DNA from: Lepidodermella squamata
Taxonomy: Eukaryota; Animalia; Gastrotricha
Assembly (NCBI GenBank): GCA_047495785.1
Contig: JBLDXI010000055.1
Span: 124,001 to 188,000 of the forward strand
DNA: 64,000 nt
Direction: 5' to 3'
Numbering within the stretch: position 1 is the stretch's first letter; every line of letters starts with the position of its first letter. Below the pieces are notes generated by a model, which had not been told where the DNA came from, searched no databases, and saw only the letters and a list, made by a program, of their open reading frames with translations. The translations under genes and the position numbers were made by a program. Positions 1 to 64,000 of this stretch are shown in pieces.

Positions 1-505
1 GTTGTTTATTATTTTAAACACAGCCGGCTCGAGTATGGATGTGCGATTCTGCTATACAAAAGCATATCTCCATGATATTAAGCCTGCCTTTTTCAATAAA
101 AATTGCCGCCCAGAACAAATAAAATATGGGCGCTGTAGTATGGGAACCTGGACGATGCACCTGCAATCGACATTCTAGAGAGCACCCATAAATATTAACT
201 TCGTTCGTTCTTTACATCATCTAACAAATAGTTTCACCGAAAGGTATGACGGTGCTCAGATGAGAAGTAATCTATATATACCTATAGGGTGATTTTTCTG
301 TGTTCAAATTCTAAAATTCTGACGGTATGCCTTAGTGCAAACACACTTGATTAATCGGAAGCGAAAGTTCATATAGGCGGTCCATTATTCTTCCTGGAAA
401 CGAAAGCACGGACAGCATTTTTCGCGTGCAGAGGTGTAGTTCAGCCTTAAAGCGTCCGAATTTTCATGCTTTGATTTTAAACTTTAAATATTTTTTTAGC
501 TGCTT

Positions 506-2085
506 ATGAAGTTTGAAGACAGTTGCGATTACCCGCAACAACCGCGGAAGAGATCGCAATCGGTTCCATCAAATTTCGAATTACCTACAATCAGCACCGA
601 GTTCCGACTTAGGCGCCTACAGAGTATATCCATAAATGTACTCGAAACTCATGGCAATTCCATCAATGAGTTATCTGACATGGGAGAAGCTGCAGCGATA
701 CTCAACTCATCTGATGAAGAAGAGGCAGCTGAAATTCGCCAGTTGATTCTGCAACAAAACCAAATTATGGCAGAGAATATATTCCGAGTACCACATAAAT
801 GCCCTGTTTCCAGCGAGGACGACCCTCTTGCCGGAATTTTCAAGTACAAACCGTCATGTTGCGCAATGCGTGATTATATGGACATGCCCCCTGATCTACC
901 TGCCCACGATTTGAGGCGAAGATTAACCCAATACGGACTACGGCTTCACACGTATCACATGCAATCCGAAGTTCAGCTCGACAACATAGCGGCCGAATAT
1001 TGGCTAGAGACTGAGAAGCCTATCGACCGAGACGCTTTTTGCAAGCTGCTAAAAGCGACAACTCAGCATACCGACCAGGATAAAGTTCAATGGTGCTTCG
1101 ATAGCTGCTCTGTATGCCTGGCTGATTTTCGTTTCGTTCGAAAGCCTTCGTGTTGTGAAAGCGGAATCTGCCAGATTTGCTGGCAGAATTTCGTTAGAAA
1201 CTCAGCGAAATCTTCAATGCTAACCTACCAAATAACGGGGCTATACAACCTACGATGCTACAACTGTGATAAACTTGTGCCTTATAGCGAAGCTCTCGGC
1301 TGCACTGAGCCGGAAGACATGGTCTTAATACGGCCGAGAAATTCCGAGGGAACCTGGTCAGCACGTTGCCCGGTTTGTCTGAAATTAGCTCCACCTGTGA
1401 TAGCGAACAGTATTGTTCAAACGCCGAAAAGCCGGCGTTTCTCCGTCATCGCCCGATCTGATCTGCGGAAATCGCCTAAATCTGCTGAATCTTTGACACT
1501 CGTTAAAAAGCAGAGGCGAAAGAAAGGTGGCCATCCGTATGCTTGCGACCGATGTGGCAATGTCTACTGCCGTCTTTGTGGTAACTCCAATCATGCAACA
1601 ATGTCATGCGATCAGGTAACAGCAACTGAGGCCGGCCTGATTCAATGGTCCAAACAAAAGGGAGAGTTTTTGAATCCAGATTTCCCGGTTTGTTCACCCT
1701 CTAAACTATGATAGAGAGTGATGTTTTCTTTTTTCAGAACGCTCGGCATTGCCCTTTTTGCGGTATTATGGTGAGTCATTCAGGCGGCTGCCCTCATATG
1801 AAATGTCCTTGCGGGAAAGAATTTTGCTACGCCTGTGGTCATAAATACTACAACCTGCCGTTCCTACGCAGCCATTCGACTTCGAAGCTTCTACCACTAA
1901 TTTCATGCCCGAAGAGATGGAAATCAAAACACCAGCGTCGACTGGTTCATTGCGCTGTTTCAATGGGACTGATTCTCGGGGCAGGTCCCCTTCTCATAGG
2001 ACTTTCGCCTATCGTCTTGCCTGCAGCGCTGACTTATTACTTGGTGAAGAAACATAAAGACAGGAAAAACAGCATTGTTTTTTGA
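506..2085 (+). CDS. RNF217: RBR (RING1-IBR-RING2) E3 ubiquitin ligase, RNF217-like, copy 1; 2 exons (intron 1688-1737)
   Basis: RING1 CSVC..PSCC..ICQIC; IBR CPVC..CDRC..YCRLC..NH..C; RING2 CPFC..GGCPHMKCPC..FCYAC with catalytic Cys; C-terminal hydrophobic TM. The PCC RING1 variant and the tail match the RNF217 family. Confidence 0.85.
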
Positions 2086-3381
2086 ATAATTATATTGCGG
2101 TATAAAAGCTGTTCAAATTACAATTATTACAAAGTAATTTCGCTTCCAGGTGACATATAAAAATTGTAATAAACAAGAATTAATGAAGAGGTGGCACGCG
2201 ATATTATACTGCGTAATGCGCAGAGCTACGTTTTTTTATACATGTCCTGTATAATTTTCTGCTCTATTCTAAAACGACAGTCTGGCTTCCTACTGCCCTC
2301 GGGACACGTGTTGCCTGTATAATAATGACCAAGAAAAAGAAACAATCCGCCATTATCTATATTGCAGTTCGTGTAAACGTGTCGATTTTAAATATTGGTT
2401 TACACTCCGCTGGACGCGAAATATTCACCTCATAGCCGCCTAATATAATGTAAAAAAAATTGCGTGTTAAATAGCTGCGACAATTGCGATGGGTATAATG
2501 TATTGCAAGAGGAGCAGGTATAGTAGAAAAACCGTTTTTACGTTGCTAGTTGCCATATTGCAAGACAGGACCTGCGTTTTCTTGAGGTAATCAATCAATC
2601 ATTGCATAGAAAGGCCTAATCTCTATTATTTTCTTAGTATTGCGCACGTAGGCACTATATGACCTGGTAGTAGTGGGAGGCTAATATCATTTTCTTCTTA
2701 TCACTTCCCCAAAGGGCCGACTCATTGTTTGCGGAAAAAGTTCTGCTGCCCCAAAACCAACTATACCCAGAAGTAATAAATAAAAATCCGAGCGATATTA
2801 TATTACAAATTATTATAAAAGTGGCGTGGCATAAACAATGAATAATCGTGCACTTAACACGCCCATGCTTGACGGCAAATCTACCTCTATGTACACGCTT
2901 CATATTATTCAAGGTGAATCAGGGTCTGCGGCCAAGCAGGCGAGGCAAAGCAAGACCTCATTGGCCGGTGCGATAAAGAAAAATGTATCGCCGTGTTTAC
3001 TGAATAACTCCTACAATATATAACGCCCTTCTTCACTCGGCAGGCCAAGCTTTAAAAAAGTACGATACCCTTTTTTAATACCTGCGCTTCATATATAATA
3101 AATACGCTGTTGTTTTAGGTTCAACCGTGGCGGCATTCTTTTATGTACGCCTTGGCTTACCTGTCTACCACATATACCCATATAGTTTTCATACAAGAGT
3201 GGCGGCAATTGACATTTTAATTATCGCTCTCATGGCGCAAGTAAAAACGGGTATAAAATTGCTGCCAATTTTTTCGGATATTGCGCAAATCATTGCTCTT
3301 CAGGAAAGGCTTACTGACTTCAATCTCGATATTATTGCCTTTTAGATTATTATTATTTTTTATATTATTTTCTATCGGTTG

Positions 3382-5025
3382 ATGAGTTTCAGTCAATCGA
3401 TAAATGATCGCAGCAGTACTGGGCAGTGTGGTAGCTCTCCCGCAGAAAAACCTGCAGAAAATGAGCACAGTTCTACGATGAATAATGATATGGATTCAAC
3501 AATATCGCTGGAACTGAGCGAGGATCGAATCGTCATATCATTAATGACACCAAATTTCGTTAGCTCTCGGCTGCCTAGCGAACAGTCGAATTTTTCGCAG
3601 AGCTTCATCGTCAGCCATCAGTGCCATCCACATGACGAAGATCCACTGTGTGGAATTTTGAATGTAGCGAAAATTCCGAGAGTCGACGATTTTTGCTGTT
3701 TGCAACGGCAATTTTTCGTTGACATGGATCCCATTTTCAACGGCAAGAATATTAAATCTAATTCCGTCAATTACGCCGAATTTTTTACCCAATTCGGGCG
3801 GCGTTTAAATGAAATGGCGATTAACTACGGCAGCCGGAATCTGGTTGCGATGGTGCAGGAATATTGGATGTTACAGCTGCCTCGAACTAACTCGCCCGAT
3901 GTCCCACGAGACTTGACCGATTTTTTGGTCAACACGATGTTGGAAACTGACTCTGACGGCGTTGAATGGGCGTTTGATGAATGTTCAGTGTGCGCCGCTG
4001 CGTGCCGCTTTGTTCGAAAACCTCCATGTTGCCACAAATCAATCTGCCAACCGTGCTGGAAAAACTACGTCCAGATCACGGCGAGATCGTCTATTTCACT
4101 ACACGCTACGGGTGTCTACAACTTGCACTGCTTTTCGTGCGCGAAACTTGTACCGTTTAGCCAAGCCTTGGCTTGCACTGAACGCGACGATTTAGAGCTG
4201 ATTCGGCCGAAATTATTCGGCGCCACGTCGTCGACGCGTTGTTCGAACTGCTTGGAGCAAGCGCCGCCGCTTCTGAACACGGCGGTATCTACGGATCCGA
4301 AGAAACAAGCGGCGTTGTTGAAGAAGCTGCAAAAACAAAAAGGCGGCCACCCGCATACGTGTTCGAGGTGTGGTTACGCGTTTTGCAGGTTCTGCGGCGG
4401 TTCCAATCACCCGAAATTAACTTGCCAACAGCTTAACGAAACCGATGCGGGTTTACAGACATGGGTCAAACAAAAGAGTACCTATCGGCCAGAATTTACG
4501 GTGAGATTTTGATTTAATCATTCAATATTATATGTGCTGGAAATTCGTTGAAATCTTAATATCACCAGCCATCTTAATTTATTTATTTTTATCAATTTCT
4601 GTTTCTAGAATGGTCGAAGATGTCCTAAATGTAAAATTGCCGTGTCTCATGGTGGCGGTTGTTCGCACATGTCTTGCCCTTGCGGGGCAGAGTGGTGCTA
4701 TTTGTGCGGTCGGCGGTTTCTCCAACAGCTGACTTACTTCGAGTCGATTCACAGCAACTCGCCAATGCTACCTCTGATAAGCTGTCCGAAGCTTTGGAAA
4801 TCAAAAACTAAGCGCATAGTTGTTCATTCTCTTGTCGGTATAGGTAAGGGCAATTTATCGCAATTCAATTTCCGTCTTCTCAAATATGGTTTTTTTTCTA
4901 CAGGACTTGTAGTCGGTGTTGCCCCGGCGTTGATCGGCCTGAGCCCTATTGCTCTTTCTGCTTTGCTGACTTTACTAGCTGTTGAAAAATGCCGCAAGCT
5001 GTTGCGATATCACGGCATTATTTGA
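3382..5025 (+). CDS. RNF217: RNF217-like RBR E3 ligase, copy 2; 3 exons
   Basis: Same RING1/IBR/RING2 (GGCSHMSCPC)/TM layout as copy 1. Introns after PEFT (4501) and in GIG (about 4843-4902). Confidence 0.85.
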
Positions 5026-6714
5026 ATAATTTTCATGCAAAACCCTTTCATGCGCCATACATTTCTACGTCAGAAAATAAAATTATGATGGTTTTTCTTA
5101 GTCTTAGTATTTTTTCTTTAGTTCGATGTCAACGAATTGACTAAAATGCGAATGACTCAATTTTCGGGTTGATATGAGCTGTGGTAACAAATCGGGCCGA
5201 TCAGCTTTCTATAAGTAACGGATTGAGCCGATATATATGTGGTTTTTTGGCTCGCGACAAATCTTTTTTTGCTCCGCCGTCGATTAAATTATTCCGCGCA
5301 TTATTTGCGAAAAGGCGCTGCATTTATAATAGGTACACAATGAGAGCGCGCACAAGAAAACAAGGAAGTAGGAGACGCACAAAAAACATGGCGCTTATAC
5401 GCACGCGCTCATACGCAAGAGTTGTTGTAGTACAGCGAAAAAACGAAATACACGGAGAAAATAAGGCGAGACTAGAGCGATTCATCGATTTTTCGGGGCT
5501 CGCCAGTATATCATTATTATTGCATGTTGTGAGCACAACCTGCCAATATAGCTGCTACCCTCCACACGCTCTATTAGACTAAAAAGGCAAACGAATTTGC
5601 AAATTCAAATAGGTAGTCAGCTATAGGACACACTCTACCTGCGATGCTCCTTTGAAACACATCGGTGAAAGCGATCTATAAGCTACAAGGGCGAGCGACG
5701 TCGTGCGTATTTATACCCCGAAACTCTATGTAAAAGACGCAGCTACAATTTTTAAGAAATGACCTCTTTAGTACGGATAACGGCGGCATGCTCACACCCT
5801 GTCATCATCATCAGCAACTTCCTAGGTTCTAACAGAGCCATATAATTCAGTGCTCTTTCGCCTTGCTTCATTATAGCAATACTGTTATGATAGGTGTATT
5901 TTCTATTTTATCAAGTCTTGTACACGCAAAATGTATAACTCCCTCAGGATCGTCGATATATAAGCAAAAAATGATGCAATGTGTTTGCTTCATGTCCGCG
6001 TCTGCTTTAATACGATTCGCGAAAAAATAATAATATTATCATTACACACACACATCTGCGCCTCTATTTCATGCGCCGATTAAGCTGAGAATTTACCCGT
6101 ATATGCAATGTAGAGAGGAATAATCATTAAAAAAAGAGTCAATATACTCGTATGCATGAGCGCGCTCGCGTATCTCGCCAACGGCCGATCATCATCGCGT
6201 GTTAATCGCCGCGGCCTACGGATAATTCTGAACTGGACGCGCCAAGATTTTGTGCTATATACAGCTTTCATTCACCCACCTGTGCGTGTAGTTTTTTCAC
6301 GCGCTCTGCATATCATGATGTATAGCAAGCTTTTTTGCGCACCTGCAATAACATTGCAAGGCAAACGCTGCGTAAAATCTCTATCTTTTTTGAGGCAGAG
6401 CGCGCGAGAAATCTCAATAATAATAAACTGTGGTCATTTATACGATATTACCTCACCTGCTGAAATTCGCCTCACGCCTCCCTCCCCCTCGTGCGATGTT
6501 TTTGGCGGGGAAAAATATTATTATTATGTCTATTACTAATAATTGAAAAGCATGCCGCGCGTACTGCCCGCTCATTTTTTGTACATGCACCTGAAGAAGA
6601 CGACTCACTCTATTGCTTACCCATTAAACATACCGATTCTATTTAGTTGATTTGTTTTTGTTTCATGATAGAACTTTTTCTATTGTAGTAGCTTAGGCCC
6701 CTATTCAATAAACT

Positions 6715-8426
6715 ATGCACACCTCTCTATCAATACTGCCCGATGTTGGCGCCGATCAACATCGCCTAACATGCCCTGCAAACGATCGATCGAGAAGTTT
6801 GCCTAACCTTACCTTGGCTCCGGCGTGTTTACAGCAGCTAGTTGATGGCGAAGACGAGGAATACGATGACAACGACAGCAGGACGACATTAGTACCAGCA
6901 GTTTTTCAACATTTTTCAATCAGCGACGGTTTAAATCGCCAGCGCTTCACCGGCAATCTATTCGACCTTAGTATTGATTTATATGAAGATTTCGGCGTCT
7001 TTCACCGGTGTTTCAATCATGATGACGATCCGTTTGTCGGGCTTTTACTCGACGAAGCGCCAGCCGTTGTTCGAAAGTGCTGTTCGATGCGAACTTTCCT
7101 GGATTTCGCGCACGACATTTTCGACGGCAACTCTCGCGTCGCCCACCTTAAAAACTGCCTAACCGCTTTCGGTGAGCAGCTACAGCGCATCAACGCTTTG
7201 ATTTACGAAATTGATATTCGAATATTGCTACACGATCATTGGAAATTGAAGGGTTATCTACTCGGCCCTGAGCCTTTGCGTGAATTCCTGCGAGAAACTG
7301 TACCGATGCATTGTGATGAAAATGGGGTTGAGTGGTTTTTCGACGAGTGTTCAGTATGTTTTGCCAAGTGTCGCTACGTCAAAAGGCCACCTTGTTGCCG
7401 TGCTAAAATTTGCCAGCCGTGTTGGACGGCTTACTTCACAAACTACAGCAAAACATCGTTGTCCCTTCTAGTAAATGGCGTCTACGATTTGCGGTGTTTT
7501 TCGTGCTCCGCCCTCGTGCCCTACGGGGAGACTATTTCAGCCACTAATCCTCGTGATATGCAGCTGATCAGGCCACATTTGTTCAGCTCGCGAGATGCAA
7601 CAACACGATGCCCGATATGCCTCAAGGCGCCGGAAGACGTGTCTCATAATAGCAATAGCGGTGCTACCTCAACATCAGCCAACGAAATGCTCGAGTTGAT
7701 GCAGATGAGTAGGATGAGCAAGGAGAAAAGCAGGCGAAAAGGTGGCCGGCCGGTGACTTGTGATCGATGTAACCACGTTTACTGCAGTCTTTGTGGCACG
7801 TCGAACCACCCGAAGGTGACATGTCACCAAATCACAGGCTCAGAAATCGGACTTCGGAAATGGACACGCGAAAAAAGTGCTGCGCGGCCTGATTTCCCGG
7901 TAATTGTTTTTCGCCAATTACAATCAGCAATCATCATTCAGTTCTACTAATACAAGCTTTAAACTGCTAATATTTTTCAGAATGGCCGCTTTTGTCCTGT
8001 TTGTCACATTCCTGTTTCGCACTCCGGTGGCTGTCCTCAAATGGTAATTTTATAGACTTTTTTACAATATTAGAAAAAAGCCTTGTTTTTTTAGGTTTGC
8101 CCTTGTGGTGCCGAATTTTGTTATTCATGCGGTAGAAAATATTGCAAAAGCCTTCCATATCTCTTGCCTGGCCATAAGAGCTCTCGCTTCGTGCCCATCA
8201 TCAGTTGCCCTAAATTGTGGAAATCTCAATCAAAGAGAATCGCAGTCCACACGCTCATTGGGCTTGGTCAGTTTTTTCTCATTAATATTCAGCCCCGAAT
8301 GATGCTTTGAATTTTTCAGGCATCATCGTCGGCATCGGTCCATTGGCTCTAGTGGCGTCGCCGTTAGTCATACCGGCAGCTGTGGGCTTCTACTTGATTG
8401 AACGTTCTCGTCGACGGTACCACTGA
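6715..8426 (+). CDS. RNF217: RNF217-like RBR E3 ligase, copy 3; 4 exons
   Basis: RING1 CSVC..PPCC, IBR, RING2 CPVC..GGCPQM|VCPC, and a TM exon ending ERSRRRYH*. Confidence 0.83.
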
Positions 8427-8656
8427 CTAGAGCGCATCAGGACGAACGGATCTCTCAAGCGTCATTGAAAAATCAATCACTGTCTCACCAAAATTGTTAT
8501 GAAAAAACTGAGATGCAATTTCTGAATTTCTGTGAAGAGATCAATTTCAGTCAGTCGTGAAACAAAAATCAATAATAACAAGCCGATTTTTACGAGTAAC
8601 CTAACATCCTGTTCTTATTTTTAGGCAACCTTGAATTTTTATTTTCATGACATCTT

Positions 8657-10328
8657 ATGGCAACTGCTTCCTCACTGCCGTCGTCCTCGCTTGATTTGAG
8701 CAGTTTGGGGCAAACTAGCCACAACGATCTGAGCGATGGCGGCACTTCGGGAGATGAAAGCTTACAATCGGCTGGCAAACTTCACCGATGCTTGAGTTTG
8801 CCTATGCAATCTGGTGGCGTCCTCCGATTTCGGCCATTACCCTCGCTTCACCAGTCCACCTTAATCGGTCATTCGGACAAAACACCGTCATTGAAGAGCG
8901 AAGATTCGCGATATTTTGTCGATTTATTCGGCCGACTTCTGGCCCTCGTTCCTAACTTGCAGGAGTTCGAAATCACTTGCCCGCAGTGCTTGAAACATGA
9001 CGAAGATCCATTTGTCGGAATTTTGGATGAAACGGTGCTGCAGATTGCTTGCTGCCGATTACGAGCCTATCTCGACCTCGTTCCAACCTCTCAGCTATAT
9101 AAGAGTGCTTTCACACCGTACGGCCGGCAATTGAACCAAATAAATTCCCTATACGACGTCGATCTTCGAAGCCGATTGGGCGAACATTGGCGACGAAATT
9201 GGATAACGCTTGGCACGGAGGGTCTACACAAGTATTTACGTCGCTTTATTTCTCATACCGATGAGGAGGGTGTAACTTGGTGCTTCGGCGAGTGTCAAAT
9301 TTGTTACGCGCCATGCCGCTATGTTCGAAAACCGTCATGTTGCCGTCAATCGATTTGCCAGCCATGTTGGACCAGCTACGTCCGAGTCGTGGCTGAGGAG
9401 TCTTTTGTTACACTACAACTGACTGGAACTTACAATTTACACTGCTTCGCGTGTTCGAAATTTGTACCCTACAACGAAGCACTGGCATCGACTGAAACTG
9501 TTGATATGGTAAAAATAAAACCACCTGGGCAATTAATGGCGACTGCACGATGCCCGATTTGTCTCAATCCTGCGCCGCCGATTTACGACGAAAGGGCAAA
9601 AGAAAACGGATCGAACCAAATTGCTTTGGTCAAAAAATTGCGCAATAAGAAGGGCGGATTGCCGGTAACGTGTGAACGGTGTGGTCACATTTTTTGCGCT
9701 GTCTGCAGCACAGCTAGTCATCCTAAGATCTCGTGTGACCAGCTTATTACGACCGACGTCGGATTCCGGATGTGGACTAAGCAAAAAAGCTCAGTTCGAC
9801 CTCAATTTCCCGTATGCAAATTACCTCGAACTTTTAGAATTGTCTTAATTCCTCTCCTTTTCAGAATGGACGCTTTTGCCCTTCATGCGGCATTCCTGTG
9901 ACGCATTCTGGAGGCTGCCCACACATGGTGAGAGTTTGAAATAGTCCTGTTGAAAAATATTTCCAAGCTCGATTCGCTTTAGGTTTGCCCGTGTGGTGTC
10001 AATTTTTGTTACTCATGTGGTCAGAAGCATTACAACAAGCAATACGCTAGATTCTTGCCGAGCCATTCCGGTTCCAGGCTGATACCGATTGTTACTTGTC
10101 CCAAACTATGGAATTCTCAGCCAAAACGGATCCTTGTTCATTCGCTTATTAGTCTAGGTTTGTTGAAATCTCCTTATGTTCAAATTGAACATTATTTGTC
10201 ATTCTTTGATTACAGGACTTTTGGTTGGAGTGGGGCCTGTGGTGCTGGCAATGTCGCCGATCGCTTTTCCCATTCTGCTCACTTTATATTTTGTGAAAAA
10301 GATGAAACGACGGAAAAGGCTTACCTGA
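8657..10328 (+). CDS. RNF217: RNF217-like RBR E3 ligase, copy 4; 4 exons
   Basis: RING1 CQIC..PSCC, IBR, RING2 CPSC..GGCPHM|VCPC, and a TM exon ending KRRKRLT*. Confidence 0.83.
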
Positions 10329-10777
10329 ACTGAATTAATCTATTCCTCTCCTTGAATTTTCCGCGACAATGCTCCTGTGATATATACTTGACGTAGTTTC
10401 TGGGGAGATAGCAAGTGCCGAATTTCAGTCATATTTTTTCATCAAAATCCGAATCGATAGACTCACCTATTTTCTACAATAGAAAATTAGCTGTGCGTGA
10501 ATGAATGTTTGTGCGAATGTAGAGAAATCTCTATAAAAGCTGACAAAATACTTTCCGGTTTTGATCACTCGTTTTTTAGCTGTAGTGTGTATCGTTCCGT
10601 ACTGCAGACAAAAATGAGATGCTGCTTTTTACAGTGTGGTATTTTTCACTATATGAACTCCATGACATGCGAAACTCATTTGCATAACAACTCGATGGAT
10701 TCAAATAAAAGAAGACTCAATTTTTTTTACCGAAAATTACTGACTTTTTATTGCACAAGGCATTCAAAAAACATGAG

Positions 10778-12147
10778 CTAGAGCTCTTCAGGGTGACTAG
10801 AGGAAGAAACAAAACTGTCACTGAGCATTATCTCGTCATTATAAAGCGAACATTGAGCCGAGTAAAAATCGCTGAACAGTTGTCGGGACACATGTAAAAG
10901 CCAGATGATTGCCGAATGACTTAGGCGAAGCAATTCTTCACGACTTGCATTGGAATCGTGGTCGAGATCAACTAGCTGCTCGAAAAAATTACGAACGGTT
11001 GATTTCAACAACTCAAACTGCTCAAATTTGGGAGACCAATCACGAGGCAGCAGGTGTTCGAGCGTTATTTCAACAAAATTTCCTTGGCTCACCAACTTGC
11101 TGAAGGTATCGGATTTTTTTAGCAGAGCATTGATCAAATTGTTAACATCTCGATTAGTCGCTACTGCTACGGGAGCGATTTGATCGAACAGCGGGTAGCA
11201 TTCTGGTCTATCGACATCCAATGGGTAAAACCAGAAAGAAATCGCAATCGATCGATCAGCCGTGTCGATTTGATGAAGCCAATGAAAAGGAATGTATAAA
11301 CAATCACCAGCATTCAGAGTCGTTTTTGAGAATCGTCTCGACTTGAGAACTTCGTACTTGACAGGGTCCACCCTAAAATAATTAAATGATGTATTCGGTA
11401 ATAACATTTAGCGAATTATGATTTACATGTCAACATCAATCGAAGAATGAAGTCCGATAGGGTTAATATCTAGCGAAAATCGACCATCAACAGGATTCAA
11501 CAGTAAGACCTCTTTCGAGCCAGTCAGGAGACAAAATACATTTTCCATATCGTCGTAATGCAGATGCGACTTGGTACCACCGGCTGACATCCAAATAGTC
11601 TTTGAAAAAAAAGCAATTAAACAACTGACATTTCATTAGGCAAAATGCTTACAATGGCAGGGAAATCAGCCAATTTTACGTCCCCTGAGCTTGCGTTGCA
11701 ATATTTGGCCATGAACTGTGGAACTTCTACATCTCCACTGTTCATAAGACTCGCTGGCAAATTATCGACAAGATACCAGTCGTTTGATCGATAGCCTTGA
11801 ATGAATTCAGCCATACTTAAGCTCAAGGTTTGTTTTTGCTCTCGTCGTTCTTTTTTGCCGATTTCAACATTGCATCGCGTATTAGACGAAGCTGTTGACT
11901 CGATAAGGTATTCGTCGGTCCACTTGGCAAGTGCTGGCCACGAGGCAACGGCTCCTCGGAAGACGAACGGCTTTTTGCAGAAGGCTTGCCGCCAAAAAGT
12001 TTCGGCAGCTTCCGCAACGTCAGAGAAATTCGCTTCATCTCTCAGATCAGCGGTCCTATCTCGCACGAAATCTCTCAAATTCACAGCAGACGAGTGATGA
12101 AGAAAACACAATACAACGAGTAAAATCTCTATAGGGCTGTTTATCAT
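10778..12147 (-). CDS. Secretory-pathway JmjC/Cupin_8 2-oxoglutarate dioxygenase with EF-hand-like loop; 3 exons
   Basis: Signal peptide; KPFVFRGAVASWPALAKWT; IWMSAGGTKSHLHYDDMEN (HxD); GDCLYIPFHWLHQI (distal His); DLDHDSNASREE; C-terminal HPEEL. Confidence 0.8.
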
Positions 12148-12203
12148 TCACGAGCCCATCGAGGACCTAGAAGAATAAAGAAATAACAAGTTTCGCGTTA
12201 ATT

Positions 12204-13352
12204 TTAGAAAATTTCTCCCCAATTGATTCCGGTCAATCGATAAATCAAAATATCTGGCATATCACTAGTAACAGCAAGAATAAGTTCATTCTCATCGTTA
12301 GATGGCATGAATTGAATAGAATTCGGGTCGAATTTCAACTTTTGACTAATCAACGGAGCCGCCGTGAACATCGGGTCTTGGCTCGTTGAACTACACCCGC
12401 CGCTCGGTTTCACTCCAAATACTCGAATTGCACGATCACAGCCGCCGGAAATTGTCGCCAAAAGCCGGCCATTAGGCGACCAGGCCACGTCGTAGACCGG
12501 GGTAGGGTCCGGAGTCCAAGTTATTGGCTCGGCAGTCTCCATTTGCCGCTCAGATTGAGCATCGCCTTGAACTCGTAGAACAGCCTCGAGTCCAAATTGC
12601 TTCTGTTGAGGTGTCAAACGCCATAGTCTGACCGACCCATCGGCACTAGCCGAGGCCAAACGGCCCGCACTATCGCTAGGGTCGAAAGCTAACGACCAAA
12701 CGGTTGAGGTGTGACCGGAGAGCGACTGGTCAGTGTTCCATTGACCGTCAGCTTCTCCGCGGTGGGTGCACACAACATCGTCATAGCCGCCAGAGGCTAA
12801 AATAGACGAGTCAACAGGGTGGAATACAACTGATTTCACGTCTTGCGAATGAGCTGAAGTCAACATTTCGGCGCATTCGAATGATGACTGCTCGTCTTCG
12901 TCACTTTCACGACTCCACAACCAAATGCTTCGATCACGTGAGCAACTCGCCAAAATTTCACCGTTCGGAGACCACGACAAGCTTTTAACCTCACTTTCGT
13001 GGCCTTCCAGTAACGCAAACTGCTCGAACTCGCCTGAATCTTCATCGCGTTTCCATACGCAAACAGTTGCGTCGAACCCGGCCGAAGCAAGGAACTGGCC
13101 ACAAGGTGACCAGGCGATAGTTCGAACCGTCCTGGTGTGAACGCCGTCTAATTTCTGCAAAATCTGCCACTTCTGCGAGCTCTCAGAACCTTTCGCAGGT
13201 TTACGCCACAGACAAACCGATCTATCGGTACCACATGTGGCTAGGATATTACCAGTCGGTGACCAACGCGCTTGCCATACAGTTTCATCATGCCCGCCCT
13301 GAAGTCGGTTAACTAATTCCAACTTTGGTGGCATCAAGTCGTGCATGACCAT
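12204..13352 (-). CDS. CIAO1: Cytosolic Fe-S assembly WD40 protein CIAO1; intronless
   Basis: WD40 repeats with the family strings HTRTVRTIAWSPCGQFLASAGFDAT, LEGHESEVKSLSWS, AHSQDVKSVVFHP and GHTSTVWSL. Confidence 0.92.
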   Translation of the reverse strand: MVMHDLMPPKLELVNRLQGGHDETVWQARWSPTGNILATCGTDRSVCLWRKPAKGSESSQKWQILQKLDGVHTRTVRTIAWSPCGQFLASAGFDATVCVWKRDEDSGEFEQFALLEGHESEVKSLSWSPNGEILASCSRDRSIWLWSRESDEDEQSSFECAEMLTSAHSQDVKSVVFHPVDSSILASGGYDDVVCTHRGEADGQWNTDQSLSGHTSTVWSLAFDPSDSAGRLASASADGSVRLWRLTPQQKQFGLEAVLRVQGDAQSERQMETAEPITWTPDPTPVYDVAWSPNGRLLATISGGCDRAIRVFGVKPSGGCSSTSQDPMFTAAPLISQKLKFDPNSIQFMPSNDENELILAVTSDMPDILIYRLTGINWGEIF

Positions 13353-13354
13353 AT

Positions 13355-13766
13355 TCACTTTTTACTGCTGCTAGATTCTTCTGATTTCTTACTGCTTCGA
13401 TCGTCTGGTCTCGGTCGTTTCGATGAATCAAGCCGTTTGCGTTGATCAAACAAAACGGAATTGAGCTGATTACGTAAAAATCGACTATTTGGCTTGCCAA
13501 TCTTGGGCTTTAACCAACCTTAACAGAGGAAAAATAAGAGGACAGTAAGATAACAGAGGTTTGAACAGACCTGTTGCACCACTTGAGCTAGCTCGGTCTG
13601 AGGCTCGTTTAGTTTCTCTCAACAATGCTTCAACAGCGGCAGCTTCGATATCTTTACTTGCTGCACTGTTCGAACTCGTTAACTTTTCCCTCTCTTCCTT
13701 TGAAGACCGTTTTTCGTTTGTATCCTCCTTTTTCTTTGGTGATTCAGGTGAACTACTTTGTTGCAT
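13355..13766 (-). CDS. Small protein homologous to POLR1D isoform 2 (not the Pol I/III subunit); 2 exons (intron 13519-13570)
   Basis: The spliced product IEAAAVEALLRETKRASDRASSSGATGWLKPKIGKPNSRFLRNQL resembles recalled human isoform 2 (AIEELLKEAKRGKTRAETMGPMGWMK...TNKRFLINTI). Confidence 0.65.
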
Positions 13767-14030
13767 AAACCCTACGAAGAAGCAGAAAAAAAATAAAACT
13801 GCTGGTTTTTTTAATACGTGGTCCAATCAGTTGTTAACAAATAAAATTTCGTCATTGGGCCAAAACAGTAAATGAGATACAATTGCACAAATATATTATG
13901 GCTCTGATCTACAATACCAATGCAAGTAAAACAATCGGCATATCGTGCTGATATAAAATGGTTAATAACAACCCTGGCAAGATTAATAGCAAGTTAAATA
14001 TAAAATTCGAAAGGAATCGCAAAAAGAGCT

Positions 14031-16941
14031 CTAAAGATAAAAAAGCTTGTCCATTAAATTAGCATGCGGCTCGGTTTTCAAAACCTGTCCAACCATTGCG
14101 GCAAGTCTGTCGGCGTACACAACTGGAGCTGGCGATCGAACTGTCGACGGGTTGTTGTAATACTAAAAGGCCAAAATTAGGCATGATGAAATATAAACAG
14201 AAACAAGTTATTACCATGTGGGTCAGTTTCCAAGTCAAACGTTGCAGCTGGGTGCCAGAATAATTCATTGAATTTTCGATGACAACATAATGTGTTGGTG
14301 TTATTGTGCCTTGTTTCACAGTTTGGGAAGCCAGGTAAAAATCCGTGTGGTATCGATGACCGATTACTTGATCAACAGCTAATCCAGGAGGCGGATTTTC
14401 ATGGCCCCCTGAATTGCGACTGGCCAGCAGTCGAACTCCGATTCGTTTCACGCAAATCACAAAGCCGATTTTCGGGTCATATCCGTCCTGAATTCCGCGG
14501 ACACATTCACGAAGCTGAACCAGCTCAAACTCTTTAGACACTCGAAACTGACTTGATGATAGGCCATCGCGATAAACCATGATTTTAGCGGGTAACACAC
14601 CGTTGGTTTGACGATAAGCCGTCAGCAGTTTTGCCATAGCCAACGTAATTCCATGAGCAGCTTCTTCGCCCGGCTTTTGAGGGCAGGCGACGTTGTAATA
14701 ACGCGTCGATTCGTCGTTCAAAGATCCGACGATTGCAACCCAAGATGGATTTTTACGACCCGGGTCGTGGTAAACATCCAATCCCACGTACATCACTCCT
14801 TCAGAGGGCATTCTCACGCCCCATAGTTGACCGCCCATTTTCGCCTGCATTTGCAGAAAAATGCGGTGGCAAACTGAACTGATCTTTCTTTCGTTTCTCA
14901 GCGTATTACTAATAATGACCTGAGAAGGAACTCCAAATGCATTGCATTCCTTTTTTGCCGCGATGTAGTGATCGTCGGAACGGGAGCCTAAAACGATGAC
15001 CAACATCGATTTCTTCGGATTCATATTGCAAACGGATCGAATTGCTTGAACAACGTCCGTCGCTCGATTTGACGCGACTCTGATTTCTTGAGGCTCGCCG
15101 TACTCTAACTTTAGGTAAGTACCGGTCGAGCGAATTTTGCCGATGAATTCTCGAGCCTCTCTTTGAGCGTTAGGGGAATAGATAACAGCCCAGTTCGAAA
15201 CCGAGACCGGTTGCAAAGGTCGTGCTCTCCTGATCACCTCGGAAAAATCTCCAGGCCGGTAATCTTCACTTTCGATTTTCTCACCCGTGAAGATTGGTTC
15301 TGGCTTGTAAAGAAAGCCATCCACCTTAACAAGCTCCGTGGAAAAACTCAGATGCCAGTTGGACAATATCTCGCGACATTTTGGGTTGTTTCTGACGGCT
15401 AGAACAAAATTCTGAATTTCAGCCACGCGTTTGACTAATAAAAATAAAAATATCATTCATATAAAATCGAAAATATATATTCATCCAACTCACTAGGGGT
15501 CGGTCGGGTGTACTCTCCAACATTTCTCATCAGTGTATAATCAGCGCGCTGACTTTCGGATAAACCAGTCATATGACATAACTCGGGAATAAGCATAACA
15601 GTTTTCGGCTTGACAATCCCTGCAGCAGTTTTCACACTGTTCCACTTCTTTCCCTTCACGTTGCTTACCAAAAGAGGTTGATGGAAATCGTTGATCTGCA
15701 ATCCAAGGCTGCGATAGTAATCAACAAAGGAGATCGACGAACCATCACTACGCTCAAATGTGGACATAGGATTCAAATCCCACGCAATATCCTCCACTTT
15801 GTAAACTTTGCTGTTGTATCTTGTTGAGACGACCATATTGAGCACTGCTCGGAGCATTTCATCTTTCTTGTTGAGAGTTCTTGAATCTTTCTGAATCCGA
15901 TGAAACAAGTCCCAAACAGTATCAGACCGCAATACGTGACTGCATACATCCAACTCAACAATCAGAGATCCATCTTGAGCGCGTTTGCACGACGTCGCCA
16001 ACCCCGGCCAAACTTCCAGCTGCTCAGCTTTTAAATCATTCCGGGCTAAAGGGTTATAGTAATGGCTATCTCGGCCCACTTTGACCCATCCTAGGGCGTC
16101 CATAAGCCCTTTAATGATTCGATTGAAGAAAAATGGCATGTTACCGATGCCAATTACGTTGGTAAAACGAACAGAAACAGCAACAGGTACTCCAGAGCAT
16201 GGGTTCATAACCCGAATGCACTTTGCATCGGCTTTGTGAGGCAAAATCAAGACATGGCCTCCGTCAAAATCGAATATTTTTCCAATGGCATCAGCAACAG
16301 TTGGAAGCCGCATGATTTGTTTCCGAAGGAAGAATGTCTCGACTACGTTATAAAAGTCACGAAAGTTTATCAGTCATTTATAGATGCTAAAAAACTAACG
16401 CTCTGGCTCAAAAATAACATGGTGCTGGTATAGTCCACCATCAGGAAGGTCGCATTTCACCCGAAGATAATTCAGCTCAGTAGCGAATAAATCATTATTC
16501 TTGGTCTTGGATGCAAACTTTTTGCTGACAGCTTTGTCTTCACTTTCATCAGCTTTGATCTGCAGCACAGATTATGTCATTTGATGAAAAGTTCAATTGA
16601 TCACAAAAATACCTTGATATCCGGCACGATAGCGGTAGACGCCTTATTTGGAGAGGCCTTTGAAATTTCTGTAAGCGGAGCCCTAGAAACTGACGGATTA
16701 GAGATATCTCCGATTGATCCAACGGGATCTAATGTTTGAGAATTCTGAGCGTCTGACCTGACATCATAATTATCACTGCTGAGAAAATTGCACCTCCCCA
16801 GATTCAAGTCGAACTTACGTTCTCATTCGGGAAAGGCGTTCAACCAATAGAGCAGCGCGGCCGCGAGCCTATAAAAAACTCATTAAAGGAAAAAAAGACA
16901 GGAAAAGCACAAACTCTAGGGGCCGGTGCCGATTCACTCAT
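14031..16941 (-). CDS. piwi: PIWI-clade Argonaute; multi-exon
   Basis: N-terminal RARGRA motif; PAZ (TRYNSKVYKVEDIAWDLNP..ISFVDYY..LIPELCHMTGL); MID (YIAAKK, PSQVI, QMQAKMGG); PIWI (GLDVYHD, YRDG, GTITPTHY); C-terminal KLFYL*. Confidence 0.93.
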
Positions 16942-17774
16942 GATTAGGTGCACAGGCTATGCGTTTATCAGGGCCACCAAAGAATAACGAGGGCCCTTTG
17001 GCTGCAAGAAGACTACTGTAAGACGACCGCAGCTACATGTCGGGCCGCGAAAACTTCAAAAAATTCCATTTTACATGCAGAAAAATATCAATCAACCTTA
17101 CTCTGAAAAGCTAATAAACATTTTTAACTGGTGATTTTTGTTTCAGTATTGAATTTTGTGTAAACTTGACCTTGACGGATTTTTTGGCGCGCGCCGATGA
17201 GCATTGCTGAGATACGGCGCGCGCGATGGAAGCCCGGCATTAGTAGCTGGGTTCTATTTCAGTGAACTGCGCATTGCGCCTTGCGCCCGTCATTAGAGCC
17301 AAAGAATTCGCCTCACTATCCTAAAGCCTTAATAGCCTCTTCTTGAGGTTAGTGGTGAATTGCGAAATTGGGAGCCTAAAATTTTGCGATTTTGCATTTC
17401 GCTTAGTAAACTTTGCTCCCAAAAACTCTTTACTTCTTTAATTGCCCTACTTTCCTGTCCGGTAACGTTTGTTCTTTGTTCTTTGACATTTCTGCTCAAA
17501 TGTGAGCATGACAGCTGACAGCTGCGTTTATTCAGCTGGTTGCTCAGTACGCTTTTTTAAAGGTCGCACGATTACTTTCGGAATGTTAACCCGTTTTCAT
17601 CTTACAACTTACACAACAGTTTTTGTGAAATCTGTGTAATTATGTGTATTTATGCGTTGAATTTTCTCAAGAGAGTCTTGTATCCCATTGGAATTTACTA
17701 TTCATCATTCATTCCGAATCGTTCCGAAGACGGGAGACGAGCTATTTTGGTTTTCCAACCGCAATAATCCATTA

Positions 17775-18161
17775 GAGTAAGGTTACATAATCTGCATAAA
17801 AAATTTCCAATTTTTCAAACGCTTGTCATTTCATAACCGGGCTCATATTTTGACCATGAACCATAAACAGTCAGAACCCATTCCAGTAAGCTCACAAAAT
17901 CTCATGAGCCAATTTCTCAGAAGTGAAGCTATTATGCAGATTTACAGCACCCTCGAGCGATTTTAAATTTTTCCCTTTTTTGACTTTTAGCAACGATTGC
18001 TCCCTAACGGTGAGGAATTGGCTCATGAGATTTTGTGAGCTTACTGGAATGGATTCTGACTGTTTATGGTCAAAATATGAGCCTGGAGAACCTCATGGCT
18101 ATGAAATGACAAGCGTTTGAAATAAGTGGAATTTTTTATGCAGATTTAGGTAACCTTACTC
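17775..18161. mobile_element. Non-autonomous DNA transposon (MITE), about 390 bp, with about 140-bp imperfect terminal inverted repeats and flanking TA
   Basis: Left end TA|GAGTAAGGTTAC..ATCTGCATAAAAAA..CAAACGCTTGTCATTTCATA..CCATTCCAGTAAGCTCACAAAATCTCATGAGCCAATT is mirrored at the right end, which finishes GTAACCTTACTC|TA. Confidence 0.85.
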
Positions 18162-18666
18162 TATATCTCATTAGCTTCATCCCTATCGCGAGAATTTATC
18201 GCGGAAGAAATCAGACCCAAACGCCTAAATCGAGGCGTTAGCACTGAGTGTTACTTTCTCAACTGCCAATCCTGTGCGTCTTTTAGTACTGCATTACTTT
18301 GCAAACTGTGACAGTGTCGTCACCAAGAAGTGAACAGGCGTGCAGGACGAGTTGCGGGGAGGCTATTCCTAGATCCTTAATCCTAGGCCTTATTGCTTCA
18401 ATTATCGCCCTTAGCAATGAACCACAGTCGTAAAAGCTTGTTGACAGAAGTACCGTCAATCCCCAACAATACTGTCACTGCCAGGCATAATGAGGGATTG
18501 TGTTAACCTGCATAAATCAGAGAATTTAAGTATCTGCTGCCACAATTTGCAGGGTACCTTATATGGAATGTCAGCGTGCATGCGGAAATATCATTAAATC
18601 ATTGAACTTCTAGATATATATTATATATATATGTTATAGATATTTTATTTATAAATTTAAGACAGC

Positions 18667-19716
18667 ATGATGGATATTATGGATATTAGGACGAAAATTC
18701 CTTACTATATCGGCCTCGCATACTTGAGTGTGACCACATTGCGATTTCTCTTCAGGTTGTTGAAGAATTTCAGGGGACATTTCTTCAAATCATCGATTGA
18801 TTTGAAGTCACTAGGAAGTTGGGCTGTGATCACAGGCGCTACTGATGGCATAGGAAAAGTAGTTGTATGATTATTTTAATCCTTTGAGTTATTCAATTTA
18901 TCTACAGGCTTATGCTGAAGAGCTTGCCAGACTTGGGATCGATATATTTTTAATAAGCCGGTCCGAGGACAAGCTGAAGCAGGTTGCTTCAGAGATCGAG
19001 ACGAAATATGGAGTTCGAGTTAAATGGCTCGCGGCTGATTTTACTTCCCCTAATATTTATAACAGAATTACCGAGGAACTGCGGGACATTGAAATCGGGA
19101 TCTTGGTCAATAATGTTGGGATGGGCTATGATCATCCCGAATATTTCCAGCAATTACCGCCAGATTTTATCGTGAAAATCCTTAACGTTAACGTGCTTTC
19201 TGTCTCAATGATGAGCCGTACGTCGCTTTAATAAGAAATGCGAATTGTGAATAAGTAGCGTATTCTCTTGCAGGAATAGTTATTCCTATCATGGCGAACA
19301 GAAGGAAAGGTCTGATCATCAACATATCATCCGGCTCGAGCGTCATTCCTGCCCCTCTCCTCAACATTTACGCTGCAACGAAGGCCTTCGTCAACACGCT
19401 GTCCGAAGCACTTGCTATTGAGTGCAAAAGCAAGGGTATTATCGTTCAAAATGTCATTCCATTCTTTGTGGCTACTAAATTGTCGAAAATTCGATCAACG
19501 TCTTTCTTCATTCCATCTCCGTCCCACTACGTCCGGGAAACCCTTCGTACAGTTGGTCATTTGGATGCGACTCATGGTGTTATTGCACACGAGCTGAAGG
19601 GATTTATTCTATCCATTTTGCCGCGCTCCCTGGCTGCCCGCGTTGTGATGTATCTGATGGCTAGCGTTCGCTCCAAGAATTTAAGGAAAAAGGAACTTGC
19701 GGCCAAAAAAGATTAA
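18667..19716 (+). CDS. HSD17B12: Very-long-chain 3-oxoacyl-CoA reductase-like SDR (HSD17B12/KAR family); 3 exons
   Basis: WAVITGATDGIGK|AYAEELA, ILVNNVG, catalytic YAATK, PFFVATKLSKIR, and an N-terminal TM. Confidence 0.88.
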
Positions 19717-20017
19717 TTGAAAAAGCTACCATTTATAACGGTGGTAATTGACTCGCCTTATTAACTCTTTTGAAACGCTACTTCGAAAGCTTTCATGTTA
19801 ATATTTGCCAATATTCAAATGATATATGCCATCACTGCCGTGTTTCATGTTTCATATGCAAGCTTTCTCTATTTCAACGAATATTACGTTCACTACTTCC
19901 GTTCGGTTCTCGAATCTTGAATCTTTTTGAATAGTATGGCTTTTGGATCGGGTAAAGGGTTGATTCTATGCTAATTTTCTCTAGGTCTTTCTAATTTCTG
20001 AATTTTAAGTTGCAAGT

Positions 20018-20650
20018 ATGGCTCTTAAGGCTGTTTGCGCTCTGCGTGGCGATGGTGCCGTTAAAGGTGTCGTTTATTTCACTCAAGAGGTTAGTCATTT
20101 GAGGATTAGTGTTACCAATATTAATTCGAGTTATATTTTATACAGAAACCCGACGGACCGACCAAGCTCATTGGCGAAATCAGCGGTCTTGCCCCTGGCA
20201 AGCACGGCTTCCACGTGCACGAGTTCGGAGACAACACTCAAGGATGCACTTCGGCCGGTGCCCACTACAATCCTCATGGCAAGACCCACGCCGGTCCCAA
20301 TGATGAAAACCGGTAAATAGGCGCATATTTATTTGTGTTGTTTTTAGTTGATCAATTTTTAGCCACGTCGGCGATCTTGGCAATGTAGAAGCTAACGATA
20401 AGGGTATTGCTACTATCGATATCACCGACAATTTGATCACCCTCAATGGACCACTCTCAGTCATTGGCCGCACCATGGTGGTAAGTGGTACTAAGGAATT
20501 GATTCTGGCCAAAAATAATTTGTTAATCTTCTGCAGATTCACGAGAAGGAAGATGATTTGGGTCGCGGCGGTAACGAGGAATCGCTGAAGACCGGAAACG
20601 CCGGCCCCAGGGCTGCTTGCGGTGTCATTGGTATCGCTAAATCTGGTTGA
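20018..20650 (+). CDS. SOD1: Cu/Zn superoxide dismutase; 4 exons
   Basis: [32 protein letters not shown] and [34 protein letters not shown]; all metal ligands present. Confidence 0.96.
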
Positions 20651-21716
20651 AAAGCTGCCGACTGCCACACACCAAAGCCTGAACAGAAAACTTGAATGAC
20701 GTTGGCTTAATCGTTATGTCATAATATTTACGTTGGCGCATGATTTTTAGAAAAATTATTGTTTATCAGTTGTGATTCATCAGTGATTGTAGCTTCTTGG
20801 TGATTCCTTCACCTAAAATGTAGCTTACTCCGCTAATTAACGGTACTCAAACGTGATTGCACTTAGTGAAACGATCATTTTTCGGTGAATTTTAAACCGT
20901 TAGTAAGCACAATAAAATATTCTATATGATGCAGTTGATTGATATTTTATTTTCATCTGACCTCAGTTTTTGCTGCGGCGAGACGGTAAGAGGCGCGGTT
21001 CGATTATCAGGAAAGAGTGTACATGCGCGTTATTGATGAGCGCGCTATCTGCGCAATCGCTGCTGATATCGGCTACGAATTTCGACCTGATCTGAGATTG
21101 CGAAAAGTGGGTCAGATTTTAAAAAAAATTGAGGGGCAAAGTAATAAACATCGAGCTTTTATTCGATTTTCACCAATTTATGTACGAAACAGCTATTTTT
21201 TATACAAATGGCGGCCGTATTGCCACGAATAAGGAACTCAAATGACGCAAATACAGATTTAATAAACTTTAAAATTCCATCTGGTAAAATTGCACATTTA
21301 TCGCGGAAGAGCGTCGTGTATACAGTATTTGAGTAGTAATCCGAACTAATAAATAGGCGAAATATGATGACACAAGCGGTATATCAGGTAGAAAGGAAAT
21401 ATTTTACTTATAAGTATTTAATTATTGAGATATCTTTTTGGCGCTTAAAAGGTCAAATATTATCGTATACAAGGTTTTATCTCTACAAAATTTTGGATTC
21501 GTAATTCATTTGAGCTTGACAAGTCGAACTGCACATTGGTCCACTAGATCAACTCGATCGTGTACGCACGGTAATACCGGAAGAAAACCGCATAGCTAGG
21601 CGTTAAATTTACTAGACAAGGCGAAGACGCGAAGTAATATAGAATGCTACGAGTCGGCAGGGTAAAAAAGTTCACAAAATTATTTTGCGGTGATAAAGAT
21701 TAAACATCATATGATT

Positions 21717-24700
21717 TCAGTAGCGGTAAAAACATTCGAATAGACGCGGTATTTGATAGCAGATGAACCGAGAAGGAAGAGTCGACTGCGAAGACAGCTC
21801 ATCACAACTCTGAAAATTCTAAAAATTATTAAAAAAGGATAGTAAATCTTTCCAAAGTCACAACTCACCCCAGTACGCCCTGAACTCGTCTTCGAAAGCG
21901 GAGTTTTCTTTTTCAGCTGTAATAAGGAAAAGCGTGTAGGAAATTGTTCAAAATGGAAATGAATAATATTACCTCTACCGTAGGCGATTACTGTGGGCAG
22001 GCCTTTACCCCGTTGCTCCGTCGCGCCAACAGTCAGGTAAAAGAAGGCTTTAATCTCGGTTTGAATGCCATTTTCGTTGATTTTCTTCGCCACATAGTCG
22101 TAAAGATAGAAGCCGCCGACATTCGACGTGTTCGAAATAATGGGAATGCCACCATCGACATTTACATCACTGTAATGGATACCTGAGAAGACAAACAATT
22201 AAAAGAGGCCCAACTTAATATCTTTTTTTTCAACAAACCGATGAAATCTGCCGGCTTTGCTTGGATCTGCGCCGAATACGGCACGTCGTAGACTACGCGG
22301 CCCTTGTCTAACAGACGCACCTTGTTGCTACCCACCAGCGCGTACTGATTGGTACCAACTTCGCGCCAAACGTCGAAAAATACCGACTGTCCGGTATCGA
22401 CTAAGCTAAAGAACTGAAAAATAGGTAAAGTTAATAACGACCGATGACGAATGACAAATAGACGAACCTCCCAACGCTTGATCCACATTTCGCAGCCGAA
22501 AATGAGATTTGTGAACAAATAAAGCGACGAGTCGAGCTGTGACCTAACGGCCTGCGCGTCTGAAATATTCGCCGTAGTACCAGCCAAACAGTCGTACATT
22601 GTCGACGAATCGACAACAGCCGTCACAGCCGCTAACCGCTTATCATTGCCACCGTCTTTGCCCCGCACGACAGGATTCTTCGCCAAATCAGTTTGGCCAA
22701 CTTTGACGTAGAATGTGTTGTACAACAACTTCGGATCGACTAGATCAACTGGCTTGTTGAGCGTCGCGAATGGAATGACGACAGCGCTTTCCGGTGTTTC
22801 GTCAACATTTTGATAGTGAATGCCGACCATGTAGCCCTGTTTTACCGGAATTTGATCAGCCTCATCGAGGTTGTAGATATTTTCGCCAACAAGCGGAGGA
22901 ACGATTCGGGTGGCTTTGATAAGCCGGAATGCGCCACCCTGTGGGCCATCAATTTTATCCCAAACCCCGAGGTAGACTGGTACGTTATTCCTCAGAGCGT
23001 AGTAGCGCCACGCCAACAACCTACCGGCGCATCGAAATTGCATATCGGTGAATACATTCAAGAAAGAAGACCGCACAGGCCATGATAGCGCGGAAGATGG
23101 GTTGATTAGCGGGGCAGCGTTGCAATTCACTGAATTTCAAAATATTCCTTAATTATGAGTTTTTAATATTTTGAATTAGACTCACGTTTGCAAACTGGCG
23201 GCTTAGACCAATGGGCAGTGTCGAGGCAAGTGATCGTGTCGGTTCCCGATAGAAAGTAGCCTGATTCGCACTGGTACTGCCACATCGCGCCTTGCCGAGT
23301 GTTGTTTACATTGGCGGAGCCGAAAGCTGGCGTTTTAATTGCATTAGCCATTCTTGGCGCTGGGCCGCAATCGACTATCCTCAAACCGGCTGGAAATAAA
23401 AGAATTTCAATTTAATTCCAGAAGAAATGGAACGAGGAAATTAAAATGAAGGGAAAACTTACTTGTCACTATTGCTCGAATTGCAGGAATTCGCCATTGA
23501 GGAATAGGATCGTTCTGAAACTCGATAATGCCATTAGGCATCGCCATGAGCTGCTGATTCGTGTATGGGTAAGTGTAACCGTCAAACAAATCATCGGTCG
23601 TATAAGGTCCAATATCGACATGGTCATAGTAAGAAAACACCATTTGCTGCTCATAGTTCGTCAGTGAATCGTAGGCAAATCCGACGACAAAGTCTTTGTA
23701 AACAGGTATCTGCTGGCCATCGGGGACTTCGTACGTCTGCTTACCAGCTTTGTTGATCGAAATCACGTTGTAACCCGTCATTCGGTACTTTTTAGGGCCA
23801 AGCGGTTCCCAGACACTAAGGAAAACGCGAATAGGCAGCTTTGTTCTGGAATAAAATTCCCAAGAGCTGATAACACCTTCACAGGTGAATTTCATCGATG
23901 TGAATAAATTAAAGAGGCTAGTAGCGAATGGTGGCTTTTCAGGCCGGACAGGATAGCCCGCTTCACAAATCGTTTTTGGAAGACAGGCGGGTGGTAGAGG
24001 CCACGAACCACTAGTGCAACGAGTAGCTGTTGATTGGTCAGGTGCCGACATGTAACGAGGGGCGCAAACGTAAAATGCAACTCCCGACTGAACCGTGTAA
24101 TTGCCGAAGAGAGTCGGAGGAGGAGGCGAGTCACATCCAGTCAGCTCTATGAAAGAGCAAGTTATTAAGCACGCCTCAATTCAAATGATTATGGAAACAT
24201 ACTTCGCGCGAAGGCTACTAAGGCAGGGAGACGGGTTTCTGCAGCATCATCCGACGTAAACGAGACATAGAAATTTCGCGAAATTTCATCACTGAGCTCC
24301 TTGTGGTTGGAAATCTTAAAAGAAAACGAGAAATGTTACGCTACTTCTATGTTTTCCCTCAAAATTAATACTTTTTGCAAGAAGCCCGGTGAAACGTCGG
24401 AAGAAACTGCTGGAAGACTCTCACGGTCCGAATACTTGAACAGTGGCACGACACCATCGCCAATATTCGTGTAGTAGTGGATTCCGATAAAATCTCCAGC
24501 TCGCACTTTGATGCGCTCCTCGGGTGGGACATCTACAACGTTCTGAGGTAAAAAGGGCATTTTCAAAATATTTCAGGTGTTTCAGATCAATTGAGCGAAC
24601 CTTTCCAACACGCCGCGCGACAACCTTATTGCTTCCAACTAGTTCGTACATATTAACGAGGACTTTACGCCAAACGTCAAAGTAGACAACGGTGGCGTCA

Positions 24701-26605
24701 TCCAAGCGGGAAAAATATTCCCACTGTCCGATTTCACCGTCACATTCGAACTTCATCGATGGGAATGCTACAAGCCGTTTATCTGGACTATTGTCTGGAT
24801 TATCAACAGCACTTGTCCCAGCTTGGCAGTCACGTACGATTTCTAAAGAAATTAGTTTTAAAATGGAATGGCTCTAATGTTGGTTACCAAAACTCACGTG
24901 TACAAAGTGGGGGCAGTGACCAAACAGCATTTTCCTTGCACGTAATTTTTGGATCGCCTATCATCGCGAAACTTGGAAAGCATGTGTAGGTGACCTTCGA
25001 CCCAATAAAGCTTGCACCCTGATAATCGTTAATTGCAAACTGAACGCTGGGAGGGGGACCACAGGAACTTGCAGCCATTCGACGGCATTCAGGAGGATCG
25101 GGAGACCAAACGCCAGTCACGTCACAAGTTATCGATGAATTTCCTACCAACAAATAGCCAGCTCGGCATAGGTAAACTCGCGAGGCCCCCGTTTCAAGGC
25201 CTTCGCCGATCATATCGGCGTTGGCAATAATCGGCGGTGGTTTGCAATCAATTGAATCAGGCATTCCTGGAATTACAGCGGTTATAATGATATGCAGTTC
25301 GATTTCATGCGGAAATTTCTTACGTTTGACGTAGGCGCGAATATTCAACATTCGTTTTTGCCGCACAGAAGAGAATTGCACCTCATTTATTTGCTCCATA
25401 GCCTTCTGAATTTGATTTCTTTAAGCCGAAAAATATAAATTATTGCTTCAAGTTTCAGGGAAAATCACTCACCTGTACAAGGGCAACACGTAGCAGTTGA
25501 AATAATTCGTCTTGTTTGTGTCTCCCGGGCCTGGAGTTTTGTAAGGAATAACTCCGTTTTGATCTGGTCTCTCGTAGTAAACACCCACAACATCGCCCCG
25601 AGAAGCCTTGATTTGATCTTCAAGTGGTACCGTTGCAGTATTTAGGCCCTTCTGAGTTGCCAGCAATTTGTTGCTCCCCACCAAAACGTATCGATTATCA
25701 CCGATTTTTCTCCACACTCCGAGATAAAATACTGAATTATCAGCTACGTATGAGTAATAATCCCATCGAATGATATTCCCTGAGCACATGAACATCTGAT
25801 CGCTGCAAATAGTTGATGCTGTGTCCGGTTTCGGCCAGTCTTGATCTACTGGACCATCGCCGGGCGAGGCACAGTCGTAATTTGATGGGCCTATTCAAAA
25901 TCGAAAGGAATTTTGCATTTTTCTAGCATTCATTTCATCGAAAACTTACTAATTTTTGCAACGAGATCGTAAATACGCTTAACAACTATTACTTCGGACT
26001 TTAAGAAGCCTGCTGTTTTCATTTGCTCTTCAATTTGAGCACGAGACGCGGGAAAACTGAGGCAGTCGAAGAAATCAGTAATCGGCACTGTGACTAAATC
26101 TTGAGGAAGGCCGAACGGAACAACCCCGCCGCCTTTCAAGTTTTCATAATAAACTCCGATAAAATCACCAGCCTGGACCTCGATTTGGTCGCTGGCTGGT
26201 ACGTCGTACATAACCCGGCCGATTTGCGTCGCCTTGATCGTGTTATTCCCGATCAGCACAAATTTGTTAGGTGACATTTGCCGCCAAACGCTGAAGTACA
26301 CGATAGTACCATCGTCGAGAGCCGAGTAATATACCCATCGAACGAGCCGGCCGCCACATTCGAACTGGGCTGTTACACATACGTTAGCCCAGTTGCCTAT
26401 CCTTGTATGCCGATAATCCGCCAATGTTCGCCCAGCGTCACAACGCGTACCCGTGTTCGGTTGATCCGCGGCATTGATAAAAGCGACTAAATTCGTAATT
26501 TTTCGAAATTTTTCAAGCTAATCAGTCATTTGAGAAACACTTACCGAAACGAATTAGCAGTACTAGTAGCTCTAAACCACCGATTCCAAGAGTTAATCTC
26601 TTCAT
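21717..26605 (-). CDS. Large secreted mosaic protein: 6 copies of an unrecognised ~150-aa domain plus 4 Sushi/CCP domains
   Basis: Signal peptide MKRLTLGIGGLELLVLLIRFVAFINA; CCP motifs (C.PPP..Y.C..GY.L.G...ITC...G.WS..P.C); repeated F.C.G...W.YY..V...VWR...LVG.N..VP...QI...GD.IG; no TM found. Confidence 0.75.
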
Positions 26606-27681
26606 TTAGTTCAAATAAGCATAAATATTGTTCGATTTCGCGCAAAAAATTGCGAGCACCACTACTGGTAAACAAAAAATCGGTAAAAAGCACTGAAAAA
26701 AATTAAAACATAAATATCACAAATTTAGTAAACGAAATTCTAGAAAAGTACATAACGCTTTAGTGGCATAGAGACGCCTCTGTGAGTAAATATACAGGCA
26801 TTTAACGCTGTCTTGGCAAATAAATAGAGACATCAATTTCTGAAGTTTGGGTGTGGGTGGCCTGAGAGCACACAACGAGAGCGTGTTTCAGGGTGGATTG
26901 GCAAAATCTAAAATCTCAAGTCATAGTACAGACCCAAGCAATTTTCAGGTGCAAACTTTAGGATAACAGACGACCGTGCGTAAATGGCAGCAGCCGAGGA
27001 CAAATTACGACGTGTCGAGAGTTTGCTCAGGTAAACGTATTTTATTCACTCACGCCTTGGTATGTATTTTATATTAATGTATTACCATCAATTTCCTAGC
27101 CTGTCGACCGCCACTGTAGGAGGCGGATCAGTGTTGTTACCGGTGTAATATTATCGTAATTCGCATCTTGTATTGCGGTAAAATGTCGGCAGACAACAAT
27201 AACAATAACAAGGTAATATAGGCAAACACGGGAGCGCGCGCGCCTCGACAAATGTTTGCTTGTTTTGCGCGCCGTTGTCACCTGTACCAAATAACACGCG
27301 CACCAGTCAGTCGTCTGCTGAGGACACGCCGTTGAAATTTCTGGTATAACAACAGAACGCGGAAGGTGCTGCTATATATTATCGGCAAACGTCCAGACAT
27401 GAGATACCCAGAACCCTTTCAAACACTCTCGCCCTTTTTAACAAAAGCGGGACGCGTTCTGCACGCGCCGCCGATACGATATAATAGTATCGCAAACTTT
27501 ATTCTTTAATTTCATTCGTACATATAGTATCCATTTGGTACCGTCAAACAACGCTGTGCGGCAGCATTAAGAGTATAAAATAGGTAGGAGACAGACGCGT
27601 TTTGCAGCGCCAAACAAGAACAATAGGCACAACTAGTCGTCTTTCAGTAGTCAATTTCACCAGGAAGTTCAACGCCAGTTT

Positions 27682-29737
27682 TCATTCACCATTCAGACCG
27701 AACTTATCTGTGAATTCGTCAAAACGGGCAATTAGCTCTTTCGAAACGGTCGGTTTTGCCAACGCCAGTGCTGTTCGAAAATTGCTCATATCCGGGGGTC
27801 GGGGTGCAACGAGGTTTGGGGGTAGATTGGATACGGAACATTCAACAACATCTTCGCCAAACCCAACCTCGCACGGGGTCCAAAATCCTCTTCCTTGGTA
27901 AAAACAAATCGGCTCAAAAAGCGAAAAATATAATTCAACTTACTATTATCGAAAAACCAATGCTTTGAGGATTCAACCTCTGCTATTTTCTGGAAGAAAG
28001 CATCTTGAACGAAGGTTATAATATCATGAGGGGTGAAGCCTTCAGTGCCAGAAACAAGTTCATTGATGTCTTCATCGCTCAAATCAGCTCCAATTAGCTT
28101 AGATTGAGATTTTAGCAGATTTAGCCTTCCTTCGCTAAAAAATCCGAAAATCGTAATAAAAAAGAATAAATTCTGCACCAAGTACCTGTTGGGCAGGGGA
28201 ATGTATATCCGCTTCTGAAATCTGCGCATTATTCCAACGTCGATTTCCCAAGGTAGATTCGTAGCGCAAATAAAAGCAACAGGTGGTTCTGCGGACGAGC
28301 GTCGCTCCAGTTGTGACAATTGAACTAGGAGCTCAGTTTTCAAGCGCCGATTGTGTTCCTCTTCGGTCGACGAGCGCGATCGCGCCAAACTGTCGATTTC
28401 GTCAATGAAAATGACCTAAAAACGGTTTAGAAAGTGAGTATTGTTATGAGAAAATCTTACTGATGGAGACTTGAGGTTACTGGCGCATGCAAATAATTCT
28501 TTGATGAATTTCTCGCTTTCGCCCAGCATACAACTAACAATATCAGAGCTCGAAATTGAGAAGAAAATTGACTGCAATTCTGACGCAAGAGCTCTTGCCA
28601 GCTCGGTTTTGCCCGTACCAGGAGGTCCGTAAAGTAAAATGCGAGTCAAAGGTCTGATCGAAACCCCGGCAAAGAGGTTCGGCAAGCTTAGAGGCATAAT
28701 CAAAGATTGACGAATGATTTGCTTGGCACCATTTAAACCTGGAAAGGCCAATCCTGCAATCCTGTGAAACAGTAACAAACCAATGAAAACTTACCAACTA
28801 TTTTCCCAAACTCAGAGTCGTTGTTATCTGGAGATATTATAGTTGATTCGACCAAAAGCCGCCGTTTTTGAGTATCTGATGCAACATTAAACGCTGAGCC
28901 ATCACTGCACAAAGACAGTCCTGAATCCATGGGCGAAGCCGTCATGTCGCTTTTCGCTTCAGAGAGTGTCATGTATGCAGTATTCAGTTCCTTGAGCAAT
29001 TCGATCATCATATTGTGCAAAGCATCCAATGCGTTCCGATACATGGCCAGCTAAAAACGGAATTATGGCAAACATCAAGTGTGTGATAATGAAAACCTTG
29101 TTTATAATGATTGAGGTTGCGTTGTTCATGCTATCAAGAGTAACTCGATCAAGAGTTTCGCTGAGTTGCAAGAATGTTTCGGCTCTCTTGGCGTCTAGCT
29201 CATGTTGATCGATTTCGATAGAGCCAGAAAGGGACAGCATGTGCACCAATACTTCGCTAACTTCGTTCAAGCTAAAATTAAAACAATGATTAATAAAAAC
29301 CACGAGGGGAAAGTATGGGTGACAACCTCTCTATCAATCTATCAATATTGGGGCAAGCAGCTCCCGATGCCATTGACACAGTCTTAGTAAATACCTAATG
29401 AAAAGGACGAATGACTCTAATTGTTAATCTCAATCAAAACAAGTTTAGCGTTGAATCAACAGCTGATCAAAGTTTACAGTCATCCTATTTGTGTTGTTGT
29501 ATTTCATTCAGGTTTCTGCTGCAGCTTATGGAGCAATATATCGCTGTCAGCTTCGATCTTTTTCAGTGATTCTCGAGTTTTGGCGTCAAAGACAGCAACA
29601 ACTTCGTAGCGGGCACAAGCGGCTCGAAGGCGCAAAGTTTGAAGCTTGTCGAGTAGGTCATGCGCATCGTTCATCACGGTGTCAAGGGATTGGACAGTTC
29701 CAAGAAAGAAAGGATCGTCCTCCATTGATGAAGCCAT
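27682..29737 (-). CDS. VPS4-like AAA+ ATPase with divergent N-terminus; multi-exon
   Basis: Walker A GPPGTGKT, Walker B IFIDEIDSL, RLKTELLVQL, ATNLPWEID..RRFQKRIYIPLP, and a Vps4_C-like tail WTPC...KPTVSKELIARFDEFTDKFG. Confidence 0.8.
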
Positions 29738-30066
29738 TGTGCAGTACCCTGAAGTATCAGAACTAACTAATATTTCCCTATAATTCAAACATTTTAAAAT
29801 ACGGCAATGCCTAACGGCAATCCTCAAGCCAAAAGCCAATTCATCTAAAATTGCGCAAAGAGAGATAAAAGATGAAAATTCCACAGGTATTCCACTCGCA
29901 ATAAACTCTCGTTTCAATTTTCATTTATCTGTTTGATTTTCGATGTTATAATCAAGGATCTGAGCTTCGAACAAATTCTATTAAGGAACTCTTGACTCTT
30001 GACAGCTCCTGGTTCCTTGGTTCTTGGTTTAAACGAACCCTTTCTGCCAACCCTCCTAAAACTTTG

Positions 30067-30125
30067 GGATGGATGGATGGATGGATGTTAGACCCTGACA
30101 CCATTTCTGGTGATTTAACAGGGCT
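30067..30125 (-). repeat. (GGAT)n microsatellite next to a stem-loop; possible 3' tail of a non-LTR retroposon
   Basis: GGATGGATGGATGGATGGATG is directly followed by CCCTG-ACACCA-TTTC-TGGTG-ATTTAA-CAGGG. Confidence 0.4.
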
Positions 30126-30588
30126 TGGGATGATAAGTTATGCCTGTCACCGATAATTCGATGTTAGGCGCAGAGATGGCACAATGGCACTTGGGGATCC
30201 CCCAAGCTGAGAGATACATTTTTAAAAATACCGCCAATTAAAATAACTTATCACATTTTTGTAGATATGTCTGCTATGTTTATTTGTTATTAAATTATGT
30301 TTAAAATATGTGAAATATTTGGCGCGTTTTCAAAGGTCAGTTAGCGCTGCGCGAACCAAGATGAAAGTCCAGCGTTTTTTCCTTTTGCCGTTGTCTCTGA
30401 ATCTCAGATCATCCTCCTTTCCTCATGCTGCACGCTGATCGCGGCTGTGTAAATCTTTGGAATAATATATTTCACTTCATGTCAGTCATTATGTTTAGTA
30501 AATATGGACAGGCAAAGTCTCAAGTCTTTGGACATAAAACTCCTTAACTCTGGACATATGCGGTTATACCCTGGTTACCAAGCATAAT

Positions 30589-30609
30589 CTCCCACCCCCC
30601 CCCCCCCCC
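30589..30609. repeat. Poly(C) tract
   Basis: About 15 consecutive C in a C-rich context. Confidence 0.8.
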
Positions 30610-31352
30610 ACCTACTGTCTTTTCGCGTTCGAAAAATTCTATTTTAATTTAGCGCTCTTTCGTAGTGCTTAGCTTTGATCTGGGCGATGCTCTTGTCTCT
30701 TGTCATGAAGATATTTCCGATTTTTGCTAAGAAAGCTTTTACACTGGCAATAATGCAAGATTCATGGCTGTCTTCTGATTGATGTCAAGACAATCAATGA
30801 ATTTTTCAATTGTAGCAAGACAAATTGTAATTGGCTAATTCATTTTCTTTTTTTGTACCTCCGATCAGCTTTATTTTTCAGATCATGGCCGATGTAGAGA
30901 AATTTATGTGGGTGAAGTTTTACATTGAGTTGAATTTAACATAATTTTAAAACTTCGCTAGTATGCAAACTTGAGTTTATAAATTCTGCCCGATCCGAAA
31001 TATGCTTAATTGGTCAAGAGCATTCATACATCAGAAGAAACGAATGATAAAAATCCTTACTATTAGCTTAGTTAACAATGAACGAAACTACTATGAACAA
31101 TATACTGGAATAAGCAAACCATAATAGCGCCGTCAAATGATCATAGAAAAACAAAAAACCTATAGCTAGTGTTACTTGAGAGCGTCATTGACGACCATGC
31201 GAATATAACCATTTACATTCTTATCTTATTCTAAATACGTGGCCAATATAATCGGGAGTTGATATTCATTCAACATCCATATATTTTTTCTAATTTTACG
31301 TTCTCATAAATATACGTTCAAGTTTGCGTTTTTTTATAGTTTTGCTGCAGAA

Positions 31353-32807
31353 ATGATTTACCTGCAAAAAATATTTGCTCGGCTACTTACGGTGATCTTT
31401 GTCATCAATATGCTGACGACTTCCGCGTTGTTTGTCATGCTCATGTTTTTCGGGCAATTTGTTTTATCAAAACGAGCTTCTCAAATTTTAAGTTGCCGTG
31501 TTGCGTGGATGATGGGCAATCGTGAGATCAACTTTTTTGTATGCATTCAAATACTTAATTTCCCATTCCAGTCATGGTTTTCATTGGAGGCTGGCTTGGA
31601 AACGCCAAGCTCATCTTGTACGGTAAAGCTTCTGATTACAAGCGATTTAGCGAAGGAAATTATATCGTCAACATGAACCATCGATACGAGTGAGCTCAAT
31701 GCTTTTTCTGAATGCTACGGATTAATAATATCGTCTAATTGTAGACTTGATTTCTTCTCAGCTTGGTACATGGGAGCTGTCACTGATATTCTAATAGTAA
31801 TTTTCTAATCTATCATTTTTCTGATCAAATCAATGTCATTTCACAGGGGGCCAAAGTTTGCCTGAAAGAGGAACTTCGTCGTGTCCCCATCCTCGGAAAA
31901 GTTTGGGAAGGAATGGGATTCATATATCTTCAACGAGATTGGACGAAGGATAAATTGAACTTGGAAAGATACTGCTCCGTGCTGAATGATTATGTCTACA
32001 AATACGTGGTGCTCATATTCTGTGAGGGTACCAGGTTTACAGAGGCCAAACTTGCGAGCAGCAACGAATTTGCAAAACAGCATGGCATCAAAGAGCTGAA
32101 AAATCACTTGGTTCCTCGCACACGAGGCTTTCTTCACATTTTGCGGTCTCTTCGCCCGTCCTTGAACGGTTTCTACGATATCACAATGCGTCTGGAAGGA
32201 GCTAAGGCTTCTTTGCTGAATTTGATGCTCGGAAAAGAGATGACCATACACTGCCATGCGAGGTAATATTAGTGCCATTTCTTATTTGATAACCGATGAC
32301 AAATATAATTATGTGAAGGACTTTCGAAATCGGCGAAATTCCCGATGACGACGAGAAGTGCACCAAATGGCTCTACAAATTGTATGAAGAAAAAGTAATA
32401 GCGATTCTTTTCCCCACTTCTTAGGCTGAGGTTACTGATTTTTTCTAGGACGAGCTTGTTGACAGTTTCCTGAAGAACGGCTATTTTCCTGGAGAAAAAA
32501 TGCCTAGGGACCCGCCATTTTCTGGGCTGGTGCTTTCTCTATGTTTCCTCTTTTTCTACACGCTGCCAGTCTTGTACGCCATTCTGTCTGCCATCCTTAG
32601 CCTTCCGACAACAGCGCTGTACGTCACGGCGGCTGGCCTATCAATTAGTAATTTTGATTTGTTGAATTATTTAGTTTTAATAATTTGGAAATTCCAGCCG
32701 TTTCCCTGGTTTGCTACAAGATTTACGGTTACAGCAGACTGAGTAAAGCTTCAAGTTACGGCCTGAGTTCACCGCCGAAAAAAGCCGAGCAGACGAAAAG
32801 TCAATGA
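31353..32807 (+). CDS. 1-acyl-sn-glycerol-3-phosphate acyltransferase (AGPAT3/4-like); multi-exon
   Basis: NHRYE|LD motif I, LKEELRRVPILG, FIYLQRDW, FCEGTRFT, LVPRTRGF, C-terminal TM helices and SKASSYG. Confidence 0.85.
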
Positions 32808-33500
32808 GTCCTATATTGGTCCTGCACCATACGGGAAATCAACGAGAGACAACAGTAGATGATTCTCTTTTACACATGTGCATCACTCCATTTAGAAAAT
32901 TCATCTTTTGAGCTTGTATATTTAATTATATGAATTCGTGATACATTGTCTATTATGGTTTCGGGTACAAATCAATTAACTGCTCTTCAAATTTATGCTG
33001 ATATAAAATCCACAGTCTTGGCAACTCCATATTGCTTCATTCGAGAAATTATGTGTCAATTGCTTATGCATTAATTGTTTTTGTTGTGCCTTGAAATGCG
33101 CTGGAATCGAGTCAGCTTTTTGTTGTTTCCCCATAATGTTATCAAAGTATTTTTTCGGAGAAGAGAATTAATAATCTCGACAAATGAGGGACGATTTATT
33201 TAAGAACTACTTACTCGACACTACACACTGTGCCGATTGTGTCGACAGGCAAACGTCGGTAAATTAATAAAAAGCGAGAGATTTGATATTTGTTATTGCC
33301 ATTAATTTATTCACCACAACATACGCGAGAAGACGGTCAAAACGGTTTGGAAAGAATAACGGAAGCTACTGGTAAATTTCACAAAAAAATCATCACAGGT
33401 GAGTTGTCAAGAGTGAAAAAATATAAAAAATAAAATTTCCGCAAATACGGCCCAACAGTCACAGAGGTGAAAATTAGTTTTGTGTCCGCGATGCAAGTGT

Positions 33501-36500
33501 TTACAATCTCGGCGAAGGGGCGCCGAGTTTCGCGTCAATATACGGAGCAATTACCGCCATGAAGCGTGCCTTCGACTGCTGCTCAGGAAACACTACCAGC
33601 CATTTGTACTGATTCGATCGATATTCAACCGCGCTGTTAATGTCTAAACGAAGGAATTGAAGTTGTTTGGCGTATATTTAGTATTGAGGTTATTACTCAC
33701 ACTTGGTGTCAGGCAAATCTATTTGCACTATATCTCGTGTTGGGACGCAATTTGAATAATAAAATGCCACGTCCGCTTCTCGCACGTAGGGTCTGTGAGT
33801 TGCGCGGCGTTTTGCTACGACTGAAAAAGCCAAGAAGGTTATCTAGAATATATTACATGGCAAAGGTATTGTTTACCCAAGCAATCAGAGAACAAGAAAA
33901 ATCCTATTTCGTCAACAGCTTCGAATAACTGCATAGTAAAAGGGAGATTGCGGCCTGTTGCTGGTCGCATTAGCGTTAGATCTTGACGGCAAACAAAGCG
34001 CCGCTCGCCGGCCGATCCTGAGTCGATGACGAACGGACAGTCACGCAGTAAGCTCAGATCTGAAGACGCCTCGTCGTACTTCGGCAAGGGTGTGGTGTAC
34101 GAAGACGTGGAGCCAACATCATCCACGAGAGAGACAAGTTCAAGACTTCGAAAGGATGATTCCAGCAATAAGGGTTTTGAACTTCTGGTGTGATTGGCTG
34201 CTCTCTCCTAAAATAATATAAAGCATCGTTTATGGTTCATGTTTACCTTGATACATTATTATATTCCAATATATTTATGGAACCTAATTTGCGTAATTCG
34301 TCGATACTTACAGAAACTAGAGCACAGTATTGAGTTATCAATTTCCTTGCTTCGCGCAGCCCAGACAGGTCGATGTGATCTTGGCCGGTATGAGCGCATA
34401 TCCTCTTGAAATGCGAGCGGTACGCCGCTAATTGGTCGAATGGAAGAGCAAAGACTTCGGCCATACTAGATTATTTAGTAGAATAATCCATTAATCATGC
34501 ACGCGTGTAATTTTATACGATTACCTGAGCATGCGAATGGGAAGAGTACGTTCGTTTCTTGCCAAAAATGAGCGGAAAAGACGCTGCTCATCACAGCAGC
34601 GGTCGAGAGTTTCCAACGAAACAGGGTAGTTATTCATGTAAGAAAGGAAGACATTCCAACGACCGCAAACAAAAGTCAAAATAACATCGCTAATTTGACC
34701 CTCGACATCGACCCAATTTTCCAATCGGGATTCGAGGGCTTGTAGAAAATCGCTGCAGGATAAATTCAACGTAAATTAAACGCCACTTTTGAGAGCAATG
34801 AAAATCCTCACTTGCTAAGGTCGAGAAGTTGCATCAGATCGCTAAACATGCATTTAATGTTGTTGGTTGAAAGAATAGCTCGCTCCTGAAAAACGGCATG
34901 ATTTAGCGGATAGACGAATGCTGTTTGAACTCCGGTCAATATCTTGTTGTAACGCGATTCGCACTCAAATAAATCTCGAACGGCAATCAGACGTCTATCA
35001 GTATCAGTAAAAAGAACCGAATAAACCTGAAAAGGTTCAAGTAGATGAAAAATCATGAACGGTACTTATTAGTTAACAAACCATTCTTGCATCGCTTTGC
35101 CGCGGTCGCTTACGTTTCGGATAATCCAACGCCATTCTCTTTCGTTCAATAGTCCAGGTGACGTCGATTTTTGCGGGAACAACCTCATTTCCATCTTCGA
35201 CAGCATCCAGCGGTCTTATCCCACTTGAGCTATCGAGAGGATAATCGTCTTTGGATGAACTATCACTCTTTCCAGATGACATTCCACTGCTCGAATTGGA
35301 ATCGCCATCCCCAACTTTTTCTGTAAATCTAATGACCTCGTCAGGCTCTTGCAACAGAAGGCTGTCGCCTGAAGATGTGGAACTTTTCGGCGATTTCTGT
35401 TGGTTTTCAGGTATTTTCTCGTGAACAGTGTTATCTTCATGGGGCGCCAAAGCTTCAGTCACAGCATCTGTCGCATCGGTCGCAGCATTCACGTCGGTTT
35501 CTGGTTCTACGACCTTGGGGTTTGGCGGCTTTTCAACTACCTCTTTTTCTGCAACCGAAGTTGCTACGTTAGGTAAATACATTGAAGTCGTCTGAATGAT
35601 TTTGTTTAGCAATGGCTTCTTGATAGATTGGCTAGATTTATCTTCTTTAGGTGCCTGCAGTTTTTCGCGAATACTGTAACCAGCGTTTTCCAACAATTTT
35701 GAAGCGACTGCGACAGCGGGCTGTTGAATCTATCCAAATAGTTATACATGCGATAAAAAAAGAATCAAGAATGCTAATTTCTTCATACCTGTACCATCCG
35801 CCATTCTAAAGTTTCATCGTCGTCCTCGTCAATAAAACCATGTGCATGTTCTCTGGCGACGTCAATAATGGCATGAGCAACGTCCGGCCAAATTGACATC
35901 GCGTATGAAAATTGTGCACCTTGAAACTCGTCGAACGCAACTTGGCCAATTAAACGATCAAGTAGACAAGACTCCGTGCGATACTCAAACGCCCGTGTGA
36001 GGGTTCGACGAACCTAGGAAAAATTACCCGTTGAAAGCAAATTTCGGCGTGTTTCTACAACAGACCTTTCCCATTGAGCGATGTAACACTCTGTAGGTGC
36101 GAATCCAAAATTCCAATCGATTGTCATCAAAATATAATTTTGGTGGTATTGTTTCTGTCAAATGGCTCAATGTAATTCGGTTTCGAGGTGACTGCCGCGC
36201 GGTATATTTGCTACCGGCTTCTGGCCGCTCAAGCAATCCGATGGAAGCTCTGGTGACGATCCAATCGCTATTACCGAAAACTGCAAAATAACGCGAGAAT
36301 TCTAAGTATTATTTCGACCCAGGCGTGAAAAATTACGATATTCGTAATCTCCTCGAACAGTTTGAGGACAATGAAAGACTATTCCAGTAGATGAATTCAA
36401 TTGAACGAGTAGTTGAGCACCTTCAGCGTGCATTAATAAAGGTGCGAAAATGTCAACATGACCGTCTCCGCCTGGTAACAAAGTAACATTGTCAATGTCC

Positions 36501-38452
36501 AAATGCAAGATTTCCCAACTTACCACTTGCTCTCGGCAGAAGATATGTTCCCAACGAGCAAAAGAATGTTCGAGCTGGATCTGATGGATTATCGAGACAT
36601 GACGGATTAACATAGCAATCCGCTGTTAGGGGAAACCCATTTTGAAGGATTGACTCGGTTTGTGAGGGAACAATGCCAATTGATCTGTAATAGATAAACG
36701 TAGTTCAGTTAAGTTGACATTTATTTATAGTAAAAGCATCAAACCTTGCCATTCGATGACCAAGTAATGACGATATCTGTTGAGTCAGCGAAGCTGGAGT
36801 TGAGCCCTGATAATCATATACAATTGCTTCTACTGCAGACCATGAAACTGCAATAGCCAAAAGCTCGGCGGCAGGAACATGGTTAGAAATGAACAGTACT
36901 CGAGGGTTCGCGCTGGCTGGAATCGTATGACCCAGCCAAGCGGGATAAGAAGCAGGAAATACGATCGGCTGAATAGTTTCAGGAGGCCTCATGGACTTTA
37001 GACCGTAACCCGAATAATAATCGACTCTGTATGCAGAACAAAGAGCATGGGTTTGCCTACTGAATAATATAATTTTAAACTGAGTGCTCACATCTTCTGA
37101 ATAGCCAATGAACACTTATTTCCCGGCGGATAGCAAGATTGCAACGTCAAATGTTGCTTCCTTTGTTCTAGAACATTCTCGACGGCCAACGCTTCTTGCA
37201 ATGAGCCAGGAGTAGAGCTTAAACCGACTTCCTGAAAAGTGTCAATCATCGTGAAAATAAACCTTGAATAGAATAAAACGTTACCGATAATAATTTCTTA
37301 CGGTCCCTCAGTACAAGGCTCGTTTGCTCAACAGTTCCTGTCACCCAGACCTCATCGTCTCGTGAAGTATGAAGCCCGGCAGAATCGTCATAAATTAGTG
37401 AGGATCCACCCGTCAAACTTAAACGCGGGACAACGTTACCTGCATAGCAAGAATGCAAACATCTCTCATCATTCTCAAATATGGAGCCCTTACTTGTTTG
37501 ATGCATCACTCTAGCAGGCATCGGTGTATGATTAGAGTCAAAGCGGCTAAATAATAGAGGATGGAAGTCGCCAATATCTGGAGTCTAAGTTGGAAATAGC
37601 TACCAATATTAGATAGGAAACAATCAACTTAAGCAAACTTACGGCCAAGCCAAGATCTCGCAGCTGAGAGAAATTTTTGGCGAAATAGCGCTTCCATGCG
37701 CCATGCTCATTCTCAGACGGAAAAAATGGAAGCTGCCAGCCTGTTAATATATTCAAAGCGTGAAATAATGAGAAGCTAAATTTCCACCAGACTAAACTAA
37801 CCCAACTTCATACATCTGTTGATCCACAGCACATCCTGCTCGACAATAAATTTCCATCTCCAGCATACTAAAGCTGCGTTTGCTAAGCTTCGAGTATCCA
37901 GGAAAGAAAATATATAAAGGGACAGGAACCTCGGAAGCATGGTAGTAAAATCCAGAGACCAGATCGGTATGTTGTCTTGAAACCAGTTCACAACATGAAC
38001 CAGCTGGCGGTAACTGGCCCGGGGCATTACTGATAACAAGAAATTTATTTTCTGCTCGTGACTCCAATCATCAAACTGGATAAAACAGTACAAAATATAG
38101 ACAAACGATGAAATTGGGGAGAGAAAAACGATACCATGTTGAGCGCTATTTCTTTCTGCTGATAGTAAACCTGTAGCAAAAAAAGTATTGCATGAGCATG
38201 TAAACACAACAACAACAGATTAATTGCTTTAAAACCATGTTGATGCATGTTGCTACATATAATCATTTGAGCCTCCGCAATGCACGAATGTTAGCTGTAC
38301 AAAATACTCACATTCATTATTTGGGTGGAAATGACATTTCGTCCGTTGGCTAGAGTCTTATCTGATCTGGCAATAGATCTGGCAGAGGTAGGTAATGTCC
38401 GCAAGCTACGAGCTGACAATGGCGTGGTGGTAGTAGCAAGTCTTGATTCCAT
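33501..38452 (-). CDS. ECT2L: ECT2-like protein (F-box, middle domain, RhoGEF DH-PH); many exons
   Basis: FDDWSHEQKINFL..DFTTMLPRFLSLYIFSFLD..WKFIVEQDVLW..ENEHGAWKRY; PRVLFISNHVPAAELL; DH start RRLIAVRDLFECESRY; PH-like RRFVCRQDL..FFLFSDCL. Confidence 0.85.
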
Positions 38453-38742
38453 TTCACGAGAATAGAAAGCCGAGTATGCACCAATTTTAAAGAAGCGTGC
38501 ATGAGCGGGGACTGACAATTTTTTTAATGGAACACCGCACTCGTAACTAACCACGCTCCTGAGAATATTGTATGTATAATATTATAAAATTATACTTGAA
38601 TTTGCTGTTTGTTATTTATATTTTACAAGTCGGAAGCAAATAGCATCGTATTTTTGTGATCGTCGGTGGTCTGGGTGGTCTCGATCTAAGGGTCTTCGGA
38701 TTCCATCTGACTGGATCGTAACTTCCCTACCTGCGTAAAAGA
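38453..38742. promoter_or_regulatory. Probable bidirectional promoter between ECT2L and CDK5RAP1
   Basis: The head-to-head start codons are only about 290 bp apart, with an AT-rich core. Confidence 0.5.
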
Positions 38743-40894
38743 ATGCGATCCGCGCTTTATAATGGGAATTTTGGACGCGTTGCTTCTGCAATAACTAATG
38801 CTATTCGCCTGAAATCCCGAAGCTCTGTTGTTGTCGAAAAGGGAACAGTGCCGGACCTGAAAACATTCATGTCCCGAACAAGAGCTGTACCCAGTGATTT
38901 GCATAGTAACGATCCCCATTACAGCGGCTTATCATTCGATGGAGCTGGTTCGAAAGGTTAGTCCTTAAAGTTAACCGAATGTGAAGAGGTGGCATTAAGA
39001 TTCGTTGTGTTTTGCGCTTCAGTGTTTCTGGAAATATTTGGATGCCAAATGAATACTAACGATGGAGAAATAGTGCGCTCAATATTGTCTAAAAATGGTT
39101 ATGAGTTCTGCAATGACGTGGACAAGGTATGTTAATTTGCAAGTGCGTATAATTATGCCTTCTAATTATATAATCTAATGCTTTGAGCTCAGGCCGACGT
39201 TGCGCTGCTAATGACATGTTCTATACGCGAAGGAGCAGAGCAAAAAATCTGGCGACGTCTGAAAGATTATCAATACTTAAAGTCTAGACGCCGGTCGTCA
39301 GGATCATTGAAGCCAGTTAAAATTGGGATACTGGGATGTATGGCCGAGAGATTGAAGGAAAAGGTGCTAGAGAAGGACAAAAGTGTCGATGTCGTTTGTG
39401 GGCCTGATGCTTATCGTGACCTGCCTCGCCTTTTAGCTTTGACGAATTCAGATCATACTGCTGGTAAAATTATTGCAATCAAGCTTATTCAATGAGTTTA
39501 CATTTATGCTCTACTGTAGTTAATGTATTGTTATCTTTGGAAGAAACTTACGCAGACGTTACCCCAGTTCGAGCAGACCCTGGATCTCCAACTGCATTCG
39601 TGTATGTTATTTCAGCTATGTGTTTTTTTAGTTTTATGGTTCTCACTAAATCATTGCAGATCGATTCAACGCGGCTGCGATAACATGTGCAGTTTTTGTG
39701 TCGTTCCGTTCACTCGAGGTCGAGAACGCAGTCGGCCAGTTGAAACTATTTTATCTGAGATTCGTCAGCTTATTTCTGAGGTATGCTACTTTCAGTGTAT
39801 GTTATGTTTCTATTGACAGTAATGTTTCCATAGGGCGTTCGTGAAGTCACACTTCTTGGTCAGAACGTGAACAGTTATCAAGATCTATCAGTGACTAATG
39901 AAATTTCACAGTCGAGTGATGATGTCGATCGAAAAAATCCTGGTTTTAAAACCATTTACAAACACGCCAAAAGTGGCGGTCGTTCTTTCGCGGAATTACT
40001 CGACCTATCTGCGCAGCTTAACCCTGAAGTCCGCATACGTTTCACATCTCCTCATCCGAAAGATTTTACAGATGACGTCCTGAATGTCATGAGTAAACAT
40101 CCGAATATTTGCAAGCATATTCATTTGCCCGCTCAAAGTGGCAACTCTGCTGTTTTGCAAGCCATGCGCAGAGGCTATACTCGCGAAGCATATCTTGACC
40201 TTGTCGACAGAATTCGTGCGATATTACCCGAAGTGTCTTTGAGCAGCGACTTCATCGCCGGATTTTGCGGCGAAACCGAAGAAGCCCATCAAGAGACAGT
40301 CGATTTGATCAACCGGGTCAAATACAATTTTGCTTTTTGCTTCCCATACAGCATGCGACAGAAAACACACGCGTTTCATCGATTGAAAGATGACGTTCCC
40401 GAAGACGTAAAATCTCGTAGGCATATGGAGCTTTGCGACGCATTTCGCAAGAATGCCCTTGAATTGAATGAGAGGCAAATCGGACGATACCACCTCGTGC
40501 TCGTAGAAGGGGTATAAATTATTTAACAAAACGTATATTTGAAAGTATTCCCTTATTATTGTATAGGCTAGCCGTCGGAGTGACGTTGATCTAGTCGGAA
40601 GAAGTGACAATAACACGAAAGTAATTTTTCCGAAGAAAGCTTTAGTTGATCAACGCCCAAATGCCCCAAGCGGGGTTCTAGCAGAACCAAAAGTTGGCGA
40701 CTACGTCGTTGTTGAGGTGGTTATCTATAATTCGTAATTTTTTGCTTTGACTTGATTGCTGTTTTCTTCAGATTTGCGGTGCGAGTAGTCAAACTTTTCG
40801 AGGCGAGCCAAAGTTTGTTTCTTCTATCACCGATTTCGAGAAATGGAAATCGGATGTGCGTGGCGAAGTACTAACCGAATGTGCCAAAATATAA
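38743..40894 (+). CDS. CDK5RAP1: Mitochondrial tRNA methylthiotransferase (MiaB-type radical SAM); multi-exon
   Basis: [55 protein letters not shown] (CxxxCxxC), [12 protein letters not shown], and a TRAM domain. Confidence 0.95.
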
Positions 40895-40951
40895 ACTTTT
40901 GATACCATCCTAACTTCCGTTAATGATTTGATATAGAGATTATAAATTGAA

Positions 40952-41224
40952 ATGACTTTGTTCGCTGCTGCCCGCAACGCCTCGACTGCTCTGGTACGCC
41001 AGTCAGTTCGTAACATGCACATTGAGCAGCGTGGTGTGCCTGGTGCGGTAAGTCGAAGTTGAAATAGTATTCCCTTTGGTTTCTTGAATGTTTTCTATTG
41101 CACCTAGAACTTGCCGTTCGATATCAGCAGCCCAACCAAGCTGACCATTGTATTCGCCCTGTTCTTCGGATCGGGCTTCGCCATCCCCTTCATTGCTGTC
41201 CGTCACCAGCTTCTGAAGAAATAA
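40952..41224 (+). CDS. COX7C: Cytochrome c oxidase subunit 7C; 2 exons (intron 41048-41107); missed by the ORF track
   Basis: MTLFAAARNASTALVRQSVRNMHIEQRGVPGA|NLPFDISSPTKLTIVFALFFGSGFAIPFIAVRHQLLKK*. Confidence 0.93.
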
Positions 41225-41663
41225 ACAGCACCTGATCTAATCGATTGGCGGTGATGTTAATAATAAAATAAAGACGCTAGATTCTTGTTAACTTGAGAAA
41301 TGTAATTGGCACACTGCCGTCACTGAAGAAGTCCCAAACCTCTAGTTTTACATATCGTCTTACTTATTGGAGCTTTTCAAGATATTCATTTCGATTTTAG
41401 CAGGCTGAACTGAGATGTATTCAAGCCTGTCCTTTACGTAATGAACCTGAGCCTGTTGCCTCAACTCTTCGAATCGAGTGAACGTTAAGTTGTAATAAAT
41501 TTAGATAACGGAAAATAAATCGGACACGTGTGCTAAAATTTGTTTTATTTGTTAAGAAACTATAAATAAATTTTTTAACAACTTGGTCGTTTTCAAAAAT
41601 ATATAAAGCGATTGTATCAACAGCATTATCCTTTGGTACGGGCAGCAGTTGTGGCCATTGTTA

Positions 41664-42609
41664 TCAAAGACAGCACATAATTATCGAGAGAACAAACATT
41701 AAACATGTTACACCAGCGACTGCAAAAAAATGGTTGAATTTTCGTTAATTTGATGGAAAATCAAAATCTAACCTGCAAAGCAACCTATCGCGAGAGGATA
41801 TGAAAATATTTTCAACAGATCGCCCAAAATCGCATCGACACAACCAGGCTATTGGGAAACAAATCGTTACAGGAAGAAACTATTTATGATTAAAATGAAC
41901 AACCTTTGTCAAGCAGACGTCAGGCGCTGTGCCGCAATTGTACTTGGGGTAAGTAGTATAATTTCCACCTACGCCGCCACTGCATTTGTAAACGCCACAA
42001 CAATTAAACTGTAAAATAAGAAAGATGATCAAGGGTATTCGTACAACTAATTCGGTGAATTACATCTTTTTGAGCGGATCCAAGAGCCCCCTGACCCATT
42101 GTCGCACCCGCCGATTCTTCGTATTTGAAGGATGCTTCGAGAGAGGTTCGAAGCTGAGAAGAATTGATTGGAATACATTTGATAATTCTAGAAAATATTT
42201 TTCTTTACCATGTCGCCCATGAATGTCAAGCAGCAAACGCCAACTCCGACGAACAGCAGCGTGGTGAAAAGAGCGAAGATGAGAAACTTGAAATATTATA
42301 GAAATTCAGAAATAAAATCATCAGCTGCAAGGAAATTTTTACCAATGGAAGACAACATCCTGATAGCAGTTTAGTTGAATTGCAGCACGCCAAAACGAAA
42401 TCAATGCCAAGCACCACTCCAGCAGCAATAAGAAGACCGCCAATAATTTTAATGCCCACCCAACTCTGATCTTTCAGGTAGGTACCAAGAGGACCTCCGT
42501 CGCCCAGGATTGCCCACAGACCAACGCCAATGCATACAAGCGCAAGAACCAATACGATAACCGCTACGACTTTGATAACCGTTTTCACGGTGTCGATGAC
42601 ACAGCACAT
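41664..42609 (-). CDS. Tetraspanin, copy A
   Basis: Four TM segments; large loop with FNCCG...PGC; C-terminal IIMCCL*. Confidence 0.8.
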
Positions 42610-44395
42610 TTTCCGATATTGCGTATAATTTTTTGAGCAAAGTTGCAGCGGAAACGATCTAGCAAGTAAAAAAGGTGATGATGACCATTATATTACAGCT
42701 GGCGTTTTAAATATCATAGGGTGAATAACGATTATGCTATGATGGCTTTTGACAGGAGCGTGAGACGATGAATCACAGTATATTTTTAATGAAACACGCA
42801 TGCAGGTGCAATGCAGGCGATGATATGTTGCTATTCAGATTTTGGAGAAGGTGAAAAGCTTGAAAAAATCAATAGCGCTGTGCTTTTTGAATTTCGGCGG
42901 CCCCCTGAAAGGCTTTAATGAATCATGCCCATAAGCAGCATAATTCTTAACTTGCGGTGATGAAAATTAGCCGTGGTTTTAAATTACGAGAAAGCCAGAA
43001 ACAAACAAAGAGGAAAACAAAGTTTAGAATCGGGTGCAAACTGCACTTACAGGCCTTTAACTAAAAAGGCTATGGTAGCCTAATCCTTGAGCACATGTTG
43101 AACCTAAAATGAAGTGAAAATTGTGCAGGAGTCGGAACATCTCTATTCCTTGACACGAGACTTCCTTTTATCTGAGAGCCTACACTAGCTCGTTTTTTAG
43201 CATTACTACTGCGGTACTACAATGACTATATGTGATGCTCATGAAAAAGCAGCAGCTCTTCTCTAGCCCCGCAAACACATAAGCATGCCACGTGCTGTAT
43301 AAGGAAACTGTGAAATACTACTATACAATATACTGCGTCTAGAAAATAATATGTGTTGGCATTTGTATGCTTTTGCCAGTTTGGCTGCTTTGTAGTTAAT
43401 GGGGTATGCATAGGTATACACAATATGGGACCGTAAAGCTTGTAATACCTGAGGCGCGGGTTCACATGCGCATTTTCGGGTCGACTCTATCATAGATGAT
43501 ACCTTATCGCATTAAATTATACCGAATAACTGTGCGGAATAGCATTACCCATTTCACCTCACCACCCACAGTCGACAACACGAGTGGTACCTGGGTAAAT
43601 ACTATCGATGACACGTATCGTGATACCGAGCGGAATTTCACCTTTCGGCTGATAATTTTTTTTTGCAAATAAGACATCTGTTGCAAGTTTGGTCGTTTAT
43701 TGACAAAACAATACTTAGCAAAACCGTTCATAAAATCACGTCCAAATCGATGTGTAATACTCTGAATATACAGATTCACAAAATTGAAGAAAAAATTGCA
43801 CCTCGGATTTACGCATTGGAAATATAGTCGACCAGAGATTATAAATATACTTTTGTAGCAATATAAAACAAGAAGGTCACTCACGAATGTTGAGAAGCTG
43901 TTGCCGAACAAGAAAAGATGCGAAAAACTCGCATGCTCGCATGCAAAAGCGCATTCGAACAGTCACGGAGGCAAGAGATTGGTCACAAGTTGCACCAATA
44001 CATCGGAATGTGTCATATCAAACATCAAATGCATAAAATAACAATAATGAAACGGCGATACCAGAAAAATCATCAATAAATCATTTGGAAGGTGGTTGAT
44101 TGACTCACAATTGCAGCAACAATTTGTCAGGCGGACTAGGTAAAACTGAGGTCCAAAGCATCCAAATGGCATAAATAAACATCAAAATGGCACAAAAATG
44201 ACAATAATAGCCCTCAAATTGAAAGCATTTGGCACAATCGGGTAGAAAATTGGCGTAAAGGAAAGAATCATAAAACGAGATTCGACATTGAAGCAGGGTG
44301 CAGAAATGACTTTCGACAATAAAAAATGCGTGAGATTGGTTTCAAATGGGACAACAATAAAAAATCGAAATCGAAAAGGGCAGCTTTTTCCTCTC

Positions 44396-45314
44396 TCAGT
44401 TTTCACCGCAACAACAAAGTATAAGACTGAACAGGAACATCAAGGCAGTGATTCCTGCAACACTGAAACATCCGATGGCAAAGGCGATGCGGTAGTTCAT
44501 GATGTAGCTGGACAAGACTGCGTCAACGCAGCCTTGCTTCAATGGACAGGCGAGGTTGCAATTTTTCGTAATGAAAAGATACTTGTCGCTCGCCAATCCA
44601 TATTCTTTACAATTTCGAGGGCCACAGCAATCGAACTATCGGACATAATTTGAGATACACGCGATTTGAAAAAATTACATGACCTACATTTTTCTGGGCT
44701 AATGCAAGTGGCCCATTTTCGTACGGGTTTCCTTTGATAGCTAGATCCAAATCGCTCTCAAAAACCGCTGAGAGACCAGTTCGAAGCTGGGATATATTAA
44801 AGATAAATGTGAAATTAAATTATTTTGTCTTCAGCAGCTTACCGCAGGTTCCAGAACGGTAAGAGCTGCCACTCCGCATCCAGCGAAAATAATACAGCTT
44901 ACTACAGCAAATGCCAAAAACTGTAATAAATACGAATATAAGATGACCGATTGCTTATCGAAATTTTCTTACAGATGGCACGCAACAGCCTGCTAACAAT
45001 TTGGAAGAGGCAAACATTCCAAGGACGAAATCGATGATCAAAATACCGCCGGCGCCAATAAGGAGGCCGCCGATGACTTGAATCGCTACTTCAGCTTCAG
45101 AACCACCATCACTCGCAAGGATTGTTGTGTACCATGGCTTTTCAAGATTCGACTCCTGATTGCGCTGGTCTGTTCTCAAGTATTCGACCAAAGGACCGTC
45201 GCCCCTGTAAATGGTCCATAGGCCGAGACCGACAGAAACTATGCCAATCACGAGCACTACGCAGCTAATAACTCGGATTCCGCCAGCAACAATCACTAAT
45301 GGACCGGGGGCCAT
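44396..45314 (-). CDS. Tetraspanin, copy B
   Basis: Paralog of copy A (GLW..GDGPL..YL, IGGLLI, KLL.GCC.P); FDCCG..QGCVDA; last TM AIGCFSVAGITALMF. Confidence 0.8.
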
Positions 45315-45478
45315 CTTTCTTCTTGATTATGTAAGAACCTAATGGGCAAGAAAAGACGTTATATTTAAAGCAGTCAATAACAATATCATTGAAAATAAGC
45401 TTGAATAATAAATCATATAAATAACACAGTTCAATTGCAAGCGTTGGTTGATCACTGGAATATTATAAATTATTCAAG

Positions 45479-48400
45479 TCAAATATTTGAAACGTCGACA
45501 AATTCGATGCCGCCCTCAACGTTCAGTGCTGATGCCACGAAGTCGAACCAAGTCTTTCCGATGCCAAGAGCTGAACAAGTATACCAGCACAAGTCAGCTG
45601 TACCTTCAAGATAAGCTAGAGCGCGAGATGCAATTTTTGATCCAGTCGGGTGATCGGCAGCAACAACTATTTTACGAAAATCGATAAGCAGATTGGCAGG
45701 GTTTGCAAGCAGAGCTGAAGGCGAAACGATTGCATGATTCTCACACACTTCCAACAGTTTACTGCTGCTGAGCAGGTACGAAGAGCTCACGAGTAAGGTG
45801 GCTAAAGCGCTTAGAAATTGCCGCGATATCGAGTTGAATGCATCTGAAACACGTGAACAAATAATTGCACCCATTTTTCGTCAGATTAGGCCAAAACTTA
45901 CCAAGGGAACAACCGGCAACTTTAGATATGTGATCAATCATCAGCTTCAAAATTAAGGCACACGCAGAAGAAAGGGTTTCGCAAGACTCGATATCAGAAG
46001 GCAAAAGGAAGGAAAAATCAAACCAGCCTTGGTCGCTCTGCAACGACAGCAAAAAGTCCCAGTCCGGTTTACAAAAAAGTTCGAAATCATGCGGGAAACT
46101 GATGCTGAATTTCTCTTTAACGACAGGTAATGATCGGGTAGATTCTTGGCTCAAACTGATCTCCTTCTGCGCTAATACAGCGTCTGTAGAACAATCAGTA
46201 ATAATGATACTCGCGAACGTTTCGCTAGTATATGCGCCGATAGCAACATCCCTGCCGATTTCCTGCTTCGCTAGTTCAATTCTGGCGATTTCACGGCGAA
46301 GTGGTGTCGACTTCGGGTCGGCCGTGATTTCCGATAAGACAAACTTCAATGTCACGTTACGAGCCAACAACTTAAGTTTAACAGAGCGGCTATCGCTATC
46401 AAATGTGCGCAAGTCCGAAATAATTTCATGAAAGCGCCCAGCCAAGCCTATCATACTCAATGATAAGCGCACGGGTTCGGTATTATCGAAAATGACGCTT
46501 GTCTTTTCTACAATTGGCTCAAATGAATCCTTTTCAGGAGCCAATTCTACCAATAAGGGAGAGCACGGAATGTTTGCAACAGTTTCTTCAAAGTCAAGCA
46601 GCTCCTGGCTTCCTGCTCGCTCTCTTTCGATCGATACCCTCTTGCGTTCTCGTTTTCCGCCTTTCTTTTTGCTCGCTTCAGACGACTCTCCTGTAAATGC
46701 GTCAAAGCAAACCAGCGAGTCGACATCGGTTTGCATGTCAAGATAATCACTCGTCGATGCCTTCTGGTTTTCAGTGACTTCCGCCGCTTTCCTTTCCCGC
46801 TCAGCGTCTCTGTCTCTGCGGTATGCTTCGGATTGCCCAACACGATTGCGAAGTTTCAACTCTTGTTTCATCATTTCAAAATTTGCTTCCGCAGGCGGTG
46901 GCGGGGGTGGTGGCGGTGTTGGTGGCAGTTGTGGTGACGATGATGACCACACGCTTGGAGTTGATATCGGCACTTCACTCCGTTTTGCTGGAGATTGAGG
47001 CTGTGCACTCGGCCGAGAATGAGACATTAATGCAGGTGGTAAAGCTTGTGAACCAGCTGAAATGCCGAAACTAAAAGCTGCTGGTGGCGGCGGTGGTGAT
47101 GACGACAACCCCCATGAATTTATCGGCACCACTCCACGCAGTTTTGCTGGAGATTGAGGCTGTGCACTTGGCGGAAAATCAGCTATTGATGCAGCTTGTG
47201 AAGCTTGTGCAAATTGCGGCGAGGCTACTTTCGCAGCTCCAAACAGGCCACCGGATAATGCGTTAAACGATGGCTGTGGAGATCCTAAGGAATTTGCGAC
47301 TGGTGGCGAGGAGAAACTTGTAGATGTTGGAAACGAGAGTACAGCAGGCATGGATCGTTGCAGAACTGGTTGTTTTGCACTAAAGCTCCAAGACGCACTC
47401 ATGTCGACGGAGCGTGCGCATGCGGCATGAATTCCAGACATCCCAAAACGACTAAAACAGAAAATATTTCGACATTTTAGAATAACAATTTGCACGTGAA
47501 TGCGAAAAATATAGCGTATATGAAGTTTTCCGCTCTTCAAAAGCTTGCTTTACTAGATTTAATGCGCGCATTTCTAATTCCCAAATATTCCCCAAATACA
47601 GGCTACTTATTACATGAAGCTAATGAAATTGTGGACTTACATGGATTGTTGCAGAACTGGTTGTTGTGCACTGAAGCCAACCATGACACCTTGGCTCTGT
47701 GTCATGGACGTGCTCATGTCGGCAGAGCTGATGCGATAGTAGATTGTAAATAATTAGGCAATTTATGAATATTTATAGAATTACCCAGAACAAGGAAAAA
47801 CGCCGGCACGAGATGCGGCTAGTGCAGCAAGCTTGCTTCGTTTCAACTCAAGCTCGCGTTTGCGTCGTTCCAGCTCTTCAGAATGCGATGACGATGGCGC
47901 AGGTGGACGAGCCAGCAGTTGATCGTGAGAAACAGGAGGCGGCGGCGGTAGTGGTGGAGCTTGCGACCTAAGACCAGCTGAAGCGCCGAAACCAAAAGGT
48001 GCAGATGTTACTGATTCTTCTTTTTCCTTTCTGAATTAAAGTTTTTTAGTTTGAGCAATATGATGCAAATAGGCGCTCACGATAATCTCGACAGCACAGC
48101 TGGCGCTCTCGGTGTAGCATCGGATAGGTATTCATCTCCCGAAAAGCACTTTCTTCTTGATTGGATCATCTTATTGAGAACATCATGTGGCGATTCAGAC
48201 GTTTCAGAGCGCGGGGATTCTTCACTTTTCGATTCGACAGCTTCCGAAGCTAAACCGCATTTTTAAGTAATTTATAAAATGAGTAAAAATTAGCTTACGT
48301 CCTCCACGCAACCGCAAAACCAAGCTGATAGTAGACTGATCTTGAAGTTTCATATCCTTCAAAGTAGCGCCATCATCTGCCTGTCTCCCGCCGAAAATCA

Positions 48401-51400
48401 TTCGCTGTTGGCTGGGTGGAATTCCTTCTTTGTCGCATAGCTTCTGTTTCAGCGTCTCGAACGAATCGGTTGCCGAGGCGGATAGAGCTATCGTTTTACC
48501 AGTCAGCGTTTTGACGAATATGTTCATCGGTTTTTCCACGGATTTCTCGTCGTCATCCGCATCGCCTTCCGATTCGCAGAAGCTGTCCATTGAATATCCA
48601 TCCACCTCATGGGCACGAAGAGATCGGTAATCGCCGTCATCTCCACCACCCCCACCTCCGCCTTCTCCGCCTGAACATTCTCTGGACTCTTCGTCGTCAA
48701 ACTTAACCTTGGTTTCCTTGACTGCAACGGCAGATTTCTTCCCAGATTTCAGAGAAGACAAGGGCGACTTAAGATATTTGTTCACGAGGCTCTTATTGGA
48801 CAGTTTAGTCGGTGACGCTGCTCTTTTCTTTTCAGGTGTTTTCCCCGGAACGGCTCTGACAGGCAGGGGCTTTTTCACAGCTAGTTTCCCTTTATCATCG
48901 GGTAATAATCGAGAGCTCACAGATTTTTGAATAAGCTGGTTTTCAGCTTCGGAGTAAAACGGAATCGTTTTCAGAGCATCTACGTCAGCTTCATTCAACA
49001 GACGCTCCAATAATTTGATTTGCTCCTCTTCAGACAGTATTTGCAGTGGCTTGTCCTTATCACGCTCTTCAACAGCTATGAAGCTCGTAAATTTGCTGAC
49101 TATACCAAACCGTTTACTCAAATCAATGATTTTCCCTTTCATCGCTAGTTTAACATCTTCGTCCCTGGCGGGGTCAGCGACCAAAATACCTCGATCTTGG
49201 TCGCGAATGACTGCTCTAGCGGCTAAGCGATGAACCAACGTCGTGGAACGAATGTCAAGCTGACTGACTGATAAATACCTAGTCATCTCAAAGACATCGT
49301 AGTCACGATCAACTTTCGCCTTCAATGTTGTCGACGCGCAGTAGCCCGGCAATAAGGCAAACGCTACCACCCGTTCGTGGTTGAAAATAGCCGGCATGAG
49401 ATTTGGCGACTGCAAGATTTCTGCATTGCCCTCCATATCCCATTCAAGGTGTACGTCGCGGGCGGCAGGTTCGATTATCAGCTGAACCACCCTCTCCAAC
49501 CGATTTTGAATCGACTGAATCGATGATCGAAAATCGAACTTGTTCACCGTGTTTTCACGCAGACCTTCGAACAAGCCACCGCCAAGCGTCGCAAAAACGC
49601 GCAATAAATGGCGATTCGAAGAGATTGCACTAGGCGGCTCAACAGTGAAGAGTCGAATGGAATAAGATTTCACCAGACTCGGCAAAACTTCGAAAGCTCT
49701 AATCCAATCAGAAAAATGGCCATCGCTGATTAAAACGATATTCCGATGGGTTGACGGGCGGAATCCAAGTGTAGCCGCCAGCAGGGGATTGACCACGTTT
49801 GTGCACCCCAGTTGCGGCTTACACTTCTGAATAGCCTCGAATGCCAGCAGCTTATTCTCCTCCGTTGCTAGTTGAGAAATAGGAAATAACTCGGCCCAAG
49901 ATCCACCAAACGCAACAATATTGAATGAGCAAGTGGCGGGTAAGCGGCTGATTAAAGCCATGGCAGTTATGGATGAATGAGCCCAAAGCGACTGCATAGA
50001 ATTCGACAGGTCAAGTAGAATCACAACATCGCCAGCCGATGATTGCTCAGGCATTGAAAATTCCGGGTAGAAAACAACCATAGAGGCGTAATTATCCGGT
50101 TGTTTCGGATCCTGCTCAACCCACATACGAGGAGAGTGAATTTCGGCCAGTAGAATTCTTAGCTCAAGTCCAGCCAATTCCGAACTGAAGCAGCCAGGGG
50201 CCGCATTATCAGTACCAAACTCCAACAAAGCTTTCGTTGCAGTAATTTTACGGCGGTTTGATGCAGATGGCCGGTTGTGTTTCAATGACTTGATTTCGTA
50301 CGGCATATCGATAAAGGCTTGAAAAGTGGCCTTCACGCCACTAATAGCAGAATTATCGATTATTGATGTACTCAGGTTGTCTTGAACAGCCGTCCCAGAA
50401 GCGACGATTTTCGGCGAGGCAGACGGTGGAAGTGAAAAGACGATTTCATCGCCATTCATCACTAATTCGGTGACGTAAGTGATTTTGATGACCACATCGG
50501 CCATTGGTGGTAAATTGCCGACGCTGACTTGAAACACATCCGGGGAGAAAGCGTCTTGGTCCATCAAATAAGCGCCATGTCCCTTTGAAATAGCCTCGCG
50601 ATATTCGCGATGCGCCTGCTCTTTCTCCTTGATCTGACCAACCACGTGCTTGTCGTTGATATAGGCTTCGAAGCCAGAGACAACGGCCAATTCGTCGAGC
50701 GGGAAAACGTATCGCACTTCAATCTAGAGAAGGTTAGTAAGCTAAGAAATATTGAATGAAGCATTTCACTACTTACCGAGCTTGAAGAGACGTTCTTGTA
50801 TCTTTGAAACACAACTACTTCCGCAACAACATCTAATAAGTTCGCTTTGATATGAACCTCGCGAAGAGGGATCGGCTGCTGTCCCTCCTTTGGAAGCAAC
50901 CCACCAACAGGTCCATCAGGCTTGCTAAGATCAATTGGTTTGTCTCCAGCGGATGGTTTTGCAGGAAAATCGGCAAGTTTCAGATTCTGTATCAACTTTT
51001 CATCATTAGGATCAGCAGTGAACGTTAGATTGGGCTCGCGGCGCTTGACGGTTGGCAACTGTTGAGGTTGACGTTTCGTATCGAGTTGCCCAACGAACTC
51101 GACGATATAGCTGATGCGTTGCTGGCGAGCGTCATAAATGCAAAATTCCGTGTCATCGAAATCCGATGCATCGGGGTCACCGGCTTCCGATTTTGAGATA
51201 CTGCGGCACGAGTCAAAGCCTTGCGGAGGCTTCTTCAGCTTGGTATCGCGGCGGTAGATAGGAAATGACTTTCCCAAGGCAACTTCACAAACAAGGGAGA
51301 ATCGTGTTCCACGCTGGCTTGATGGTCTTCCGGAATACTTTGCAGCAGTCAGAAAATCCGAAGCAAAATAAATTCCCTCACCCATGTTGCCTGGATCGGT

Positions 51401-52947
51401 ACGACTTCCACCCACGTCATCGACAACAACTCGCGGCAAAAGTAAACCACGGGATAAAATGCCGAAAATATTGGGAGGGGCCGAAGCGTGAAACATAACC
51501 TTACGGTTGTCCGGGCAGTTGCTGTAGGATAAGTTTCCATATTCGGCGAATCGATCGATTTTCCAAATATTCGCGACAGAATATTCAGAAGATTGTACGC
51601 GGAATGCAATGTCATCGAATTCAGCGGAACTTTCTTCGAGGCGAGTGATGTTTCCATTAATCGCATTGAAACTTAGCCACAATAAGCTGTCATTCGAGCA
51701 ATTAGATCCAAGAACTTCGAACATGGGGGCGAAATCTCGAATCAATTGAATGAGGGATTGCAACTTCCCAAGCACACGAAAACTCGGCGAATCAACCCAA
51801 TTCGGGTCAATATTAATCCCGGGTATTTGGCGCTGAAACGACTGGATAGACTCTACAAATGCCTCATGATTTCCGTCAACCAAGGCTCTTTTAGCAGTCA
51901 AGAGGGAGACCTCAGCAGTGGATAGTCGGTCCAAAGATATGTCGGCGAGGTCGCTCAGAGGTTTGTTGAGCCATTCTGAAAGAGTGTTGAGCGAATCATT
52001 CACCAAATCTTCAACAAGACCCATCACCTGCAATAACGTCAAAGAAAGAAGAATAAATTAGATAATAAACGTAAGATACATACAGGCTTTTCTGATGGTT
52101 TCCGAGGTTTTTCGAACAACAAATTACGCAATAGTTTCGATCCGATAGCCAGTGATGAAACCTCGCCGGTTCTGAGAGTGAAATCTGATACATTTCCAGC
52201 GGAAAGTATTTGCTGAACAAGCGCGTTGAATAGTACTAGCGCATCTTTTCTGTTCTCCGCAACATAATATTTGACAGTTCCGCGTACATTCCAAATTTCG
52301 ACGCGGTATTTCGTTGAATTTTGCGAATCCCAATTAGGAATAGCTTGTAATTCTATCGAAATTGTTTTTTGTTCCGACTCGTCAAACATCATGCGGTATT
52401 TCACGAGAACAGTGTCAGCGGCCGGGAATTCAGGGCAGTTACTTTCATTATACTCAGTGAATCGATTTATCACTGATTCTGGATCTCCGTTGAATATGTC
52501 CTCATTGGTGTGAGAATCCACAGCACTGGAACTGGTGAATTTAGTCTCCGAATGCTTGCAAACATATTCTTCGCTAAGCTCGACTATGCCATCTTCATCA
52601 ATGCAGTCATCGATGTAACGGGCGAGAACGATCTGAATACCTCGTTTTGCTGCTGATACAGCTTTCGAGCTCGACAATTGGATCGCGTCAAATATTAGTA
52701 GGTAGACAACCGATTTCGAAAGGATGTATGACACAATTGCTCCTCGATCCGTTAATTTTGCTTTGAATGAGTTTTTGAACTTGAATTGATGATTTGGCAA
52801 AAACTCTACCGCAAATGTTTTCCCTTCGAAAATTTGAGTCGGCTTAGGAGTGAAGTCGTTGTTCACTGGAGGAGTTTTATCTGGTTCGAGTTTCACATGT
52901 TTTTGAAGTAGCCTGTTTCCAAGGTCTCGACGTCCGACTTTCATCAT
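45479..52947 (-). CDS. PARP4: Vault poly(ADP-ribose) polymerase PARP4-like: BRCT - PARP - VIT - vWA - internal ubiquitin - Pro/Ser-rich region - MVP-interacting C-terminus
   Basis: BRCT (IFEGKTF..GAIV); PARP triad FHAS / GIYF..KYS / DTEF; VIT ([37 protein letters not shown]); vWA MIDAS DLSNS..SDG; C-terminal [10 protein letters not shown] resembling the PARP4 tail. Confidence 0.92.
48300..48527 (-). other. Complete 76-aa ubiquitin domain embedded in PARP4
   Basis: [13 protein letters not shown]...[19 protein letters not shown]; 48/76 identical to ubiquitin by manual count. Confidence 0.95.
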
Positions 52948-53063
52948 TGCTCATCAAAAATTTCTATCAATACATTAATTCAATTTAATCTGTGAATAAA
53001 ATAAATCAAGAATTAAGTTGAAAGCGCGGCTGAAATCGAGCAAGCTCCCTGTTATTATCCCGT

Positions 53064-54113
53064 TCAATTCCCTTTCCGATTTGCTTCTTCCATTTTCTTG
53101 TTGTGAATCGCCAGTTTTCTGAAGCTGTTCATCATCATAAAAACAATCCTATCGAACATGAACTTTGGAAGTAGTGACGCAAAGGTCCCTTGCAGTTCAT
53201 GCATGAAGTGACCGTGAGTCGAAGCAAGGCCTATTGTTCTCAAACTAGAAGCGACGTAATCAGAAGCTGGCGGCACGAAGACATTACCACGGCCTTCCAA
53301 ACGAGCCATTTTCGTCGCGACAAACCAAGGTGCAAGAGCTTGCACCATAACCCCAGGACACGCTTTAGCGCATTCGAGTTGAAGAGAATAGGAAAATTGG
53401 TTCATGAAATTTTTCGTCGTTCCATACATGACGAAAAGATAAGGCGGTAAAGACCCAGCGATAGAAGAAACGTTTATAATCAGGCCTCGATTTTTCGCCG
53501 CCATTTTTGGCATCACAATATGAGCCATTGTGGTCATCGCGACTATATTAACGTTGATCATATCATTCATAAATTGGCGAGAGGTCTCCCAATAGTACAA
53601 AATGTCATCGCAAACCATTCCAACATTATTGACTAGAACACCAATATCCAAATCTTTCAACTCCTTCTCAATTTTATCGAAGACACCTATTTTCGAAAAA
53701 TCGGCAGCAATGTGACGGATTTTGACATTTGGATAATCAATAGATATCCTCCTAGCAGCAGCAGCCACACGATCCTCGGAGCGACTAATGAGAACAACAT
53801 TCATGCCTCTCTGGGCTAACTGTTCCGCATAGGCCTGTGATAAATTAGCAGTAATATTGACTTATATCATCTTCAAACTGCCTCAATCAACCTGGCCGAT
53901 TCCGTCGCTAGCGCCAGTAACAACAGCCCATGCTCCCAGCTTACGAAAATCTTTGAAGCAAATCAGCCGGACAAAAATATTGCGTAGAAAACGAAAAACA
54001 AGCGATAAAGCAGTTGATAAAACAGCGTAGCACCCGATGAGTAAAAAAGGCCATAAAGGCACCGAGTGAAACTCGATTTTAAATAGAGACATAAGCTCTG
54101 ATAAAACATCCAT
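53064..54113 (-). CDS. HSD17B12/KAR-like SDR; 2 exons
   Basis: WAVVTGASDGIG|.AYAEQLA, VLVNNVG, YGTTK, PWFVATKM. Confidence 0.85.
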
Positions 54114-54265
54114 TTTAAATTCAAATATCTAAATTTTAATAGATAATATCTAATGTTAGTCATAAGTATTTAAAACGCAAAATACATGAACCACGCGAAA
54201 CAGATAAATTAGTAGTTCTTTGACTACAAACTGACTATAATTGAATTATCGTCTCTTTGAGATAC

Positions 54266-55174
54266 TCATTCTGCAGTAGGACGAATGCTATGACGAAAGC
54301 GTTTAATGCAGTAAGTCAAGATCTGACGAGGAACCAGCGACATGAGCAACATTTCAAATTCGTGATAAATGCAGCCGGTACATCGCGGAAGACGACCGGG
54401 TGTCGTAATAGCCCATGAGACGTAATGGGATGGGCTCAATACGTGAAAGCGCGATTCAGCTTGATTTGAAAGTTTTGTTGCTACAAAGCACGGAATGAGA
54501 TCTTGAACATGCATATTCGTGCTTATCATTTTCGACTCCGAATTCATACTATCAGAAAACGCTGATAAAGCGTGCTTAGAAGCGGAATAAATGGATGACA
54601 TGTAAGGAGGGAGTGCGCCAGCAGCCGAAGATACATTTATCAACACTCCTTTCGATTTATCAACAAAAGACGGGAGCAGAACTCGAGTCATCATTAGAGC
54701 AGATACGAAATTGCAATTGATCGTTTTCTCAATAAAATTGGGTGAATATTCCCAGAAATACCGTGGATGATCCGCAGCCATTCCAACGTTATTTATCAAT
54801 ACTCCGACATCCAGTCCAGAGAGTTGCTCTTTGATAGAATCGTAAACGTCCACTTGAGATAAATCTGCGGTAATAGTGCGTACTTGAACGTTGAAACGTT
54901 CTTCGATTTCACTAGCAACTGATTTAAGCCGAGATTCTGTCCGGCTGACCAGAACAAGATCAACACCTCTAGAAGCAAGCTCAAAAGCGTAAGCTTTTCC
55001 AATCCCGTCAGTGCTTCCAGTAATGCAAGCGTATTTCCCGAAGCTCTTGAAATCCAAGCAAGGTCCCAGAAAATAGCCATAGACAAAGCGGAATATCAGA
55101 AATAGGAATTGAAGAGCGTAATGAAACATGACTGCTATACCAAGCCACCAAATCATTTCATCGATCATTTTCAA
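54266..55174 (-). CDS. HSD17B12/KAR-like SDR; intronless
   Basis: Single ORF containing ITGSTDGIGKAYAFELA, LINNVG and YSASK. Confidence 0.85.
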   Translation of the reverse strand: MKMIDEMIWWLGIAVMFHYALQFLFLIFRFVYGYFLGPCLDFKSFGKYACITGSTDGIGKAYAFELASRGVDLVLVSRTESRLKSVASEIEERFNVQVRTITADLSQVDVYDSIKEQLSGLDVGVLINNVGMAADHPRYFWEYSPNFIEKTINCNFVSALMMTRVLLPSFVDKSKGVLINVSSAAGALPPYMSSIYSASKHALSAFSDSMNSESKMISTNMHVQDLIPCFVATKLSNQAESRFHVLSPSHYVSWAITTPGRLPRCTGCIYHEFEMLLMSLVPRQILTYCIKRFRHSIRPTAE

Positions 55175-55483
55175 AATCTTCTAAAAAATAAATCATCAAA
55201 TTTTAGATCGAAGAGTGTGCTATTTATCTACGGAATTCGTCACAAATTTTGCGTTGTTGTAGGATATATCATAACATCAGATCGAAAGCAAGCAATAACA
55301 GCGAAAAGCAGTAGCTACAATATTGCGCAATTTTTGCGCATTGGGGATAAAGCTAATAACATATTACGTATATATGTCCCATTCACCGCGAACTCATCAT
55401 CAATAAATTGAATCAAGGCATAAATGCCACTCATCTGAGCCGATCCATCCTCCTTAATCACATATTGTATTTGGCATTGTGTG

Positions 55484-56531
55484 TTAATCACTCTTTGAGG
55501 AAGTGGCCTTCTTTTTGAGAGCACGAGCCCGGGTGCTGATCAGCTGGGACATCACAAGATGGCGCAGAATAACTTCAGGTAAAAGGGAGATGAAAAACCC
55601 TTGCAGCTCGTGCATAATGGCACCATGAGTCGAAGAGAGGTGGCCAACAGTCTTCAGACTCTCCTTCACGTAAGATGTCGGCGAAGGAATAAATAACGAG
55701 GCCGAGCGAATTTTCGAAAGCTTGGTGGCAACGAAAAACGGAGCCACATTTTGCACAATAATGCCTTTCCCGCTACACTCAATAGACAACGCCTCGGATA
55801 AAGTATTGACGAAGGCCTTGCTGGCGGCGTAAACGCTGAGAAGTGGCGGGGGTAGCATGCTTGAAACCGAGGACACGTTGATAATCAGTCCCTTCTTTTT
55901 CTCGATCATAGATGGCAGAACAATGCCTGGAGAGAAAAATGACAATTTTCGACAAAAGGACTCGAGATTTAATCTTACGGCTCATCATTGAGACCGACAG
56001 CATATTGACATTGATAAGTTTTTGAATTAATTCAGCGGGGACGTTCTGGAAAAACTCTGGATGCTCAAAGCCCATCCCAACATTATTGACCAGTACTCCA
56101 ATGTCCAAACCGTTCAATTCTTGACCGATTTTATCGTAAATATCGGGTGAACTGAAGTCAGCGGCATGCCATTTAACCTGAACCTTGGAAGCTGACTGAA
56201 TCTCTGCGGCGGTTTCTTTAAGCTTTTCGGCCGAACGGCTAATCAGAAAAATATTCAGCCCACGCTTTCCAAGTTCTTCGGCATAAGCCTTGAAAGGTTT
56301 ATTAATAAGGATTATGAAAGGGAAGTAACGAATAATTTAACGATGACAAACCTTTCCGATACCATCTGTTGATCCAGTAACAACTGCCCATGATCCAAGA
56401 TCAGCGAAGTTTACACCAGGACCAGCGAAATGACCCTTCAGGCCGCGGAGAAGTCGCACCAACAACTTCAGAGAAATAATTACCAAGAAAGCCAAGCCCA
56501 CGTAGTAAGGTAATTGTGCCTTCATATCCAT
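55484..56531 (-). CDS. HSD17B12: HSD17B12/KAR-like SDR; 3 exons
   Basis: WAVVTGSTDGIGK|AYAEELG, LVNNVG, YAASK, PFFVATKLSKIR; closest paralog of the gene at 18667. Confidence 0.87.
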
Positions 56532-57159
56532 TTTAGCCTGTTATATTACACTTTACGCTCAGACAATAACAAAGAACACTAAGTTAAGAAACATTTGAAA
56601 TAAATGTTAAATGAGCTGTAGTTTTCAAGGGTTTGCGGTTAACGCTGGTCAGCTTAAGGAATTTGACCCTAGCGTTCAAAAATCATCATAGGTTACGGCA
56701 TCATCTCTGATCTCGGATAGCATGAGCTCATTAAAGGTCACAGACGGAGGTTTAATAAACAACAATCACAAAAGCCCAGCCGCAATCGAACGCTACTCGG
56801 TAGACGCCGTCGGCTGCCTCACGGGAGGCATGATGCATCATCACCGTCGCAGCGTGTGACGCGTCGATGAGGATCAATGTTGAAAAAGCCTTGCGCGCTC
56901 TTTTTAATGTCAAGGTTGAAAAAAGTAATGTTCCTAACGATTTTTCCTAAATTATATATCAGTTTAAATGCCCTTACTGGGCTTGTCGAAAATATAATTA
57001 TTCACAATTATTTTTCCTGACGACCTTGAATGCGCTTCCTTCGAAACGTTCATTCATCACAAATGTACATATGCGATGTGCGATCGACTGCGCCCAAGGT
57101 TTTTGTTTGATGTGATGCGACTTACGAATAATTTGTTTCAAAGCGAGCTTTGAGGACCT

Positions 57160-57421
57160 GAAGGGCATGCTATTTACTCTAGCCCTAGGTCTTATCGTAA
57201 GTGAGTGAGATTTCCGTATGACGGGATTCGACTGGTGCAGTCTTGCTGACACTCCCAGCCTCCCAATTTTCTATTTTGTAACGCGATGGATTGGTAAAAC
57301 CACCGCTGGGCCAAGGGGAGACTCGATCCTGGTTCCGTCACTAGGACTTGAACCCAGTCCCGAGCGATATCCCCTCTGATACACAGTAGCTCAATGACCC
57401 AACTGAGCCACCCTGCCTCCC
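57160..57421 (-). mobile_element. tRNA-related Pol III element, most likely a SINE (vault-RNA-like alternative in findings); 3' boundary approximate
   Basis: Minus strand has A box TGGCTCAGTTGG and B box GGTTCAAGTCC, but no tRNA cloverleaf spacing. Confidence 0.55.
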
Positions 57422-57600
57422 TAACTGATAAGTTTACTTAGTCGATAGGTCCCACGCTGTTATATTAACCCCAAAAATGAATAAAAGACCTGTACACTGA
57501 CGATTTTTTATTTAATCCAAGCTCGGACAGAGGTTTAGTTGGATGAAATTCGAGATGCAAAATATGTAAAGTAACATACTCCCGATGTAGAAGACCTTTA

Positions 57601-57912
57601 CTACTATAGTAGATACCTGTTTACGTTTGTTATATTCTGAGAGTTGTTACTTACAGAGCAGTTGCTCTCAGAGTAGGTGCTTTCTAAATAGTTACTCCTA
57701 GAGTCATTGGTAGCCCCTGTAACAGTGATTCCTCTACGAGTAGCTTCCCAGTTAAAACTACCTAAAGTAGTAGTAACTACTCCGAGAGTAAATACCTCTG
57801 AGAGTAGATCCTTTATTACTGTATTACTCTGAGTGCAGTAGCTATAATTAATAACTACTCCGAGAGAAGCTAGAAGCTACTCGCGGAGTAGGCTACTCTT
57901 AGAGTAGCTCTC
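57601..57912. repeat. Degenerate minisatellite of a quasi-palindromic TACTC-NN-AGAGTA unit
   Basis: About 10 variants, e.g. tgctctcagagtag, tactcctagagtca, tactccgagagtaa, tactcgcggagtag, tactcttagagtag. Confidence 0.7.
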
Positions 57913-58195
57913 GGATCACGAAATACAAGGCGGCTTTGCATGCCTATCGCAATATTTTTTAATATTCCAAGCGGAACGCAACACCAGCTGTTCGAATAAT
58001 ATTCCTAACAACCCGACGTTCGAACGGCACCCTTCTACTGCTCATCTTCCTTTTCATAATTTAAGCCATTGAACATCAACTTGAACATTTTCTTACTTTG
58101 CTATGTGAAGTTTTGGAGAGATGTAATCCATAAATAATAACTGTGTCATACATATATTGGGCGTCTTTTGACTAGGTACCGGTGCTAAATTTATC

Positions 58196-60170
58196 ATGAT
58201 CAAGGCGAAAAAGCGACCGCTGGTTATCGCGATCGCTAGCTTTGCCGCCTTGGTCGTTATTTACGCCATATTCAATTTTCGATTGCCATCCGTTGCTTTG
58301 GACGCCGGAATTCGCTTTGAAAGAAAATCGAATGGTGTGTTTGTCATTTTTATCTGATTATTTCATATTTAATCAATTACGGTAAATTTAGGAACTTGCG
58401 CACTTCCAGTTTTTGCAATTGATTCTCTAACTTTCAATCACGGGCCGCCAATGTGCGCTTCTCATCAGGCTTATGATTGCGCTGTAATCACTTCACAGTC
58501 AGTTACGTTTAAGCAACCTGACTGTGCCTTTCGAAAAATTGGACGTAAAGGGGATTTCGATTTAACGTATTCTGAGTGGAACGACGCTAAATCACCGCTA
58601 AATTGGAATGATAAGGAAGTGTTGGAAGTGAAATGTCCCAATGGTGCCCTACATGATCAATATTGCTCTTATCGTAAGATGGATTCTATCGCTGAGCTCC
58701 GCGAACAATTGAAGAAAAGCAACAAAAAACCCAAACACCCTTATAACATTGTCGCCGTCGGACTTGACAGCATGTCTCGGCTCAACTATGGGCAGCAGCT
58801 TTCAAAAAGCTTGAACTTTTTTATGAATGATCTGGGTGGCATTCGTTTTGAGGGTCACACTATAGTCGGAGACGGAACTACTGCCGCATTTCTCGGACTG
58901 CTAACTGGAGTATTCGAAGAAGATATTCATGAAACCAGGCGAGGGTTTAAAGGTGCTTCATCTTTAGATGACATAAACTTTATCTGGAAAGATCTTCGCG
59001 AACATGGCTACGTTACACTTCATGATGAAACGGATCCTATTTATGGCACTTTCAACTTGCGGCTGCTTGGATTTAACAACACCCCCGTGGATTATTACGG
59101 GCGACCGTTTCAATTAGCTACAACCGCCGGTAAAACGGGACATCGGTATCACAGTCTGTGTTTTGGCAAGAAGTCCCGATTTGTCGAAGGCGTCGAAAAT
59201 GTCTACAATCTTTTCCAAAAATACCCGGATAATCGTAAATTCGCCATATTTTTCGACGGATTATTGACTCATTCTGAAAAACCCAGAGGCGAACTCATGG
59301 ACGATGATCTTCTTGCATTCCTGAAAAAAATGTCCTCTTCGGGATACTTGGATTCTACAATCCTTATAATATTCAGCGATCATGGTCCTCGTTACGGCAA
59401 TCTTCGTCAAACAATTTACGGGAAATACATCGAAAGAACTCCGTTATGGGCAATGTCGTTCCCGAAAAAGTTTCAAGCAGATCATCCTGAAATTATGGCC
59501 AATATGCGATGGAATGCTGATTTTATTCTCACGACACCCTTCGATGTTCATGCCACGTTCATTGATATTCTCGGCACGAAAAACCCTGCAAAACCGTTGC
59601 GCGGCAGAAGTTTATTTTCGAGACTACCGGCTAATAGATCATGCTCAGATGCGAGCGTTGCAGCTCATTGGTGTCCATGCGCGAATGGAGAGCCACTCGC
59701 GGTAGATTCTGCATTGGTTGAAAATGCGATGAAGGTCTTTCTGTCAACAGTTAATAACGCATGGCTGTCCCCAACTGCTGGCAAATGTTTTCAATTAGAA
59801 CACGCTATGTAAGCTCATTTTTAGTTACATCTGAGTTCATGCCTCATCGTTATATTTTAGCCCGATTTCAGCAAATATTATGAGGCCTAGTGGTGCGATG
59901 GCTTCATTCCAAAATACCGTCGACGGCCACGGAAGGGTTCCAGCCTTCAAGCAAGACGACGCCGCTGGAAGCTATTTTCTAATCGCTTCATTCAAAACAA
60001 CACCGGGCGATGGCACGTGGGAGGCCACGTTCGACATCAATGCTCAAGGCGAAATATCTATACGGAGGTCACAAGTATCTCGAACGAACGCTTACGGCGA
60101 AGTTTCTAGTTGTATCTCTTCTGTGTTTCCTCACTTAAGACCTTACTGTGTTTGCAAAACTGTTCACTAG
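58196..60170 (+). CDS. DUF229 family protein (alkaline phosphatase/sulfatase-like fold), type II membrane; 3 exons
   Basis: N-terminal signal anchor; GLDSMSRLN, GHTIVGDGT, FIWKD, IIFSDHGPRYG, TTPFDVHAT, HWCPC, LRPYCVC. Confidence 0.88.
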
Positions 60171-60482
60171 TTTGCTCAACGAATAGCCTAATTTTAAAGT
60201 ATTTTGCCTGGTTCTTTTACAGTATTTATGCCTTGAATATTCGTCCCGCTAGTCATGGTGCCCGTCTATTCAGTCAACGCCCTACGTCTTCTCACTTGGA
60301 AATGCGCGAATGAATTTATACAGTTGTTAAACTTTTGATAATAAATTTTTTTCCGATCAACAAGTTTTTAATGATTGCGAGGAAGCGCGTGATCAAATTG
60401 TGCTGCTTTTATGAAATTAAATTAAGAGCAAAATCGATGTACCAATCAATTTTCATCAGCCAATGTGTCAATCAAGTTTGGA

Positions 60483-62122
60483 CTATTGAGGCGATATTTT
60501 ATCAGCCAGTTCTCGAATTGTGTTCCAGGCAAAATCAAGATCAGCTTCGTTCGTGATCGAGGCACAAATGGCCAGGCGTAGCATAAATTTGCCCCTGGCA
60601 GAATTAAAAATCGAACATTAATAAGAGAAAAGGCCGAGACAAAAGAATAAATGAAAACATACTTGACATTGGTGGGTACTAAGTGAATGCGGTTGTCCGC
60701 TCTAATGGCTTTGTACAAGTTTTCGTTGTCTTCATTGCTCGACTTCAAACGGAAGCAAACAAGGCCCAGGGTCACTTTCTCAGTAATTTCGAATCGTTTA
60801 TCCGCTAGCACCAATTTCTCGAAATAATGGGCCTTGGCAACTTGCGCACGCAGATGCTCCAAAACTTTCTGAACGCCATAGGTTCGAAGAACGAAGAACA
60901 ATTTGAGTGATCTGAACCGGCGGCCAAGTGGAATTTGCCAGTGGCGATAATCTGGCTGCGACCCTTCCTGATGGTCGTGTTTAAGGTAGACCGGATCAAC
61001 GTTGAAAGCATCGACGACAACAGTTGAATCCTTAAACCACATTGCTGAGCAGTCAAAATTTATTAGCAGAGTTTTATGTGGGTTGAAATTGAAGGAATCT
61101 GCGTATTCAACACCGTTGAGGATCGGCCGGAATTCGGGTAGCATAAAGAAGCTGCCAGCGTACGCAGAATCAATATGTAGCCATATCGGAGTTGCCTTTT
61201 TACCATTTTCATTAAAATCTTGAACAACCTGGGAACGATTTTTACATGAGCTCTGAACAAAAATGACAATGTATTATTACTTATTACCTTTCCAACTTCA
61301 ACCAAATTATCATAGGCGCAGGTGCTTGTTGAGCCCAAGGTTGCAACAACGAAAAATGGTATCAGCCCCTTCTCAACTGCCTCATCGATAGCCTTTCGCA
61401 ATGCATCACCACGCATGGCGTTATTTTCGTCAGTTGGGACCTTTACGAAATGGGGTATGGCACCTAGAAGCCCAGCACGTTCTACGCTCGAGTGGGCCTG
61501 GTCGGAACAGAAGGCAACCAAACGGTCGAGAACAGCACCTGTACTTAAATTCTGCGCCTTCGTTATTTGGTTGATTGCGCGGCTACGAGCGGATAAAAGA
61601 GCGGTGAGGGTTGCCTCGGAAGCTGTGCCATGGATAACACCGCCACCTTTTCCCTTGGATTCAAACAAAAAGTGAGAGGGAAGTTGGAGTAATTTTCCCA
61701 ACCAGTCCATCATAACTGTTTCCAGTTCCGTACAACTCGGAGAGGATGCCCAAGTAAAACCGATAGATCCGATTCCACCCCTATATACTTACGATGAAAT
61801 CGAATGTAGAAATGCTTATGACAACTTACGATAAAATGTCGGCAATCAGTGCGGGGTAAGAGGTAGCTGTTGGGAAATAGGCAAAGAATTTCGGCGAATG
61901 CCAATGAGTAACTCCTGGCATGACGACTCGATCGATATCCTTAATAATTTCTTCGTACGGTTCAGGGTTCTGCGGAGCTTCCTTAGCTAACATGGGAGCC
62001 AGATAGCCGGGCTGAATAACAGCGGGCGATGGAAAAGCGTCGCGGTCCCGAATGTTTTCCAGGTAATCAGCGACGTAGTCGATCATCTCTTTACCTCGTC
62101 GGCGAAACTCTTCCGCATCCAT
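60483..62122 (-). CDS. DDC: Aromatic L-amino acid (DOPA) decarboxylase, paralog 1; 4 exons
   Basis: [42 protein letters not shown] lysine in NPHKTLL, and [17 protein letters not shown]. Confidence 0.92.
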
Positions 62123-62509
62123 GATTTTGCTGATTGTTATCGGGCTCGTGACTTGAAAAACGGCTTCTTTGGTGACACTGAGCCTGTACTGCCATTTTTC
62201 ACTTATATTCAGTACTCAGAGATAAGCGAATTGAGCCGGTTTCTTTTGTTGATAAGAAGGGCGATAATATAGTAGATCAAACTCTCGTATACACATGACA
62301 CGAAGGCTTTATTAGATTTCAAAAACTCAAGCAAATACTTTTACAAACAGAGGCTTGAAATGAAATTGTCCAAACAACAGAAAAAGATAGAAAAGCACAT
62401 TTTAACATATTACCTTCATTCAAAAGATTAGCCGTGTGCTAAGGAAGTCAATAATACAAAACGCCATTGAAAGCTAACCGTAGTGAAACCAGATCGCGAT
62501 CGTCTTTGG

Positions 62510-64000
62510 CTACTTGTTTCGATCCTCCAGGAGTTTCGTCGCTAATTCTTTGATGACATTCCAGCCATAATCAACGTCTTCATCAGTTGTTCGGGTGGCA
62601 CAAATTGCGAACCGAAGCATATAGACACCCCTGGCAAAAGAGAATGTGTCGACACAAATATTTCAAGGAGAAAAATTGGTCACTTACTTCACTTTCGTCG
62701 GCACCAGGTGAATTCTGTTGTCCGCACAAATCGCGTTGTAAAGAGTTTCATTGACAGAGTTGCATTCGTCGATATTTTCGGAAACTTTCGCGCGGAAACA
62801 CACCAGCCCCAAACGAACATCCTGGGTGACAACAAAGCGATCGTCTGAGCGCACCTTTTCTTCGAATAAGTGCGCCTGAGTCACTTGCTTTCGAATGTGC
62901 TCCTGCAATTGAGAAGATATAAAATAGAATCCATTGTGACCTTGAATAATTTAACAAGAGCCAATAGATTCGATACTCTTATAAAATTCAAGATGAGATT
63001 TAAACTGGTTCTAAAATTTATATAGCCAGGTATGAATCATTATGAATAAATTATTTCATTTTGATATATAAAATAAGTGTGTACTGCTTGCACAGCTGCT
63101 GCTAAATACATAGTCAAATATAAAATGAAGTTGGCGCATATGGTTAATGGCTGGAAGCAGTGGCGTGCTTCTGTAACTCAGCGACTTGAGAGCCGGGCTT
63201 GCCGGATGGCTGGCCGGTGGGAGTCCTGTCTCTGGATGTCACATGTCGATCGAGCGCCCCGTGTAAGTACGCCATCAACATGGTCGGTGCGGCGGAGGCC
63301 GTACTGCCCAGGTTGCGTAATGACACGTCAAAGGTCAGGTCCTAACGGAAGCAGCCTAACGATGTGCGTGGTGAGCGGTACCGGGACAGTGCTTGTGAAT
63401 GTGCGCCTTAGCCAGCCCATCGGTTCAGATGGACGCAAATCTTTTTTGTTTTTTTAATTTTTTTTTGTTTTTTTTTTGAATTCCTAATTCCTAAACATGG
63501 GTATCTAATTGAAGACAATGACTCAGCTGACCTGAATTTGTTTTACTCCATACAATCGCAACACGAAGAAGAGTTTCAGTGATCGGAAACGCCTTCCAAG
63601 AGGTATCTGCCTAAAATAAGAAACATTAGTTGGCATCCTGAAACTTTTTGCGACTTCTTCTCACCAGTGACGATAGTCTGGAACTCCATGGCCTTCAGCT
63701 TGGTGCTTCAAGTAGACAGGATTTACGTTGAATGCGTCAACCTAGGGATTGTGTAAAGAATTAAACTGATTTCCCCAAGCAGAGTTTCGCGCACTTACCA
63801 CATCACTTGCATCTTTGAACCACATGGCTGAACAATCAAAGTTGACCAACATCCATTTATGAGGGTTAAAGTTGAATGAATCGGCGAATTCAACACCATT
63901 TAGTAAAGGTCGAAACTCCGGGCAAATAAATGAACTGCCGGCATAGGCTGCATCGACGTGCAACCATATCGGCGTTGCATAATCGGTGCTTTTATTGTAA
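62510..64000 (-). CDS. DDC: Aromatic L-amino acid decarboxylase, paralog 2; 3' part only, 5' end outside the window
   Basis: [29 protein letters not shown]|[12 protein letters not shown]; ends [11 protein letters not shown]; one ~625-nt intron (about 62906-63530). Confidence 0.9.
63150..63447 (+). ncRNA. 7SL: Signal recognition particle RNA (7SL), nested antisense in a DDC intron
   Basis: About 292 nt, colinear with metazoan 7SL: Alu 5' GCTGGAAGCAGTGGCGTGCTTCTGTAA; ATGTCGATCG..TAAGTACGCCATCAACATGGT; helix-6 GGAG loop; CCAGGTTGC; helix 8 GGTCAGGTCC-TAAC-GGAAGCAGCC; TGTGAAT. TATAAA at about -30. Confidence 0.92.
63442..63478 (+). terminator. Pol III oligo(T) terminator of the SRP RNA
   Basis: Several T runs of 6 or more immediately follow the 7SL 3' end. 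Confidence 0.8.

What the first reader, a model, noticed from the sequence alone, without database searches (positions are those of the whole stretch)
48222..48527. Vault PARP4 with an internal ubiquitin whose cleavage site is set by a 49-nt intron (GG-Pro versus GG-Arg)
Seen: a full ubiquitin (about 63% identical; L8/I44/V70 patch, R42, R72 and LRLRGG intact) sits between the vWA region and the C-terminal MVP-binding region. A GT-AG intron (48250-48298) starts one base after the GG codons. Spliced, the junction reads LRLRGG-P-SEAVES and continues to the PARP4 C-terminus. With the intron retained, it reads [11 protein letters not shown] and stops at 48222. Known: vertebrate PARP4 has no ubiquitin domain, and DUBs cleave linear Ub-X fusions efficiently except when X is Pro. 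Inference: the spliced form is a DUB-resistant, vault-anchored PARP displaying a Ub patch. The retained form could be trimmed to a vault-free PARP-VIT-vWA-Ub-GG that E1/E2/E3 could conjugate to targets, i.e. an ADP-ribosyltransferase deliverable as a ubiquitin-like tag.
Basis: partly seen in the sequence, partly recalled or inferred. Interest (0 to 1): 0.85.

Follow-up and report, generated by a model that had tools for sequence, protein, structure and literature searches.

The report
PARP4 gene with built-in ubiquitin domain
This animal's vault-type PARP4 gene carries a real ubiquitin domain followed directly by a proline, an old arrangement shared with molluscs, a sponge and Euglena; the small intron at the junction is an ordinary spliced intron, not a switch.

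Summary
On the minus strand lies an 8-exon, 2,318-aa PARP4-family gene (52947-45479): BRCT-like, PARP catalytic domain with H-Y-E, VIT, vWA, a full ubiquitin domain (48527-48300; Pfam E 5e-23; 60.5% identical to ubiquitin) ending LRLRGG, then a low-complexity tail and a diverged MINT-like C-terminal domain. The 49-nt GT..AG intron (48298-48250) starts one base after the GG codons. RNA contigs show it spliced exactly as predicted, giving GG-Pro. No RNA contig covers its interior.

The architecture is not new: PARP-VIT-vWA-ubiquitin proteins are annotated in over 25 molluscs, a sponge, Euglena and Acanthamoeba. Pro follows GG in 25 of 36 such proteins, while the residues after it vary, so a DUB-resistant junction looks selected. 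Three distant loci encode GG-Pro with no intron, and a sea slug has its intron 13 nt further on. The intron therefore does not set the junction. Retention would leave a stop codon 141 nt before the next junction, a likely NMD target, and GG-Arg-Lys follows automatically from C|GTAAG. The conjugatable-PARP idea has no support here. The scan's earlier notes hold nothing on this gene.

The parts
45479..52947 (-). Whole PARP4-like gene model: 8 exons, 2,318 aa, no internal stop
   Evidence: Model assembled. Five downstream introns are confirmed by RNA contigs. The two upstream introns are predicted from consensus sites and homology.
52582..52839 (-). BRCT-like region in exon 1 (exon 1 = 52084-52947)
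   Evidence: Pfam BRCT_2 E 0.01 and BRCT E 0.027, both below the curated cut-off.
51095..51595 (-). PARP catalytic domain with H-Y-E triad (exon 2 = 50777-52027)
   Evidence: Pfam PF00644 E 4.7e-22. The motifs FHAS, GIYF and TEF align with H, Y and E of other PARP4s.
50724..50776 (-). Intron 2, 53 nt, phase 0: GTAAGT...TTACTAAC...CTCTAG (predicted)
   Evidence: Read. It joins ...YKNVSSSS to IEVRYVFPL, restoring a complete VIT domain.
50475..50714 (-). VIT domain (C-terminal part of the Pfam match)
   Evidence: PF08487 E 1.2e-25.
49635..50030 (-). von Willebrand factor A domain
   Evidence: PF13768, PF00092 and PF13519, E 3e-9 to 2e-7.
48300..48527 (-). In-chain ubiquitin domain, model residues 1438-1513, ending LRLRGG
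   Evidence: PF00240 E 5.3e-23 over profile 1-72/72. 46/76 identical to canonical ubiquitin, with R48, D63 and S68.
48250..48298 (-). Intron 3, 49 nt, phase 1, splits the CCT Pro codon directly after GG
   Evidence: GTAAGC...GGTTTAG. RNA joint 48249>48299 and zero RNA depth at 48285. Only the DNA run holds intron words.
48222..48224 (-). TGA stop that would end a retained-intron product (GG-RKLIF...IEK*)
   Evidence: It lies 141 nt upstream of the next exon junction at 48081.
46086..48249 (-). Exons 4-6 and most of exon 7: Ser/Pro/Ala-rich low-complexity tail with a few FG/GLFG-like motifs, a duplicated SAQPQSPAK, and a charged coiled-coil-like stretch. Introns at 48031-48080, 47728-47784 and 47452-47640.
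   Evidence: RNA joints. Translation. Composition and motifs.
45512..46085 (-). Diverged MINT/MVPID-like C-terminal domain (model residues 2137-2308), interrupted by intron 7 (45844-45901)
   Evidence: Profile of 89 PARP4 C-termini: 15.9 bits, E 5e-7 (Z = 1), 0 of 300 shuffles as high. The same domain in P0121 matches human PARP4 1571-1717 in PDB 9bw6/9bw7.

Best explanation
This is a constitutively spliced PARP4-family (clade 5, vault-type) ADP-ribosyltransferase. It belongs to an old, widespread but unstudied subfamily in which a ubiquitin domain sits in the flexible linker between the VIT-vWA block and the C-terminal MINT-like domain. The 49-nt intron is an ordinary intron that happens to split the Pro codon in this lineage. 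Shown: the gene structure, the splicing, the domain order, and conservation across the subfamily of the ubiquitin recognition surface (L8, R42, I/V44, V70), the RLRGG tail and the following Pro. Also shown: the chain-building lysines K29, K48 and K63 are not conserved. Inferred mechanism: Pro after G76 keeps general deubiquitinases from cutting the chain. PARP4 therefore carries a permanently attached, mono-ubiquitin-like handle that ubiquitin receptors or DUB-type clefts can bind. It is unlikely to serve as a K48/K63 chain acceptor or as a UFD-type degron.
For: Gene model and H-Y-E triad. Splicing: one search shows five GT..AG joints, including 48249>48299, and no RNA depth inside the intron. 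One search shows the RNA run holds no intron words. Subfamily: 10 of 47 PARP4-like representatives carry a ubiquitin after vWA. PF00240-bearing PARP4-like proteins occur in many bivalves and gastropods, the sponge Dysidea, Euglena and Acanthamoeba. Seventeen of them also have the MINT-like C-terminus. After GG the next residue is Pro in 25, Gly in 6, Leu in 4 and His in 1. L8 25/26, K27 26/26, R42 25/26, I/V44 26/26, V70 25/26, R74 and G75 26/26, G76 24/26; by contrast K48 12/26, K63 4/26, K29 5/26. The Pro does not depend on the intron. That Ub-Pro fusions resist DUBs is my own knowledge of the ubiquitin-fusion literature. PMC3791797 only lists Ub-Pro-beta-gal among UFD model substrates.
Against: Near-invariance of RLRGG is the usual mark of a ubiquitin that is cleaved or activated; integral UBL domains usually lose it (my own knowledge). 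Some lineages have cleavable junctions: GG-G in heterobranch snails, GG-L, GG-H. No protein-level data exist for any member. Ubiquitin presence is patchy on the VIT-vWA tree, needing at least 7 changes, so one ancient origin with many losses is not proven. The counts of Pro include isoforms and related species and are not independent events.
Confidence: 0.55

Rival explanations
1. Built-in processing site. A specialised or slow deubiquitinase cuts after G76 and separates the PARP-VIT-vWA-Ub enzyme half from its MINT-like anchor. Pro merely restricts cleavage to the right enzyme or time.
For: RLRGG, R42 and R72, the residues that DUB clefts read, are nearly invariant even where the domain is only about 40% identical to ubiquitin. 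Several lineages have cleavable GG-G, GG-L or GG-H junctions. The domain sits in the linker that Suskiewicz 2023 (PMC10450202) speculated could be a cleavage site changing vault association.
Against: Pro at P1' is the one residue known to impair DUB cleavage, and it is the conserved state. Acanthamoeba, P0401, P0052 and Batillaria have lost G76 or GG yet keep the domain. There is no protein evidence.
Confidence: 0.25
2. Regulated retention of the 49-nt intron yields PARP-VIT-vWA-Ub-GG-Arg..., which DUBs trim to a free Ub C-terminus so that E1/E2/E3 can conjugate the whole enzyme to targets.
For: The retained frame does read GG-RKLIF... and stops at 48222-48224. The relative L001 would read GG-RKFHF....
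Against: No RNA contig covers the intron. The stop lies 141 nt before the next of four downstream junctions, making a classical NMD target (the EJC rule is my own knowledge). Arg-Lys follows automatically from C|GTAAG. The intron position is absent from L002, L003 and the P0059 gene, and is shifted in Plakobranchus. A 1-nt deletion inside the intron in run X2 would change the retained frame. The intron looks like its six neighbours in size and AT content.
Confidence: 0.03
3. A relic domain with no specific role, or a gene-model artefact that joins two genes.
For: Ubiquitin has been lost from many PARP4 lineages, including vertebrates, echinoderms and cnidarians, so it is dispensable for core PARP4 function.
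Against: One uninterrupted ORF runs from VIT through the ubiquitin. Spliced RNA contigs chain the ubiquitin exon to all downstream exons. The same order occurs in dozens of species. Surface and tail residues are conserved while the overall sequence drifts.
Confidence: 0.05

Closest known systems
Vertebrate PARP4 (vPARP, clade 5 PARP)
   Same: Mid-protein PARP catalytic domain with H-Y-E, then VIT-vWA, then a long disordered linker and a C-terminal helical MINT/MVPID domain. The best non-ubiquitin hits are animal PARP4s.
   Different: No vertebrate hit has PF00240. The window has a ubiquitin in the linker, only a sub-threshold BRCT match, and a very diverged MINT-like domain with Ala where human R1689 contacts MVP.
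Annotated PARP4-like proteins with a ubiquitin domain (molluscs, Dysidea avara, Euglena gracilis, Acanthamoeba castellanii 'ubiquitin domain containing protein'); noted briefly for Acanthamoeba by Perina 2014, PMC4245714
   Same: The same order PARP-VIT-vWA-Ub-tail(-MINT). Most end RLRGG-Pro.
   Different: At most 53% identity to the window in VIT-vWA. Only the window and L001 have the intron 1 nt after GG. Some relatives have two ubiquitin domains or a decayed tail.
[quoted passage not shown]
   Same: Ubiquitin joined through G76 to Pro. Resistance of that junction to DUBs is my own knowledge; PMC3791797 lists Ub-Pro-beta-gal as a UFD substrate.
   Different: Here the ubiquitin is internal (residues 1438-1513 of 2,318), not N-terminal. 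K48 is Arg in the window, and K29 and K48 are not conserved in the subfamily, so a UFD degron role is unlikely.
Natural ubiquitin-fusion precursors (polyubiquitin, Ub-ribosomal protein fusions)
   Same: An in-frame ubiquitin keeping RLRGG at a junction with downstream protein.
   Different: Those have non-Pro residues after GG and are cleaved rapidly (my own knowledge). Here Pro is conserved, and the ubiquitin has 1,437 residues of enzyme in front of it.
Integral ubiquitin-like (UBL) domains such as those of Rad23 or parkin
   Same: An in-chain beta-grasp domain used as a recognition module. This is what the favoured mechanism works like.
   Different: Those generally lack the RLRGG tail (my own knowledge). 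Here the tail is nearly invariant.

Membership tests
PARP4 / clade 5 PARP | [quoted passage not shown] | tested here: met
   PF00644 E 4.7e-22. H, Y and E align with six PARP4s.
PARP4 / clade 5 PARP | VIT and vWA domains C-terminal to the catalytic domain | tested here: met
   PF08487 E 1.2e-25 and three vWA models. 36-45% identity over about 550 aa to the other PARP4-like representatives, 53% to the close relative P0004.
PARP4 / clade 5 PARP | N-terminal BRCT domain | tested here: inconclusive
   BRCT_2 E 0.01 and BRCT E 0.027, both below the Pfam cut-offs.
PARP4 / clade 5 PARP | C-terminal MVP-interacting (MINT/MVPID) domain | tested here: met
   Homology only: 15.9 bits, E 5e-7 for the single target, 0 of 300 shuffles as high. 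The profile's domain maps to human PARP4 1571-1717. The R1689 equivalent appears to be Ala.
PARP4 / clade 5 PARP | Physical association with MVP or vault particles | not testable with these tools
   No MVP gene could be looked for in this genome. Lodwick 2025 reports that the PARP4-contacting MVP residues are present only in vertebrates.
Ubiquitin family (PF00240) | Full-length beta-grasp match with the L8/I44/V70 patch, R42 and R72 | tested here: met
   E 5.3e-23 over profile 1-72/72. Residues checked (H68 is Ser).
Ubiquitin family (PF00240) | C-terminal LRLRGG | tested here: met
Ubiquitin family (PF00240) | Chain-forming K48 and K63 | tested here: not met
   R48 and D63 in the window. K48 in 12/26 and K63 in 4/26 of the subfamily.
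Ubiquitin family (PF00240) | Free G76 carboxylate produced by processing and used by E1 | not testable with these tools
   Needs protein chemistry.
UFD-type non-cleavable ubiquitin fusion | Pro directly after G76 | tested here: met
   CCT restored by splicing. Pro in 25 of 36 relatives.
UFD-type non-cleavable ubiquitin fusion | Ubiquitin at the N-terminus with K29/K48 as chain acceptors | tested here: not met
   Ubiquitin at residues 1438-1513 of 2,318. K48 is Arg, and K29 is kept in only 5/26.
Regulated intron-retention switch | Retained transcripts present; intron position conserved wherever the junction is conserved | tested here: not met
   No RNA contig in the intron (contigs can miss rare forms). 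Intron absent or shifted in L002, L003, the P0059 gene and L004.

The most novel reading that the evidence does not exclude
A Pro-tolerant deubiquitinase cuts after G76 under some condition. This frees PARP-VIT-vWA-Ub from its MINT-like anchor and exposes a ubiquitin C-terminus that E1/E2/E3 can use, so that a whole ADP-ribosyltransferase is conjugated to targets like a ubiquitin tag. The near-invariant RLRGG, R42 and R72 do not exclude it.
Probability: 0.04. Interest if true: 0.9.

Novelty: new member of a known kind. Interest (0 to 1): 0.4.

Why it matters
Links between ADP-ribosylation and ubiquitin are an active field, and PARP4's role in vaults is still unclear. A PARP4 subfamily from amoebae and Euglena to sponges and molluscs carries a ubiquitin whose recognition surface, RLRGG tail and following Pro are conserved, while its chain lysines are not. 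That gives a concrete, testable hypothesis. The ubiquitin may be a permanent handle, or a guarded cleavage site, in the very linker that ties the enzyme to its C-terminal anchor. I found no paper describing this junction. The gene in this window is one more member of that subfamily, and its intron adds nothing special.

Tried and rejected
Direct phmmer of the post-ubiquitin tail against 47 PARP4-like proteins found nothing. Only profiles worked.

The Pfam copy has no model for the PARP4 C-terminal domain. It is blank even on true PARP4 tails.

phmmer of the exon 7 end against PDB gave only a chance tRNA methyltransferase hit, E 0.07.

The exhaustive protein search was flooded by polyubiquitins, so PARP4-like hits had to be sorted out locally.

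The VIT-vWA tree puts the window and L001 on a long branch beside dictyostelids and Euglena. I treat that as long-branch attraction and draw no conclusion about origin.

The neighbour SDR search did not identify the organism. The best named hit was a trematode at 38%.

Mollusc loci for P0160, P0161 and P0173 are not on record, and P0155 and P0059 came without DNA. The intron comparison in molluscs therefore rests on one species (L004).

The scan's earlier notes hold nothing on this gene.

I considered a recent ubiquitin retro-insertion and rejected it. The domain is only 60% identical to ubiquitin, and the syntenic relative's domain is only 39/76 identical to ubiquitin.

I did not run structure prediction. 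The MINT-like domain is split by an intron and has no single reference, and the Pfam match already settles the ubiquitin fold.
Full report
**What is there**

Reading the minus strand shows a long ORF (48222-50717). Its product has Pfam VIT, vWA and, at residues 733-804, a full-length ubiquitin match (E 3.9e-21). The 76-residue piece alone scores E 5.3e-23 over profile positions 1-72 of 72.

The ORF just upstream (50564-52042) holds a PARP catalytic domain (E 4.7e-22). The one before it has a sub-threshold BRCT match.

The ubiquitin (48527-48300) is 46/76 = 60.5% identical to canonical ubiquitin. L8, R42, I44, V70, R72 and LRLRGG are intact. K48 is Arg, K63 is Asp and H68 is Ser.

Directly after the GG codons the DNA reads C|GTAAGC...GGTTTAG|CT. 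This is a 49-nt phase-1 intron (48298-48250) whose removal restores CCT = Pro followed by SEAVES. If read through, the frame gives [10 protein letters not shown]... and stops at TGA 48224-48222.

**Transcript evidence**

Two public runs hold the region. When laid on 45760-51700, run X2 shows no joints and covers the introns, so it is genomic DNA.

Run X1 shows five joints with CT..AC ends on the + strand, which is GT..AG on the gene strand:
- 45843>45902
- 47451>47641
- 47727>47785
- 48030>48081
- 48249>48299 (the intron in question)

X1 has zero depth at 48285 inside the 49-nt intron, and zero depth at positions inside the 189-nt intron. The joint of interest rests on one contig with a 20-nt anchor on its shorter side, so it is exact but thin. 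Contigs also drop rare forms.

In a second test I searched a stretch in which every 31-mer includes intron sequence. Only the DNA run holds it. So the spliced form exists, and no retained form was seen.

**Gene model**

Two consensus introns upstream complete the model: 52083-52028, and 50776-50724, which has a TACTAAC branch site. The gene then has 8 exons, 6,957 coding bases and 2,318 residues with no internal stop. Its seven AT-rich GT..AG introns are 49-189 nt long, and the H-Y-E triad aligns with other PARP4s.

The ubiquitin occupies residues 1438-1513. After it come about 430 Ser/Pro/Ala-rich residues with a few FG/GLFG-like motifs and a charged coiled-coil-like stretch.

The C-terminal domain gave no direct phmmer or Pfam hit. 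A profile built from 89 PARP4 C-termini scores it 15.9 bits, E 5e-7 for this single target, and none of 300 shuffles reached that value (maximum 8.0). Shared collinear motifs include W-x-x-L-x-LQ-x-x-G-W, ATLLV and C-x-x-L-x-x-G-x-x-W.

The same profile domain maps to human PARP4 1571-1717 in the solved vault complex. That region is the MINT domain (Lodwick 2025, PMC12280208; called MVPID in Suskiewicz 2023, PMC10450202).

Homology is therefore supported, but binding is not shown. The window appears to have Ala where human R1689 contacts MVP. Lodwick 2025 also reports that the MVP residues contacting PARP4 are present only in vertebrates.

**Is the architecture new?**

No. In an exhaustive search, 47 of the best 150 representatives are PARP4-like, and 10 of these carry a ubiquitin after vWA. 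Named ones come from Biomphalaria, Sinanodonta, Plakobranchus and Euglena gracilis.

A search with the Sinanodonta protein lists PF00240-bearing 'PARP4-like' proteins in many bivalves and gastropods and in the sponge Dysidea avara. Often a ubiquitin-less PARP4 paralogue occurs in the same species. PARP4s of vertebrates, echinoderms, amphioxus, cnidarians and Trichoplax lack the domain.

Acanthamoeba castellanii and another protist have the same layout. Perina 2014 (PMC4245714) already mentions ubiquitin-related domains in two Acanthamoeba clade 5 PARPs. Citarelli 2010 does not mention a ubiquitin domain in clade 5. I found no paper on the animal proteins or on the junction.

On a VIT-vWA tree the ubiquitin label needs at least 7 changes. 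One ancient gain with many losses is plausible but not proven.

**The junction across the subfamily**

After GG the next residue is Pro in 25 proteins, Gly in 6 (heterobranch snails), Leu in 4 and His in 1. A few proteins have lost GG. The count includes some isoforms and close species.

Pro is present in the window, its relative L001, three unnamed lineages, Euglena, the sponge, two bivalve groups and several gastropods. The residues that follow cannot be aligned.

Across 26 domains these positions are nearly invariant, even at about 40% identity to ubiquitin:
- L8 (25), K27 (26), R42 (25), I/V44 (26), V70 (25)
- R74 and G75 (26 each), G76 (24)

The chain-building lysines are not conserved: K48 (12), K63 (4), K29 (5). 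Selection therefore acts on the recognition surface, the tail and the Pro, not on chain-building sites.

**Does the intron set the junction?**

No. The syntenic metagenome relative L001 (SDR genes, then the PARP4-like gene; about 53% identity) has the same phase-1 intron: GGT GGG C|GTAAGT, 61 nt, AAACAG|CT.

L002, L003 and the P0059 gene encode VIT-vWA-Ub-GG-Pro in one continuous ORF. In Plakobranchus the intron starts 13 nt after GG. The Pro is older than the intron and independent of it.

Four further points bear on retention:
- GG-Arg-Lys on retention follows automatically from C|GTAAG.
- The retained peptide differs between the window, L001 and the X2 haplotype, which has a 1-nt deletion in the intron.
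- The premature stop lies 141 nt before the next of four downstream junctions. By the usual exon-junction rule (my own knowledge) that predicts nonsense-mediated decay.
- The intron resembles its neighbours in size and composition.

**How it most likely works**

Shown: a single mRNA encodes PARP-VIT-vWA-Ub-Pro-tail-MINT-like.

Inferred (about 0.55): Pro after G76 protects the junction from general deubiquitinases. That Ub-Pro fusions are poor DUB substrates is my own knowledge of the ubiquitin-fusion literature; the cited review only lists Ub-Pro-beta-gal as a UFD substrate. The domain would then act as a permanent ubiquitin-like handle for receptors or DUB-type clefts. With R48 and D63, and with K29/K48 not conserved, a UFD-type degron or chain-acceptor role is unlikely.

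Main rival (about 0.25): the conserved RLRGG marks a guarded cleavage site. Cutting there would release the enzyme half from its anchor, in the linker that Suskiewicz 2023 speculated might be cleaved. The GG-G, GG-L and GG-H variants fit this reading.

**Verdict**

The gene is a new member of an already annotated but unstudied PARP4-ubiquitin subfamily. The conserved RLRGG-Pro junction is the worthwhile lead; the intron is ordinary.

Noticed in passing
window 53064-56117 (minus strand); L001 564-3682: Tandem array of at least three HSD17B12-like short-chain dehydrogenase genes directly upstream of the PARP4-like gene. The same SDR-then-PARP4 order occurs in the metagenome relative L001, so the synteny is conserved.
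   Followed up: partly
window 48346-48638: Two haplotypes at about equal depth (65 vs 62.6) in DNA run X2, also seen in RNA run X1. They differ at 15 positions plus a 3-nt indel at 48576, about 5% divergence across the ubiquitin exon. The differences listed within the ubiquitin give A14T and T20S plus silent changes.
   Followed up: partly
window 46900-48030 (model residues 1582-1812): The post-ubiquitin tail has FG / GLFG / FxFG-like motifs (PFGFG, GGLFG, FSFG) in a Ser/Pro/Ala-rich stretch, and a duplicated SAQPQSPAK. The L001 tail also has SLFG. This is reminiscent of FG-nucleoporin repeats, but with only about five motifs.
   Followed up: no
P0123 residues 646-801; P0129 residues 620-772: Two unnamed PARP4-like proteins carry two tandem ubiquitin-like domains. 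The first is degenerate and lacks GG; the second ends LRLRGG-Pro.
   Followed up: no
P0174:1380-2468 (Ruditapes) and many rows: PARP4-like tails carry extra appended domains in different species: a synaptobrevin match (E 1.8e-12) 22 residues after the ubiquitin in Ruditapes, and precomputed actin, HSP70, 14-3-3 or EF-hand hits elsewhere. Some may be annotation fusions. Perina 2014 noted actin and 14-3-3.
   Followed up: no
P0169 vs P0187 (Dysidea avara isoforms): Two annotated isoforms of the sponge gene differ at the ubiquitin C-terminus: LRLRGG-PP in one versus a decayed ...LGGAP-P in the other. This suggests alternative exons or tandem copies.
   Followed up: no
window 50724-50776: Intron 2 contains a perfect TACTAAC branch-site motif. 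All seven introns are short (49-189 nt) and AT-rich (22-38% GC) against 43% GC for the window.
   Followed up: no
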